A stretch of DNA of 63,954 nucleotides, the filler included, from Reticulomyxa filosa (Eukaryota; Protista; Foraminifera), in NCBI GenBank assembly GCA_000512085.1. It is 22 parts of 22 records of this genome, joined end to end, with 100 filler letters (N's around TTAATTAATTAA, not from the genome) between each part and the next. Parts side by side here need not be neighbours in the genome. Positions count along the whole stretch, not along the records: positions 55,795 to 57,057 come from ASPP01010962.1; 21 more parts are not named here. One strand, 5' to 3'. Below are positions 1 through 63,954 of the stretch, piece by piece. Each line of letters begins with the position of its first letter. Position 1 is the stretch's first letter. Below the pieces are notes generated by a model. It was not told the DNA's origin and did not search any database. It saw nothing but the letters and a program-made list of their open reading frames with translations. Position numbers and translations under genes: made by a program.

Positions 1-2883
1 TTTTATCACCGGCAATTGATCACCTTCTTTGATGAAACGAAAGAACTCGTCAAAATCCATATTCAAACAATCCTTCAGCTTCTCTTGAAAATTGGAATTA
101 CTTTCTTTGTAAAGTTCGATTACAGCCTTGGCTAATTCAGATATTGAGACATAAGTGCGATTCCATATTTTTTTTTGCAATACTTTGTTGACTTTACGCA
201 ATTTGCCAACTAAATGGCGAAAGTTTTCATTAAGTGAATCATCCATTTTTTGAATTGCATATTCAAATTGTTCTTTGTTTGTAAAAATTTCGTTAGTTGC
301 AAATTCTCCAATTTTCTTTTCATTTTCTGCGATCAATTCCAACACACTTTTACTTTTGGCGATATCCCCAAAACATTCCATGCATATGCAATAACAATTC
401 GATGCCTCTTTCATCGAGGTTTTTTCTTTGTCATGCTCGAATTGACCAATGAATTCAAATTGCTTCAAAAATGTTTGCCACACTTCGTCACTTTTAATAG
501 TACTTTTATTTTTATGAGCATTTTGAATTATCTCAGTTGCTTGTTTCAATATTTGCCAACAATGTTTTGTTTGCCGTAGGCCAACTGCATTTTCAATTTC
601 TTTTTGATTTTCTTGCATTTTATCTTTTGCTTCAGATCCGACGTTGGGAAATAGTATGGACATTTCCAATTTCCAATCCATTGACTCACACCACTCTAAA
701 CCGCTATATCGTAATGTATTATTCTTAATTGCAGTAGCCAGGTATTCCCAATCCGAATTGGCTTGCTTAAATACATCCATGAAAGCGTTCATAGTGGAGA
801 TTGGGTTTTGACTGTAGGTTGCTCTTCTTTTAGTCCACATCTTACGAAATAGTTCACTATCCTCTCTGTCTATCATCAATTGCATATCATTTTTGAAGGG
901 ATTCAACATTTTCATGGATTTCGCACAGTCTTTTTCAATATCCAAAAGACAACAATGGCCAAATTTTGTGACATACTCATGAAATTGTTGCAAGTCATTT
1001 GGAATTGTTTCAAAGTATCCCCGTACAACAGTTTTAAAATTGTTTGATATTTGTTTGAAATTCTCATATTTGTCCAATGTATCTTTCCAAACTTGTTCAT
1101 CTATCCCTTTATCTTCTGCCATCCACAATATCTTGATATGTGCTTCATTTTTGCTTTTTATGAAATCATATAACATGGTATCAATTTTTTTTTCTTTAAT
1201 CACACTGTCTAATGTCTCCAATGTTGTTTGGATAAAGTTATACAAATTACGAAAAATGTTCATTTTATTCCGATGCTTGACCAACAACTGTTTCCATTCA
1301 ACATATAAAACACAATATTCCAATTTTTTTTTTAATAACTCGGTTCCATTTTTATCTTCTCCACCTTGTGAGGACGTTTTTTCTTCTTGTTCATCTTCAT
1401 TTGATTCCTTTTCGGTCGAGGGTACTTCGTTGCTGTCACTATTGTTTTGTTTTATTTTGTTATCCAAGTTTAAAAAAATGAAATAATGTTATTGTTATTA
1501 TGACTATACCATTTGAAAGGAATTTGGATAAGCAATTCTAACAACCAATTCAACATTGACAAATCCGAAAGTGATTCTCCAATACATTCGTCCAACTCAC
1601 TTTTAGAATCTTTGTCCCAACATTTGTTATCAAATAAAAAACTGTTACTTGTTGATTCTACTTGTGTCTTGAATACATAGCGAAATTTTCCCGGTATTTT
1701 ATTGTACCGAGAAGGACGAAGGAACCACAACACCTTGCGATGACGCCACTTACCACTCGGTCTCTCCCCAAAATTATCAGCATACCACCAATCTTTAAGT
1801 GACTCGATCAGTAATTCTTCCCATTCATCTTCATTTTTCTCAATGATATAATTAAAAAATTGAACCCAGACTTCCAAATTTTTGAGATTGGTTTGTCCCT
1901 TCTCCAACAACTCTTTGACCAGCTCTCTTCGTCTTTCACTGTCGGATGAGTCATTTAGTTCAAGTTTCTTTTGTTATTGTTGTAGTGTTGTGGTTATTCA
2001 TTTTTATCATTTACCAACATAAAATTATACAAAGCAATGAAATTTGTTAACATTCCACAAGAGGTCAATCAAACCGAATACGGCCTCCTTTTCATACAAT
2101 ATTTTTCCAGAGTAGTTTTCGATTGTGACCAGTAATTCTATTTCTTCCTTCCAACTTTTTTTTTTCGTGGTTTTATTATAATCATGTGCAAGATGGAGTA
2201 AACAAACATCAAAAAAAGCATTACATAATCTCTTGTTCTTGAAAAAATGCTATAAAGGCTAAGAAATCTTTTGCCGATGCCGTTACCAATTTGATAAACT
2301 CATTGTTGTAAATAAATTGATTTAAAAACGACTTGCGAACACTATCATCTCCAAAGATACCTTTGTTTTCAAGCTCGGCCAAATATGAATTCCACTTTCC
2401 AAAATCTTTTTGAAATGCTGTCAACATAACTTCCCAACATTTATTGTCATTATCCATCGAACAGATATTGTCCCACACTTCCTTACTTTGTTGGAACAAA
2501 AACTTCAAAATAGACTGAGATAATATTGTGTCCTTATTGCCATTTAACAAATCGATAACATACATTTCACTGTATATGGGTGCATTTGCCTGTTCCAATT
2601 CACGTATACGCAAGTCTGTTTTTATCACACTGATAAGTTTTGTTTCAGTGTCGTCACATTTCCATTCCGAGTTACTATTTTCAAAGCGTTGATAGAAGTT
2701 AATTGAAAAAATATTGTGCATGGAGGGCAAGGAAAGATAATTGAGACATGGAATAAGGAAAAAGTACTCCAATTTGGAATTCTTTCGGATGTGTATTCTC
2801 AGATCACTACCTAATGCGGTACTAATGGATCGAGGCAATTCATTTTTACATTCTTCGAAGATACAACTAATTACCTCAAACCA
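1..2883 (-). pseudogene. Fragment of a large uncharacterised eukaryotic protein gene, frameshifted/interrupted
   Basis: Consecutive minus-strand ORFs (2221-2838, 1470-1910, 912-1100) with protein-like helical, W-rich composition that continue in shifting frames. No family recognised. Confidence 0.5.
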
Positions 2884-2983
2884 NNNNNNNNNNNNNNNNN
2901 NNNNNNNNNNNNNNNNNNNNNNNNNNNTTAATTAATTAANNNNNNNNNNNNNNNNNNNNNNNNNNNNNNNNNNNNNNNNNNNN
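2884..2983. other. Artificial contig spacer N44-TTAATTAATTAA-N44 (first of 21)
   Basis: Identical 100-bp spacers start at 2884, 9780, 12085, 17119, 18526, 21245, 24023, 25630, 34340, 36120, 43837, 47029, 49783, 51116, 53083, 54224, 55695, 57058, 59761, 61338 and 62850. The 12-mer places stops in all six frames. Composition changes abruptly across some spacers. Confidence 0.98.
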
Positions 2984-3038
2984 TAATAACAACAATAATA
3001 ATAACAACAATAACAATAATAATAATGATGACAATAAT

Positions 3039-3900
3039 ATGAATAATAATTATATTGGTGGTGACAGCGACGAAGAAAAAAAAGATGAAATAGAAATTGC
3101 AAAACCCAAATACTTGAACAAATGGGTTCGATTGACTGACAAGAATAACAAAGTGATGTGCATTGGTAGAAAACAAGAAGGAGTATGTGCAGTGATTGGT
3201 GGCAGCAAAAAGCACTTATTATTTGTCGTGTATGCTTCGAATGATATCGATATCTTTAATTTGCATACAATGAAATATATCAAACGTACAAAATTATTCA
3301 AGATTAATCTTCATCGACTTCCCTGTTTTATGCTCAGAAATGACAAAAAGGGACCAGCTATGGCAAAGGCAAATAAAAAGAAGACTGAAATGCTATTGTT
3401 TTGTGAAAGTTCGGCCGTGGCGATTGACTATGATGAAAGTAGCAATACATTGCAATTTTTTGCAATACGAGTTTGTCCACATCTGGGCTTTTGTCATGGA
3501 TACGTGTATGTCGACGATGTTATCTTTTTTTTTGGACTGAACTCTGTGCACAAGTACTCGGTTCCAGAAAACAAATGGTTGAAATGCGATCAGGGTATAT
3601 CTATTCCATGGAACGGAGGTACTGCAATATTCGATGAAGAGACCGCTTATGTGCATATTATTCACACAGAAGCAATAAAGGCAGCCACACCGCATATTCG
3701 AGCGAAACTAAGTGAGTGGATGAAAAAGGATACCGAAAATGAGAGGCAATGGTTTTTGAGAGACACTAAGATGATTGAAGAACAAAAAATTGAAAAGGAC
3801 AGAAGAAGAATTGAAAATAACGAGCAAAAGTTTAAAATGAATTTATCGAAAGTTGAACTGTTTGAACACGCACATAAACACTTGTAAGATAATATATATA

Positions 3901-3932
<32 letters not shown>

Positions 3933-5011
3933 CAGAGATATCAAAAGATTGATGTAGTCATTACTCATTGGATTAGGCTATTCACAATCAAAAGGGGATG
4001 GATTGAGGATTTTCATTTCATTATTGCAAAATATATAATGGTAAGCTTGCATTTGCATTTTTTTTTTTTATACGTTATGCAGCTGATCATCCACATTGCT
4101 CAAACAAAACAAAACAAAACAAAAAGATGGAATATTTTGAAGCAACAAAGGTTTGGAATGGACATTCGAACCGTGTGAACAGTGCAAAATTTTCAGCAGA
4201 TGGAACCAAACTCATTTCAACATCAGATGATAACACAGTTCGAATTTGGGATATTGCATCAAAAAAAGAAATCCAAGTTTTAGGTGGACATTCCGCAAGT
4301 GTAATTGATGCTCAATTTTCACCAGATGGTAATATGGTTGTGTCATGTGCAAAGGATGATACAATACGATTGTGGGATGTAAAAACTGGAAGTGAATTAA
4401 TGAAATTAAAAGACCATTCAAAACCTATAACAAGTGTCCAATTTTCTCCTGAGGGAAATACCGTTGTATCGTCTTCTTATGACAATACTATTCGAATTTG
4501 GAATGTCCAATCCGGAAAAAGCATAAAAATGGAAGGGCATCTGGCTCCAGTTTTTTCAGTGCAATTTTCACCAGATGGTCAATTGCTTGTGTCATCCTCT
4601 GCTGATAGGACAATTATAATATGGAAGGTGAAGTCAGGTGAGATGATACATACACTGAGGGGACATGTAGATATTGTGCAAAATGTAGCATTTTCTTTTG
4701 ATGGCAGATCTATTATTTCATGTTCAAAGGATAAGACCATTCGAATATGGGATGCGATAACGGGATTTGAAATTAGTAAAATTGATCAAGAGTTTGCCTA
4801 CGCGGAGAATGCAAAACTTTCACCGGATAATCAAGTAATTGTATTGTTTTCGAGTAATAGCATGAAATTATGGGATGTGAAATTAGGGATGATAATACAA
4901 GAATTTAATGAAAGGACCTGCATAGATATTTCATTAGATGGAAGTATTATTGTGTCAGCGTGCAGTAATGGAACGATCGCATTGTTTGAAAAAATTGAAT
5001 GGTATTCATAA
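3039..5011 (+). CDS. Kelch-like beta-repeat + conserved helical box + WD40 repeat protein (3 exons: 3039-3851, 3936-4040, 4127-5011; may be 5' partial)
   Basis: Phase-0 GT-AG introns 3852-3935 and 4041-4126 join the ORFs in frame. Exon 2 reads RYQKIDVVITHWIRLFTIKRGWIEDFHFIIAKYIM. Exon 3 has about 7 GH...FSPDG...SxDxTIRxWD repeats. Exon 1 has kelch-like GG/KYS..NKW features. Confidence 0.85.
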
Positions 5012-5345
5012 AAATCGCAAAACAAATTATTACAGCAATAGAACGTTTTTGTTTTATTATATAAATATATGGAAACCTTTTAATCTCACAGAAAATTTTT
5101 AATGTGAAACTCACTTCTACACGCGTTAAAAATAGATATCACGTAAAAAAAATATTTTGCGATCATGTCTATTGTTTTGCTTGGTTAAGACAATCTTTTT
5201 CTTCCAATCTTTCAACTTGTGCCTCTCCAAAGTAAATTGGTTTATAGAGGCGTACATTATCAAGACAGGATAAAGCTTCCTACATTTTTGTATAAAAAAT
5301 TTTCAATAAACAAAAAAACTTCAATTTCAATATTGATTTTTTTTT

Positions 5346-6930
5346 TCATTCCCATATTCGAATTGTTGTGTCACGAGAACCAGACACGATTATATTGCCA
5401 TCTGATGAAATATCCACTCCCACTACTGCATTAGAATGCCCCTTTAATTCATGCACTTCATGTTCTGCTTTCACATCCCAAAGAGTAATTTCCTCTTCTG
5501 AACAAGATACAATAGTTTGACCATCTGGAAAATATTTTACTTCATTCACAACAAAAGGAAATAAACTAAATTTTTTAATTTCTTTTCCTAATTCTACATC
5601 CCATATCCGAATTGTTGTATCTGTCGAGCAGGATACAATAAACCGACCATCGGGAGAAAATTTTGCACTGGTTATAAAACTCGAGTGTCCGATTAATTGT
5701 TTTAATCGATCACCTGATGTTGCGTCCCATAAAGCAATTGTATTATCAGTAGATGACGATACAAGCATTTGACCATTTGGTGAAAATTGTACATTCCGTA
5801 TATAACCTGAATGACCCACAAAATTTTGAATTTCTTTTCCGGAATCTACATCCCATAGCCTTATTGTATTATCAATTGAGCCTGACACAATATATTTACC
5901 ATCTGGAGAAAAGCTAACATACATCGGTGAATCTAAATGTCCCTCTAATTTCATTATTTCATTTCCTGATTCCACATCCCATAATCGTATGGTATTATCA
6001 TAAGAACATGAAATGATAAATTTCCATCAGGGAAAATTCTGCACAATAGATAAACAAAAATGACCTCTGAATGTTCGAATTTGTTTTCCAGATGCAACAT
6101 CCCATATTCGGATTGTTTTGTCATCCGATGCTGAAACAATTTTACTGTCATCAGCCGAAAATCTAACACTTCTTACCGCAGCAGAATGCCCTCGCAAAAT
6201 TTTTAATAATTTTAAAAGTTTTAGCCTAAGTTGAATGTTGAATAATCAATACTAACAAATATTCCATTTAAATAAATATATATACATATATATATATATA
6301 TATGTATATATAACTTAACATATTTGGAAATAATTTTATCAAAATCATAAATCCATCCTCTGTTAATTGATGAAGACCGAAGCCAACTTTTCAATAATAA
6401 AGTTGTTTGTTCTAGTTTCTGTGTTTTTATTTTTTTTAATGTAAAAATATTGTGTCTTGTTTGCTATTTGTTTGTTTATCTGTTACCGAATATAGCGGTT
6501 TACGGTGATCGCGATAAGTTCTATTCCAATTTCTTCTTCTGCTCTCTTGTCCCAGAAAACGAGCATAACTGCTATTTCCACTACGTCTGGTACGACCGCG
6601 ACGCCAGAACATACGATAATCATTGTATCTATTGATTGATGATTTTTTGTCTTGAAAATCTGAATTTGAAAGATACATATCAGAGGCATTCCAAGTAGAG
6701 TTAATTTGATTCATTGTCCTTTGTTGATCGATTTGATTTCCATTATAAAAAATTTCTCTTTCATTTCGTTCAAATTCAAAGTAGTGATGCTTTTTACGAT
6801 TGGCATTACGATATCTTTCTCGATTGTTATATTTTCCGTAACCTGGCCCGCAACCTCGTCCTTGCCGATTTCTGCGCCTTGATTGATGAAAATTTCTAAT
6901 ATTCCTACTTTCTTGGCTTGTCATCTTCAA
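5346..6930 (-). CDS. WD40 repeat protein with R/N-rich N-terminus and conserved box; several frameshifts (errors or pseudogene)
   Basis: WD40 ORF 5346-5975 continues upstream (LRGHSAAVRSVRFSADDSKIVSASDDKTIRIWDV) through frameshifts near 6030-6065 and 6215. Intron 6319-6226. Upstream exon reads KLEQTTLLLKSWLRSSSINRGWIYDFDKIISKY. Joining to ORF 6436-6930 needs a 1-nt fix in a T-run (inferred). Confidence 0.75.
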
Positions 6931-9590
6931 TGATGATCAATTCTATCAGCACAAAATTTGAGCAACTATTGGTTTTCGATCTTGCCCTGTTTGAATAAGT
7001 TTTACGCAGAACTACAAAAAATATTTTCAACTTTTCAAAAGTCATTTCAGAATATGTAGTTTTAAAAAAAATGGTGTTTAAATTCCACTTTGAAAAAATA
7101 GTTGATTTTGTCATCAAAAACAGGTATTATATTCTAATTTAACGCAATACTCAAGTGTTTGAAAATTTATTGAGAATCGTGACTAGTTTTACCAATCACA
7201 TGCCTGTATCATTTGTTGACCGTTTAGCAAAAATTGTTTATCGTTTCATTATAATGTCTTTTGATTATTGTGTTTGACTAGATTTGTTTACAAATTAGAA
7301 ACAAACTTAAATAGTTTTGTCATATTGTTTAACAACAGACATTTACACAAGTTTGAACTTTTTGTATTTTTGTAAATAGTGGTTTATACATCATTTCAAA
7401 AAACTAAACTTGTAGAAATTAAATTTTAAATTAATTTGGTAAGACTATGCATTGTTTTAACTGATTTATTGAAGAACAATCCCATTTATTATTATTACAA
7501 TTACGTCCATCAGACAATATAATTGGTTCATATGTACATGTAGGGACAAGAGTTGAAGATGATCGATTTTCTAAGTCAAAATTAACATTGTTTCAAATTT
7601 TTTAAAAAAATATACGAATCTTCAAGAATAGAAAATAAAAATGAAAATACACAAATGATATTATTAACGTGGGCAATATATGGTGAGTTCAACAACTGTG
7701 CGTACCAGTAAAACGAGAAATTATTTCATTGATTTAAATCTAATCTATACCATTTTACTGATTTAAAAGAGCGGATGCACACTGTGTATTTATCTTTATT
7801 GAAGGATAGCACTCTCAGTGAGGTCATAGTCAACAAAAAAACAAATTAAATGCAGAAATCCCTATGCACTTGTACGAAAAAGAAAAAAAATGACATAATA
7901 TAAGTATTGACATTGAGATATTTAAATACAAAAACACAAAAATATTGCAATTCAAGTTTGTCAATTTTAGTTATCAAAATAAAAATCAAAGAGTTGTTGT
8001 TTTTTCATTAATCTATTTTGTGAAATTATTTTTGCCTGAAAAAAATCTTTCGATTAAATTATTTCCAGAGCTGTTCAAATACATAAATATCAAAAACCAA
8101 AATCGTTATATAATATTAATGAACATTTTTTACAGAAATCTTACTTCTGGAATCTTTTTCATTCCACATATTACCTCATGTATGCCTGGTGTTTAATTAC
8201 AGTTGGAATACTATATTTGTTTATCTCAATTCCGATTATGTAATGAATAATGTGTATGTCTCGGAAGTTAAAATAACTTTTCAAACATATTTCTTTATTT
8301 AATTCATCTTTATTTTATGAAATTAACAAAGTATACACGTTCATAATATCATTTTACTGGCGAATAAAATTATAACGCTTATATTGATTAGTGTTGAAGA
8401 TTCAGAAACAAGAATATGAATTACACTTTTTTTTACAAACTGACTGTCTTTTGAAGCCAGTGTCTATTTTATTATTACCTCTTCACTGACTGATGTTTGT
8501 ATACAAACAATTGAAACAGTTGTCGAAAGGTAATCCTGTATTTAATTATTTTTGCATTTATATGTTTGATCGAATGATTTTGTATCAAAACGTTTCTAAA
8601 GATTAATGTTTTTATGATTTTGTTTCAATTTTTTTGAACGAAAAACATTTATTTGATCTGTCATCAAAAGGGCGAGATTTACCTTTTTATTTCAATCCAG
8701 TTCATTAAATTTTTAGAAACACTCCAATTTTTTTGGAGTAGAAAATTGGACAATGAATCCGGTTTAGAAATATTCAAAAAATACCGTCATTACAACGAAC
8801 AGATATAACCTCTTGACTTATTTTCTAAAACAAAATATTTTATACAATATTGCATATCAGGCAGCTGTCTATCTAATTTTCCAACCACTCAAAACCATAG
8901 CTGCAGTAGCATCAGTTAAATTTTTATTAGTATAAATCTATCCAAATTACAATCCGAAAATGCGAAATAAGAAGAAATGGAAAACAGTGTGTTCGTTTAA
9001 TACTTTTGTGAACTAGTAATAATCTTTAAAACAATTGAATCAAGAATTGTATATGTACAAGTTTATATCAACTTTAAAAACAATATTGTAGCTTCATAGA
9101 TATTGCTAATGCTTATAACTGATCAAATTGCCATTATCATTTCTTATCAACAATTTTTTAAACACTGATTGTCCGACGTATGGAGTATGCTAACTGACAC
9201 AAAGTATTTATGAGATCGTTATTACAATCAAGTCTGTTAGTTCTCTGCTTTTCGGCCCTCTTGACAAAGACAACAGTGGAAACATTTACAATACAAAAAA
9301 ATTTGATATTTCAAGTACAACTTTCTTTATTAAAATTAAGCTTTAAGAGGATATATGTAGATAAAGAGATAGAAAATAAGATGATTATCAATAAGAATTT
9401 GGTGGAAAAAAATTGAATTGAAATTGGGTTGTCTTTAGACAAATTTCAAGTGAATTCTTATTGTAATTTTGACTGGACAAACTGAAGCATCTCGTCGAAA
9501 ACAGGGGACCAAGAGGCAAAGATTCTTCTTTTAAAAAAAGTCTGCTGTGTTTTTTCAATCATCGTGAATCAAAAAAAAGAAAAGTAAAAA

Positions 9591-9779
<189 letters not shown>

Positions 9780-9895
9780 NNNNNNNNNNNNNNNNNNNNN
9801 NNNNNNNNNNNNNNNNNNNNNNNTTAATTAATTAANNNNNNNNNNNNNNNNNNNNNNNNNNNNNNNNNNNNNNNNNNNNAAAAAAAAAAAAAAAA

Positions 9896-11953
9896 TTATT
9901 TATTTTTTAAAAAGTCTTGATCTGTGTGTATACGTAACACCTGACCAAAGGTGTTGATTGGATGGTTGGTCGGTGCAGCTGACGGTGAATGAGTTGGTGC
10001 GCGAAAAGGTGCTCTCGAGGGAGCGTTTGTTGGGTGATGATATGGAGCGCGGGTGGGTGCACGCGAGGGTGCACGCGAGGGTGTCCTCGAAGGTGATCTT
10101 GAGGGCGTCCTGGTTGGGGCCCGGTGTGGAGCTCTAGTAGGGGAACGAGTAGGGGCTGAAGTAGGTGAGCGAGACGGACTTCTGGTTGGATGACGTGTCG
10201 GAGCATTGGTAGGTTGGGGTGTAGCGACATGGAAAAGCCAAAATGTGTAATTCAAATCGATTGTTGCCAACACAAATTTCAAAATTCCAACATTTGTAAC
10301 GCCATGTGTTATTATTGGGTTAGATTGTTCTAGCGATGTTACTTTTTGGCAGACACCACTGTTGATGTTCATCACTGTTTCCCAGGTTGCGTCTTCATAC
10401 ATTGACTCCCAAAAATTCAATTGATCATTTCTTTTTTTTTTTTTTTTTATACGTTGTGTCGATTTCAATTGCAAAAAAAAAAAAGAAAATGCTCCCCATT
10501 TGAAAAATTAATTTTTTTAATGGATTTTGTTTTTATTGGAATTGAAAAGGAAAAACAGAAATAATACTTGAGCCCATCAAAAAAAATTCCATTTAATGCA
10601 TACTCATCGAGAGATTCATATCTCGGAATGACTGTGTAATAGCCGTCAAAAGGGTGACGATTGCAATCAAATCCTGATTTTTTTTTTTTTTCCATACATT
10701 GGAAATATTTCATCTCTTTTTTTTTTCTTTGCGTCACATCAAGATATGTTGCGATCACCGAAATAAACAAACAAACAAACAAATAAATAAAAAAAAGAGT
10801 GTAACTGGCAATGAACGTCTTATTGCCAAGCATCAAACGATTGGTACCAATGTTGTTATTCCAATACTCCTTCTGGATATACCACGGAGTCGTGTATACC
10901 ATTTTAGCTTTTGTTGCATAATATCCATCTGTGATGTTCTTGCGACAACGTGACCCGTCCAGCATCACTTGTAGTACCACTCTTGTGTTTTGTGTTGACA
11001 ATGGACCTGTTGTTTCTTGTGCAACAAATTGCGTCTTGTAAGCCCCGTCTGATGACTTTACAGTTAGAGTTAGATTCCACTGTTTATTTACAAGATAAAA
11101 GCAAAGATTGAATAGTATGGAGTCACTTCCAAAAAAAAAAAAAAAAAAAAGCAGTTAACCAAGTTTAGAGGCATACAATACATAAGTATACGAATGCATA
11201 TGTATATTTGTATACAGATAGATATTGACAAAACTTTGGCAATACCTTGGATTTGATACTGGTACCAATCAGTTGTCCCTTGTTGTAGATAATAGGTCTT
11301 TCCCAAATTTGGGCAATATATTCCTTGCATGCCTGCAGTTTTACCCCCTGTTTGATAAGTCTCATAGACGCTCCGAAAAGTGTTCAAATAAACCAATTCA
11401 AAGTCTGAAACCAGAAAGATTGTTATTATGTGTAATATGTACATAATACGTATATAACTTAGTTTGGTAAACATGAAAAAAACATAGTGACATAACACCA
11501 AGCAGCATTGCTCCAATTAATGCTTATTGATAAATCGCGAATTGTCTTCCACGTTCCCCAAGAGTCTTTGAAGACTGTTCCTTCTTTTTTTCATGTATGA
11601 TTATATGTGAATATTAAAGATAGGATTGATTATTATTGTTTGCCCCTTTTGTGTATTTTAACTAGGAATTATTCCATACGCAGCCCCTGTACCTCCACGA
11701 ATTTCTGAACCAGTCAAATTGACCACGATTTGCCAATTTTTCCCGTCTTGGCACCTGAGTGGTAATATAACCAACCAACATCGGAGCCATGTCAAACAAA
11801 AGCAAACAAAATCCGAAAAAAAACGTGTTTCCTTAATCAACTAAACATTGATTTGCCCATGCATTGTACAACTCGGGCAGAATTTAGAGTCAAAGATGCC
11901 AGAACACAAAATGTCCTGGGAGTCAATAACAAAATCCAAAAGAGTGCAAACAT
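9896..11953 (-). CDS. Multi-exon, probably extracellular protein with a C-terminal P-T/S-x-A/S-P mucin-like repeat stalk
   Basis: Minus-strand Y/T/G/C-rich exonic segments between poly-A/T introns. ORF 9896-10474 carries PTNAPTRHPTRSPSRSPT... Exon boundaries and start are uncertain. Confidence 0.55.
9950..10222 (-). repeat. Coding 12-bp (4-aa) PT/PS repeat tract
   Basis: About 20 P-[TS]-x-[AS] units in a GC-rich island. Confidence 0.85.
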
Positions 11954-12850
11954 GGTCCACCTTTTAGTTTTTTGTTGCAAGCCCATCCGACTCGAAAACA
12001 GACTTTTTATTGTATGACGTCAATTTTTTTTTCCTTCTTAAATAATAACAAAGCTCAATCAACCATTTGTCCATAGCTAAACAANNNNNNNNNNNNNNNN
12101 NNNNNNNNNNNNNNNNNNNNNNNNNNNNTTAATTAATTAANNNNNNNNNNNNNNNNNNNNNNNNNNNNNNNNNNNNNNNNNNNNAGAGCTCTTGGATTTG
12201 GCCGTTAGGCAAGAACTAATCAATTTAACCAGAGCTGTCACAAAAATATCGAACCAACTTAAGCAATGATTTGGCAGATTTAGAATTTGTATGGGAAAAA
12301 GGATTGAAGTGATTTTTTTCTTGTTTGTTTTTCTTTTATTTCAATTGTATTTTATCAACATTGATAATACAACTTATGAAAGAAAATCTTTCGGTCTCAA
12401 GAAATAAGTATACATTAATTCTTAGCCAGCCAAGTCCCAGTTGTGATTTTGTTGATGATAATTTGTTTTCCGGCTCATATTTCTTGTTTTCAGTGTTCGT
12501 CAAAACCAGCAGTACACCTTTGAGATTCGACATGCTTCCCACTGTTCAATTTATATTTCAAAACTATTTCTTGAAATTTAGAACGCTCACGTCGGACAAA
12601 AATTTTTTTCAAATTTTTGCAATAAAAAAATGTAGGAGAAAAAAAAAATATATTGTAAAGATTTTCAAAAACGGAAGTGTGTTTCCTTTTCTTAGTGTTG
12701 TGAGCGAGTCTTCTCGACAAAGCAATGAAAAAAGTTTGTTAGTTTTCAAATTAAAAAACGACGAATGATTCGTATACATATAGTGAATTGACAAGTTGGC
12801 GTTGCATTTTTTTAAAAAAAGAAAAAATAAGTTGGATTGCGAAGATTGTA

Positions 12851-14045
12851 TTATCTCCATAGTTTGATACTGCCATCAAAAGAAGATGACACAATTGTGT
12901 AACCATTAGGAGAAAAAGCAACTTCGGAAACAAGTCCACTATGTCCAGTTAATTTCTGTATTTCCTTTTCTGTTTTTACATCCCACAAGTGAATACCACC
13001 ATCAGTTCGACCATAGACAATGGTTTGATTATCAGGTGAGAATGTGGCATTAATAGCTTCAGTTTGTTCACCAAACCGTTGAATCTCTTTTCCCGAGGTC
13101 GCATCCCATATTCGAACGCAATCACTTGAGCACGATACAACAAATTGCCCATCCGTAGAAAACTGTGCACCCACAACAGTATTTGAATGTCCAACCAAAG
13201 AGTGTATCCTTTCACCTGATTGCACATTCCATATTCCAACAGTGGCATCTACCGAAGCAGAGACAAGAAATAATCCATTGAAAGACATTTGAACATCGAT
13301 AATGTAATTGGAATGTCCTTCCAATCGTTTCAACTCCAGTCCAGATTGCACATCCCATAATCGAATAGTGCTGTCCCAAGAGCTCGAAACAATGAATTTT
13401 GCATCTGGTGAAAATTGCGCTCTTGTGACAATATTGGAATGTCCTTCAAGTAAATGTAATACGAATCCAGATGTCACATCCCACAATCGAATGGTTGTGC
13501 ATGATGAAGATACAATCATTGTGCCATCGGGTGAAAATTGTGCGTCATACACAGGCCCTATATATTCTTCAAACGCATACATTTCTTTTCCTGATTCAAC
13601 ATTCCATATTCGAATCTTTTTGTCATCTGTCGCAACAATTGCTTTACCATTTGGTGAAAATCTTACACTGTTTATACTCGGCCCACTCTCTACAATGGTT
13701 TTTAGTAATCGAAATAATCTCGTCTGTTCCATTTTGTTGTTATCATTATTATTGCTGATACTTGTCCTTGTACAAAAAACAATACATAGGGATGCTGATT
13801 GAAATACTCAACATATCTCGCTATAATTTCATCAAATTCGTCAATCCATCCCAAATCGATAGCGTTCAAACGAGTCCAATATCTTAAGATTTTTTTTATT
13901 TCTTCCACTGTCTACATTTTATCATACCATTCATATTTAAATTTAGATTTGCATTCACATTTATATACATGTACACAATCATTTTCAGAAAAGATGTTAC
14001 AAGAAATTCTTCTGTTTGCTGAGGCTTGCTGTCGTTTGCATTCAT
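12851..14045 (-). CDS. WD40 repeat protein with N-terminal conserved box (exons about 14045-14001, 13911-13808, 13766-12851)
   Basis: MNANDSKPQQTEEFL | TVEEIKKILRYWTRLNAIDLGWIDEFDEIIARYV | then about 7 WD40 repeats. First intron 14000-13912 is clean GT-AG phase 0. The second intron boundary is tentative. Confidence 0.88.
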
Positions 14046-14567
14046 CCCTCCACACAGCCTACGTGTTCCAGGTTCAACACAATGGCAGATTTCATATTCA
14101 TCAATTCCAAATTTAGAATTGAAATAAAATGTAAGTTCAAAGTTAGAAAGTGTCAGTGGCATGGACATATCAGTAAAAAAAAAAGGAACTACAACGACTT
14201 AAAAAATCGTTTGGCACTGTTGCATTACACTAACCATCTTTGCAGTCCATCTCTTTTTTTATTATCGCTGGATTTTCGCGTACGCCTTTTTTTTGTTAAT
14301 TAAATTAAACAAAGACAGGGCAAAAAAAAAAACAAGTTTGAGGCATTGAATAAGCTTTGATAAAACAATCTTTAACGTTTGTGTGAGTCTACCTAATATA
14401 AACTGACAACAAGGAAGTATATTTAAGAAGAATTTAGTTTCAAAGTTTTAATCCAAGAAAGTTGTTGAAACTTTTGTTGTATGAAAAAAAATCTTGTGTG
14501 TTTTTTCCAACAAAAAATTATTCTAAATATTTTGCTATTTGTCCCATTTTCTTAGAATAAAGTAAAA

Positions 14568-15232
14568 ATGGGTAGTTGGTTTGGAGTACAATCATCAAAA
14601 ACTACATATACTGAGACGAACTCATCGGATGACTCGGACCCTGAAGCAGACACTGGAGTAAGACGAGTGATAAGAATATTTTATAATAACACGGAGCAGC
14701 CAATAGTGTTGTACCAAGGAACACCTCTTGGAGAAATAATGAATCAGTTGAAGCAGATTCTGCGGCTCCCTCAGAGTTGTCAGTTGTTATTTAGTGATAG
14801 TGAAGGGATACCTGTGATAATGAGCAGCAGCATTCCACACGGAACAGATGTGTTTATGGAGGTGAGATACGCCGACGTACGAAGCAACAAAAGCAATGAT
14901 CAAAAGCAAGACCGCGAAAACGAGCACAAGCAAAGTGACGAGCATGCAGACAACCCCATGCTCGCATGGGACTCTGAAAATAGGCTCGGCGGCCAAGTGA
15001 TAGGAAAAAATCAAAAATTACTGGACTATAACAGATAACTTCAATTGGCCTTTTCGTATTACCACCAAATGTGGCATCACTCAAACAGGTATCTTTTATT
15101 TACATTTGTCGAAAGGGAATAAGTCGCAAAAATTTTATTCAAAGGGAGTGTGCATGTACGGTATCCTTCACTAATGATGTATACGTATATCATGTATACG
15201 TATGTGCATTTGTGCACATATACATATATGTA

Positions 15233-15266
<34 letters not shown>

Positions 15267-15765
15267 AGGAGGGATTTATCGGTGGCGATTGACGTTTCGC
15301 GATTCAAGAGACGGCAACAAACACGAGGCATTTTTGTCATTGTATAATCACTTTGGATGTGTGTTCAGTGACGAGTTGGGACTGTTGGACCGAAATCCTA
15401 GAAGCGCATTAATGCCGCAGCCGCAAGCGACCAAGCACAACAAAGATAAGTATACGTTTGATGTGATTGTGGACTTGCGTGGAAAAAAGTCGAGAAGAAG
15501 TAAAAAGAAAAAGGACAACGGAGACAGAGAAGATGGCATGTATATTTGCCTACTTCCGGATAATACTTGTCTCTCGTTCAGCCCTTTCTTTGATCGACAA
15601 AGGCCCTCCGAACAAAACCCTTTGTTGCTGGCCATTTGGACCAAAAATGCCATCCGTGCCGAAATTGAAGAATTTGAAGAAAATGTTTCGCCTTCGCTTG
15701 TCCCCTGTTCTGCTTTGTTTACTGCCAAAGCCAAATACGAGCATTTTGCTTATCAATTTGAATGA
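14568..15765 (+). CDS. Uncharacterised protein (Gly2 N-terminus, possible ubiquitin/PB1-like fold then beta-rich domain); 2 exons, one frameshift near 15015
   Basis: ORF 14568-15038 shifts frame to YWTITDNFNWPFRITTKCGITQT. Intron 15089-15268 (TA microsatellite) joins in frame to GGIYRWRLTFRD... of ORF 15289-15765. Domain guesses are weak. Confidence 0.6.
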
Positions 15766-16237
15766 TTGTATCACAGAGGGGGGAAAAAAAAACGGCGTAT
15801 ATGTATATTGAGAGATTGGTTAAAAAAACAACCAAGTATTCAATTCAATTTGTTACTTATCGTCTTTAAAAACCTCTCAAGATATCTCTAATTAGTTTCA
15901 CTCGCCCTTCTCCTTATTGCATTTTTTTTTTCCAAAATAGCTACAAAAAATATAACAAAAAGTAAAATGTTCAAAAAAAGCCTACTACCTTCGAAACAGT
16001 TAGGAAGAAACAACGCAAAAAAATGAGGGAGCACATGTTTTTTTGTTGATCTGCAAAAAAAAAAAAAAAAAAGAACACTAACTATTAATAAATAAGCTTG
16101 CTGAAAGAAACAACAACACCATCAAAAAATTTCCATATTTGACAAGCTAACAAAAGTTTGTTAAAAAATTTATAAATATGTGATAGAAATAAACAATTAA
16201 TTGTATGAATGCGTACATTAAAAAAAGGTGATAAGTT

Positions 16238-17118
16238 TTAAAAAAAAAAAAAGGGGGGGGGCGAAAGGAAATTCAATCCCCTCCTCCTCCCTTTTTTTGG
16301 CAAATGTAAATAAGTGGTGAGATGGGTATAAACCCAAAAGCGAATGCCATTGTTGGGAACGATTTTGACGGCGTTGGGTACCATGCCTCTGTACATGCCA
16401 CGCACTCCATCTTTGTGGATGATTTTGGAGAAGCAGTCCCAAACTCCGACGTACTTTGTGCCGGGGATTTGCATCACCCTTCGAACCGTGTCCAAAGGAT
16501 AGCACACACTTTGGGCAACTAGTCCTGCAGTCGCGCCCAGTCCCAGCACAAGTAATGAGTTCGAGCCTTTGATATTGCTTGATTTCAAAAAGGTTTGTTT
16601 CAAATAATCAAACGTCGCAAAGTTTATCGCAATAAAAGGCCCCAATGACATCACCGTTGGCACCTGTTATTTGTTATAACAATTAACAATTAACAATTAG
16701 TAATAATAAATATATATATATATATATTTATTATTACTAATTGTTAATTGTTAACATACCCAGCCTTTGAAGAACGCAGCCACGCCACCATTGTTGTAAA
16801 TGTAACGAATGGCATCAGAAGGACGCTTTGCTTCGGGGACAACAGCTTGGACGAGACGCATGACGTCTAAAGGATACGTCAAGGTCGCGGCGGTGCCCCC
16901 GGCCAAGGCCCCTGCAATCAGCCGTTCCACATGTCCGAATGCGCGCTGATGACGCTCGCACCAATCTACTACCCACGCTTTGTACCGCTCGTACGACGCA
17001 AACTGAAGTGCCGCGTACGGAAACACGCGCACACAATTCGTCAAGTTCCCACGCCAAAGCGAGCGAACGCTATTCCGTCTTACCTCAAAGGCCCCTTTTT
17101 TTTTTTTTTTTTTTTAAA
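16238..17118 (-). CDS. Mitochondrial carrier (SLC25) protein, CoA/adenine-nucleotide carrier-like; 5' partial
   Basis: LWRGNLTNCVRVFPYAALQFASYE, YPLDVMRL, FFKGW|VPT, YPLDTVRRVMQ, GMYRG match the Px[DE]xx[KR] signature. Intron about 16757-16664. Confidence 0.93.
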
Positions 17119-17218
17119 NNNNNNNNNNNNNNNNNNNNNNNNNNNNNNNNNNNNNNNNNNNNTTAATTAATTAANNNNNNNNNNNNNNNNNNNNNNNNNN
17201 NNNNNNNNNNNNNNNNNN

Positions 17219-18525
17219 AAAAAAAAAAAAAAAAAGAGTATTTACAATCGTGACCTTTCTCATCTATAAAAGATGTAGGTAAAGGCTTCAGAGGTTGTTC
17301 AAGTGGTCTATGTGACCTTTGATGGTCTTGAGTTTGTTTCATTGTGGAATCACTCCTGGAAGTGAACACGATTGAACTTTGACTTGAGTTTCTTTTCAAA
17401 TTAGAGTCACTTAGTTGCTTGGAGCCACTCTTTTTTTGCGACTTTCGTAAGGAATAACGATCTTGAGTACTCAGCTGGGGCAAACTAGTAGCATTGCCAT
17501 CACCACTTTTGGTGTGATGATTTCTTATGTTTCGAGAAGGTGTTATGTTAACATCTGCTGTCTTGAATTTTTTCAAGGCATTAGTGTTCATATCTGATGT
17601 TTGCGGACGTTTTTGCAACGTATTCCACAACTGTCACAAATTGCACAAAAAAATTCGGAGTAGATGAAAATAGAGTCAGTTGGGGAAGAGAACAGAGGGG
17701 AAATGAGGAAAAATAATATGTTTGAAGAATTAAGAAGTTTCGAAACCTGATCATAAGTAGCCAAGCACTCACGAATTTCATCGTTCTCTTTTTCAAACTG
17801 TTTCTTCAAAGTAGTTAAATGGCCATTGTGTCTGGCTCCTGGTTGTATCATAGGCTCCAAACTTGTATTGAAGTCTTTACTATCTATGTTTCTCTTTTCC
17901 AACTCTTGTAACAAAAATTGTCGGCGTTCTTCTAAGGCACGTCGTTCTGTTTGCAAATCCACTCCGTATTCTTCATGATCGTAATCGTATTCCATGTTTT
18001 GTTTTTTCATCTGTTGGAGCCATACTTCCTTTGATTGAATAACCTCGCCACTATTTTCTCTGTTGTCATTACATTAATTTAAAAAAATAATAAAAAGAAT
18101 TTGAGGAAGTAAGCATATAATAAAAATATCAATATCGATTTTATATTCCTTATGTACTCTCTCTCTTTTTTTTCTTGCACTTTTTTTTCTGCCTCCAAAA
18201 AAAAAAACCTTAGGTTTGCTTGTTCGTTTTGAATCTGTAAATAAAGGCTGTTGATACCTTCCATAATGGCTTCTTCTTGTTTTCTCAATTGCTCTCGCAA
18301 AGCCTTTAATTGGTCCAATTCCTTTTTTTTTTCTTCACTGATTACCTGCAGCTGTGCGGGGCTTGTATTTTGCAACATACGTTTAAGCTCTTCTTGCTCG
18401 ACTTTGGTCTTAAATTCTATCTCTTTATTTTTATTCAACTCACGAACTATTTCACTTAAATTTGCTTCTTTCTATGTGAAACAAATGTACATTAGCAACG
18501 ACCTTAATTGTAAAATTTTTTTTTT
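17219..18525 (-). CDS. Coiled-coil protein fragment, multi-exon, partial at both ends
   Basis: E/K/Q/L-rich heptad-like ORFs 18079-18438 and 17588-18010, and an S/K-rich ORF ending at about 17240. Confidence 0.55.
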
Positions 18526-20023
18526 NNNNNNNNNNNNNNNNNNNNNNNNNNNNNNNNNNNNNNNNNNNNTTAATTAATTAANNNNNNNNNNNNNNNNNNN
18601 NNNNNNNNNNNNNNNNNNNNNNNNNTAGAATTGAAAAAAAAGTAAATGGCAATGAACAAAGATCAAATGGTGATAGTTGTATTAATTTATGTTATGGTTC
18701 CAGCAAGTATCCAGACAAATAACATTTTTTAAAGAATTACAAATTCAAACTTTTAGATTTACTTTATTGTTTTACGCATTTTCTTTATAAAGAGTAATTC
18801 TTGGACTGTTACTCTTCCAAATCGATATAGAAAAGAACGATTATCGACAACAAAGTAAAATGGACTACTAACTTCAATATTATTACTCCGAATGGCGCAA
18901 TATGAGAAAACGCATAAAGGACAATATGCATGGAATGCAAAAGAGAGTGAAGATGAATACATACAATATGGTCAGTGTATTCAACAAATTAGATGGCAAT
19001 TATCATATCAATGTATTTTAATAATATGGTCACTGATGATCACTTGCCTGCCTATTGATCCATCTTCAAATATTAACTGATTTTAAACGGATCGTTTCGT
19101 CTAAAAAAACGACTTGACTTTTTGAGGATCCCCCGATAAAAAAAGCGGTTTTGTTTTCGTAATAAGCAAGGAGAAATTTGTTAACCAAGTCTGTACTTTT
19201 TTTTGTGTAAAAATCTATTCTATTTCGGAACGCTCACTGACCTTGGTGTTAACACCAGAACACCAGGTATAAGATGTTCATACAATAAAAGTCAAAGCAT
19301 GGAAAATGATTTTTTTTTGTTTTTTGTCATTAATGTGTGTGGATGTTATATGAGTTGCGTATTTGCGAAGCAGTAAAAAAAATTACCATTAACAATAATT
19401 TTTTTGTCAGTAGCATTTGAAATTATTTTTTAACTTTGTATAAAAGATAAATAATTTTTGTTAGTTTTAAATTGTAAAATGTTTGCAATAACAAAAAGGT
19501 AATAGAAATATTTTAATTCAAAATTGTCAACAATTAATAATTTGTTTTTTCCACACAAGTTATAAATTTAATATGATCTGAAGAAAAAGCATAAAAACTG
19601 ACACATTAATCAATTTGTAGCTATATTTATCACAGTGCTTATGAAATAACTTAAATTAGTACTACAAGTTGTTGGGTCTTTCCGCCTAGGTAAATCTTTT
19701 TCAAGTTTTACGTCCAATTATAAAAAATAAAAAAAAGCGATCAATAATTTCAAACTTGGATTATCATTCAATTTCTTTATCAACAAATCTGCTTGATAGC
19801 CTGCCATTATAATCAATTTGAATATTTTGAAATAAGAATAAACATAATTTTGAATATCTTGTGATTGGAACCAAATTACATTTAACATTTGTGGATTATT
19901 TAGATATGAACACATTGCATTAACTTGTCATTATTACACAATAATTTTCACTGATAGTGCAATGTTGCAACAATTGATGTAGATCAGTATTTTTTTCAAT
20001 TTTCATTTGCAATCTACTGTAGA

Positions 20024-21094
20024 ATGATTAACACCAGAGATGGAGGATTTGTGGTGGGATATACTGGAAGTTATGGTGCAGGAGGAGGTGATGCATTATT
20101 GGTTAAATTCACATCGAATGGGGAATTGACTTGGATTAGAACATTAGGAAAAAGTGGCTATGATGGTGGCGATTCTGTGATTGAAACTAATGATGGAAGA
20201 TTGGTGATAACAGGATGGACCGATGGATGTGGTCCAAACCTTTGTTTAATATTAGCAAAATTTACATCTAATGGCACACTCAATTGGGCCAGAATTGTAT
20301 TAGAAGCGAATGCCTTTTATGGAAATTATGTAATTGAAAGCAGTGATGGAGAATTGATGGTAACTGGAACAGGAAGTGTTGGTGAAATATGGGGATTATT
20401 GTTAGCCAAATTTACTTCCAATGGAACATTTGTTTGGGCTAAGATTGGAACTGATGAAGCCAAATTTGGTCAATCCGTGATTGAATGTAGTGATGGTGGA
20501 TTTGTGGTGACAGGATCCACAGAATACGATCCTATTTGAGATACTCAAAATCTCATACTAACAAAATTTACTTTTGATGGTATCTTGAGCTGGATCAAGA
20601 TTTTAGGATGAAAACATATCACTTTGGGCTATTCTGTAATTGAGAGTAGCGATGGAGGATTGGTTGTAATTGGATTTATTGATAATTATGGTGTAAAGAA
20701 TGGTAACTTGCTATTGGCGAAATTATTCAACAATGCAACTTTTGATTGCGGAGCTCTTCAAACTGGCCTTGGTTACAGCAATCTTATGCTTACAGTAAAT
20801 AATATATCACTTATTATCACTACGCCTAATGTTAATTTCAATACTATTGATTCAGCTAAAATGATTTCTGTCACTCTTAATCTAACCACTGTATGTGCTC
20901 TTTCTGATAGTCATCAACATCACAATTCTTCAAATACAATCCTCGGGCTATCCATTCCAGTATTTGTTGTACTCATTGTTGGAATACTTGCTATTGCATG
21001 CTCAGTAGCCTCTTGTCGTTGTTGTAAACGTAAAATTGTAACAACTGGAGCCAGACCTAATCAAGAGACTTTGATCTCTGGCTACATAGACTGA
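20024..21094 (+). pseudogene. Prokaryote-style beta-propeller repeat protein with C-terminal TM helix; two in-frame TGA codons
   Basis: About 5 repeats of S-V-I-E-x-x-D-G-G-x-V-V-T-G...LLAKFTSNGxLxW. One frame runs through TGA 20537-20539 and TGA 20609-20611. TM segment ILGLSIPVFVVLIVGILAIACSVA followed by CRCCKRK. Confidence 0.75.
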
Positions 21095-21344
21095 AAAAAT
21101 AAAGAGGAAAAAGCAATAATAGACGTATTGGATTGTCCCAAATGCATTTGCCAATATGTACAGTAGGTTGCAAAGAAAACTGAACGCCTAAAACATATCT
21201 TATGATGATAATTGATTTTCTCCATGAAAAATCAACATTTAGACNNNNNNNNNNNNNNNNNNNNNNNNNNNNNNNNNNNNNNNNNNNNTTAATTAATTAA
21301 NNNNNNNNNNNNNNNNNNNNNNNNNNNNNNNNNNNNNNNNNNNN

Positions 21345-24022
21345 TCTTCTTCTTCTTCTTCTTCTTCTTCTTCTTCTTCCTCGTCTTCTTCTTCCTCTTC
21401 TTCTTCGTCGTCATCACTTGCGGCAATGGAACTCCATTCGGATGCCTCACTGATTGGGTTGGACTCATTTCTGTTGAGTGTCGGCTTCGTCTGGAGTTTG
21501 TTACCAGTGTCGTTTTTTCCACCGTTGAGATTGTGGATCAAATGTCTCAGATTTTCCGGAATATTGTATCTCTGAAACACGCTTTGTGACAGTACGTCTA
21601 AGGAAAGCACTTGATTGCCATTGGTGGTCGATGTCATTTGTGTTGTGTGCACATTGCCATTGTTATTGTCATTGCCATTGCCATTGCCATTGCCATTGCC
21701 ATTGGCATGGATGTCCATCTTGTTTGTCGAGTGGTTATTACTTGTCGATGCTGATCTTTGTTTATACATTTGTGTCTGTTCGTCTTGTTTGGGATTGGCA
21801 GAGGAAGGAATAGACTGCATAGGTTTCTTGGGCGAGCCCTTTTGCGAGGTGGCAGGATATACACAGGGTAAGTCGGCGGGGTCGATACCATTGACTTGGT
21901 ACCCGAGCAGCGCCTCATTGGAACGAGTGAAAAAGGGATCATCGTTGACCAAATTCAAGGTTTTGTGCAATATATTCTTAAACTGTCCGCCCACGTTTCC
22001 GAATGACATGGACATGGACCGTGGCGTAATATTGGCCAGACTGGTCACGTAATTGGGTAATGCAGGCAACGCCTTGGTTTCAAAGTCGTGAATGGTCGAC
22101 GCAATCTTGCGATGATAATGCACATTGGAAGATCCAGTTGCTACGTCGCTTGCATTTCCATTTCCATTCCCATTCCCATTCATTTGTCCATATTTCGAAT
22201 CGTCTTTTGTTGGTGAGACATGGTTGTGGCCTGACCCGCCATTGTTATCGCCATCGCCATTGCCATCATCACGTTTCCAGTCATTTTGCAACGAGTGCTT
22301 ACGTATCGCCAAGAACTCTTTCTGCTGCTCCAATTGTCTCTTGCCTCGGGCCAGCAGTCCATTGGCTGTTTCAAACTTGCTCCCGTGGTCTAATATCTGT
22401 TGCCATATCAGTTTGTCTTTTTGCAATACCGGCAAGATGTCCTTCATCACTTTCGCAATTACCTCGCTGGCTTTCAACTTTGGCCAATTCCGTTGGCTGA
22501 TCACACGAGCTGGGACCAAATGTCTAAAGTTGTATATTTTTACATTATTAAATTATGTGTACATATATATGTATGTGTATATGTATTAAACGGCGGCTGG
22601 CTTAAAATAAGCTCTTTCATAGCCATGACTTGTGCAGCCACACACGGCACGATCATATGGACGCCGAAAGCGAATAGGAAATCCCACAGACGCATGACTT
22701 CGACAATAGGCTTGGTAATGCTCAAGAGCGAAGACATGACGGGGAAGAAACAGGCAAAGGGGTGGATCCTCGGGTCATTCAAATGGTCCGATAGCTTTTT
22801 GTCGACTAGTCGAATGATTTCATACACTAACATGGTGCTGCCAAATGCTCCGGCCAACCCATGCTCTTCCGGAAACGTTACCCAATATGTCGGCAAATGG
22901 TTCTCCAACAGCGCATAAAATGTCGCGAATGCGTCCAACTCGCTCATGTTTAATAACAGCATGGCCGCTATCACGTCCATTCCTTGCACATATCGACACC
23001 CTGTTTTATGGCAATAGCTATTTATCACTCGAATCAGTGACTTTTCACTTACACGAGCTTTAAAAAACCCATTCGTTTTGAACGTGCGCATCGTATCTTT
23101 CCGGATTATGTAATATGATGGACTCCTTTTTATTTTTATTTTTATTTTTTTATTTTATTTTTTTGACTTTAAAAAAAAAAAAAAAATGACATATATATAT
23201 TTTTTTGCATGTACTGTATTGCATGCACAATGCACGTGATTTTGCTCCTGCTTTTTATTCAATGAGAAGGGGGGGGGGGGGGGGAACAGCGTGCACGAAA
23301 AAAAAAAAGATACGTATACATATACATATATATGTTTATATAACTGTTTTTTACGACAATAAGAAACATATTCTTCACTGCTGATAGTGCCAACTCCTAG
23401 CATGGTTTTCCAAGTTTTCCCACGTAGTGTGGTCTCCACAGATGTAACAGCACATTGTGGCTGCACGTTTGTTGATGACAGAGGCTGTCTTGGAACTGGA
23501 TTGTTATCCCTGGAATAGGGATTGTCGCCAAGTAATGCATGGCTCCTTTCTCGACCGAAATTTTTCTTTTTTTTTTTTTTTGTCTTTTTCTTTCCTTTCC
23601 CTTCCTCCTTTTTTTTTTTTAAAAAAAAAAAAAAAAAGAAAACCATTTTATGATCATGAGTGGTGTTTATGTGAGTAGAGGCTCGTAGCCTTGGCGGTTC
23701 GTTGGAATGGTGATGTAATGACCGTGGTCGACTTGTGTCGTGGTCGTTTCCAGTGGCACTGTCTCTAGCGACGCCACGAGCACGTGAGTGTTCGTGAAAA
23801 CCTTCGTTGGGATAGCTATCATGGGTGGAATTATTGTCCGAAGCAATGGAGGCGGAATGAGACGTTTTATTCGTCGATGTAGCAGATATGTAGCCATTTG
23901 TGACATCACTGTTGCGATGAAACATTACATGCAAACGTTCCAGTTCCACAAACTCGTATTCTTCTTCTTCCTCTTCTCTTCCTCTTTTTCTTTTTCTTCG
24001 TTTTCCTCCTCCTTCTCTTCCT
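21345..24022 (-). CDS. TBC/Rab-GAP domain protein, Bub2/Cdc16-like, with long low-complexity extensions; partial, multi-exon
   Basis: LRGKTWKTMLGV, IRKDTMRT (IxxDxxR finger), YVQGMDVIAA (YxQ finger), LIRVINSY and RLWDFLFAFGVHMIVPCVAAQV resemble Bub2/Cdc16. The tail has NG hexamer and poly-E tracts. Confidence 0.85.
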
Positions 24023-24123
24023 NNNNNNNNNNNNNNNNNNNNNNNNNNNNNNNNNNNNNNNNNNNNTTAATTAATTAANNNNNNNNNNNNNNNNNNNNNN
24101 NNNNNNNNNNNNNNNNNNNNNNC

Positions 24124-24240
24124 CGCTGGCTGGACGATCGGGCAACCGCCAACGCAGCTTCAGCGCGGAGTCAAAACCCAATGATGCAGGAAGACAACAT
24201 CCATCACTGGTTTGTCGGTCTGAACTACCGGTTCTTTTAA
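24124..24240 (+). CDS. C-terminus of bacterial MipA/OmpV-family outer-membrane protein (5' partial)
   Basis: ...QNPMMQEDNIHHWFVGLNYRFF* ends in a beta-barrel signal with terminal Phe. Its stop overlaps the next ATG (TAATG). Gene context is typical. Confidence 0.7.
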   Translation, partial: RWLDDRATANAASARSQNPMMQEDNIHHWFVGLNYRFF

Positions 24241-24620
24241 TGCAGTTCGCGGTTGTCATTGGTTTGCTACCCTGAGTTGCTGCGCAGTTGCACAAAACGA
24301 ACAATGCACACCAGAGCTGTGCTGGCAGGTTGAGCCAACCGTTTGCATCAGCGATCAAACCGAAGGACCATGCGCCCTGCGTTTAACTTGCGTTGGCAGA
24401 GTCAGCAGCCTTTGTCGGTCTGCGCCGAGTTGTCTGAGCAACCTTTGCAATGCTGGGTTGGCCAGACTCGGGGCAATTGACGCATCAGACTGTGCTCGCC
24501 GGCCCGTCACAACTGCAATTGAGCATCGATGGTGAAACTAAACTCGCGAAACAACTGTCTGTATTAAGTCGCCAACCTGCGCGGCGGAAACGTCTGGTAG
24601 CCCCATGGAGTGTGTTTTAA
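24240..24620 (+). CDS. DUF3019-like periplasmic protein, broken by three 1-nt homopolymer deletions
   Basis: Reconstructed: signal-like MQFAVVIGLLPLSCCAVA...WQVEPTVCISDQTEGPCALRFNLRWQSQQPLSVC...QCW...VLSRQPARRKRLVAPWSVF*. The RRxR..PWSxF end is typical of the family. TAATG overlaps at both ends. Confidence 0.75.
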
Positions 24621-25309
24621 TGCACAAAATATTGCTTGTTGAAGATGATGCGCGTCTGGCCAATCTGGTACAGAGCTTTTTACAACAACACGGTTTTCAG
24701 GTCACCTTATGTGATAACGGCTTGCAAGCTGAGAGTTTATGCCGCGAAGTTCAACCGGATCTGGTCGTGCTGGATTTGATGTTGCCCGGCATGGACGGCT
24801 TTGCGGTGTGCCGGGCGCTGCGCAGCTGGTATAAAAATCCGGTACTGATGCTCACTGCCAAACAAAGTGATATTGATCAAGTATTAGGCCTTGAACTGGG
24901 CGCTGATGACTATGTGATAAAGCCAGTGGAACCCAGGGTGCTGTTGGCACGAATCAACGCGTTATTGCGCCGGGTACAAGGCGTGGTCAGTGGCGACCAG
25001 CAACGGTTGGAGTTCGGTAAACTCAGGCTCAACCAATCTGCCCGCGAAGCGCATTTTGACGAGCAGCTGATTGAGCTGACCAGTTATGAATTTGATTTGT
25101 TGTGGATGCTGGCGAAAAATGCCGGCCAAACGGTGCGTCGCGAAGCTATTCATAAGCAAATTATCGGCCGCGAATATGATGGTCTGGACCGCACCGTCGA
25201 TGTGCGGGTGTCACACCTGCGCCGCAAACTGGGCGACAATGCCGATGCACCATTTCGGATTAAAACGGTCTGGGGTAAAGGTTATCTGTTTGTGGCTGAT
25301 GCCTGGTAA
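24620..25309 (+). CDS. OmpR/PhoB-family response regulator (RstA-like)
   Basis: MHKILLVEDD...VLDLMLPGMDG...MLTAK...GADDYVIKP receiver domain and winged-helix RTVDVRVSHLRRKL...IKTVWGKGY. Start at 24620 via TAATG coupling. Confidence 0.96.
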   Translation: MHKILLVEDDARLANLVQSFLQQHGFQVTLCDNGLQAESLCREVQPDLVVLDLMLPGMDGFAVCRALRSWYKNPVLMLTAKQSDIDQVLGLELGADDYVIKPVEPRVLLARINALLRRVQGVVSGDQQRLEFGKLRLNQSAREAHFDEQLIELTSYEFDLLWMLAKNAGQTVRREAIHKQIIGREYDGLDRTVDVRVSHLRRKLGDNADAPFRIKTVWGKGYLFVADAW

Positions 25310-25314
25310 GTTGC

Positions 25315-25629
25315 ATGCGCCGGCTATTTCTGCATTTTTTATCTGTTTATTTTGCTAATGCTGCTGGCGATTGGCTGGTCGGTCGAACGACTGTGGCAAC
25401 ACAGTCAAACGGAACAACTGCCTGGCTGGGTTGAGCTGTTGGGGCAAAGCCTGGCCTATCAGCTCAGCAACCCTGACCAATCAGCGGCTCAGGTTGCGGC
25501 GCAATTGGGATTGGAGCTGCAGCAGTTATCGACCGGTAGTATCGCCTGGTCGGTCGCTGAGCAAGATGCGTTGGCCAAAGGCCGGCTGGTCCCGCTGTTT
25601 GGCCAGCAACAGGTTTACTTTTACCAGCT
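25315..25629 (+). CDS. Sensor histidine kinase N-terminus (RstB-like), 3' partial, +1 T frameshift near 25335-25340
   Basis: MRRLFLHFYLFILLMLLAIGWSVERLW (TM1) begins 5 nt after the regulator stop. The kinase core lies beyond the contig end, so identity rests on context. Confidence 0.75.
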
Positions 25630-25729
25630 NNNNNNNNNNNNNNNNNNNNNNNNNNNNNNNNNNNNNNNNNNNNTTAATTAATTAANNNNNNNNNNNNNNN
25701 NNNNNNNNNNNNNNNNNNNNNNNNNNNNN

Positions 25730-26662
25730 TACAGATTTATCCCTTGGTGTTTACTTGCGATTCCCAAGTAAATCATGAAATTCAATCTAAAAATATTAAA
25801 ATTGTAAAGGAATTTTTAGGAAATGAAGATAATTGTAGTAATATTGGCTATTTTACTTGGCCATCTTTAATCCGATGCAACACTAATGAGTTGTTACATA
25901 TCCCTATTACTGCCTGTTACACTAGCTTCGATGTCACTGTATTCAATGGAAACAATACTTCGCAAAATAATATCAAACCTAATCATCAAATTACTTCAAA
26001 GGATCAAAAGGGAGCAAAAACCGAACAAGTTGAAACATTAGAGAATTGGATTAAACAGTACAATATGATACGAGAAAGAAGCCTTTCAGTTTGACTCATT
26101 TTTTATTTATTTATTTTGTTATATTATAATTTTCTTTTAATTCCTATTTTTTGAAAAGTTGGTTGAGCAGCTTAACGAAAAAGATGCGGCGAAGAGACAG
26201 CGCAACTACTGGTGCTACTACGTCCTATTTTGCATTGCAGATAGCGCTTATGAAGTTGCATATAATGAGGTCATTGATAAAAAGGACATTAAGAATGTAT
26301 CAGCAAATATTAAGAGCTTAGTGTTGCAAAAGGCTAGATTCAACATTTCAACAATACAGCAAACAAAGTTGAAATCTATTTAATAAATTACAAAACTTAA
26401 AAAAACAAAACAAACAAAACAAAAAAGATTTAAAGAGGAAATTGTGGCGTACGCGTATGAAATCTACAAGCTATTTCGGAGGGGATTACAAATCGAGCCA
26501 AATTTGAGGTTGCTTAACAGGAATTTCTTCAAATCAATGGCTCCGACTCCGAATATTCGACAATCAAAAGGAAATGTTGTTTATGTTTGGTCTGGTGTTG
26601 GTGCTTTTTCTGGTAAAACATTTAGGCATTTGTTTGATTCTATTACATACGAATTTAAATAA
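25730..26662 (+). CDS. Unnamed family member A (IGYFTWPSL / YVWSGVG domains), 5' partial, frameshifted
   Basis: ORFs 25744-26094, 26159-26383 and 26444-26662. Intron about 26089-26158. Collinear with the copy at 33398-34339. Confidence 0.65.
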
Positions 26663-26812
26663 TTTTTTGTTTTTTTAAAATTCCTCCTTGCAACAAACTT
26701 GGAAAAATGTTGAAAAAATATTTGAAATTAAATATTTTGTAATAATCTCTTTAAATCTTTTTTGTTGTTTGTGTTGCATTTTTTTTTGAAAGTTTCATTT
26801 TTTAAAAAATTT

Positions 26813-28500
26813 CTATCTTGTATCTTTCCGCAATGTTGTTATTTTTTTTTTCGACAACTTCGCAATATTTTTTGATGCGTCGTTAGCACTCTCGATCTTG
26901 TTAGATGCAACTTGATAAGCGCAGTCTGTGATCCAAAATACGGCACAGCGGGCATATTGCCTGATTTGTTCTTCATCCCGCTCCCTAGTTTCCTTCAATA
27001 TTTCTTCAATCTCTTGAGCCGACTTTCACAAAGAATATAAGTAATAGAAAAATAATGTAAAGAAAAGAAAAAATAATGCAATTAGCATTGAAACAAGCAC
27101 AACAAACAGCAATTGGAATATTTAATAACTCTTGATTATCATATCATATTAAAGTAGGCCAAGTAAAATAGCCAATATCATTACAATCACTCTCTTTTCC
27201 TAATATTACTTTGTTGATTTTCGCTTTCTTTGAAATTTAATTCCAATCCAAAATTAAAGATGAAATCAAATCAAAGGATAAGGTTTTAAAGAAGGTCTTG
27301 ATAACAACTCAACATACTTTGTATACATTCATTCATTAACGCATGTTTTTTTGTATTTAATTCATTATTATCTTTTTTTTCTTTTTCTTCTTGTTCTATC
27401 ATTGTATTAAAAATTGAATCAGATAAATACTTAAAGTTTTCACCTTCTTTAATAAGTTATTCTTTTAGTTTTGAATTAATGAATTGTTCTCCATGTGGAA
27501 GTAATTGTGTGACTGAAGAAGTAAATTGTTCTTGGAACACAGTTTGAAAGTATCTTTGTGCAGTTTCTGTATTTATTCCAAATTATTTTTGTAAGCATTG
27601 TAATTGTTTATCACAATACGATTGTATAAATTCATAAGATAGTTTCAAAATTGTGAATGATACACAATGCGCAAATCTTGCCAAAAGTGCTGAATCAATT
27701 TTTTTGGTTACTTACTACTTTTTAACTGTGTCATTATTTCACTTGTATAATTTACTCGATAGTTATCGCGTATTGCATTGTAAGCTGTCACGATTTTTTC
27801 ATTGCAGAGAATTCACTTTCAATTACCACTCCTATTGTTAACTCACAAATCCTTCCTCGCAAATCTTTCACTTCATCAGACAATCAGCTGTGCTACATTA
27901 TTACATAAGACCAATTGATCATTTTATGATTTTTGTTTTCTGCTGTAAAAATGGAACTTTTTTAAAAAGGATTAGACAAGTAGATAACGACCATTAGATT
28001 GTGTTTTTTTTTGTCGAACACTTTATATTCTTTGGACTGTGCTTATAATTTTCCAATTCACTTATCAATTTTTCCATGTTCAATGAACTCAAAGAGCTTC
28101 TATATTTTTCATTTTGCATTTTTGTGTTATTAAATTGAGTCTTTTGCAGTTGGTACTCAGACTCCAATTGTTTGACTTTCTCGGTCGTGTCGCTGACTTG
28201 TGTCTGAAGCTTCTCTTTGTCGTTTTTCAAGTTTTGGATTTGTTAATTTGCTGTTGTTTTTCATGTTCCAATTTTTTCACATGTGTTACTAACTGACTAC
28301 TTCGAGTATTGGCTTGTTCTATGTCCATCTTCAAACTGTCGTTAATCTTGTTGTATTCTTCATTTTTTTTAGTTACGTTTTGGTTTTTGGTTCGCTCATC
28401 TTGCAGCTTTTTTTCTAATTGTAGAAATTTTTCTCTGTTTTTTTTGTTTGTTTTGTTATCATTGCTTTATAGGTTACTTGGAATATTTGTTCCTTTTTTT
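26813..28500 (-). pseudogene. Unnamed family member B: coiled coil + decayed IGYFTWP domain
   Basis: Reverse strand near 27150-27290 reads ...LGKESDCNDIGYFTWPTLI* with stops. Coiled-coil ORF 27994-28230 is upstream. AVFWITDCAYQVA (26813-26998) matches copies A and C. Confidence 0.6.
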
Positions 28501-31500
28501 TTTTTGTACAAACAGAAATTCAGTCTAAGCTGATTAATTTGTTCTGCCTGTGGACTAGTCTGTGTTGTAACACCGCAATCACTCAAAATTATTCGAGATA
28601 TTTATTCAAATTAAATGTATTTTTTTTGGATCTAACTAAACAAATCCAGATCTTCGCATCCGGGGCCTTTTTTTTTTTTGTGTCAGTTTTACTATTGCTT
28701 TGGCCCAACGTTAGATTTGAAAAAAAAAGGGTCAAAAATGTTGTTCATGTATCCGACATACCTTCGCTCACATTTTACTATCAATGCTTTTCGATTTTTG
28801 TCTATATAGCGTAAATGCTGCTATGCTCCAAGGACAATTCGGTTATACAGGTTAATGGTTGCGTAGGTCCTGAACTCCACCAGCCGCAACTATGCTCAAG
28901 ACAATGGACTGGTCTTTTGCTATCGATCAACTTTTGGTTCACATCCCCCATATTTGTGTTGTCAGTATGTTATCTTTAGAATTCATTTGAGAAGAACGTG
29001 CATTGGATAAAGATGAAAAAATGATGGTGAAAAAAAGAATGTGTATGAAACTGCATTGGCTATCATCAGTTGCATGCAAGAAATAAAAAAAGGAAATTTA
29101 CTTTTATCCATTGGCTCGTGTATATACGTTGACGATAAAAAAAAAGCTTAACAGCACACATACACAATAGCAATGATAAATACGTAAAAAAAAAAATAAA
29201 TAAACTATCATTAATGATTTGTTTTAAGGAGGAATATACAAAAGTCTTCCTGCTATCGTTTGCACGATTAATCCGCCTTTGGCCTGAATACTATCAACAA
29301 ATGGATCTTTTTCTTCGACTAACACAAGTTCCATTTGCTTGCTGTTGTACCAACGAAACTTTTTTTGTTTGTCAATTTGTCACTTAAAAAATAAAAAGTG
29401 GCCAATCAATAATCAACAAAATATACTGCCCCAAGAAGAACAAACTAGGTTCTTAAAACTATCTTCTAATTGGCTGGTTTCAATATTATCCTATGCGAAG
29501 ATGCGAGGCTCTGATTAAAAAATCGAGGGGAAGAAAAAAACTAAAAGCACTTTGAAACTTAACTTGTATTTGTTTTGCTCTTTTTTCCTCTTCTATCATT
29601 TCGTTAGATGCCATCTGTTTCTGCTATTCAATCTTGTGGTTACATGTTTGTGCAAATTTTTTTTTTTGAACAAAAAAGAAGACAGACTGTTATTGCCACA
29701 CTATGAAAACATACACAAAACAGACTCACTTTGTCTGGGATTTGCTGTGAGTCTTCCTTCAAACACTTATTTTGATCCATTTCACTTGCTTTTTTTGTAT
29801 CAAGAATAGTGATTTCGATCTCTTTTTCTTTACCAGTATTGTCGTCAGTGGTGGCTCGATTTTCTTTGTCTACGTAAGGGCTACTAGAGATGGTTGGCAC
29901 AGTTTATGGCTGTGGCATAATATTTGAACATGATTCCTGAAAGAGCTGAAGCGACACTGAAAATGATTAAAAAAGAAAAGTAACTCAGAAACACTATGTG
30001 CCCCAAGTATTTTCAATTTATGGTCATCTAAATCTTTGCTTTGGACTGTCTTCTCAAAGTGAGTATTCGCTTCACAAGTGACCATTTGGATTGTCTTTGT
30101 TACTTGCTACTTTCTCGTTTTGTGTAACAGTTTCGGTACTAAATCAAACATTTAAAAAGTAGTGCCACCTTATTATAAGCAAGAAACAAGAATGTACCTC
30201 ATTGGCCGATTTTCCTTTTCTGTTTAACTCTAAACTTCCCTTTCAAGTTAATGTGCAAAAAGGGCTTGACGCAAAGACTTTCGAACAACACGAAACAAAC
30301 CTTTCATCAATTTTGTTTTTAGAGTCTTTCCACTCAAGTTGTCAGTTTTGAATGAACACGTCATTTTATGACCACCAAATAAAAGGGAATGGGTATTAAA
30401 TCGATTTTTTTATTTAATACTCTGTTAAATTAAAAAATATTCAAAATTACAGTAATCAATATTTATGGAAGCACTTTGGCAGCTAGAGTTTTGCAATTCA
30501 ACATTTGATGTGAATTGTAGAAAAGGGCTAGCGAAAAAATAGCAAAGATACCCAAAGACAATGACAAATTGATTACACATGGGACCTCACTTTGATCAAG
30601 GGGAGACAATATCAAAAGAACAAACATGATTTTGGGAAGATAAAAATTCTGGATGTAATGACTTGCTCGCAAGTGTCAAGAGAATATAATATATTTGGAG
30701 TATTATGAAGCTATTCCACAACAAAAAATAGTCAATTTGTTATTTTTATAAGTGTATTTCCTGAAAATAAGTATATTTTATTTTAAATAAAATTCCAAGC
30801 GAAGACAATGATTTGTGGAAGTATGTTATAAAGCACTTAACAACTCAATGTGCAAAACACAAATCTCAGCTATTTTAAAGTGAGTTGCCGCATTGCAATG
30901 ACGCCCACACTACTGATATTGCTACTAGCAATGTAGGATATCAGTGTGCCAGTATGTAGGCAATGATACTTGTCACAATGTGACTTCTTGTATAAATACC
31001 CAAGACGAACTCCTACATATTGGCCAACCAAACAACCCTTTTGATGTTGTACCATCCCCAAAAAGTTCAGAAGAACTTTCCAAACATAGCTTGGCCCTAA
31101 TGCGGACAAGTCACTTTAAATTCGGCGGGCTTTACACATTAAGCTAAGGCCACCTCAGAATTTTGTAAGCTTGTAACATTCTTCCAATCCACAACTCCCA
31201 ACAACAAGTTATTTTTAAATACTTTCAAATAATCTTTTTTATATAAAAACACACATAGTCCGAATACGCAAAGAACGAATGTTTTCGGATTTTAAAAAAA
31301 AATTAAACTAACTTTGACAGGCATCAGCATTATGATCCATATTCAATAAAAAAAAAACACTTTTAAAAAAAATTTTTCCAGAATAAAGAAAAACTTTTTG
31401 GCTTGTTGTTCTTCGGCCCAAGTCCGAGTAACAAAGCTAAAAAGCTTTAAATAAATAAAGACTAACTTTTGCTTTCTTTTTTGATAAATCAATAAGAAAG

Positions 31501-33397
31501 TAATTTACAAAAAACAAACGAAAATAAAAGCAAGTTACAAACACAACAACAACAAAAAGGGTCACTCAGAACTTTGGTTATAACTCAGAAATATCAAATT
31601 TTATATAATTTCTTGTAGTTTTTTCGAGTTACAGATTCAGCATTTGGCTACTGCTAATCTCTTTCAGTAAAAAAATTGTATTACAATTATCTTACAAATT
31701 ATTGAACAAAAATTAATTGAACTTGCAAAAATTATTGGAAAAAAAAACAACGACGATTATTTATTTAAATATCAATGTGTAGTTAATGTTATTTGATAAT
31801 ATTGTTGAAAATGTGATTTTGGAGTATATGTGCATTTGATAATTAGTTGTTGCTATTCAATATATGAACACATTTTGTATTCAATTAGATATTATCACAA
31901 GAAAGCAAACAATAACATCAAGGATTAATTGTATTAATAGCAATAAATATATGATATGCAAATCAAACACTACAATGACAAATTCGTAAAAAAAGAATTT
32001 TAAACACATACTTGTGCAATTCACGTCGAAATTTCATTGTCATTTTTTTTATTTCAATATTTTACAAAAAAAAATAAAATGTATATGACAAAAAAAGTAT
32101 TCTATGTAGTGAACAGGTGATCACAGAGATGCAAAAGTAAGTGAGAGTCTGATTGTTAATAAATTTAATGAGCTTTCTTTGATTTTGCCATTACTCAATC
32201 ATTATCTTGAGTGTAATAATGAGATAAGGTGGTTGATTAACGAATAACATGATCTTCAGAGTCTCAATTATTATATCAGGACAAATCGATTTCACATGAT
32301 ACCATAAAGAAAAATTCGCATACAAAGATGGAAAAGAAATACAAATCAATTAATCGGTTGTTTTGAAAAAAGTTGACGTGATTGAACACGTGCAACAGTT
32401 CTCTCAAGAACAAAAAAAAGCATCTTTACACTCAAATTGCTACTTTTGAATGGGCACGTCAAACAAAAGAAACCATTATTTTTTGTTTTGTTTAATGCAC
32501 TGTTAAATTAAAAAAATATTCAAATTACAATTGAAAAACGTTTTTTGGTTTTTGTGTTATCATTTTTGCCAATTAATATTCGTTAGAAATGTTGGATATT
32601 GCATAAAAGCAGACAAATAATGAATAGTATATCATATTCAAAGTTATTTTGGGATAACATTTTTATAATCAAAAATGACGGGTTTTGATATAGTACTGGG
32701 GAAAAAGAACAAAAAAAAAAAGGAGCAAATGAATCATTGAACGAACGTGACAAGTTGTTATTATGTATACCATTAGAGACTCGTTTATCCACTTTGTAAG
32801 CCTTGCACATTTTTTTTCCATTTCTCTGTTGCTGGTTTGTATTAAAAAAAGAAGTAACAACGTAGATTTGAAAACAGAACACAAATTTCCTCAATGTATA
32901 CATTTCTTCGATTGGTCACTGGTTCTATATATAACATGTATGCAAACAAAAATTTAATGTAATCAAGATCTTTTTGATATAGTTTGGTTAATAAATAATG
33001 ATACTAACGACTTTGATGATCTTTTTAATGAAACTTGCAACAATGTATTCTATGGAATTAGCTTTAGGTTCTTATATTAGGTGGTTCTGTGGATATCTTC
33101 ATGATATAAAAAGTGCAGAATTAAGTGGGGAAATGCTAAGTAAGGCAATAATCCAAGATTTTAAATGAGACACAAAATAGTTCGATTTGTATGGTTGCTG
33201 CTTCGAAGTAGATAAAAATAAAATTAATTTGAAGTATTTAGAATAATATTCAGATTCAACAGAGCAGGATTAAATACCTGGCTGTGATGTTAACATGTTT
33301 TTTCTCATCCTTCACAATTGATTAAACGAATTTCAAACAGACTTCAAAGTTGTTTCACATTTATTGCAAGACAGAAATTTTAAAAACTAGCAACAGT

Positions 33398-34339
33398 CTA
33401 ATTGGACTTGTCACAGAGTAAAACAGAATAAGACAATGGCTTCATTGTATTATTAGAATATACACCAACACCAGACCAAATAAAACAAAAATTCATCCTC
33501 TTTGATCCTTGGAGTTCCTTAATCATTGTTTTGGTGTCATCTTCAAGTGTTGGATAATAACTTCTGTGCCGCAACACCAATTTTGGTACAATTTGTAATC
33601 CCATCTGAAATAGCTTGTGCATTTTACATGCATACTCCATAATTTCCTCTTTAGGTCTTTTTTTTGTTTGTTTCCCTCTTTTTTAAAGTTTTGTAATTCA
33701 CAAAAGAGACACTTCAACTCTATTTCTGAGATGCGGTATCTTATTTTTTTCAACATTAAGTCCTCAATGGCCTCTGTTATGTTCTCAGCATTCATTTTAT
33801 TCATGAACCCGTGATATGCAAGTTCATAAGCACTGTCTGCAAGGAAAAATAGGAAATAGTGGTGCCAGTCATTGTGATCCTTTAAGATATCTCTAATCTT
33901 TATGGCCAGCTTTACAAAAAATAACAAATTTCAAAAATAGTATAAGAAAAAACAAATAAAAACGAATCAAAACTAAAGATCTTGTTTCTCGCATCTTGTT
34001 GTACTGTCCAATCCACTCCTCTAACACATGTGATATTTTAAATTGTTCAATTTTTGATTCCTTTTGATCCTCTGAAGTAATTTGATGATTAGACTTGACA
34101 TTATGTGACATATTATTATTTCCATTGGATACAATCACGCGGAAACTAGCATAGCAAGCAGCGATTGGAACATTTAATAAGTCGTTTGTATCACATCGAA
34201 TTAAAGATGGCCAAGTAAAATAACCAATATCATTACAACAACTATCTTTTCCTAAAAATTCTTTTGCGATTTCAGGTTTTTTGGATTGAATTTGATGATT
34301 TAGTTGAGGATTGGAAGTAAAAATTAAAGGATAAGGTTT
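33398..34339 (-). CDS. Unnamed family member C, 5' partial, frameshift near 33660
   Basis: KPYPLIFTSNPQLNHQIQSKKPEIAKEFLGKDSCCNDIGYFTWPSLIRCDTNDLLNVPIAACY...FLADSAYELAY...FIWSGVGVY. Same intron position as copy A. Confidence 0.7.
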
Positions 34340-35469
34340 NNNNNNNNNNNNNNNNNNNNNNNNNNNNNNNNNNNNNNNNNNNNTTAATTAATTAANNNNN
34401 NNNNNNNNNNNNNNNNNNNNNNNNNNNNNNNNNNNNNNNGGTCAATCAATCATCGGTGTGTGAATCGGTATGCATTATGGTGAGATTAGCAGGACAGCTC
34501 AACACTGCCAAGTGCATCCAAAAGTATAGCGATATCAAACGACAAATACAAACGCTGCTTTGAAAGAAGAGTAGTTGGAAATCTTAATAGTGAATTATGC
34601 CGCAACTGACAAGATATCGTTTTTTTATGTCAATCATATCATTTCATAATTTAACAAGCGAAATGGTCGAATCAATGATGAAAAAGAAAAGACTAACATA
34701 TGAATAACATCAATAACAATTATATCTATATTTATACTAGTGACTTTATTTTCAACAGAATGAGCAAAATGACATTTTATATCTGAAAACTTATGTATTT
34801 TCTCGTATTTTTGCACATTAATTTTGAGTAGATTAGTTGTTGATCAAATGTGCAAACATTACAAACAATGTGTTCATTTTGAACTAAAAAACTAGTGAGT
34901 TTTTCAAAACTTAATTATTTTCTTTTTTTGTTCTCATCTTTCTTTGAAAAACACAGCTGCATTGCACAGAATCATGCAACTTCCCTTTTGCAAACTATTT
35001 GCAATGCAAAAACGACAATACTTACATTGAGTACACTATCATAAAGATCCAAACGTCAAACAAGTATCAAAACTTTTGTTTTTCAAAACTTAATTATTTC
35101 GATTCATTTTGTTGTAATGCTCTTTCTCAAAAACAAAGCTGTATTGCACAGGTATCACATGATCATAAAACTTTCCTTTTGCAAACAGTAAGACAGAAAA
35201 ACACATTTGCTCAATTTTTTATAATTTTTTTTATTGTTGTAGTATGAACATTTTGATCATTGCAAAAAGTCTGTACCACGCTTACTTTTTTATTAAGATT
35301 TTAATGTGTTCAAAAAAAATTGAGTGTCAAAGCAAATTTGCAAGTCTTAAAAAAAACAATTAATCTAAATATTGATTACACTCAATTATGTTCAAAATTT
35401 AAGCAATTGGCTTCATTTCTGTAAATTCACTTCGTAGTTTTCTTGTTGACTGGCTGTTGTTGATCTAGA

Positions 35470-36119
35470 GACTTGTCATTGGCATAACCTTCATTAGCTG
35501 GTATCACATTTCAGTTTGCTCGCTAAGGCAGTATTTTTCACTCTATCTGCAAATTGTAGTGAGCAAAAGGTTTCATCTAAATCTCGGACAGATGGTAAGA
35601 TGTTCACAAACATCAATGTCTTTGACTGACATCCTATATTTATTTATTTTCAAAAAAAGAAAAGTGTTATAAATCATTTCAAATCAAATTACAAGAAACT
35701 TACCCAAAGAATCTTGCAACAAGAAAATCAATTTACTGTTTCGATAAGGTACATATGGATCTATTACGAATAACAGCAATAACATTGCCCGAAGCGATTA
35801 ATGTTTCTTGCCTCTATCATTCTCTCACCAACGGTTCCAAATCTCTCAGTTCGTTTACTTCCAGCCAAGTCAATAAAATGCAATTTGCCAAAGGGTCTGT
35901 CATGAGTGACATGATTATCTCCAATCACTTCAATAGACAATATACTATGAGATCGATTACTATGTTCAGTTAAATTGGTCACACATATCCATCGATTAGT
36001 CCCACCTGTTTCAATTGCACGAAACACATTCCCCATATCATGGCACTCTCTCTTTATCAAGTTATCAATTTGCAACGTTCCATCTTTGTTTGTACCTTTG
36101 ATCTTCAAACTCACAACTG
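35470..36119 (-). pseudogene. Kinesin motor domain C-terminal half (kinesin-14-like), decayed
   Basis: TNLTEHSNRSHSI (switch I, altered), GKLHFIDLAGSKR (switch II, E to K), YVPYRNSKLIFLLQDSLG, KTLMFVNILPS...ETFCSLQFADRV. The SLSAL segment is deleted and there are frameshifts. Confidence 0.85.
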
Positions 36120-37193
36120 NNNNNNNNNNNNNNNNNNNNNNNNNNNNNNNNNNNNNNNNNNNNTTAATTAATTAANNNNNNNNNNNNNNNNNNNNNNNNN
36201 NNNNNNNNNNNNNNNNNNNAGTTTTTTTAAAATTCATTAGGAAACACTGTTGAAAAAAAAAGAAAAAAACAATTAAAAATAGTTTATAAATGTAATTTAA
36301 ATAAATCACTTCTACCATCTTTTTGTAATTGAACAAAGCAACATTTTTTGACTTTATTATGGCAAAAGATTGTTTTCTGATTCCATCTTTTTGTTTGAAC
36401 AACAAAAAGTTTTTTAAATTGAGTTTTTTTTAACCGACTGACCGTGAAGAAAAAGTATAATGATAAGTGTAGGATAAGTCCCTAATATATATTACTAAAC
36501 TCTGAAAGAGTTGAGGAGCCCCCAGTGTGTTAAATTTCTCCACAAACTTTTCTTCACGCTTTGTTTGTTTTCTTTCTTTTATTGTGTTATTTATCTCCCA
36601 TTTACTTAATTTACTTTTGTTTTATCGAAAGAAGATCTCTTTTTGAGTAAAACTTTTCGTATTACACTTAGTGTCGTCTTATCAGCAGCAGACGTCCCAC
36701 ATAAGTGAACCCTAAAAGTACCAGACAATGAGCAAAAATTGCAATAAGAACACAATATGCTTGGAATGTGATAAATAAAAATAAAATACTATTTTTGCAA
36801 AAGATATTGGTTCAATTTTTGGACAAAACTCAATTTAATCTTCATAATAAATCCAAATAACCAAATGCAGACAACAAAATTACGTTTTTTCTTGCATTTT
36901 TAAGACTACATTAAAGAAATGAGCAATATTTTTTAAAAGCGTTGTTATGTTAATTTACTGCAAGATAATATTTGTTTAATTAAAATGCAAACAAATTTGA
37001 ATAAAAGTTTCTTTGATTGTTGGCTGTGTTAATGCTGGTCAAAATAATGTGTTATCACTTCCACTTATCAGTTTTTTCGTTTTCTTTTGGATTAAATGTA
37101 AATAAGCATTTTACGTTCAGCTTTAAAGTTTTCCCTTTAAGTTCTAAGTTCGGTGTTAAAAAGTAACAACAGCGTTGAAAGAAAAAGAAAATA

Positions 37194-38220
37194 TGGAAAA
37201 TACAAGAGAAGAAAAGAAAGTTGATGCTACCTCAACAAAGTGCTTAGGTAATCAAAGAGTAACACACTCCCGTTCAAAAAAAAAAGTCAAAAGATATAAA
37301 ATAATTTGTTTAAAAAAAATCGTATGCATAAAAATTAAATTATGCGTTAATTGATTTTAAAAAAAATATCATGCATAAAACAAAACAAAAAAATGAATAA
37401 ATTACATAGATTGCAGCAGTAAAAAACGACCGCAAAAGAGAAAGCATTTTGAAGAAAAAGACCATAGAACGGAGCCAGCTACAAAAAAACAAAGGGTATG
37501 TTATTTGATACAATATTCATCTTTTTCTTAAAAGCCTTGTGATTCGTAATAGCGTATACATAACACAAATAAAATATGTAAAGCTAAATGAAGCAGACTC
37601 GTTGCAAAGCACCAAGATCACCAACAAGGGCCAGCGCAAGAACAATTGAAAGAGAAATCACATAGCCAGTATCCACAAGATCAACTTGAAAAGCGCGCCC
37701 ATGACCAAGACCAATCAGAAGAACAACATGCCCAACAGTCACAGCTGTTCCAAGAATGGCAAGAATTGCAAGAACAAACACAACAGCAATTCCAGCAAAG
37801 TACCACCAAAAAAAGAGCCATAAGCGAAGCAATAGATAGAAATGACATACAAGAAGCACAACCAGTGACAAAGCGAGCAAGAGTTCTGTTTGTTTTTATT
37901 TGATTCAAACAAAAAAATAATTAAAAAGAATGACATATTTTGTGATTTGTATTACAAGAGGAACAACCGCAGGAACAGCTGCAGGAGCAACACCAGCAGG
38001 GACAACAACCAGAACAACAACAAGACGAACAGCAACGACAACAAAACGAAGAGGACTTGAAAGTGATGGAGCAGATGTTCGAACAGGATTATCCAAATTT
38101 AAGCCAACAGAAGAAGAACAGAGAGAAATTGAAGAAATGGCGCGAGAAGATCTGGAAACTGAACTGATGATTGCGGAGATATATCTTCAATATGTCTCAT
38201 ATATCATTAATATGGTGTAG
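37194..38220 (+). pseudogene. Q/E-rich low-complexity gene fragments
   Basis: ORFs 37646-37903 and the EQ-rich/acidic 37960-38220 separated by intron-like AT tracts. No family recognised. Confidence 0.4.
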
Positions 38221-38309
38221 TTGTTGGATGCTGGCTTTGCTGATTTATGAGACTGGAGATATTTAATTTGATCATTGATTATTGTGGATAGCATTAAGTT
38301 ATATTTAAT

Positions 38310-38640
38310 TAGTCGAATTTGATTGGGTTGGATTGATTAAAGTTTAATTGAGTTACGGTGGATCAATTCGAGTTTATTTGGATCGATTTGTGGTAGCTTG
38401 GATTGCATTGGATTCGATTGGGCTGGATTATGTTGATATATGTATATTTGGATTGTGTTGTCCTATGTTGTGTATAGTTTGGTTGTGTTGAGTTATATTG
38501 TGTTGAGGTGTATTGTGTTGGGTTGAGTTTAATTGTGTTAATGAGAGTTGGAGTGAGTTAGGTTGCATTGGAGTATATTGAATTGCAATGAATTGTACTG
38601 CGCTTAGTAGAATGAGTTGGAGCAGGCTGGATATTATTGA
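38310..38640 (+). repeat. Degenerate 5-bp-period satellite (RRTTG-like)
   Basis: For example gattg ggttg gattg; gattg cattg gattc gattg; tgttg tgttg ggttg agttt aattg. Confidence 0.75.
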
Positions 38641-39282
38641 ATTTGATAAATAAATAAATAATAATAATGAGCCGGAAAGTGGTAAATGAGTTAATAATAT
38701 GCTGATTGACTTGATTGCAATGGACAATATAAATAATAATATCTATATGTTTATAATATGATTTTTAAAAAAAACATAAGTGGACATTGAAAAGGGTAGA
38801 AAGGAACAATGAAGTACCTTGTTGATGATATATATACTTGATTAAACCATTTAAGTCTATGTTGCATTCTATGTTTTTTTAATCTAAGCAAAATTTGTAT
38901 TTTGTTTTTTGTGGTGTTCTGTATATGTGTTATATGATAAGTACAAAAGATATATCAAAAAAGGAAAGTAATGGGAACCAGTATACCAAAATAGAATACA
39001 AAATTTAATTGTCTTTCTTTGCCTCTTTTTATCAGGTTGTTGTTCGACATACGATGATACTACTTATATGTTTATTTTGTGCAAGGTACTCTTGTTCTTT
39101 CTCCCACTCATTAATCAATGTCCCAAATAAAATCAAGTAAAGATAAAACATAATTGTAATATGAAATGATAATTGTCCATGCAAGCAGTCATCGCCCATA
39201 CATGAACTCTTACCACTAGTAAGGCTCCAGTATTTAATAAATAAATAAATAAAATTTAATTTATTATGTCTGGCCTCTTCAC

Positions 39283-39600
39283 ATCAATTCAATCTATCTA
39301 AGTTCATACAGTTCAATCCAATCCAATCTATTTCAATCCAAAATAATTCATTTCACCTCAAGTTAATATAATTCAATTTAATTTGATACAAGCCAACTCG
39401 ATCCAGTATTATTCAATTCATCCCAATTATATTCAATATAGTCCAATACATTCCATCTATATATATTTCAATGTAGTTCAGTTCAGTTAGGTTCAATTCA
39501 GCTCAAGTCATCATACTTCGGTTTGATTTGATTGTCTTAGTTCATCAAATTCTATTCGAGTTTCTTCAATTCAATACGGTTCGATTCTGCCAATTCTATC
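39283..39600 (-). repeat. Degenerate 5-bp-period satellite in opposite orientation (CAATY/CAGTT)
   Basis: For example caatc caatc caatc; gttca gttca gttag gttca attca gctca. Confidence 0.75.
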
Positions 39601-42600
39601 TAATTTAATGGAAGCACACAACTTGTTTAACAAAGGTATGCATTACTTTTTAATTTACAACAAACAACATAAATATATTTTTATATTTATACGTACATAG
39701 ATTACCAGGACATACATATTTATCACATCAAATTTTCCATAACAAAGTCAATGTATTTATCTTGTATGTGATAGAAATCAAATGGATTCGCTTGTATCAA
39801 TTATCCAATATTGTCGGATATTCCTTTGTTGAAAGCATTTCGTCGATCTTGTTCAAGTTCATAATTGATACAACATAGATAGTTCATCCATTCAGATTTT
39901 ATCGTTTATTTGCAAATAATCTGATCTTTGGTCTAATTATCTTCCAATCTCGTCATTCACCGGTGCCAGTTCCCACATCAGCTCAAAACCAAACTCGATG
40001 AAAGCACAAGAAACATCAAATCTATATTTCATTTGCTTGTGTTTTTATTGTTTTTTTTAACATCAAATATTTTTGATATTTCCAAAAGGAATTTTCGTTT
40101 CAATTTCCACAGGCCTTTTATTTTTGTTTGAGTCTGCTTTTGCTTTTGTACGGCCTTTGCCAGTTTCTTTTTTTTTGGCAAACAAATAATTCAACTTTTT
40201 TCTGAAACTCCTTCAACACTTTCTTCTATACATCATTTTCACAATCCTTCCCAACTTCACTCAAACCGGAAAAAAATTTTCTTTTCTTGATTAGCACCAC
40301 TTTCTAAATATACATCATTCTAGTATTATACTAAAAAAAAAAATCTTTTTTTTTTTTCATTACATTTTGTCCTTCGTCCATATCACCGTTGTCAACTCAA
40401 TTTCAACTTCGCAAGTACATTAATAAGTAAATGAGTGTGCAGTCATCCACAACAAATTACCAGTCGCTTGCATTTCGTCAATTACTTGAACATTTTAATA
40501 GTCACGTTTGCATTTATTGTTTTGTCGATAGAAAGGAGATGCTATTATAATGTTGTGTCATTTGACTTGTATTTTGTGATACATTATAGCTTGAGCTGGA
40601 CCTTGATCATTTACTAATACATAATATGTAACACATTTGTGTTGCGATATGATCCATTATTCAATCCGCTCAAGCTGTCTGTCACAATACTAGCCAAAGT
40701 CTACACCATATTATAATGATTCAATCTGCGACAGATTTCAAATGAAAAGGTGCATATCGAGATTATCAACAATTGTTAATACACGATATTGAATTTTTGC
40801 TAGATCAACATTATTCAACTTCACTTTTATTCGAAATAATACATTGTGCGTAGCTTTCATCATTTCTACATAGCAATATATATTTCATCACCGGACGTAC
40901 ACACTTAGATATTTAATATGCAAAAAACATGGACAGATAAATATACGTGACTTAATAGCGATAGTGACAGTAGTATTTCTCATACTCGCAGTTGCACTTG
41001 TCGTGATTGTGCGATTGTCTTCAAAAATATATATATAGCCATTATATAATATACCAATTACATATCGCAACCATTTCTCCGTTCATGTTGTTGATATTTT
41101 GCTCATAAAAATTGTATATGTTCAAGATAGAATATCTACCACATGGTGGAAATGCTTAGAACCACACAACGCATCATTTCGGCAATGAACTTGAGGTTGA
41201 TGGCGAAGAACTCTCGACCGACGTAGTTGACGTTTCGTCACTTCGAGAGTTTGCTTATATTGAGAGAGACGTTGAACCAAAATGAAATATGATTCAAAGA
41301 TGTCGTCTGCTCCACTAAGCATTTGAGTTAATCACCGGATCTGCAATTCTACGTTCGGAAAGAACTGATTCAATTTGTTTGAACAGATTGATATCATTTT
41401 GTTTGTTTTCAAAAATTCATATTCACAAAATGTGAACAATTTTTATAATGGTTTCAGAAATACAGTTACATTCGTTAAATTACTCAAAGTAAAAAAAAAC
41501 ACCAAAATAAACAAAGGTCACAAGTTAAAAAAAAGTTAATGGAAAAGGGACAAGCGAACATTATTTTTACCAAAATGCTCTACTTTTCATACAACCAAAA
41601 CAATGGTAAAAACATCTTTACTTGTCTGTTAAACTAAACAAAGAACTCGTTTTGTTTGTTTTTTTGGTGTGCCAAGACTAACAAGAAACACGTTACAAGC
41701 GAGCTCTACAATGATTGTAAATTGAATAGTGGTAGCGTCGAAATGATAAAAATAACTTATTGGACTCAGATATGTGAGCAAAGGAATCTATAAAAAAAAT
41801 GCGAACATGGTAATGTTTTGGAATATGTAAATATTTTTGATCCCGGATCTGTGCTAAGGTATTCAAATACATTTACATTTTAAAAATATTGTAACAAACT
41901 ATCAAGTGAGAATGGGCATACAATTTGTTGTGATTATGTGCTGACAAACTAAATAATGACAATAGTGGATGAAATTCAATGGAATATCTCTCTTCAATCT
42001 CGCTCTTAATCTCTACATCGCCACAAGTATGTGTGATGGATATTTTATTTATCAATTACAAAGTCCTTGAATTCTTATTGATTATCATATGTTGTTACTT
42101 TTCATCAAATACCATAAAGTATACTCGTAATAAAGAATGAACAAACCAAAAAACGCGTATCATTGTGAATCAATCACTTTTTAAAATAGAGTGTAATAAA
42201 ATTGTAAAAAGATATGGAAAAAACAAGGAACACTTAATTCAATTTTTTTGTTGTTTGAACAACAAAAAAGTCTTTCAAACTGAGGTTTTTTAACGGACTA
42301 ACACTGAAAAAAAAAGTGATGCATGAAATGTTATATCAGGTAGAGGGATTAAACAATAGTAGTGTTTTTAACTACCTCACATGAAGATGAGAACGTGCCA
42401 ATCAGTTTTAAATTATCAAGTACTTACTACGGAAAGTAAGAGTGGCATGGGTTCATTTGGGATTAATTGTACACAAATATATGTTTGTTTTTTTTTGCTG
42501 AATGTTGGATTGTGTATAAAATATGTAGAAAAACAAAATAATATTCGGATAAATATGTATTATTTTCATGGTATGTTGTTGGGGACATTCTCTTTTTTTA

Positions 42601-43055
42601 TAATAACCTAATCTTTTCAAAAATCAAATCCAACAAAATGTTGTCCTTAGTTTTTTTAGCACATTTTGTTTTGGAAAGGACAACATGACAACACACACCA
42701 ACAAAATCCAAGAATGACAACCAAAAAAAAAAAAAAAGAAAAAGTCTTGGTATTGTGTGTAAGTGTTAGGTCATTCACAAGCAAAAATGACACAATTGGA
42801 GCCGCCCCAAAAAAAAAAAGGATGAAAAGTCAATAACCCAATTAGAATTATTTCTCCGCCTCTCTTATGAACGGTATATGTTTTAAGTTTTAAATGTTAA
42901 ATAAATAGTGGGAGAGAGAGTAGAGTTAAACCAACAACATTCAATTCACAGGGTACCGTATAATCATAAAAAACAAAAATAAAAAATAAAAAGTTCAACA
43001 CATTTGTAAGAGTTGCAATCGCAGAAATGATGAGAGATGCGCGTTTAATTTCTTT

Positions 43056-43836
43056 TCAATCAATTAGTTCAATATCTTCTTCATTGTTGGGTTGATTCTT
43101 TTCATCTGGTGTTTTTTCATCTGTGTTCGCAGTATTATTATTTTTTTGTCCTTCCGAAACAGTTGCTTTTTTTTCACTTTTTTCGGAATTCGCTTCTTTC
43201 TTTTCTGTCGTTGGACCCTTCATTTTCTGTAACTTTTGCAATTTGGCATGATGATCCGCAATTCGAATAGCCATTGCTTCCAAGAATCGATTACTTAGAT
43301 TCTTTTACAATAAGCATGTTTCAGAGCATACAAAGAATGAATATAAACCATTAAATAAGGAAAACATCCTTGACAAAAAAAAAACAAAGACAAACCTCGG
43401 AAGCAGGTAAAAACTCTTTCCAGTTTTGTTTGCGACGAATTCTGTTGTTAAGTGTTTCAACGACTTGCGATTGAGTAACAGCAGCAACAATATCTTTTGC
43501 ACTGACTTGCATTTTTTTAAAACGAGAGAACTGCTCAAGGAACCTAGCTTTCACCCAACCTTCGTTGTCCATAAGTCCTTGTAAAAACTCGTCCTGCTTC
43601 AAATTTTTTTCACTGAAATAATACTCCCTATATACATTTATACATATATACGCATATATGTATATATTATTTATATTTATAATATTATTGACAAAAACAA
43701 AAGTTACTAAACACTTGAGCTTTAATTTTCTCGGATAAAGATTCTTTGGACTCTTTCTGTTTGGATCGCGGTGGTGGGGTTTGAGCTCGATCGGTGCGAC
43801 GAGGAAAGTCGGACGTGGTTTCAGGGAATGCATTGG
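43056..43836 (-). CDS. La-motif (LARP-family) RNA-binding protein, 5' partial, multi-exon
   Basis: EYYFSEKNLKQDEFLQGLMDNEGWVKARFLEQFSRFKKM...VVETLNNRIRRKQNWKEF is a La motif. Final exon is 43056 to about 43300. Confidence 0.88.
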
Positions 43837-44329
43837 NNNNNNNNNNNNNNNNNNNNNNNNNNNNNNNNNNNNNNNNNNNNTTAATTAATTAANNNNNNNN
43901 NNNNNNNNNNNNNNNNNNNNNNNNNNNNNNNNNNNNGAATGCTATAAAACAAAAAACCAGTCTAGAGGTTTGTGATTGCTCCATTGTCACTTTAAAAATA
44001 ATTACCAAATAACTCAAAATGCAATATACTAAAACAGAAATTAGTAATTATACTGATACATAAGACAAATATATTTTTTGATGAAATTACAAAACAATGC
44101 TAATACATCTTGTTAGAAAAGAGTCAAAACACTTTTTTTTGGACTCAGTTTTAAATAAATGAACAAATTTTTAAAAAATTAGATTCATACAAACAATTTT
44201 TAATTGATTTTGATGCATTCAAATACTATATTCAACATTACAATTTTGTGAAAATGAATGTTTATTGATATCAAATATTATTAGATGAAATAATTAAAAT
44301 ATTGAATTCATAATATTTTTTTTCAAAGT

Positions 44330-45448
44330 TAGATTTTTGTATCGTCTTCAGCTTTTCTACTAGGCCATTAATGATCTTGAATACTGGCCTTTGATTGCGA
44401 AAGATATTCATGATATCATCAAAATGCTGCAATTTATCGATACTGGTGGTTCGACATTATTTACTTGTAAGGGTATCACCGCTATCGCTGATATCGCTTC
44501 TATTTCTCTTTATCTTTTTATTCAAAGCTCCAGCACTACTGTTACTGTAATTGAGAAAGTTTTGTGTTAACGTTAGTGTTGATTCCAATGATTTAGACAA
44601 TAGCTTATTGCTTGGCCCTTTTTTGCATTCAACAGGTTCACAAGCCTAGAAAATTTAGCTTGATCCCAAGGATCAATGCTTTGTGCAAGTTTCCAGAAGT
44701 TCTTAAACTCAGTTTTGAGTTTTTCACATTTTTTAAAACAATTAAATTTTTTTTGCATAGACGCTTTGCGTTGTGCAGTATTTGCGTTGTCGACGCTATT
44801 GTAATATAAATCAACAATAAACTCATCAGATAGTGAATAATATTTTAGATCGCTTTTGTTCTTTATTTCTTGTATTTTGGCTCGTCGATAATGTACATTA
44901 TACGTTTCTTACATTGTACGTAGTTTTTCAACTCCACCAAAAAATGACTAATTTGCAATTTTTCGTAGTCAAAAAGTTTCACATTATCGATGTTTGTGTC
45001 TGACGCATTATCATCTTCATCTTCATCACAATAATAGTTATTATCATTGTCATTTGTATACACAGTTTTTGGTTTGAAATAATTTTTCAAGTTTTCCGAT
45101 GTTGGGCAGTCTTCAGCAAAACTATGTTATTTATATGTATATTGTGAAAATTTTTTACTTTATGCTTTATAAATTAAATTTCAATATGGAGATCATTTAT
45201 ATAAAATTGATTGAATATATTTAAATACTTGAATGTTATATACAAAAGAAAGACGAATAAACAAATGTCTATTTATATTTTTTATGTGTTGACAGTTTTA
45301 TCTTTTTGTCTTCTTGAGTATTGTCAATTTCGTCGTCACCATCCAATGTTTTATTTTTTCTTTGAGATGTTGTTGGTGCAATATCTTCTTTTTAATTGAC
45401 ATTAGTTGTTGTAGGCTAATTTTCAGATGCTGATTCCATTGGAATCAT
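44330..45448 (-). pseudogene. Fragmented uncharacterised gene
   Basis: Short consecutive minus ORFs (44863-45090, 44638-44826, 44573-44758) in shifting frames. Confidence 0.35.
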
Positions 45449-47882
45449 GGCAAAAATTATTTGGAATAAAAGATATAAATAATACAAAACAATGTTGCTA
45501 ATAAATAGCAAACAATGATCTAACAAAACTTATATAAACAAAAAAAACAAAAAAAAAAATAAAACTATATATCATGATTGTATATTTCATTTATGTATGT
45601 CTTTTATTTATTCAATATAGTTTATTGCTATGTTAAAATGTATACCATTTGATAAGTATTTGTCACTAAATAATTTGATAATTTTAATTGTAAAAATCAT
45701 AAGTTATCATAAGAACTTGTATACAGATCCTTGAGAACACTTTTCTATCGGAAAAACTAAGGATTCATATAATATGCACATATCGTTTTCTTTTAATACT
45801 ATTTAGAAAAATAGTTATATTGCTAGTATATAATTGTAAAATACTGAAATTATTTTTCTACATAATTTATATGATTATGTGAAAGTGAAATTAATGATTC
45901 ATAAAACTTAAGAAAAAAAGTTCTTAATGTCAAGCTAGCAATGCAAAGATTCAATTATTTACTAAAGAAAATGCAAAGTGCATTAATTGTATCAAATATA
46001 CTACTACATATTCAACTTCACAAATTCAAATGATTGCAATATTAATATGATTTACAAAAATTTAAACATAATACAAGTTTTTCATTTTTGCTTAAACTTT
46101 ATGTATAATCAATTTCACTTTTTTATAATCATGATAATTAGAATTTAAGTATTTCAAAAATTATTGTTGAATTCAAATTTTGTTTTCGGCAAATAATAAA
46201 GAAAAAATTTAATTATATATGTAAATAACGTTGTTTTTAAGGATTCGACAAATAATAAAATACATGGATCCTGAATTTTATTTTCAGATTGACTCTAATA
46301 TATAAATTGTTATGACTACAAGTGATATAATTGTAATTAATTGATATGAAAAAAAAATTCAATCATAATTTATAATAAAATTTTGCATATTTGAAATTTC
46401 GTACAATACATGCTCAAATATTATATTACAAAGTATAAAGCAAAAAAAAAGTTAACTAAAATTGCACTTTATTAAAATAATCACTTTTTTTCATGAAAAA
46501 CAATATACAACATAAAAAAACAACATGAAGTACACATTATATTAATTCAAATAACGAAATAGCTTCAAGCAAAGCTTATCCAACTCCAGAATCATAAAAA
46601 AAAAAATTGCAATACAGTGTTGTGAAAAAATAAACAAAAATTGTAACTGAAAACTAACTTTGTCAAAAATCAAAGTTATTTCACCGGAATTTCACCAATC
46701 GATTAACAAATGTTTGTTCTAACGTTCTAACATAATTTGGAAGCTTCAATCTTATTTTTATTTTTTATGTTTTATAATACTAGTCATTCTTCGTAGGTTT
46801 TCAAAGATACTTTTCATTCTCTTTCCAAGGTGAAAAGGATACTTACCAACCAACTTTTTTTTAAGGTGTTTCAGAAAGAGCAACAGATAAATTGTTAAAA
46901 ATGATTCAAAACTCCTTGGGATTCTCAATATCGCCATATGAAAAGTCATTTTCCCAAAATGCTTCTTTATAGTACACTTTATACTGCAAAAACACTGATC
47001 GCAGTCTAACTTTGTCAAAAATCAAAGTNNNNNNNNNNNNNNNNNNNNNNNNNNNNNNNNNNNNNNNNNNNNTTAATTAATTAANNNNNNNNNNNNNNNN
47101 NNNNNNNNNNNNNNNNNNNNNNNNNNNNTTTTTTTTTTATCCCCCTTTTTTTTTTTTTTTTTTTTTTTTTTTGTGGTGTGGTGTTTTTCCTTCCTCGAAC
47201 TTTCGCTAGATCTGCTTGTTGTTTGTTCAACTTTTTTTTTTTTTTTTTTTATGACAGCTGTCTGGGAACAATAGTCGAATTGAAGCGATTAAAAATCAAC
47301 TGGAAGGGGCTCAAGAGTGGCAACTCCGTGCCATTGAAAAATTATTGTCTTGATCAGATCTTTTTTTCTTTTTTTTCCCCCCTTAGAAAAAGATATTGCT
47401 TGTTAAAACTTTTGTCCTTTTGTAGAGGATTTGTTTCTTATGTCTCAATAGCCTTTTTTTTTTTTTTCGTTTGTGCTATCCTTTTGTTATCGCACTGTAT
47501 ACAAACAACGAAACACTTGTGGTCAACGTTACGCCATGTGATTAAAGGTCATTTATACTACAATCTTTGAAAAATCGAGTGACTTTGTGTCAGTTTACTA
47601 ACTTGCTCGTTTAGTTATTGAGAAATCATTTGCCTGCAAGGATGGTAAAAAAAAAAAGCAATGCTACTGTTTGAAATAAATGCTCTTTTTTTTCCTCTTT
47701 AAATGGAGTGTGGCTACAGTCAAAGATCGAAATTTTTAATGATCGATTTGTTATGTTTAAAACATGCATAGAAGTTTGATAAACCAAAAGAGTCAAGCAA
47801 AAAAAAAAAAAGTATTGTTTTGTACGAATTGCAGTTGTGTCTACAAAAAGTGATGAGATAAAGAGGAAGATGAAGAAGAAAG

Positions 47883-48673
47883 TTAGCCTCTGCCTCTCAA
47901 TTTTCCATCTTTGTACAACAAAGGCTTAATGCGAGGAAGAGGTACAAACAAAGAGTTAGGTTTGGAGACATTGTGATGCCAGAAAGGAATAGTGGACCAT
48001 TGGGCAGGTTTCATCGTCTGATAGTATTTGCCATAGTCATCTGCTGGTGGTTTCTTGCCCTTTTTAGAGCCCGAGTCGGAGGCCTTAGGCACATCTAGAT
48101 TGTTGTTCAATTCCAGTATATTTTTAGGATCGACTGGAGGTGGTGGTGATTCGTTGATGTGATTCGTTGGGTAATTGATCTCCTCTGTCACTCCTGTCGG
48201 CGGACGATAGCTGGATGGGCCCAAGTCGATCACATCTTTTGCTGCCAATTCGAAGTTGGTCAAGCGTTTTGGAGAGAATTCCACATTGCGCCATACCTTT
48301 TCATTCGTTTATTTTTTTATTTTTTGGTTAACATTTTCTGTTTTTCTGTTCAATAGAAAACAAACACTAACCAACAATTCACGGAATCCTCTTTTCCCAC
48401 GCTGTCCAATTATGTCTCTATAGTCGAACCGGTACTGCTCACCGGTCAAATCGTCGGTTATCCAACCTCGACACCAACGATGGTCCCAATGAGACACTTG
48501 CCCACGTACGCGGCCTTTCGAAGATACCGCCACTGAACTAAGCTTCTCGTGCTCAACTGCAAATCGCATAACCATTCACAAAAAAAAAAAGCACCATGTA
48601 AACACTTTTCATACTTGTGAAAGAAAAAAAACAACAAGATTTGTTGGAAAATTGTTACATTGATTGCCGCCAT
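47883..48673 (-). CDS. Divergent cold-shock/OB-fold domain protein with Pro-rich tail (about 3 exons)
   Basis: GRVRGQVSHWDHRWCRGWITDDLTGEQYRFDYRDIIGQRGKRGFRELL|VWRNVEF parallels the CSD consensus GxVKWF..KGYGFI...GFRSL..G..VEF. Intron about 48372-48297. Confidence 0.6.
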
Positions 48674-49068
48674 ATTTGTAGTCCTTATAAGGCCCCAACC
48701 ACCGATATATATTCAAAAACACTCCATTTTGTTGTGGAAGAGAACATTTTATTGACTTATTTCTTTTGATGAGATTCATCTTTAATCAAAGAAAAAACTC
48801 AAGGTTGGGCCCACTTTCCAAAACACGTTTTTAGTGTTTTATACCAGTTTTCTTTACTGTTGTGCAACGTGTCTGTGCATGGTCTGTTGAAAAAATTTAA
48901 TAAACAGAAAAAAGAAAAATTTTTTTGCCACAACAAATAAAAATTTAAAGCTTTTGAAAAAAGAGTTTATAAAACGAATCGGCAAGAGATCACGACAAAC
49001 AAAAACGAGTCCAAAAGAGTTTTTCTCCTCCCCCCCCTCCCCCTACCCCTTTTCCTTATGGCTTTAGC

Positions 49069-49782
49069 ATGGATTCCAATTACAGTGATATAAAAATAGT
49101 CTGCCCAACAGAAAACGGGGTATCATATGGCAAATCCACGTGTTTTGGATTGTTGCCAGATGATCTGTTATCATATGGGGTGATGGCATTTTTGACCGTC
49201 AAGGAGCTGTGCATGATGAGCTGTGTGTGTTGCCGTTGGTTGCATCTGTCCTCAGCTGACGTGAGATTACTTCCAAAAAAAAAAAAATCACAATTGAATA
49301 TGAGGTCACAAATTGCAACAAAAAAAAAAAAAAAAAAAAAGTCCCATTGGAAACGAATGATATTTCCAGTGGAAATCGGACAACGGCAGCTGTTTTCAGA
49401 GAAGATGGACAAGAAGTTGGACGGAACAAAGGAGAAGACAAAGGACTGGCAAAGCGAAGTGGCGTATAAGTTGGTGGCGAAACACAAGGGCACATTAGAA
49501 GTGTTGAAGTGGTGCGGCCTCGAGACGTTGACAAAGGGCATGCATAGGGTGTTTCACACGTCGACGAGCATTCTCGATAAGCGCAGTTTTGACAAGTTGC
49601 AAACGTTGCACTTTTGTAATCTGCTTAACATTACCGACAAAGTCATTGCTAACGTCGTTTCCCAATGCCCACGTTTGACCGAGTGTTCGGTCTCTGGCTG
49701 TGTTACCCTTACTGACCAAGTTTTTTTTATCTTTTTTTTTTTTTTTTTTAGAAATGACGTATTACTTTTATGACAATTTAAA
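49069..49782 (+). CDS. F-box/LRR-repeat protein, 3' partial
   Basis: F-box FGLLPDDLLSYGVMAFLTVKELCMMSCVCCRW. Cys-containing LRRs ITDKVIANVVSQCPRLTECSVSGCVTLTD. Probable intron about 49261-49341. Confidence 0.88.
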
Positions 49783-49924
49783 NNNNNNNNNNNNNNNNNN
49801 NNNNNNNNNNNNNNNNNNNNNNNNNNTTAATTAATTAANNNNNNNNNNNNNNNNNNNNNNNNNNNNNNNNNNNNNNNNNNNNAAATTTGAAAAATTCGAA
49901 ATTACAAAACCAATCTGGGACGAT

Positions 49925-50155
49925 ATGAAAATTTATTAATTTATTAGTCCATGAAAATGTATTAATTTATTAGTCCATTGAAAAGTTTGTTTTTGATTGC
50001 TATTGAATTCACATTGGAGTTATTGATTGCCAATAGCACCGTTGGATTCAGCTCAAAGAACTGCATCTTTTATTAGTACATGAAAATTTATTAGTACATG
50101 AAATTTTATTAATTTATTAGTCCATTAAAAAGTTTTTTTTTCATTGCTATTGAAA
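49925..50155. repeat. Nested AT-rich minisatellite (26-bp ATGAAAATKTATTAATTTATTAGTCC unit; 5 TTTATTAGTMCAT cores)
   Basis: Two tandem 26-mers at 49925-49976. A variant block at about 50068-50155 has the same TTGCTATTGAA tail. Confidence 0.8.
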
Positions 50156-51215
50156 AATGTTTGTTTCTCAGTAAATGGCATTAGCTGTACTTTGGAAGAG
50201 TCGACTTTTTTGCCTGTTTAGGCTATTTTATTCCCAAAGAGATGTCAATTTATAATTCAGACGCAGCACTAAATAACAATAATAGCGAAAATGAAAAGAA
50301 TGTAGAAAAATACTTGAAATAAATAAATACGTTGCTTGGAGAGTTTGCAAAATGTATGAACAGAAGGATACATTGGCGCACAATAAAGAAGTATTGACTC
50401 AACAAATTGCGAAGCTTACTGAGGAGCTGACATCAGTGAAGAAAGAGTATAATTCACTAGCGTAAAGATATCGTGTGTTGACAATGTCACTCGACAACTT
50501 AGTAAAATCGGACGGCAGCACAAAGAATCCAGCGCCGAGTCAAAGAAAAAACCAGCTTTCACAAGAAAATCCGTTAATCAGTATTTTTTTATTATCCGAT
50601 TATTTATTTCTCACTTGGTTTCTTATGCTTGTCATCGTTATGCAAACATATATCATTAATGGCGAACTTATTTTGGGTAATGAAATAAAACAAAATGTTC
50701 TATATTTTCATAAAGGTTGATTTTTAAAGAAAATATGTCATTAATAACAACACCAAATACTATAGTTATTGCCAAAAATGGACAGATGTGATGATTATTG
50801 AAGATCATGAAGAAATGTGTGACAATTATTAACATATCTTCAGATTCGATTAATGAATTGTTTGAACACTCAGCTATGTTCTAAAGTATGAACAAAGGAG
50901 TCCAAAAGAAGACTTTATGTGTGGGTCAAAAGATCACAATTTCCCAGGATTTGTAGAAGTTGTGATATATACGTACATGTAAATTGTGCACTTACGACAA
51001 ATAATATTTACTGAAACGAAAAGAATTGTTTCTCTTCTATTTACATGACTAGAATATTATATAACATCAAGTTTTAGTTGTTAACAAACAAAAACTCAAA
51101 GCTTCGTGAGTATTCNNNNNNNNNNNNNNNNNNNNNNNNNNNNNNNNNNNNNNNNNNNNTTAATTAATTAANNNNNNNNNNNNNNNNNNNNNNNNNNNNN
51201 NNNNNNNNNNNNNNN

Positions 51216-53082
51216 TGTTTCATTGCTAACAGCGATGGTATTATGCTCTCGATTGTTAAGTTATGTATTGCCTCGTTTTCTAATTGAGTGACCCGATTTC
51301 TCACTAAGACATCAACGGCTTCAATTTGAAGCTTCACGACATTTTCAAAAATAGAATATTTTTGCATGAAACTCAGGCAACTGTAACTCAGATTGATATA
51401 ATCACACTCGGCTGCGGTCCAAGTCAAATTTATTTTCGTCACGAGATTTTGTATTTCCTTCTCTAATTTATCCGGACATTTCTTTAATGTTTCAACATTT
51501 GTTACGTGGGAGTTCCATTGCGATATCTGTTTTACAAAATCGAGCTTTGCTTTGAGATGCTTGAAAAATCGATCTCTCTCCGTATCATTAACCATGGTCT
51601 TATTATTGATGATACTTTCATTCACAATTAATTCCAGCAGCTTTTGCAACTGAGAATTAAAATCACGCTTTATCTCGGAATAAGTAAGCAATTTCATTTC
51701 TTCGGAAATATTACAATACGCCTTTCTTTTCATAAACGTTTTCACTTTTTGAAAAAATGCACTCTCTTCGTTGGCAGCTATGTTTAGGGTATTAACACTA
51801 CTAGTAAATCTTTACAATTCATATCTTGAAACATTTTTTTACGCTTCTCATACAACGAAAAAAAAAAGGAAATGAGCTTGGCATTCAATCCTTTGATTTT
51901 ATCATTGAAGTTATCAGGTAATAACTCTTCTTTGTCTTTATTTTCTTTCATTTCAGACACGTCTTTTTTCAATTCAATACACTGCAGCATAAAATCAAGG
52001 AGTTTGACCATCCATTTTGTGCCATTCGCGTCCACGCTATCACAAAATAGAGAATCAATACTCGTGATAATATCGTTGTAATATTTGTTAAGATTACTGA
52101 CCAAAGTATTGCGAGCAGTGCTGAAAAAATGATTAAATTCCTGGATATTTTCTTTGAATAAGACTTTATAACGAAATAATTCTTTCAGCATTGAAAGTGC
52201 TCCTTGTGTGTCTTCTTCCATCCATTTTTTTTCTATCGTCGTGACAATTTCTTGACAAGTTTTTACAAGATGCGTTTGGATCAACTTCTTTTGATCGAGC
52301 GTTCCAGTTTTGAGCAAATGGTTAATCTCGTCTAGGTTTTTTGTGTTAATCACCTCATTTACCGTATCTACAGCATCCTTTATTTTATGTCGAATATCAT
52401 CTTTGTATCCTTTGATTTCTTCCTCCAGATCACCCTTCATGGGTTTGGGTAAAGTCTTCAATACCATGTCACAAAGTCGGGTGCATGCCTCAATTTCTCG
52501 TGGGTTCAACTGGCCCACTTTATCGCGAATATCACATAAAAATTCTCGAATTTTTCGAGTGATATCTTCCTGGATTTTGTTCCATGTCTCTTTGTACATG
52601 GCATTGGTCTCCATGACTCTTTTCAGCTTTTCATATAGCTCTTTGGGAGGAAATGAAGAATAGGGATTCGATGTTTGTCCTTTCAGTTGAATAGCTTGGT
52701 ATTGCTTTACAATTTCCTTCAGTTTATTTTCAATGGTTTTCTCAAGTGTATCTACACGAGTCTTAATATTTCCAGAGTTTTCACCTGATTTGCGCTGTTC
52801 GTTCTCTTCCCTCTTCGTATCATTATCTCCTTCATCGCCATTGCCATCATTATTTGGGAGAATGGAAGGAGCAGATTTAAAATGATCGCCTAAAATGCCA
52901 ACAATTCTTCGAATCAGTTTGATTTTGTTTTCAGCTTCCAGAAAATTCGACGTATTGACGGATGTGTTCACACTATCCAAAACTCCTTCCATCCATTGTT
53001 GGAAGATTGCCTTTGTGTCCTCTTCTTTCTTTTCGAAATCTTTTTGTGCTACTTCATCTACAAATTCAATGACGTATTGTTT
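51216..53082 (-). CDS. Large intronless alpha-helical protein fragment of unknown family; frameshift near 51785; partial at both ends
   Basis: ORFs of 402 aa and 193 aa are contiguous across one frame change. K/E/L/I-rich. Confidence 0.65.
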
Positions 53083-53182
53083 NNNNNNNNNNNNNNNNNN
53101 NNNNNNNNNNNNNNNNNNNNNNNNNNTTAATTAATTAANNNNNNNNNNNNNNNNNNNNNNNNNNNNNNNNNNNNNNNNNNNN

Positions 53183-53215
<33 letters not shown>

Positions 53216-53299
53216 AAAAAAAATAATTGAAAATTTGGTAAAAATGAAAAAAGAAAATAATGAAAAAGAAAAGAAGGATAGCGCCGACGAACAAAGAAA

Positions 53300-54223
53300 C
53301 TAAATAGTTGTGGAAATTGGCGCAGGAGACCGATCGATTATATCGAAACTTAGTGTACGTGCGCTTGTGAACTTCGTTGGAAGCGTATGGTCGCATTTGA
53401 ACCGTTGGACAATATTCTCCAGATCAATCACAGACAATTGGGATCTTAGTGCCGACAGACTGGAGCAAGCTCGCCAGAAAAAAAAGAAGACGTAGCGATA
53501 TCGTGCAAAAGTGGAAAAGGCATTGACGTTATGGCGTTGCGAAGGTTGCAGAGACTGGATTGGTCGAAGAAGTGTTGCGCAAAGAAGAAAATAGCGCAGA
53601 CGTCTCTAAGAGATAATCTACATGGCAGTCGAGCAAACCATTAAATCGGGAGAATGGTTCCATGTGGTAGTTGTTCAATTTGTGCAAACATCAAGACACT
53701 ATCAACGGAAGAAGAAGATGATAATGAATAGAAGAAAGAGTATTTTGACGCAATACAGATTTGGATTTGTTTGTTTTATATATATAAATATATAACTAGT
53801 CTTCATGCATTGACGAACTTCGTTATGAAATGGCTGAATTGTAAATCGCGTAGGAACCTTTGGCGTATTTGACAATCACGTTGAACCATGGCACGCAAGA
53901 AAGCAAGAAGAACAACGAACACGTACAATAATGAAAAGAATACAAGTCTCCCTCCCTTATTGAATCGCCAATTTAAAAGTTGGATGTGGACATTTCCAAG
54001 GCAGATCCCATTATCCAAGGCCAAAGTGTAGTCCCTTCATCACAAGGGCAGCAAAAGCGAAATGAATTTTGCCTTTAGAAAATATACATGACATGATGGC
54101 ATTGTGATAATCGAACAAAATTCTCACATCTCAGTCGCGGGGGACAATCTGTATTTTTGGTGCTGCCCGACTGCAAACACAAGATTGCCAAAAAGAAACA
54201 AAAAAAAAAAGAATGTCGTATAT
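53300..54223 (+). pseudogene. Decayed member of the YYPRPKC / HMAVE family
   Basis: caagaaagcaagaagaac...ttatccaaggccaaagtgt (about 53895-54045) matches the reverse strand of 57400-57570 and 58375-58560. ggattggtcgaagaa...catggcagtcgag matches the contig at 54324. Confidence 0.55.
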
Positions 54224-54323
54224 NNNNNNNNNNNNNNNNNNNNNNNNNNNNNNNNNNNNNNNNNNNNTTAATTAATTAANNNNNNNNNNNNNNNNNNNNN
54301 NNNNNNNNNNNNNNNNNNNNNNN

Positions 54324-55694
54324 TGGATTGGCCGAAGAAATGGACGTTGAAGGAAATACATAATCACACATGGCAGTCGAGTGAGCCACTCTCACATGGA
54401 ACTATCTTCCGATATCATGGCTCAATTTGGTGAAGGAGTTTTGCGAAACTCAAGTCGACATCACTGGCAAACAAGAAGAAGGAGAAGAAGATAGGGGGGA
54501 TGATGATCCAATAGAAAGAAAATTCCGAGGAACTGCGTTGGATTTGTTTTAAAAAGAAAAGAAGACAGTCTGCCAACTTTAGTCTCTTTATGAAATTGGT
54601 CTTCGCACTCTTATGCATGGACTAATCTTACATAGTGCGCACCCAATTAAAGCTTCTTGCTTGGTGTAACAATGTCAAGCGTAGCGCCAGTGATGCTTTT
54701 AATAACAACGACAAAACGCAGTCCATGTTATTGCTTACTCATTTGTCAATTGTTCAATACATTGGGCTGGCGTGTGTGGACAATATTTGGTACTACTGCT
54801 ATATATATTCCACGATTTAATTTGGTGTGCGCGAGAGAGCTAGTATTGTAACAAAAAGCAAGAACGTCGTGCCAGTCAATAGTTGGCTTGACGATTCGAA
54901 AACCTCCCATTATTTGTCAAGAAAAAATTTGGATATTGGCAATGTCTTTGTGGTGCTGGACCGCTGGATCGATATATGGACATACTCTATGTCAGCAATC
55001 GATCCCCCCTCTCCTTTCCACACGGGCTTGGCTGGCCATTTATGTGCGCCTGTTCCAATTTCCTGCTAACCTGTCGTTTAATTGTGTTTGGGTTCATTGG
55101 TTGAAAAAGTTTATGTATGTACATATACATTTCTTTATTATATGTGTACATATTCGATAATTAATAGTAACATCTTTATACGTATATTGATTATTTTTTT
55201 TTGTGTGATATGTATTGCTTGAAATATTTAATAGATATTCCAAAGCGTATCTGCAAAGTTTTGGAATGCGGATAGACATATTTTTGCTGCATACATTGTC
55301 ATTGGTGCTGCGGCGAGTTCCCAGAGATAATAACAACAGTAACAGCAACGGCAGTAGTAATATCGATGGTTGCAGTAAATGAAAGTAAAATTGGCAGCCT
55401 CATGGTCGAATTGTTGCTGCTGGAAACACAATCTATCATCGAATCATGGAAGCCGCACTATAACGCACGCATCTATCATTTTTCCAATAAATTTATTTGT
55501 TCATCATTGAACAAATATCAATTAGTGATGGCGTGCTTCAAATATGGGCACGATATTGCGTTTTGAATAACGTAGCTTGGAAAAAAAAATCGGAAGTCCA
55601 TATTGTGTAATGTGGCTCATGATGGATGGTTTGAAATCGAGCAATTGAAAGTGAGCTGAAGATTATAATGATTATATGTGCGATCTATATTCCA
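54324..55694 (+). pseudogene. Decayed gene with ankyrin-like remnants and hydrophobic segments
   Basis: EGNT*SHMAVE (about 54349-54381) and ACFKYGHDIA (about 55530-55560) resemble ankyrin consensus. Many stops. Confidence 0.4.
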
Positions 55695-55799
55695 NNNNNN
55701 NNNNNNNNNNNNNNNNNNNNNNNNNNNNNNNNNNNNNNTTAATTAATTAANNNNNNNNNNNNNNNNNNNNNNNNNNNNNNNNNNNNNNNNNNNNGCATC

Positions 55800-55928
55800 G
55801 GCTTACGGATACCTATTGGGTGCTTGGGTGCTGAGGACACCCATCGCAGCGCTTACGGAGGGCCATCCAGAAAAGGCTTAGGGAGGACATCCATCCGGGG
55901 GCTTAGCGGGTTTACGGAGGACATCCGA
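55800..55928. repeat. Short interspaced direct-repeat array (consensus GGCTTACGGAGGACAYCCAT) beside the Y1 transposase; REP-like/element-end repeats
   Basis: Copies: 55800 GGCTTACGGATACCTAT; 55833 GAGGACACCCAT; 55851 GCTTACGGAGGGCCATCCAG; 55875 GGCTTAGGGAGGACATCCAT; 55900 GGCTTAG (partial); 55908 GGGTTTACGGAGGACATCCGA. Runs to the contig edge. Confidence 0.8.
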
Positions 55929-56124
55929 ATAAACAAAAGCGAGCCCAATGGACCGCTAGCTAACAGCCCCAATATGGATAAAGGCATATCTATGGTTAGA
56001 CACTTTGATGACCTAAATGTAGGTGTGGTGGAAATATTTGAAGAAACAACAACGGATGGACGGCAAGTTGCCACAGTGAACCATGCTATTAGTTTGTGAG
56101 TGGAAACACAGGCCTTTTTTGAAA

Positions 56125-57057
56125 TCAACCAAACGCTTGTCGCGCTGCCGTGATACCTAACACGCGCTGTTGCTTGAGTTTTTCGCAAAACTGCAGCAAG
56201 CGTGCGGCACTGCCAATAACGCGATAGTAGGTTTTTTCCAGCGCTTCGCAATTTTGTAGCCAGGCTGGTGGGTTGATTTTGAGCCGCTTGATAATTGGCG
56301 GTATTTCAGTTGAAATGTAGCCGCGTTTACCGGCTTTGATTTGCCGGCCTGTCCATTCAACCAGTTGAATGTATTCAAGTAAGTTGTAGGGAATATGCTC
56401 CGGATTGTCGGTTTGGTGTGAATCTCCGGCAAAAGGTAGTAGCAATGGTTTCATCGGTGAGTTGCTGGCATCTAAGCGATTTTGAATAGACGTAAATTCG
56501 CTGCTCTCCAACGTATCAGCTATTTTAGCGCGAATGGGGTTTAAATCCACGTAGGCCATGGCTTGCAGCTCGGCACGTCATCCAGCAAAGCTTGTGATTT
56601 AAAGCGGCCTTCCCAAAATCTTCCGGTACAGCCATCCTCTAGGTTCGCCATGCGGGCAATCGGCTCGTTGAGGCAACGCATAAACCAACTTAAATCGTAT
56701 AACCGTTCACGGCGCAGCTCGATTTGCCGGATGGCCTCAGTGAGCTCGGGGTCGGACATGTCTTCGTTGTCAGAAAAGCGTTTAGCCAAAAACGGCAATG
56801 AAAACAGTGCACTCCAACGACGGATGACTTCTTGGGTGGTCAACGTTAACGCCCGCTGCTTTTGAATACGCACCACCAAATGGTAGTGGTTGGACATAAT
56901 GGCGTAAGCAGAAATATCAATCAAAATAACTCAGTAAGCTCAGCCAGCCTTGCCACAATGGCATCACGGCGATGACTGAAATCTTTGTTATCCACCACGC
57001 CAAACAAAAAAGTGCGGCGCACACAGCGGCTGACGACGTGGTAACTGGGCGTGGTAT
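56125..57057 (-). mobile_element. Bacterial Y1 HUH transposase (REP-associated tyrosine transposase-like, long form of about 310+ aa); 5' partial; two 1-nt deletions
   Basis: TTPSYHVVSRCVRRTFLFG...DFSHRR; [13 protein letters not shown] (HUH); [37 protein letters not shown]; [11 protein letters not shown] (catalytic Tyr). Frameshifts near 56925 (homopolymer) and 56577. Confidence 0.92.
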
Positions 57058-57157
57058 NNNNNNNNNNNNNNNNNNNNNNNNNNNNNNNNNNNNNNNNNNN
57101 NTTAATTAATTAANNNNNNNNNNNNNNNNNNNNNNNNNNNNNNNNNNNNNNNNNNNN

Positions 57158-59760
57158 TAAGCGTTTGTTCGACAAACGCAAGGCACAAAACTCTTGCAAC
57201 GATGAAGTCGGGAAATGCAACTAGATCTCCTCTCTTCATCGATCAACAAATGCTCAACATCGCCTTCGAGTTCACGATTTCTCTAATTGGCAGATGCACA
57301 GTAACAAGATCCAAATCGCCCACGATTGAACTGGAAAAACTTTTTTGAACGGGTCCAATGGCATCATATAATTGATGTTTTGTAAATATCAAATTCTTCC
57401 TTTTTCATCGCCATTGTGATGAAGAACACACTTTGGCCTTGGATAATACTCGTTATTGGAACTCCTCGCATCCATCACACCATGCGTCCATTCGACAATT
57501 TTTGGATTAGCAATCCGATGAGGGATGGTACAATTTTTCATTATTGGACGTATTCGCTGTTGTTCTTCTTCACGATTCATCTCATCAGCATACTCACGAA
57601 TCAAAATCCAAAGTTGTGAATGTGCGCGCGCGCACGCGCGCACACAACTAGTTCCGACACGAATGCTCAATCTCTGTGTTCACAAAATTAGCACCATTTC
57701 CATAACAATCGAGTGTTCTTTGTTCGTTGGTGCCAGTTCAACGCTGTTCCGCGCCAACAATAATCCGCAGAGATTTTTTATGCGCATACGTCGATGACAA
57801 ACGTTCTTGCCAATGCTTCGGATTGCCGCTGCTTAAAATTGCCGCACTTGTTCAGCATTTTTCATTGGGGCACGATATGTGAAGTTAGTCCACGCCTTCG
57901 AGTGGCGAATTTGCGCGTTTTCCAGGCATAAAGAACAAATTCAACTAGATATGGCCTCCGAATTCTTTTTCTCTTCTTCATCTCACTCTTCTTGCTTGTC
58001 AGTTGTCTTGACGCGAGTTCCGCGCAACTCCTCTACCGCTCTAACATGGAACGATTTTTCTGATGTAGTCGTTTGCTCAATATTAATGTGAATTATTTTC
58101 TAACAGCGCACGCGTTCTTTATTTTCGTCGCCATTCATTCCTTCGTTTAGTCCAGTCACTGCCGTCGTTGCGATACCACCATGTTGATATCACTTTTACT
58201 TTGCACGATATCATTATCTTCTTTTTTTTCTCTTTGGCGAGCTTGCTTTCGTAATCGAGTGGCGCCAAGGTCCAGATTGCCGGTATTTGTCCGTGATAAT
58301 CTTGCTCCACTGCTTCAGTGCCACCATGCAATGGACATCTTCCAACTACGAAATTTATCCAATCTCGTTGTCCTTGTGATAAGGGGCACATTTTGGCCTT
58401 GGATAATACCCGTCTTTGAAAATTCGCTCATCCATCACACCATGTGTCCATTCGATAATTTTTGCATTGGCGACCCAATGGTGGAGGGTACCATTTGTCT
58501 TTTCTTTTTTTATTATTGGTATATTTTGTTCTTCTTGCTTGCTTTCTTGAGTGCCGTCCAGTCCACTGGAGGCAGTTCAGCAAAGACAATATGCGCTTGT
58601 TCGACAAACGCAAGGCGCAACTCTTGAAGCGATGGAATCGGGAAAATGCAACTAACTCTCTATCTTCCTTCATCGATCAACAATGTTAATGTCTTGCGAG
58701 CTCACGATTTCTCCATCATCCACGTGCGACTCAAACTACAAAGTTGCGAATGTGCGTACGCACACATCCAGTTTCGATTATTGTCATACGTCCATAAAGT
58801 CAGCGCCATTTGCATAATAACCGAGTATATTGCAGTTCGACTTCCTCTTTGATGCTGTGCCTGCCAAGAGTTATCAAAATAGACTTGTGTGCGCCTACGT
58901 TGATGGCGAACAAGCTCTTTCCAATGCTTCGTGTTTCTACTGCTAGACATTGCCACAATTGTTCAGTATTTTCCATTGCGGGCGTGGACTAACTTTACAT
59001 ATCGCGCACCAAGTGGCGGATTTGCGTGTTTCCAGATATGAAGAACAAATCCATCACCAAATTTAGCAAAGCCTGCCGGCGGGTTTTTTTTAAAAAAAAC
59101 AAATCCAATGCTATGTTGCCTTGGAATACTCTTTCTCTTCTTATGTGCCGATGTCTTGGTGTGAGTTTCGCAAAATTCTTCCACTAAATTGATCCATCTC
59201 ACACTGAACGATTTCCAATGTAGTAGTTGCTCGATCACAACGTGGAATATTTTTTGACAACTTTCGCTCTATTTTCTTCACTCGATTTCCACTTTTTCGT
59301 AAGTCCAGTCACTGCCTCCTAGACACCATAATGTTGATATCTTTTTTTCACTTTGCACAATATCACCGTCTTTTTTTTTCTTCTTGTCTGCAATTGATCT
59401 GAGTGTGTGAAAATGTAACAAATGCAAAGTGTTGAGTCATACTCAACAAGTCTATCGTCGGCACATTATCGAACAAGCACCTATTATCTTTGTTGGATTG
59501 TCCAGGATCGACTAACGCGATGCAGCAACTTTTGCAGCGATAGTGTCAAAAATATAACAAGTCTTTTTGTTTCTCGCTCTCTATCTTCACCAATGCCAAA
59601 TGTCGCTTGCAAGTTCACTCATCCTATTAGCACACTCATGAACAAAAGTCCAAAGTTGCGCATACGCGCACGTACACTATCGGTCTCGATAATAGCGAAC
59701 TAATCGATTATTTTGCGTCCATAATATCTGCTCCAATTTTCACAACATTTAGTTTCACTC
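57158..59760 (-). pseudogene. Tandemly duplicated, decayed members of an unnamed gene family (about 1.1-1.4 kb modules)
   Basis: Paired segments: 57160-57285 with 58592-58710; 57410-57570 with 58370-58545; 57600-58240 with 58730-59390. Best-preserved reading is EEQQRIRPIMKNCTIPHRIANPKIVEWTHGVMDAR...YYPRPKCVLHH. Confidence 0.65.
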
Positions 59761-59860
59761 NNNNNNNNNNNNNNNNNNNNNNNNNNNNNNNNNNNNNNNN
59801 NNNNTTAATTAATTAANNNNNNNNNNNNNNNNNNNNNNNNNNNNNNNNNNNNNNNNNNNN

Positions 59861-60579
59861 TTATATCTTATGAACCTGCCACGATTGCAGATTAATTGTT
59901 TCATCACAGTCGGTGACGTGTAAGGAAAGGTCAGTTCCGGTGGTATCGCAGTTATCGTTGGTGAACGAGGCGTACACCATTTCCGAATCGTCGCACGTAT
60001 ACTTGAATGAAGAGACGCGCGTTATTCCGTTGACAGTTGTGCTTGTCACTACGCATGTGTCGATCGGGGACGCCACCAACTGCTCTTGTGCTGCGTTGTC
60101 GCATCCCTGGATATACGACACGTAACACCCGTCCTCACCACCGCACTCAAATGTGTAAGGCGCCAATGTTTGGTTCAATATTGTGCGACTTACAAAGTGG
60201 TCCGAGTCACATAATTGATTTGTGTAAAGCTTTTTTTTTTATACATACGTATACAAATTTTTTTTTTTTTTTGTTTTTACAAAAATATAATTTTTTTTTT
60301 TTTAGTTTGCGAAGCGGAAAAAAAAAACGTTACACGCAAACGCAAGTCATATGCTTTAACCTCAGTGTAAGCTACAGTTTGATTGATGTCGTTCGAGGTT
60401 GGACATGAAAATTTCATGTAACCCAGTGTCGTGCCCATTTGCGATGAACCCATCGGAATACATACGCCAGTGCTCCAAGCGATCCCGGTCTCTTTGTGTA
60501 AGACATAATTGCACAAACTCAAAACGCCTTGGAAGGTGCTCACGAGCAACAAAATCCCTGAAATGGACAATAGGGCCAT
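59861..60579 (-). CDS. Secreted Cys/Thr-rich protein, probably 3' partial, at least one intron (about 60330-60225)
   Basis: Signal peptide MALLSISGILLLVSTFQGVLS. Two similar Cys-rich modules (GVCIP...YMKFSC; DTCVV...SFKYTC...FTNDNC). Confidence 0.7.
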
Positions 60580-61437
60580 GATCTAATTTTTTTTTATGTT
60601 TTAATTCTCTTTATCTATTCACCAATATTGTTATTCTTCAAACTTTTATGCCCCCGTCTTGAAACGCGTTTACACGTATCATAAGAACGAGTGTCAACAA
60701 AAAATTTGTATTTAAGTACATTTAATAGATTAAATTTCTTTTTTTTTTTTCAACGTTCTCATAAACTTTAATTCTTATCATTTCTATGGCAAACAGGGAT
60801 AATTATTTTGTAACGATGGGATTTAAATTTAAATGTAATTAATTTCGTTAATCCAGCGTAGATGGCAACAAAAAAATGTCAACACTGACACGAACACATG
60901 GTTAATTATTGGCTTGTTTATTAAATTTATTTGTCGTCCAATTTTTTCTTACTTGTGAATGTCCCGCAAAAAAAAAAACAACGACAAACTTGCACAAGCG
61001 ACCCAAGCAAACTTATTGGGAGAAACACTGTTGTTCTCATTGATTTGAACAGCCAACAACAAAACTTGTCACACAAAACAATTCGTCACTTTAAGTACAT
61101 TTGAGTAAATTCACAAGTTGGTGCAAATTTCAAGTTGACATTTTGCATTTCCTCTTCTCCTCCAAAGTAAAATTGCTGAGGTGTGGTGGGAGAGAAAAAA
61201 AAAAAAAAAAAAAAAAAGAAAGAATTATTGAACATCCAATAGACGTTCAATAGTCCTGGTAACGGAATGTGTTCTTAATAGCTCTCTTCGAATGTCGGCA
61301 ATGGATACAGTATTTCCCAATATTTCGGCAACTTGTTNNNNNNNNNNNNNNNNNNNNNNNNNNNNNNNNNNNNNNNNNNNNTTAATTAATTAANNNNNNN
61401 NNNNNNNNNNNNNNNNNNNNNNNNNNNNNNNNNNNNN

Positions 61438-62849
61438 CAACAGCAACAGCAACAGCAACAGCAACAACAATAACAGTTCCTACAACTGTTACAGATACAA
61501 CGATTGGTAATATGTCTCCCACTGGAGCCGCAATTGCGTCCATGGAGCTGAGTGAATCCACTATCCTGATAAACGGCCTTGGCAAAGCAAATTCCCTGCT
61601 CACTCTAGAACAGCCGCGTGATATGGCGCGCCGGCAATCGTCGCAGTCAAAAGCGTCCGAATTCAGTGAGCTCGACATCGATGATTTATTAAACAACTTG
61701 GATGACGACAATAGTAATGGCGGGGATGAGTTGCATGTGAATGGCATGAATGCTGTCAATGAGGAGAGTGACCAACTCGTTCATGTCAACACAGGTGCAA
61801 ATGCAAATGCAAATGCAAATGATGACAAAGATTTCAATGCAGCGCAAAATCGAACAAACATTGGACATGAGAATTGGGACATGGCAATGGATGAAAAGCA
61901 AAGACAAGAGTCAAACCAAAGAGTGATGAGGAGGAAACCAGTCAGTGACAAGAACGAAGACGGGCCTTTTGACATTGAGGAGGTGGAGCTGAGTCAAGGA
62001 GATGTATCCAAGTCCATCAACGGGAATCAAGACAATGACGATGTGAATGTGGACGAAGAGGAAGTGCTGATGATCATTGCAGAACAACAAATGAAAGGAA
62101 TACCGACGCAGACAAGAACCCATTCACAGCAAATGCAAAATCAGTTCAAAAAACAATGGAAACATTTGCAAACCACGATAACGGCGTACGCAAAGAAACA
62201 TATAACAGAGTTCGAACCCATTCACAAGATATTGAGTGGCGAGGATGGACGTTGGAATCAATATTTGAACGTGTTCGATCTGTTTATGTGCGTGTGGATG
62301 ACACATCGCCACGAATTGGGCCACTTTGCGCCGAGTGATCGTACCGAACCCGTCAAGCATTGCTACAATGCACTGGCGGCGTTGGGCAAGGCCTTCATGC
62401 AAAACTGCGTGCTCGGCGAGCGCTATCGCAACATGCTTTGGGCTATGTACGACTTTGATTGTAAGCAAAAAGCAAATGAACAAAACCGCATTCGAGACTT
62501 GCGATATAAGTTATTTATCGAAGGCAAACGCTTCTTGCTCGATCGCAATATTGATATCACCATCAAAAAACCTTTTCTACTACTCCTTCAAAAAACTGGA
62601 TGGATTGCTCACGAAGATTGGAATGCCACTTTTATCGGGTGCTTGAAAATTGAACTACATCGACTTGAGGCTCTCTTGTTCAAATTTTATGTCACCTCGT
62701 TGTTTGCATATCAACGCCAAATACACAAACTCGTGCAAATGCCAAAAAATGAATCGGTCATTTTGCAGCAAACTGATGATTTCGTGCAAGGAAGGTTTTG
62801 GTCTTCTTGCATACTTTTGCAAATTATTTGTACATATATATATATATAT
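61438..62849 (+). CDS. Uncharacterised protein, acidic disordered N-region + helical domain; partial
   Basis: Open frame of more than 440 aa with typical coding composition. No family recognised. Confidence 0.7.
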
Positions 62850-62949
62850 NNNNNNNNNNNNNNNNNNNNNNNNNNNNNNNNNNNNNNNNNNNNTTAATTA
62901 ATTAANNNNNNNNNNNNNNNNNNNNNNNNNNNNNNNNNNNNNNNNNNNN

Positions 62950-63918
62950 TGACAATGACAATGACAATGACAATGGCAATGACAGGGATAAAGATAATGA
63001 CAAAGACAAGGACAAGGGCAAGGACAAGGGCAAGGACGAGAATAACAATAAAGACAATGCAGATGCAAGTGCAAATACGAATGAAAATGACAACAACAAT
63101 GCTGATAAAAAAAAACCAATGAAACACGAAAGAAAAGGCAAGCCATTCGGAAAGAGCCAAGCATTTCGTGAAAATTACAAAGACAAGTACGGGTTTGAAG
63201 AGTCCAACGCGAAAAGACACTTTCCAAGACGAGACGCCTCTCCAAAGAAGTATGCATTTGACAAAAAAGCTTCCAAACATGGTTTTTCACATAAGCCTTG
63301 GATGTTTTCATCTTCAAATAACAACAATAACAATAACAATAACAATAACAATAACAATAACAATGACAATAATGATAGCAACAACAATGGAAATAATAAT
63401 TACTCATCACAATCACAAGCGCAAGGACAATTACATTCCTCGTCGCATCGCTCTTCTCGTTATTCGCATTTTCCCTATCGTTCGTTCCAACGTCAGCAGC
63501 CATCTCCAAGTCGGCACTTTCCACCATCGGACTCCAAACACTCTCATGCCAATGAACGACATTTCCCTGCAAATCATTGTTTGACATATTCTATTTTTAT
63601 TTTTTTTATTTTTTTTAATCAATCGATCAATCAATCAATTAATTAAGATCACACTATCGACGTTTAAAATAACAACACATTTTTTTTTTTTTAAAAAAAA
63701 GGGGGTGACGAACAAGCGGATTGGAAACGTGACCGGTATGAAAGTGACGGCGAATGGAGCAGAAGAAGAAACCCGAAGAACGACAAACGAAGAGCGTCAG
63801 CATCGCCAATACGGCGCAACAGACCCCCTTTTGCACACTCACGGCACCCTCGGCACAACGATTGGAATACGCACTCGATGTCAAAGCCGAATTATCTCTC
63901 TTCTTTCCCAGACAGTTT

Positions 63919-63954
<36 letters not shown>
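62950..63954 (+). CDS. Low-complexity (D/N/K hexamer-repeat) protein fragment
   Basis: GACAAT, GACAAG and AACAAT hexamer tracts. ORF 63119-63646. Probable intron about 63579-63647. Confidence 0.45.

Follow-up and report, generated by a model that had tools for sequence, protein, structure and literature searches.

Introduction

HUH enzymes cut one strand of DNA; the 5' phosphate stays attached to the enzyme, and a 3'-OH is released. To our knowledge, the Y1 enzymes studied so far require a hairpin beside the cleavage site. In the IS200/IS605 elements the hairpins are subterminal and lie on one strand, the tyrosine motif is of the form Y---Q, and the enzyme is about 150 aa long. In REPtrons the repeats are palindromic hairpins tagged with GTAG or CGTC. 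CRISPR arrays are built differently, of regular repeats of 24–48 nt with unique spacers of similar size.

The tandem amplification of BIMEs by TnpA-REP has a published model, consisting of a nick, priming, a second cleavage and rejoining (Ton-Hoang et al. 2012, PMC3333891, Figure 7B). For the TIRtrons, Di Nocera et al. 2013 (PMC3733652) report TIR copies that are sometimes arranged in dimers or clusters. Most TIRYTs fall in subclass 2.1 of the TnpA-Y1 enzymes, and subclass 2.3, rooted inside it, comprises multi-copy genes of the Chromatiales and Alteromonadales that encode proteins of about 325 aa with a specific C-terminal domain (Quentin, Siguier, Chandler, Fichant 2018, PMC6006769). Automatic and manual searches in the same study found no REP-like sequences beside the subclass 2.3 genes. 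This subclass is the sole multi-copy branch of the RAYT-like enzymes, and the longest one, and its DNA substrate was earlier reported as not identifiable.

The locus considered here carries a gene with the motifs of subclass 2.3 and, past its stop codon, an array of short repeats.

The gene

The window, that is, the whole stretch of DNA analysed, has a length of 63,954 nucleotides and consists of 22 joined parts of the Reticulomyxa filosa assembly GCA_000512085.1. The 1263-nt piece at positions 55795–57057 contains one minus-strand Y1 HUH gene spread over three frames (Table 1). The edge of the piece truncates the 5' end of the gene within a conserved N-terminal segment, and about 14 codons together with the entire left end of the element, lying beyond this edge, are absent from this copy. 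The last of the three gene pieces includes a 130-aa tail and is 72% identical to the closest intact relative, L001, over 144 aa. With two 1-nt deletions in addition to the 5' truncation, the gene is not intact, and would be either a pseudogene or a result of sequencing error. Since it is broken, this copy cannot be making its own enzyme. A promoter scan of the piece found none, and terminator-like matches in it are weak.

The gene had been described in the initial annotation as RAYT-like Y1 HUH. This description stands and can be made more precise: judged by its NHYH, WE and YVDLNP motifs, the encoded enzyme is a member of TnpA-Y1 subclass 2.3. The Pfam and NCBIfam searches with the gene pieces yielded sub-threshold matches only, and the family was settled via intact relatives and the literature. 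The three motifs and the spacing of about 110 aa between the HUH and Tyr motifs, the latter read through the second frameshift, constitute the signature of subclass 2.3 (PMC6006769). The intact relatives are 305–338 aa long (typically about 322 aa) and match REP_Tyr_transpos at 1e-9 to 1e-10, the Y1_Tnp matches being near or below the cut-off. The catalytic residues, including WE and YVDLNP, are invariant in an alignment of 50 relatives.

The AlphaFold (AF2) model of the closest intact relative has pLDDT 88.9 and pTM 0.90. Its best structural match is E. coli TnpA-REP, 4ER8 (Z 13.0, rmsd 2.8 A, 157 of 165 residues), followed at some distance by a match with Z 6.7; 4ER8 is at the top of the Foldseek results as well. 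Rep origin-binding domains are among the structural neighbours, at low Z. The sequence search against the PDB gave a best E of only about 0.9.

Table 1. Features of the gene and the array in the piece at 55795–57057 (window coordinates)
Feature	Position	Strand	Evidence
Gene piece A, TnpA-Y1 N-terminal part (TTPSYHVVSRCVRR...)	57055-56924	-	translation; alignment to intact L001 gene
Frameshift 1, 1-nt deletion relative to L001 (window TTTTG-ATTG, L001 TTTTGTATTG)	56921-56922	-	alignment column 187 and frames
Gene piece B, HUH and W-E motifs and subclass-specific insertion	56924-56579	-	frames; weak Y1_Tnp and REP_Tyr_transpos matches; PMC6006769 signature
HUH motif NHYH (piece B)	56880-56891	-	translation
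W-E motif, in FWEGRF (piece B)	56610-56615	-	translation
Frameshift 2, 1-nt deletion relative to L001 (window GGATG-ACG, L001 GGATGAATG)	56578-56579	-	alignment column 531 and frames
Gene piece C, catalytic Tyr motif and subclass-specific C-terminal domain, including stop	56578-56125	-	translation
Tyr motif YVDLNP, in MAYVDLNP (piece C)	56536-56553	-	translation
Stop codon	56125-56127	-	translation
3' untranslated part of the element, about 198 nt without repeats	56124-55927	-	length conserved in family
Motif copy 1, innermost right-end GGATGTCC, predicted true element end	55919-55926	-	position matches family
Unit directly after copy 1 in gene sense, TCCGTAAAC	55910-55918	-	sequence
Motif copy 2, then partial ATCC	55885-55892	-	repeat search
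Motif copy 3, degenerate (GGGCCATCC)	55860-55868	-	repeat search
Motif copy 4	55835-55842	-	repeat search
TCCSTAAGC units of the outer array (55800-55918)	55875-55884, 55851-55859, 55800-55809	-	repeat search
8-nt tandem micro-duplication (AGCACCCA in gene sense), begins 3 nt past a motif copy	55816-55832	-	TRF: period 8, 2.1 copies, 100% match
Motif-less fifth unit, GGCTTACGGA, same as the last TCCSTAAGC unit above	55800-55809	-	repeat search

The array

The array had been reported as 5–6 imperfect direct repeats located about 200 bp past the stop. The array is real and the distance agrees (about 198 nt from the stop to the first motif), whereas the actual tally is four copies of the motif GGRTGTCC (GGACANCC on the plus strand) and one motif-less TCCGTAAGCC unit, all at 55800–55934. 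On the plus strand, copies 1–3 are each preceded by G(C/T)TTA(C/G)GGA, which in the gene sense corresponds to TCCGTAAGC (TCCSTAARC) following the motif; copy 4 is instead preceded by a duplicated GGTGCTGA stretch. The micro-duplication noticed earlier in the spacers was recovered by TRF (Table 1). The start-to-start spacing is irregular (25, 34 and 50 nt), with repeats of 8–18 nt and "spacers" of 4–16 nt. As had been stated, all copies have the same orientation and none carries a GTAG-tagged hairpin. A degenerate 17-mer pattern matches three times in the array, compared to 0.00 matches expected in shuffles. The array reaches the edge of the piece at 55795, so its observed length is a minimum. 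In the alignment with L001, only the last 25 nt or so before the first motif are conserved in the 3' region.

A bulged 9-bp stem can be formed at the innermost copy only. As a candidate hairpin it was rejected, since the stem is not conserved in L001 or the other relatives. Rfam yielded no match. A metagenome scan with GGATGTCCTCCSTAARC returned at least 120 single-hit contigs from unrelated habitats; these were set aside as chance matches, having no DNA similarity to the piece, with remote protein matches in only two, and no close strain with a comparable array came out of the scan.

Ends of the element in related genomes

A scan of one genome per species found 571 relatives, and 80 loci were kept. 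The best relatives come from a pond gammaproteobacterial MAG (72%) and Rheinheimera (61%), and the hosts also include the Vibrionaceae, Aeromonas, Oceanospirillales and Endozoicomonas. A search of the homolog flanks for GGRTGTCC, suggested in the initial annotation, was successful: the GGNTGTC core is found at both ends of the element in the 80 relatives, although the exact 15-mer of the window is absent from all of them, the 7–8-nt core alone being common. Downstream of the stop, the core occurs in the gene orientation 93 times and inverted 11 times; upstream of the gene the preference is reversed, 78 inverted copies versus 22. The first downstream copy is situated at a median distance of 196 nt past the stop (IQR 177–205), and the first upstream copy about 70–85 nt (around 75) ahead of the ATG. 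The motif is preceded by T in 91% of cases, this base being outside the search pattern. Moreover, a motif-blind search for the best inverted match between the left and right end zones recovered the motif in most loci. The lineages have their own variants of the end motif, TGTCTGTCC in the Vibrionaceae, ATGCCTGTCC in Marinomonas and ATGGGTGGCAT in Colwellia, and variants of the core include CTGTCC and GGGTGGC.

Copies of the element within one genome are 90% identical over 1272 nt or 95% identical over 1303 nt. Since on either side the homology extends no further than the motif, and the target is not duplicated, the unit is, by this comparison of copies, an IS-like element of about 1.3 kb with short terminal inverted repeats whose core is T-GGNTGTC-Y. 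Hence the first GGATGTCC in the window, 198 nt past the stop, is predicted to be the true right end of the element. The further motif copies and TCCGTAAGC units are best read as putative tandem amplifications of this end and the adjoining DNA.

No hairpin beside the motif is conserved in the relatives, and none was found in PMC6006769 either. We also considered a dispersed family of REP-like repeats and saw no sign of it in the sequence sampled: there is no excess of the motif in 174 kb of the relatives' flanks (0.82 per kb with a degenerate pattern), its counts are at the chance level in 41 kb of one plasmid, and the left-end block has no extra copy on an 899-kb chromid.

Arrays in related genomes

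Two or more motif copies are present at 31 of 70 right ends and 31 of 54 left ends, that is, at about half of the ends. The arrays occur in many assemblies of independent origin as well as in finished replicons from cultured strains, and their units are of three types. The first is a short stutter of the flank, in which 8–16 nt of the DNA just outside the motif are repeated 2–7 times, the repeated sequence varying by locus and by end. The second type, to which the array in the window belongs, is a repeated motif with a short flank. In the third, terminal fragments of 30–310 nt are stacked, each terminating in the motif and flank; units with that much internal sequence are seen in L044, L075 and L205, and in L001 and L037 the stacked fragments extend into the 5' part of the gene. 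The "spacers", initially described as unrelated sequences, are in the relatives either the stuttered adjacent flank or the terminal sequence of the element itself, which does not support the initial reading as a growing repeat-spacer locus. Within an array, it is usually the adjacent unit, and not a copy elsewhere in the genome, to which a unit is near-identical.

A direct repeat of at least 7 nt is found in the 40 nt outside the innermost motif at 42% of the ends (n=86). By the same measure, the value is 5% immediately inside the motif, 4% for windows chosen at random and 8.6% for shuffles of matched composition. The left edges of the short-period duplications can be placed only to within a few nucleotides. 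Relative to the 3' edge of GGNTGTC, they peak at offsets 0, -2, +1 and +2. In total, 61 of 228 edges fall in 5 of 100 positions; an array with several motif copies contributes more than once to this count, so that these observations are not independent. When one duplication per end is counted, 18 of 37 fall there, where about two are expected.

Different copies, and even the two ends of a single copy, have different stuttered flanks, hence the stutter arose after insertion. Insertion into a pre-existing microsatellite is ruled out by the same observation, as the left and right flanks of one copy have different stutter units.

The comparison of arrays between close strains, another check proposed initially, was possible for two strains of P. 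shioyasakiensis, in which the element occupies the same site after isocitrate dehydrogenase. There are six left-end motifs in one strain and two in the other, the flanks of the two loci being 91% identical. The architecture of the arrays, their anchoring at the motif and their variability are direct observations.

Origin of the arrays

On balance, we favour the explanation that the piece is the right-hand four-fifths of a decayed IS-like element of about 1.3 kb, akin to a TIRtron or REPtron, whose own ends were probably nicked by its enzyme and amplified by priming and rejoining, in the way proposed for BIMEs. The strand reading GGNTGTC would be nicked no more than 2 nt from the 3' edge of the motif, or exactly there, and the enzyme would stay on the 5' phosphate of the flank. 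A cut at this edge would leave the 3'-OH on the element end, pointing outward, so that a host polymerase, extending it by anything from a few to a few hundred nucleotides, would re-copy the flank. The displaced enzyme-linked strand would then be rejoined to the new 3' end, and replication would yield a tandem duplication anchored at the motif. If the second cleavage occurred at another motif copy, the units would contain the motif; repeated rounds, with varied extension lengths or second cleavage sites, would produce the irregular appearance of alternating repeats and spacers.

The model predicts that the polarity is outward at each end, that the duplications are anchored at the motif, that the units are specific to the locus and that their length varies. 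All four predictions agree with what is observed. What we infer is that nicking and priming take place, and where exactly the cut falls. Repeated cleavage and strand transfer at GGRTGTCC had been proposed at the outset. The proposal fits the role of the motif as the terminal inverted core in the relatives and the anchoring of duplications at its 3' edge; as for cleavage at GGNTGTC, it is suggested by footprints in the sequence only. On the other side, the hairpin required by the Y1 enzymes studied so far is not conserved here, which speaks against the model, and some arrays (L044, L075, L205) would need more than simple nicking, extension and rejoining.

In particular, truncated copies that insert into the element itself may have to be invoked as well for the long fragments that are stacked, and such self-targeted insertion is either the main rival or a co-contributor. 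In its pure form, this rival presents all arrays as stacked remnants of repeated insertions, in which new or truncated copies of the element enter next to a resident end, this end or its T-rich flank being the preferred target, with later deletions leaving terminal fragments. There is a precedent, as IS200/IS605 elements (IS608) insert beside their own target-bearing end. Many arrays indeed are series of variable-length terminal fragments ending in the motif and a short flank (L044, the left end of L002, L075, L205), and 5' gene fragments are joined to the motif in L001 and L037. However, the motif-less, locus-specific stutters of 7–16 nt starting exactly at the motif edge are left unexplained, and the similarity of array units to their neighbours, not to other genomic copies, is better accounted for by local tandem duplication. 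As the sole source of the arrays, self-targeted insertion is unlikely.

We give slightly less credit still to the possibility that the arrays are iterons, that is, selected functional binding sites for the enzyme or a host factor, serving regulation or end recognition and not mere by-products, comparable to the iterons beside the nick sites of HUH Reps. Binding to iterated sites is common among the HUH Rep proteins of plasmids and viruses, Rep origin-binding domains are found among the low-Z structural neighbours, and in roughly half of the loci, in lineages far apart, both ends have the motif in several copies. At the same time, the copy number, spacing and unit composition are erratic and differ even when close strains are compared at orthologous loci, roughly half of the ends carry the motif just once, and much of the repetition does not involve the motif at all.

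Replication slippage independent of the enzyme, in T-rich, low-complexity DNA favoured for insertion, is improbable. Short tandem repeats are its usual product, and the flanks just outside the motif are T-rich, but the shuffles preserving composition contain repeats in 8.6% of cases against the 40% observed. The 40 nt just inside the motif are AT-rich as well, yet have no excess of repeats. Furthermore, the duplication edges are pinned to the motif edge, and the polarity is the same, pointing outward, at each end.

An artefact of assembly where a contig of low quality ends, which the termination of the piece inside the array and the two single-base deletions (possible sequencing errors) might suggest, is very hard to reconcile with the same architecture in finished replicons of cultured isolates and many independent assemblies, and with the first motif of the window being at the distance conserved in the family. 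Finally, a CRISPR-like adaptive locus storing foreign spacers can be dismissed, the resemblance being limited to a superficial look of repeats parted by short variable DNA: the repeats (8–18 nt) and spacers (4–16 nt) are too short, the spacers copy neighbouring sequence, the relatives' flanks examined contain no cas genes, and the arrays are mirrored at both ends.

Returning to nicking followed by priming and rejoining, the motif-anchored duplications are the first sequence-level support known to us for this model, which was proposed for BIMEs but has not been demonstrated; they also predict the position of cleavage. The conserved terminal core with its fixed geometry is a concrete candidate substrate for in vitro work. 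The arrays account for the fact that these loci break short-read assemblies and that the genes are often annotated just as "transposase" or "hypothetical protein", without ends. A broader and more tentative proposal, which we put forward as a possibility and not as the expected outcome, is that subclass 2.3 enzymes might nick duplex or transiently single-stranded DNA at a hairpin-less motif of 7–8 nt, leaving heritable, growing tandem duplications anchored at the nick. If so, the stutters would represent an unrecognised mutational signature of HUH enzymes, an enzyme-written log of end processing, and for an enzyme class not yet characterised the site of cleavage (GGNTG^TC or GGNTGTC^) could be read off the footprints in genome sequence directly.

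Comparison with known systems

The locus and its relatives share with subclass 2.3 as described in PMC6006769 the NHYH, WE and YVDLNP motifs, their spacing, the protein length, the C-terminal domain, the presence of several diverged copies per genome and the gammaproteobacterial hosts. The difference is in the surroundings, since no flanking repeats were described there, whereas the genes analysed here lie between inverted copies of a short core, with arrays. The hosts, too, take in further groups, namely the Vibrionaceae, Aeromonas, Oceanospirillales and Endozoicomonas. A literature search, with incomplete journal coverage, found nothing beyond PMC6006769 on the flanks of this subclass.

The IS200/IS605 elements, such as IS608 and ISDra2, have in common with the element considered here the Y1 HUH core, the lack of target-site duplication and the organization of a small single-gene element. 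They differ in that the ends here are inverted, the Tyr motif is Y---NP and the enzyme is about 322 aa long. In comparison with CRISPR arrays, the repeats are irregular and only 8–18 nt long and the spacers are local duplications; the initial annotation had already separated the locus from CRISPR.

With TIRtrons (Di Nocera et al. 2013, PMC3733652) the likeness is that RAYT-like genes lie between terminal inverted repeats, not REP hairpins, at fairly fixed distances. Terminal inverted repeats are present in the relatives, and the window shows the right end alone, at the expected distance. The TIRYT consensus in that source is GGGGWSAS, while the core here is T-GGNTGTC-Y, and the motif-anchored flank stutter and stacked end fragments seen here do not seem to be among the features it describes for TIRYTs.

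The E. coli TnpA-REP and its REPtrons and BIMEs (PMC3333891; 4ER8) resemble the present system in the enzyme fold (Z 13.0), in the inverted repeat clusters flanking the gene (here in the relatives) and in the number of tandem units varying between strains; moreover, the amplification model of PMC3333891 predicts the footprints observed here. Unlike REPtrons, the system has no GTAG tag and no conserved hairpin, the repeat is not found dispersed in the sampled sequence, the gene has several copies and is mobile together with its ends, as a unit of 1.3 kb, and the enzyme is twice as long. The window array itself lacks the GTAG- or CGTC-tagged hairpin of REPtron repeats. The suggestion that the locus is of a kind distinct from REP and BIME is not supported by this comparison, as the arrangement is that of a hairpin-less REPtron or TIRtron and a nick-prime-rejoin model for BIMEs already exists (PMC3333891). 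In kind, the system is a REPtron or TIRtron without hairpins, in which inverted motif arrays with varying numbers of copies flank a RAYT-like gene, and the copy in the window is an ordinary decayed member.

End regions of the element

In the closest relatives of the window copy, the left-end motif is followed by a sigma-70-like promoter (TTGACATTAAC...) and then by the start codon. The promoter is well conserved in L001, the closest intact relative, and in the 5' UTRs of L002, L003 and L005, and the element seems to have a promoter of its own, immediately internal to its left end. In two Pseudoalteromonas chromid copies (L204 and L205), the ATG is preceded at a distance of 2 nt by a forward GGGTGTC or GGCTGTC; both copies also have the inverted left-end motif, about 85 nt upstream.

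The innermost right-end copy of the motif in the window can fold as GTTTA(tt)CGGA-tgtcc-TCCGTAAAC, a 9-bp stem with a bulge whose loop includes some of the motif. Stems of 5-7 bp flank the motif in the Rheinheimera copies (CTGGT-GGGTGTC-ACCAG). Other than in the window copy and in Rheinheimera, stems around the motif are absent from most lineages.

Stacked, truncated and possible gene-less copies

The first 79 nt of the L001 contig duplicate nt 163-241, which contain the 5' UTR and codons 1-21; the duplicated segment has an abrupt junction with an inverted motif (TCCGAGGACACCCAT). The segment at nt 1-79 is a stacked left-end fragment, extending into the coding region and lying outside the complete copy. 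The contig begins at this fragment. In Endozoicomonas (L037), an inverted motif array is located downstream of one gene copy, and past it there is a second copy, cut off after about 57 codons and fused to another inverted array. The locus is a tandem pair of elements, partly deleted.

Upstream of the L044 gene, at about 400-460 nt from its start, an inverted motif of the left-end type stands opposite a motif of the right-end type at a distance of about 50 nt, with no gene in between. These facing motifs may be a mini-element without a gene, or a deletion derivative.

Contigs end inside the arrays or the element in three independent assemblies (at window position 55795, at the end of L003 and at the start of L001), which points to breaks in short-read assemblies caused by the arrays and the multi-copy elements. 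About one quarter of the relatives L001-L080 are broken or truncated (examples are L003, L015, L019, L030, L037, L039, L055, L058 and L061-L064). Contig ends account for some of these cases, but decay of copies looks common among the relatives.

Other mobile elements and a remote relative

Several genomes have other insertion sequences within or adjoining the end regions of the element. L141, a metagenome contig from the motif scan, encodes a remote relative (30%) of gene piece B, the piece carrying NHYH and WE, about 900 nt away from the 17-mer match.

Coordinates of features in the window and in the related loci
Feature	Locus	Position
Sigma-70-like promoter	L001	100-150
Forward motif before the ATG	L204, L205	2485-2500 in each
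Foldable innermost right-end copy	window	55907-55935 (-)
Duplicated left-end segments	L001	1-241
Inverted arrays and truncated second gene copy	L037	3640-4250
Other insertion sequences (IS4-like, IS30)	L029; L201; L204	upstream of gene; 18488-19750; 3684-4682
Remote relative of gene piece B, with the 17-mer match	L141	1399-1674 and 2578-2594
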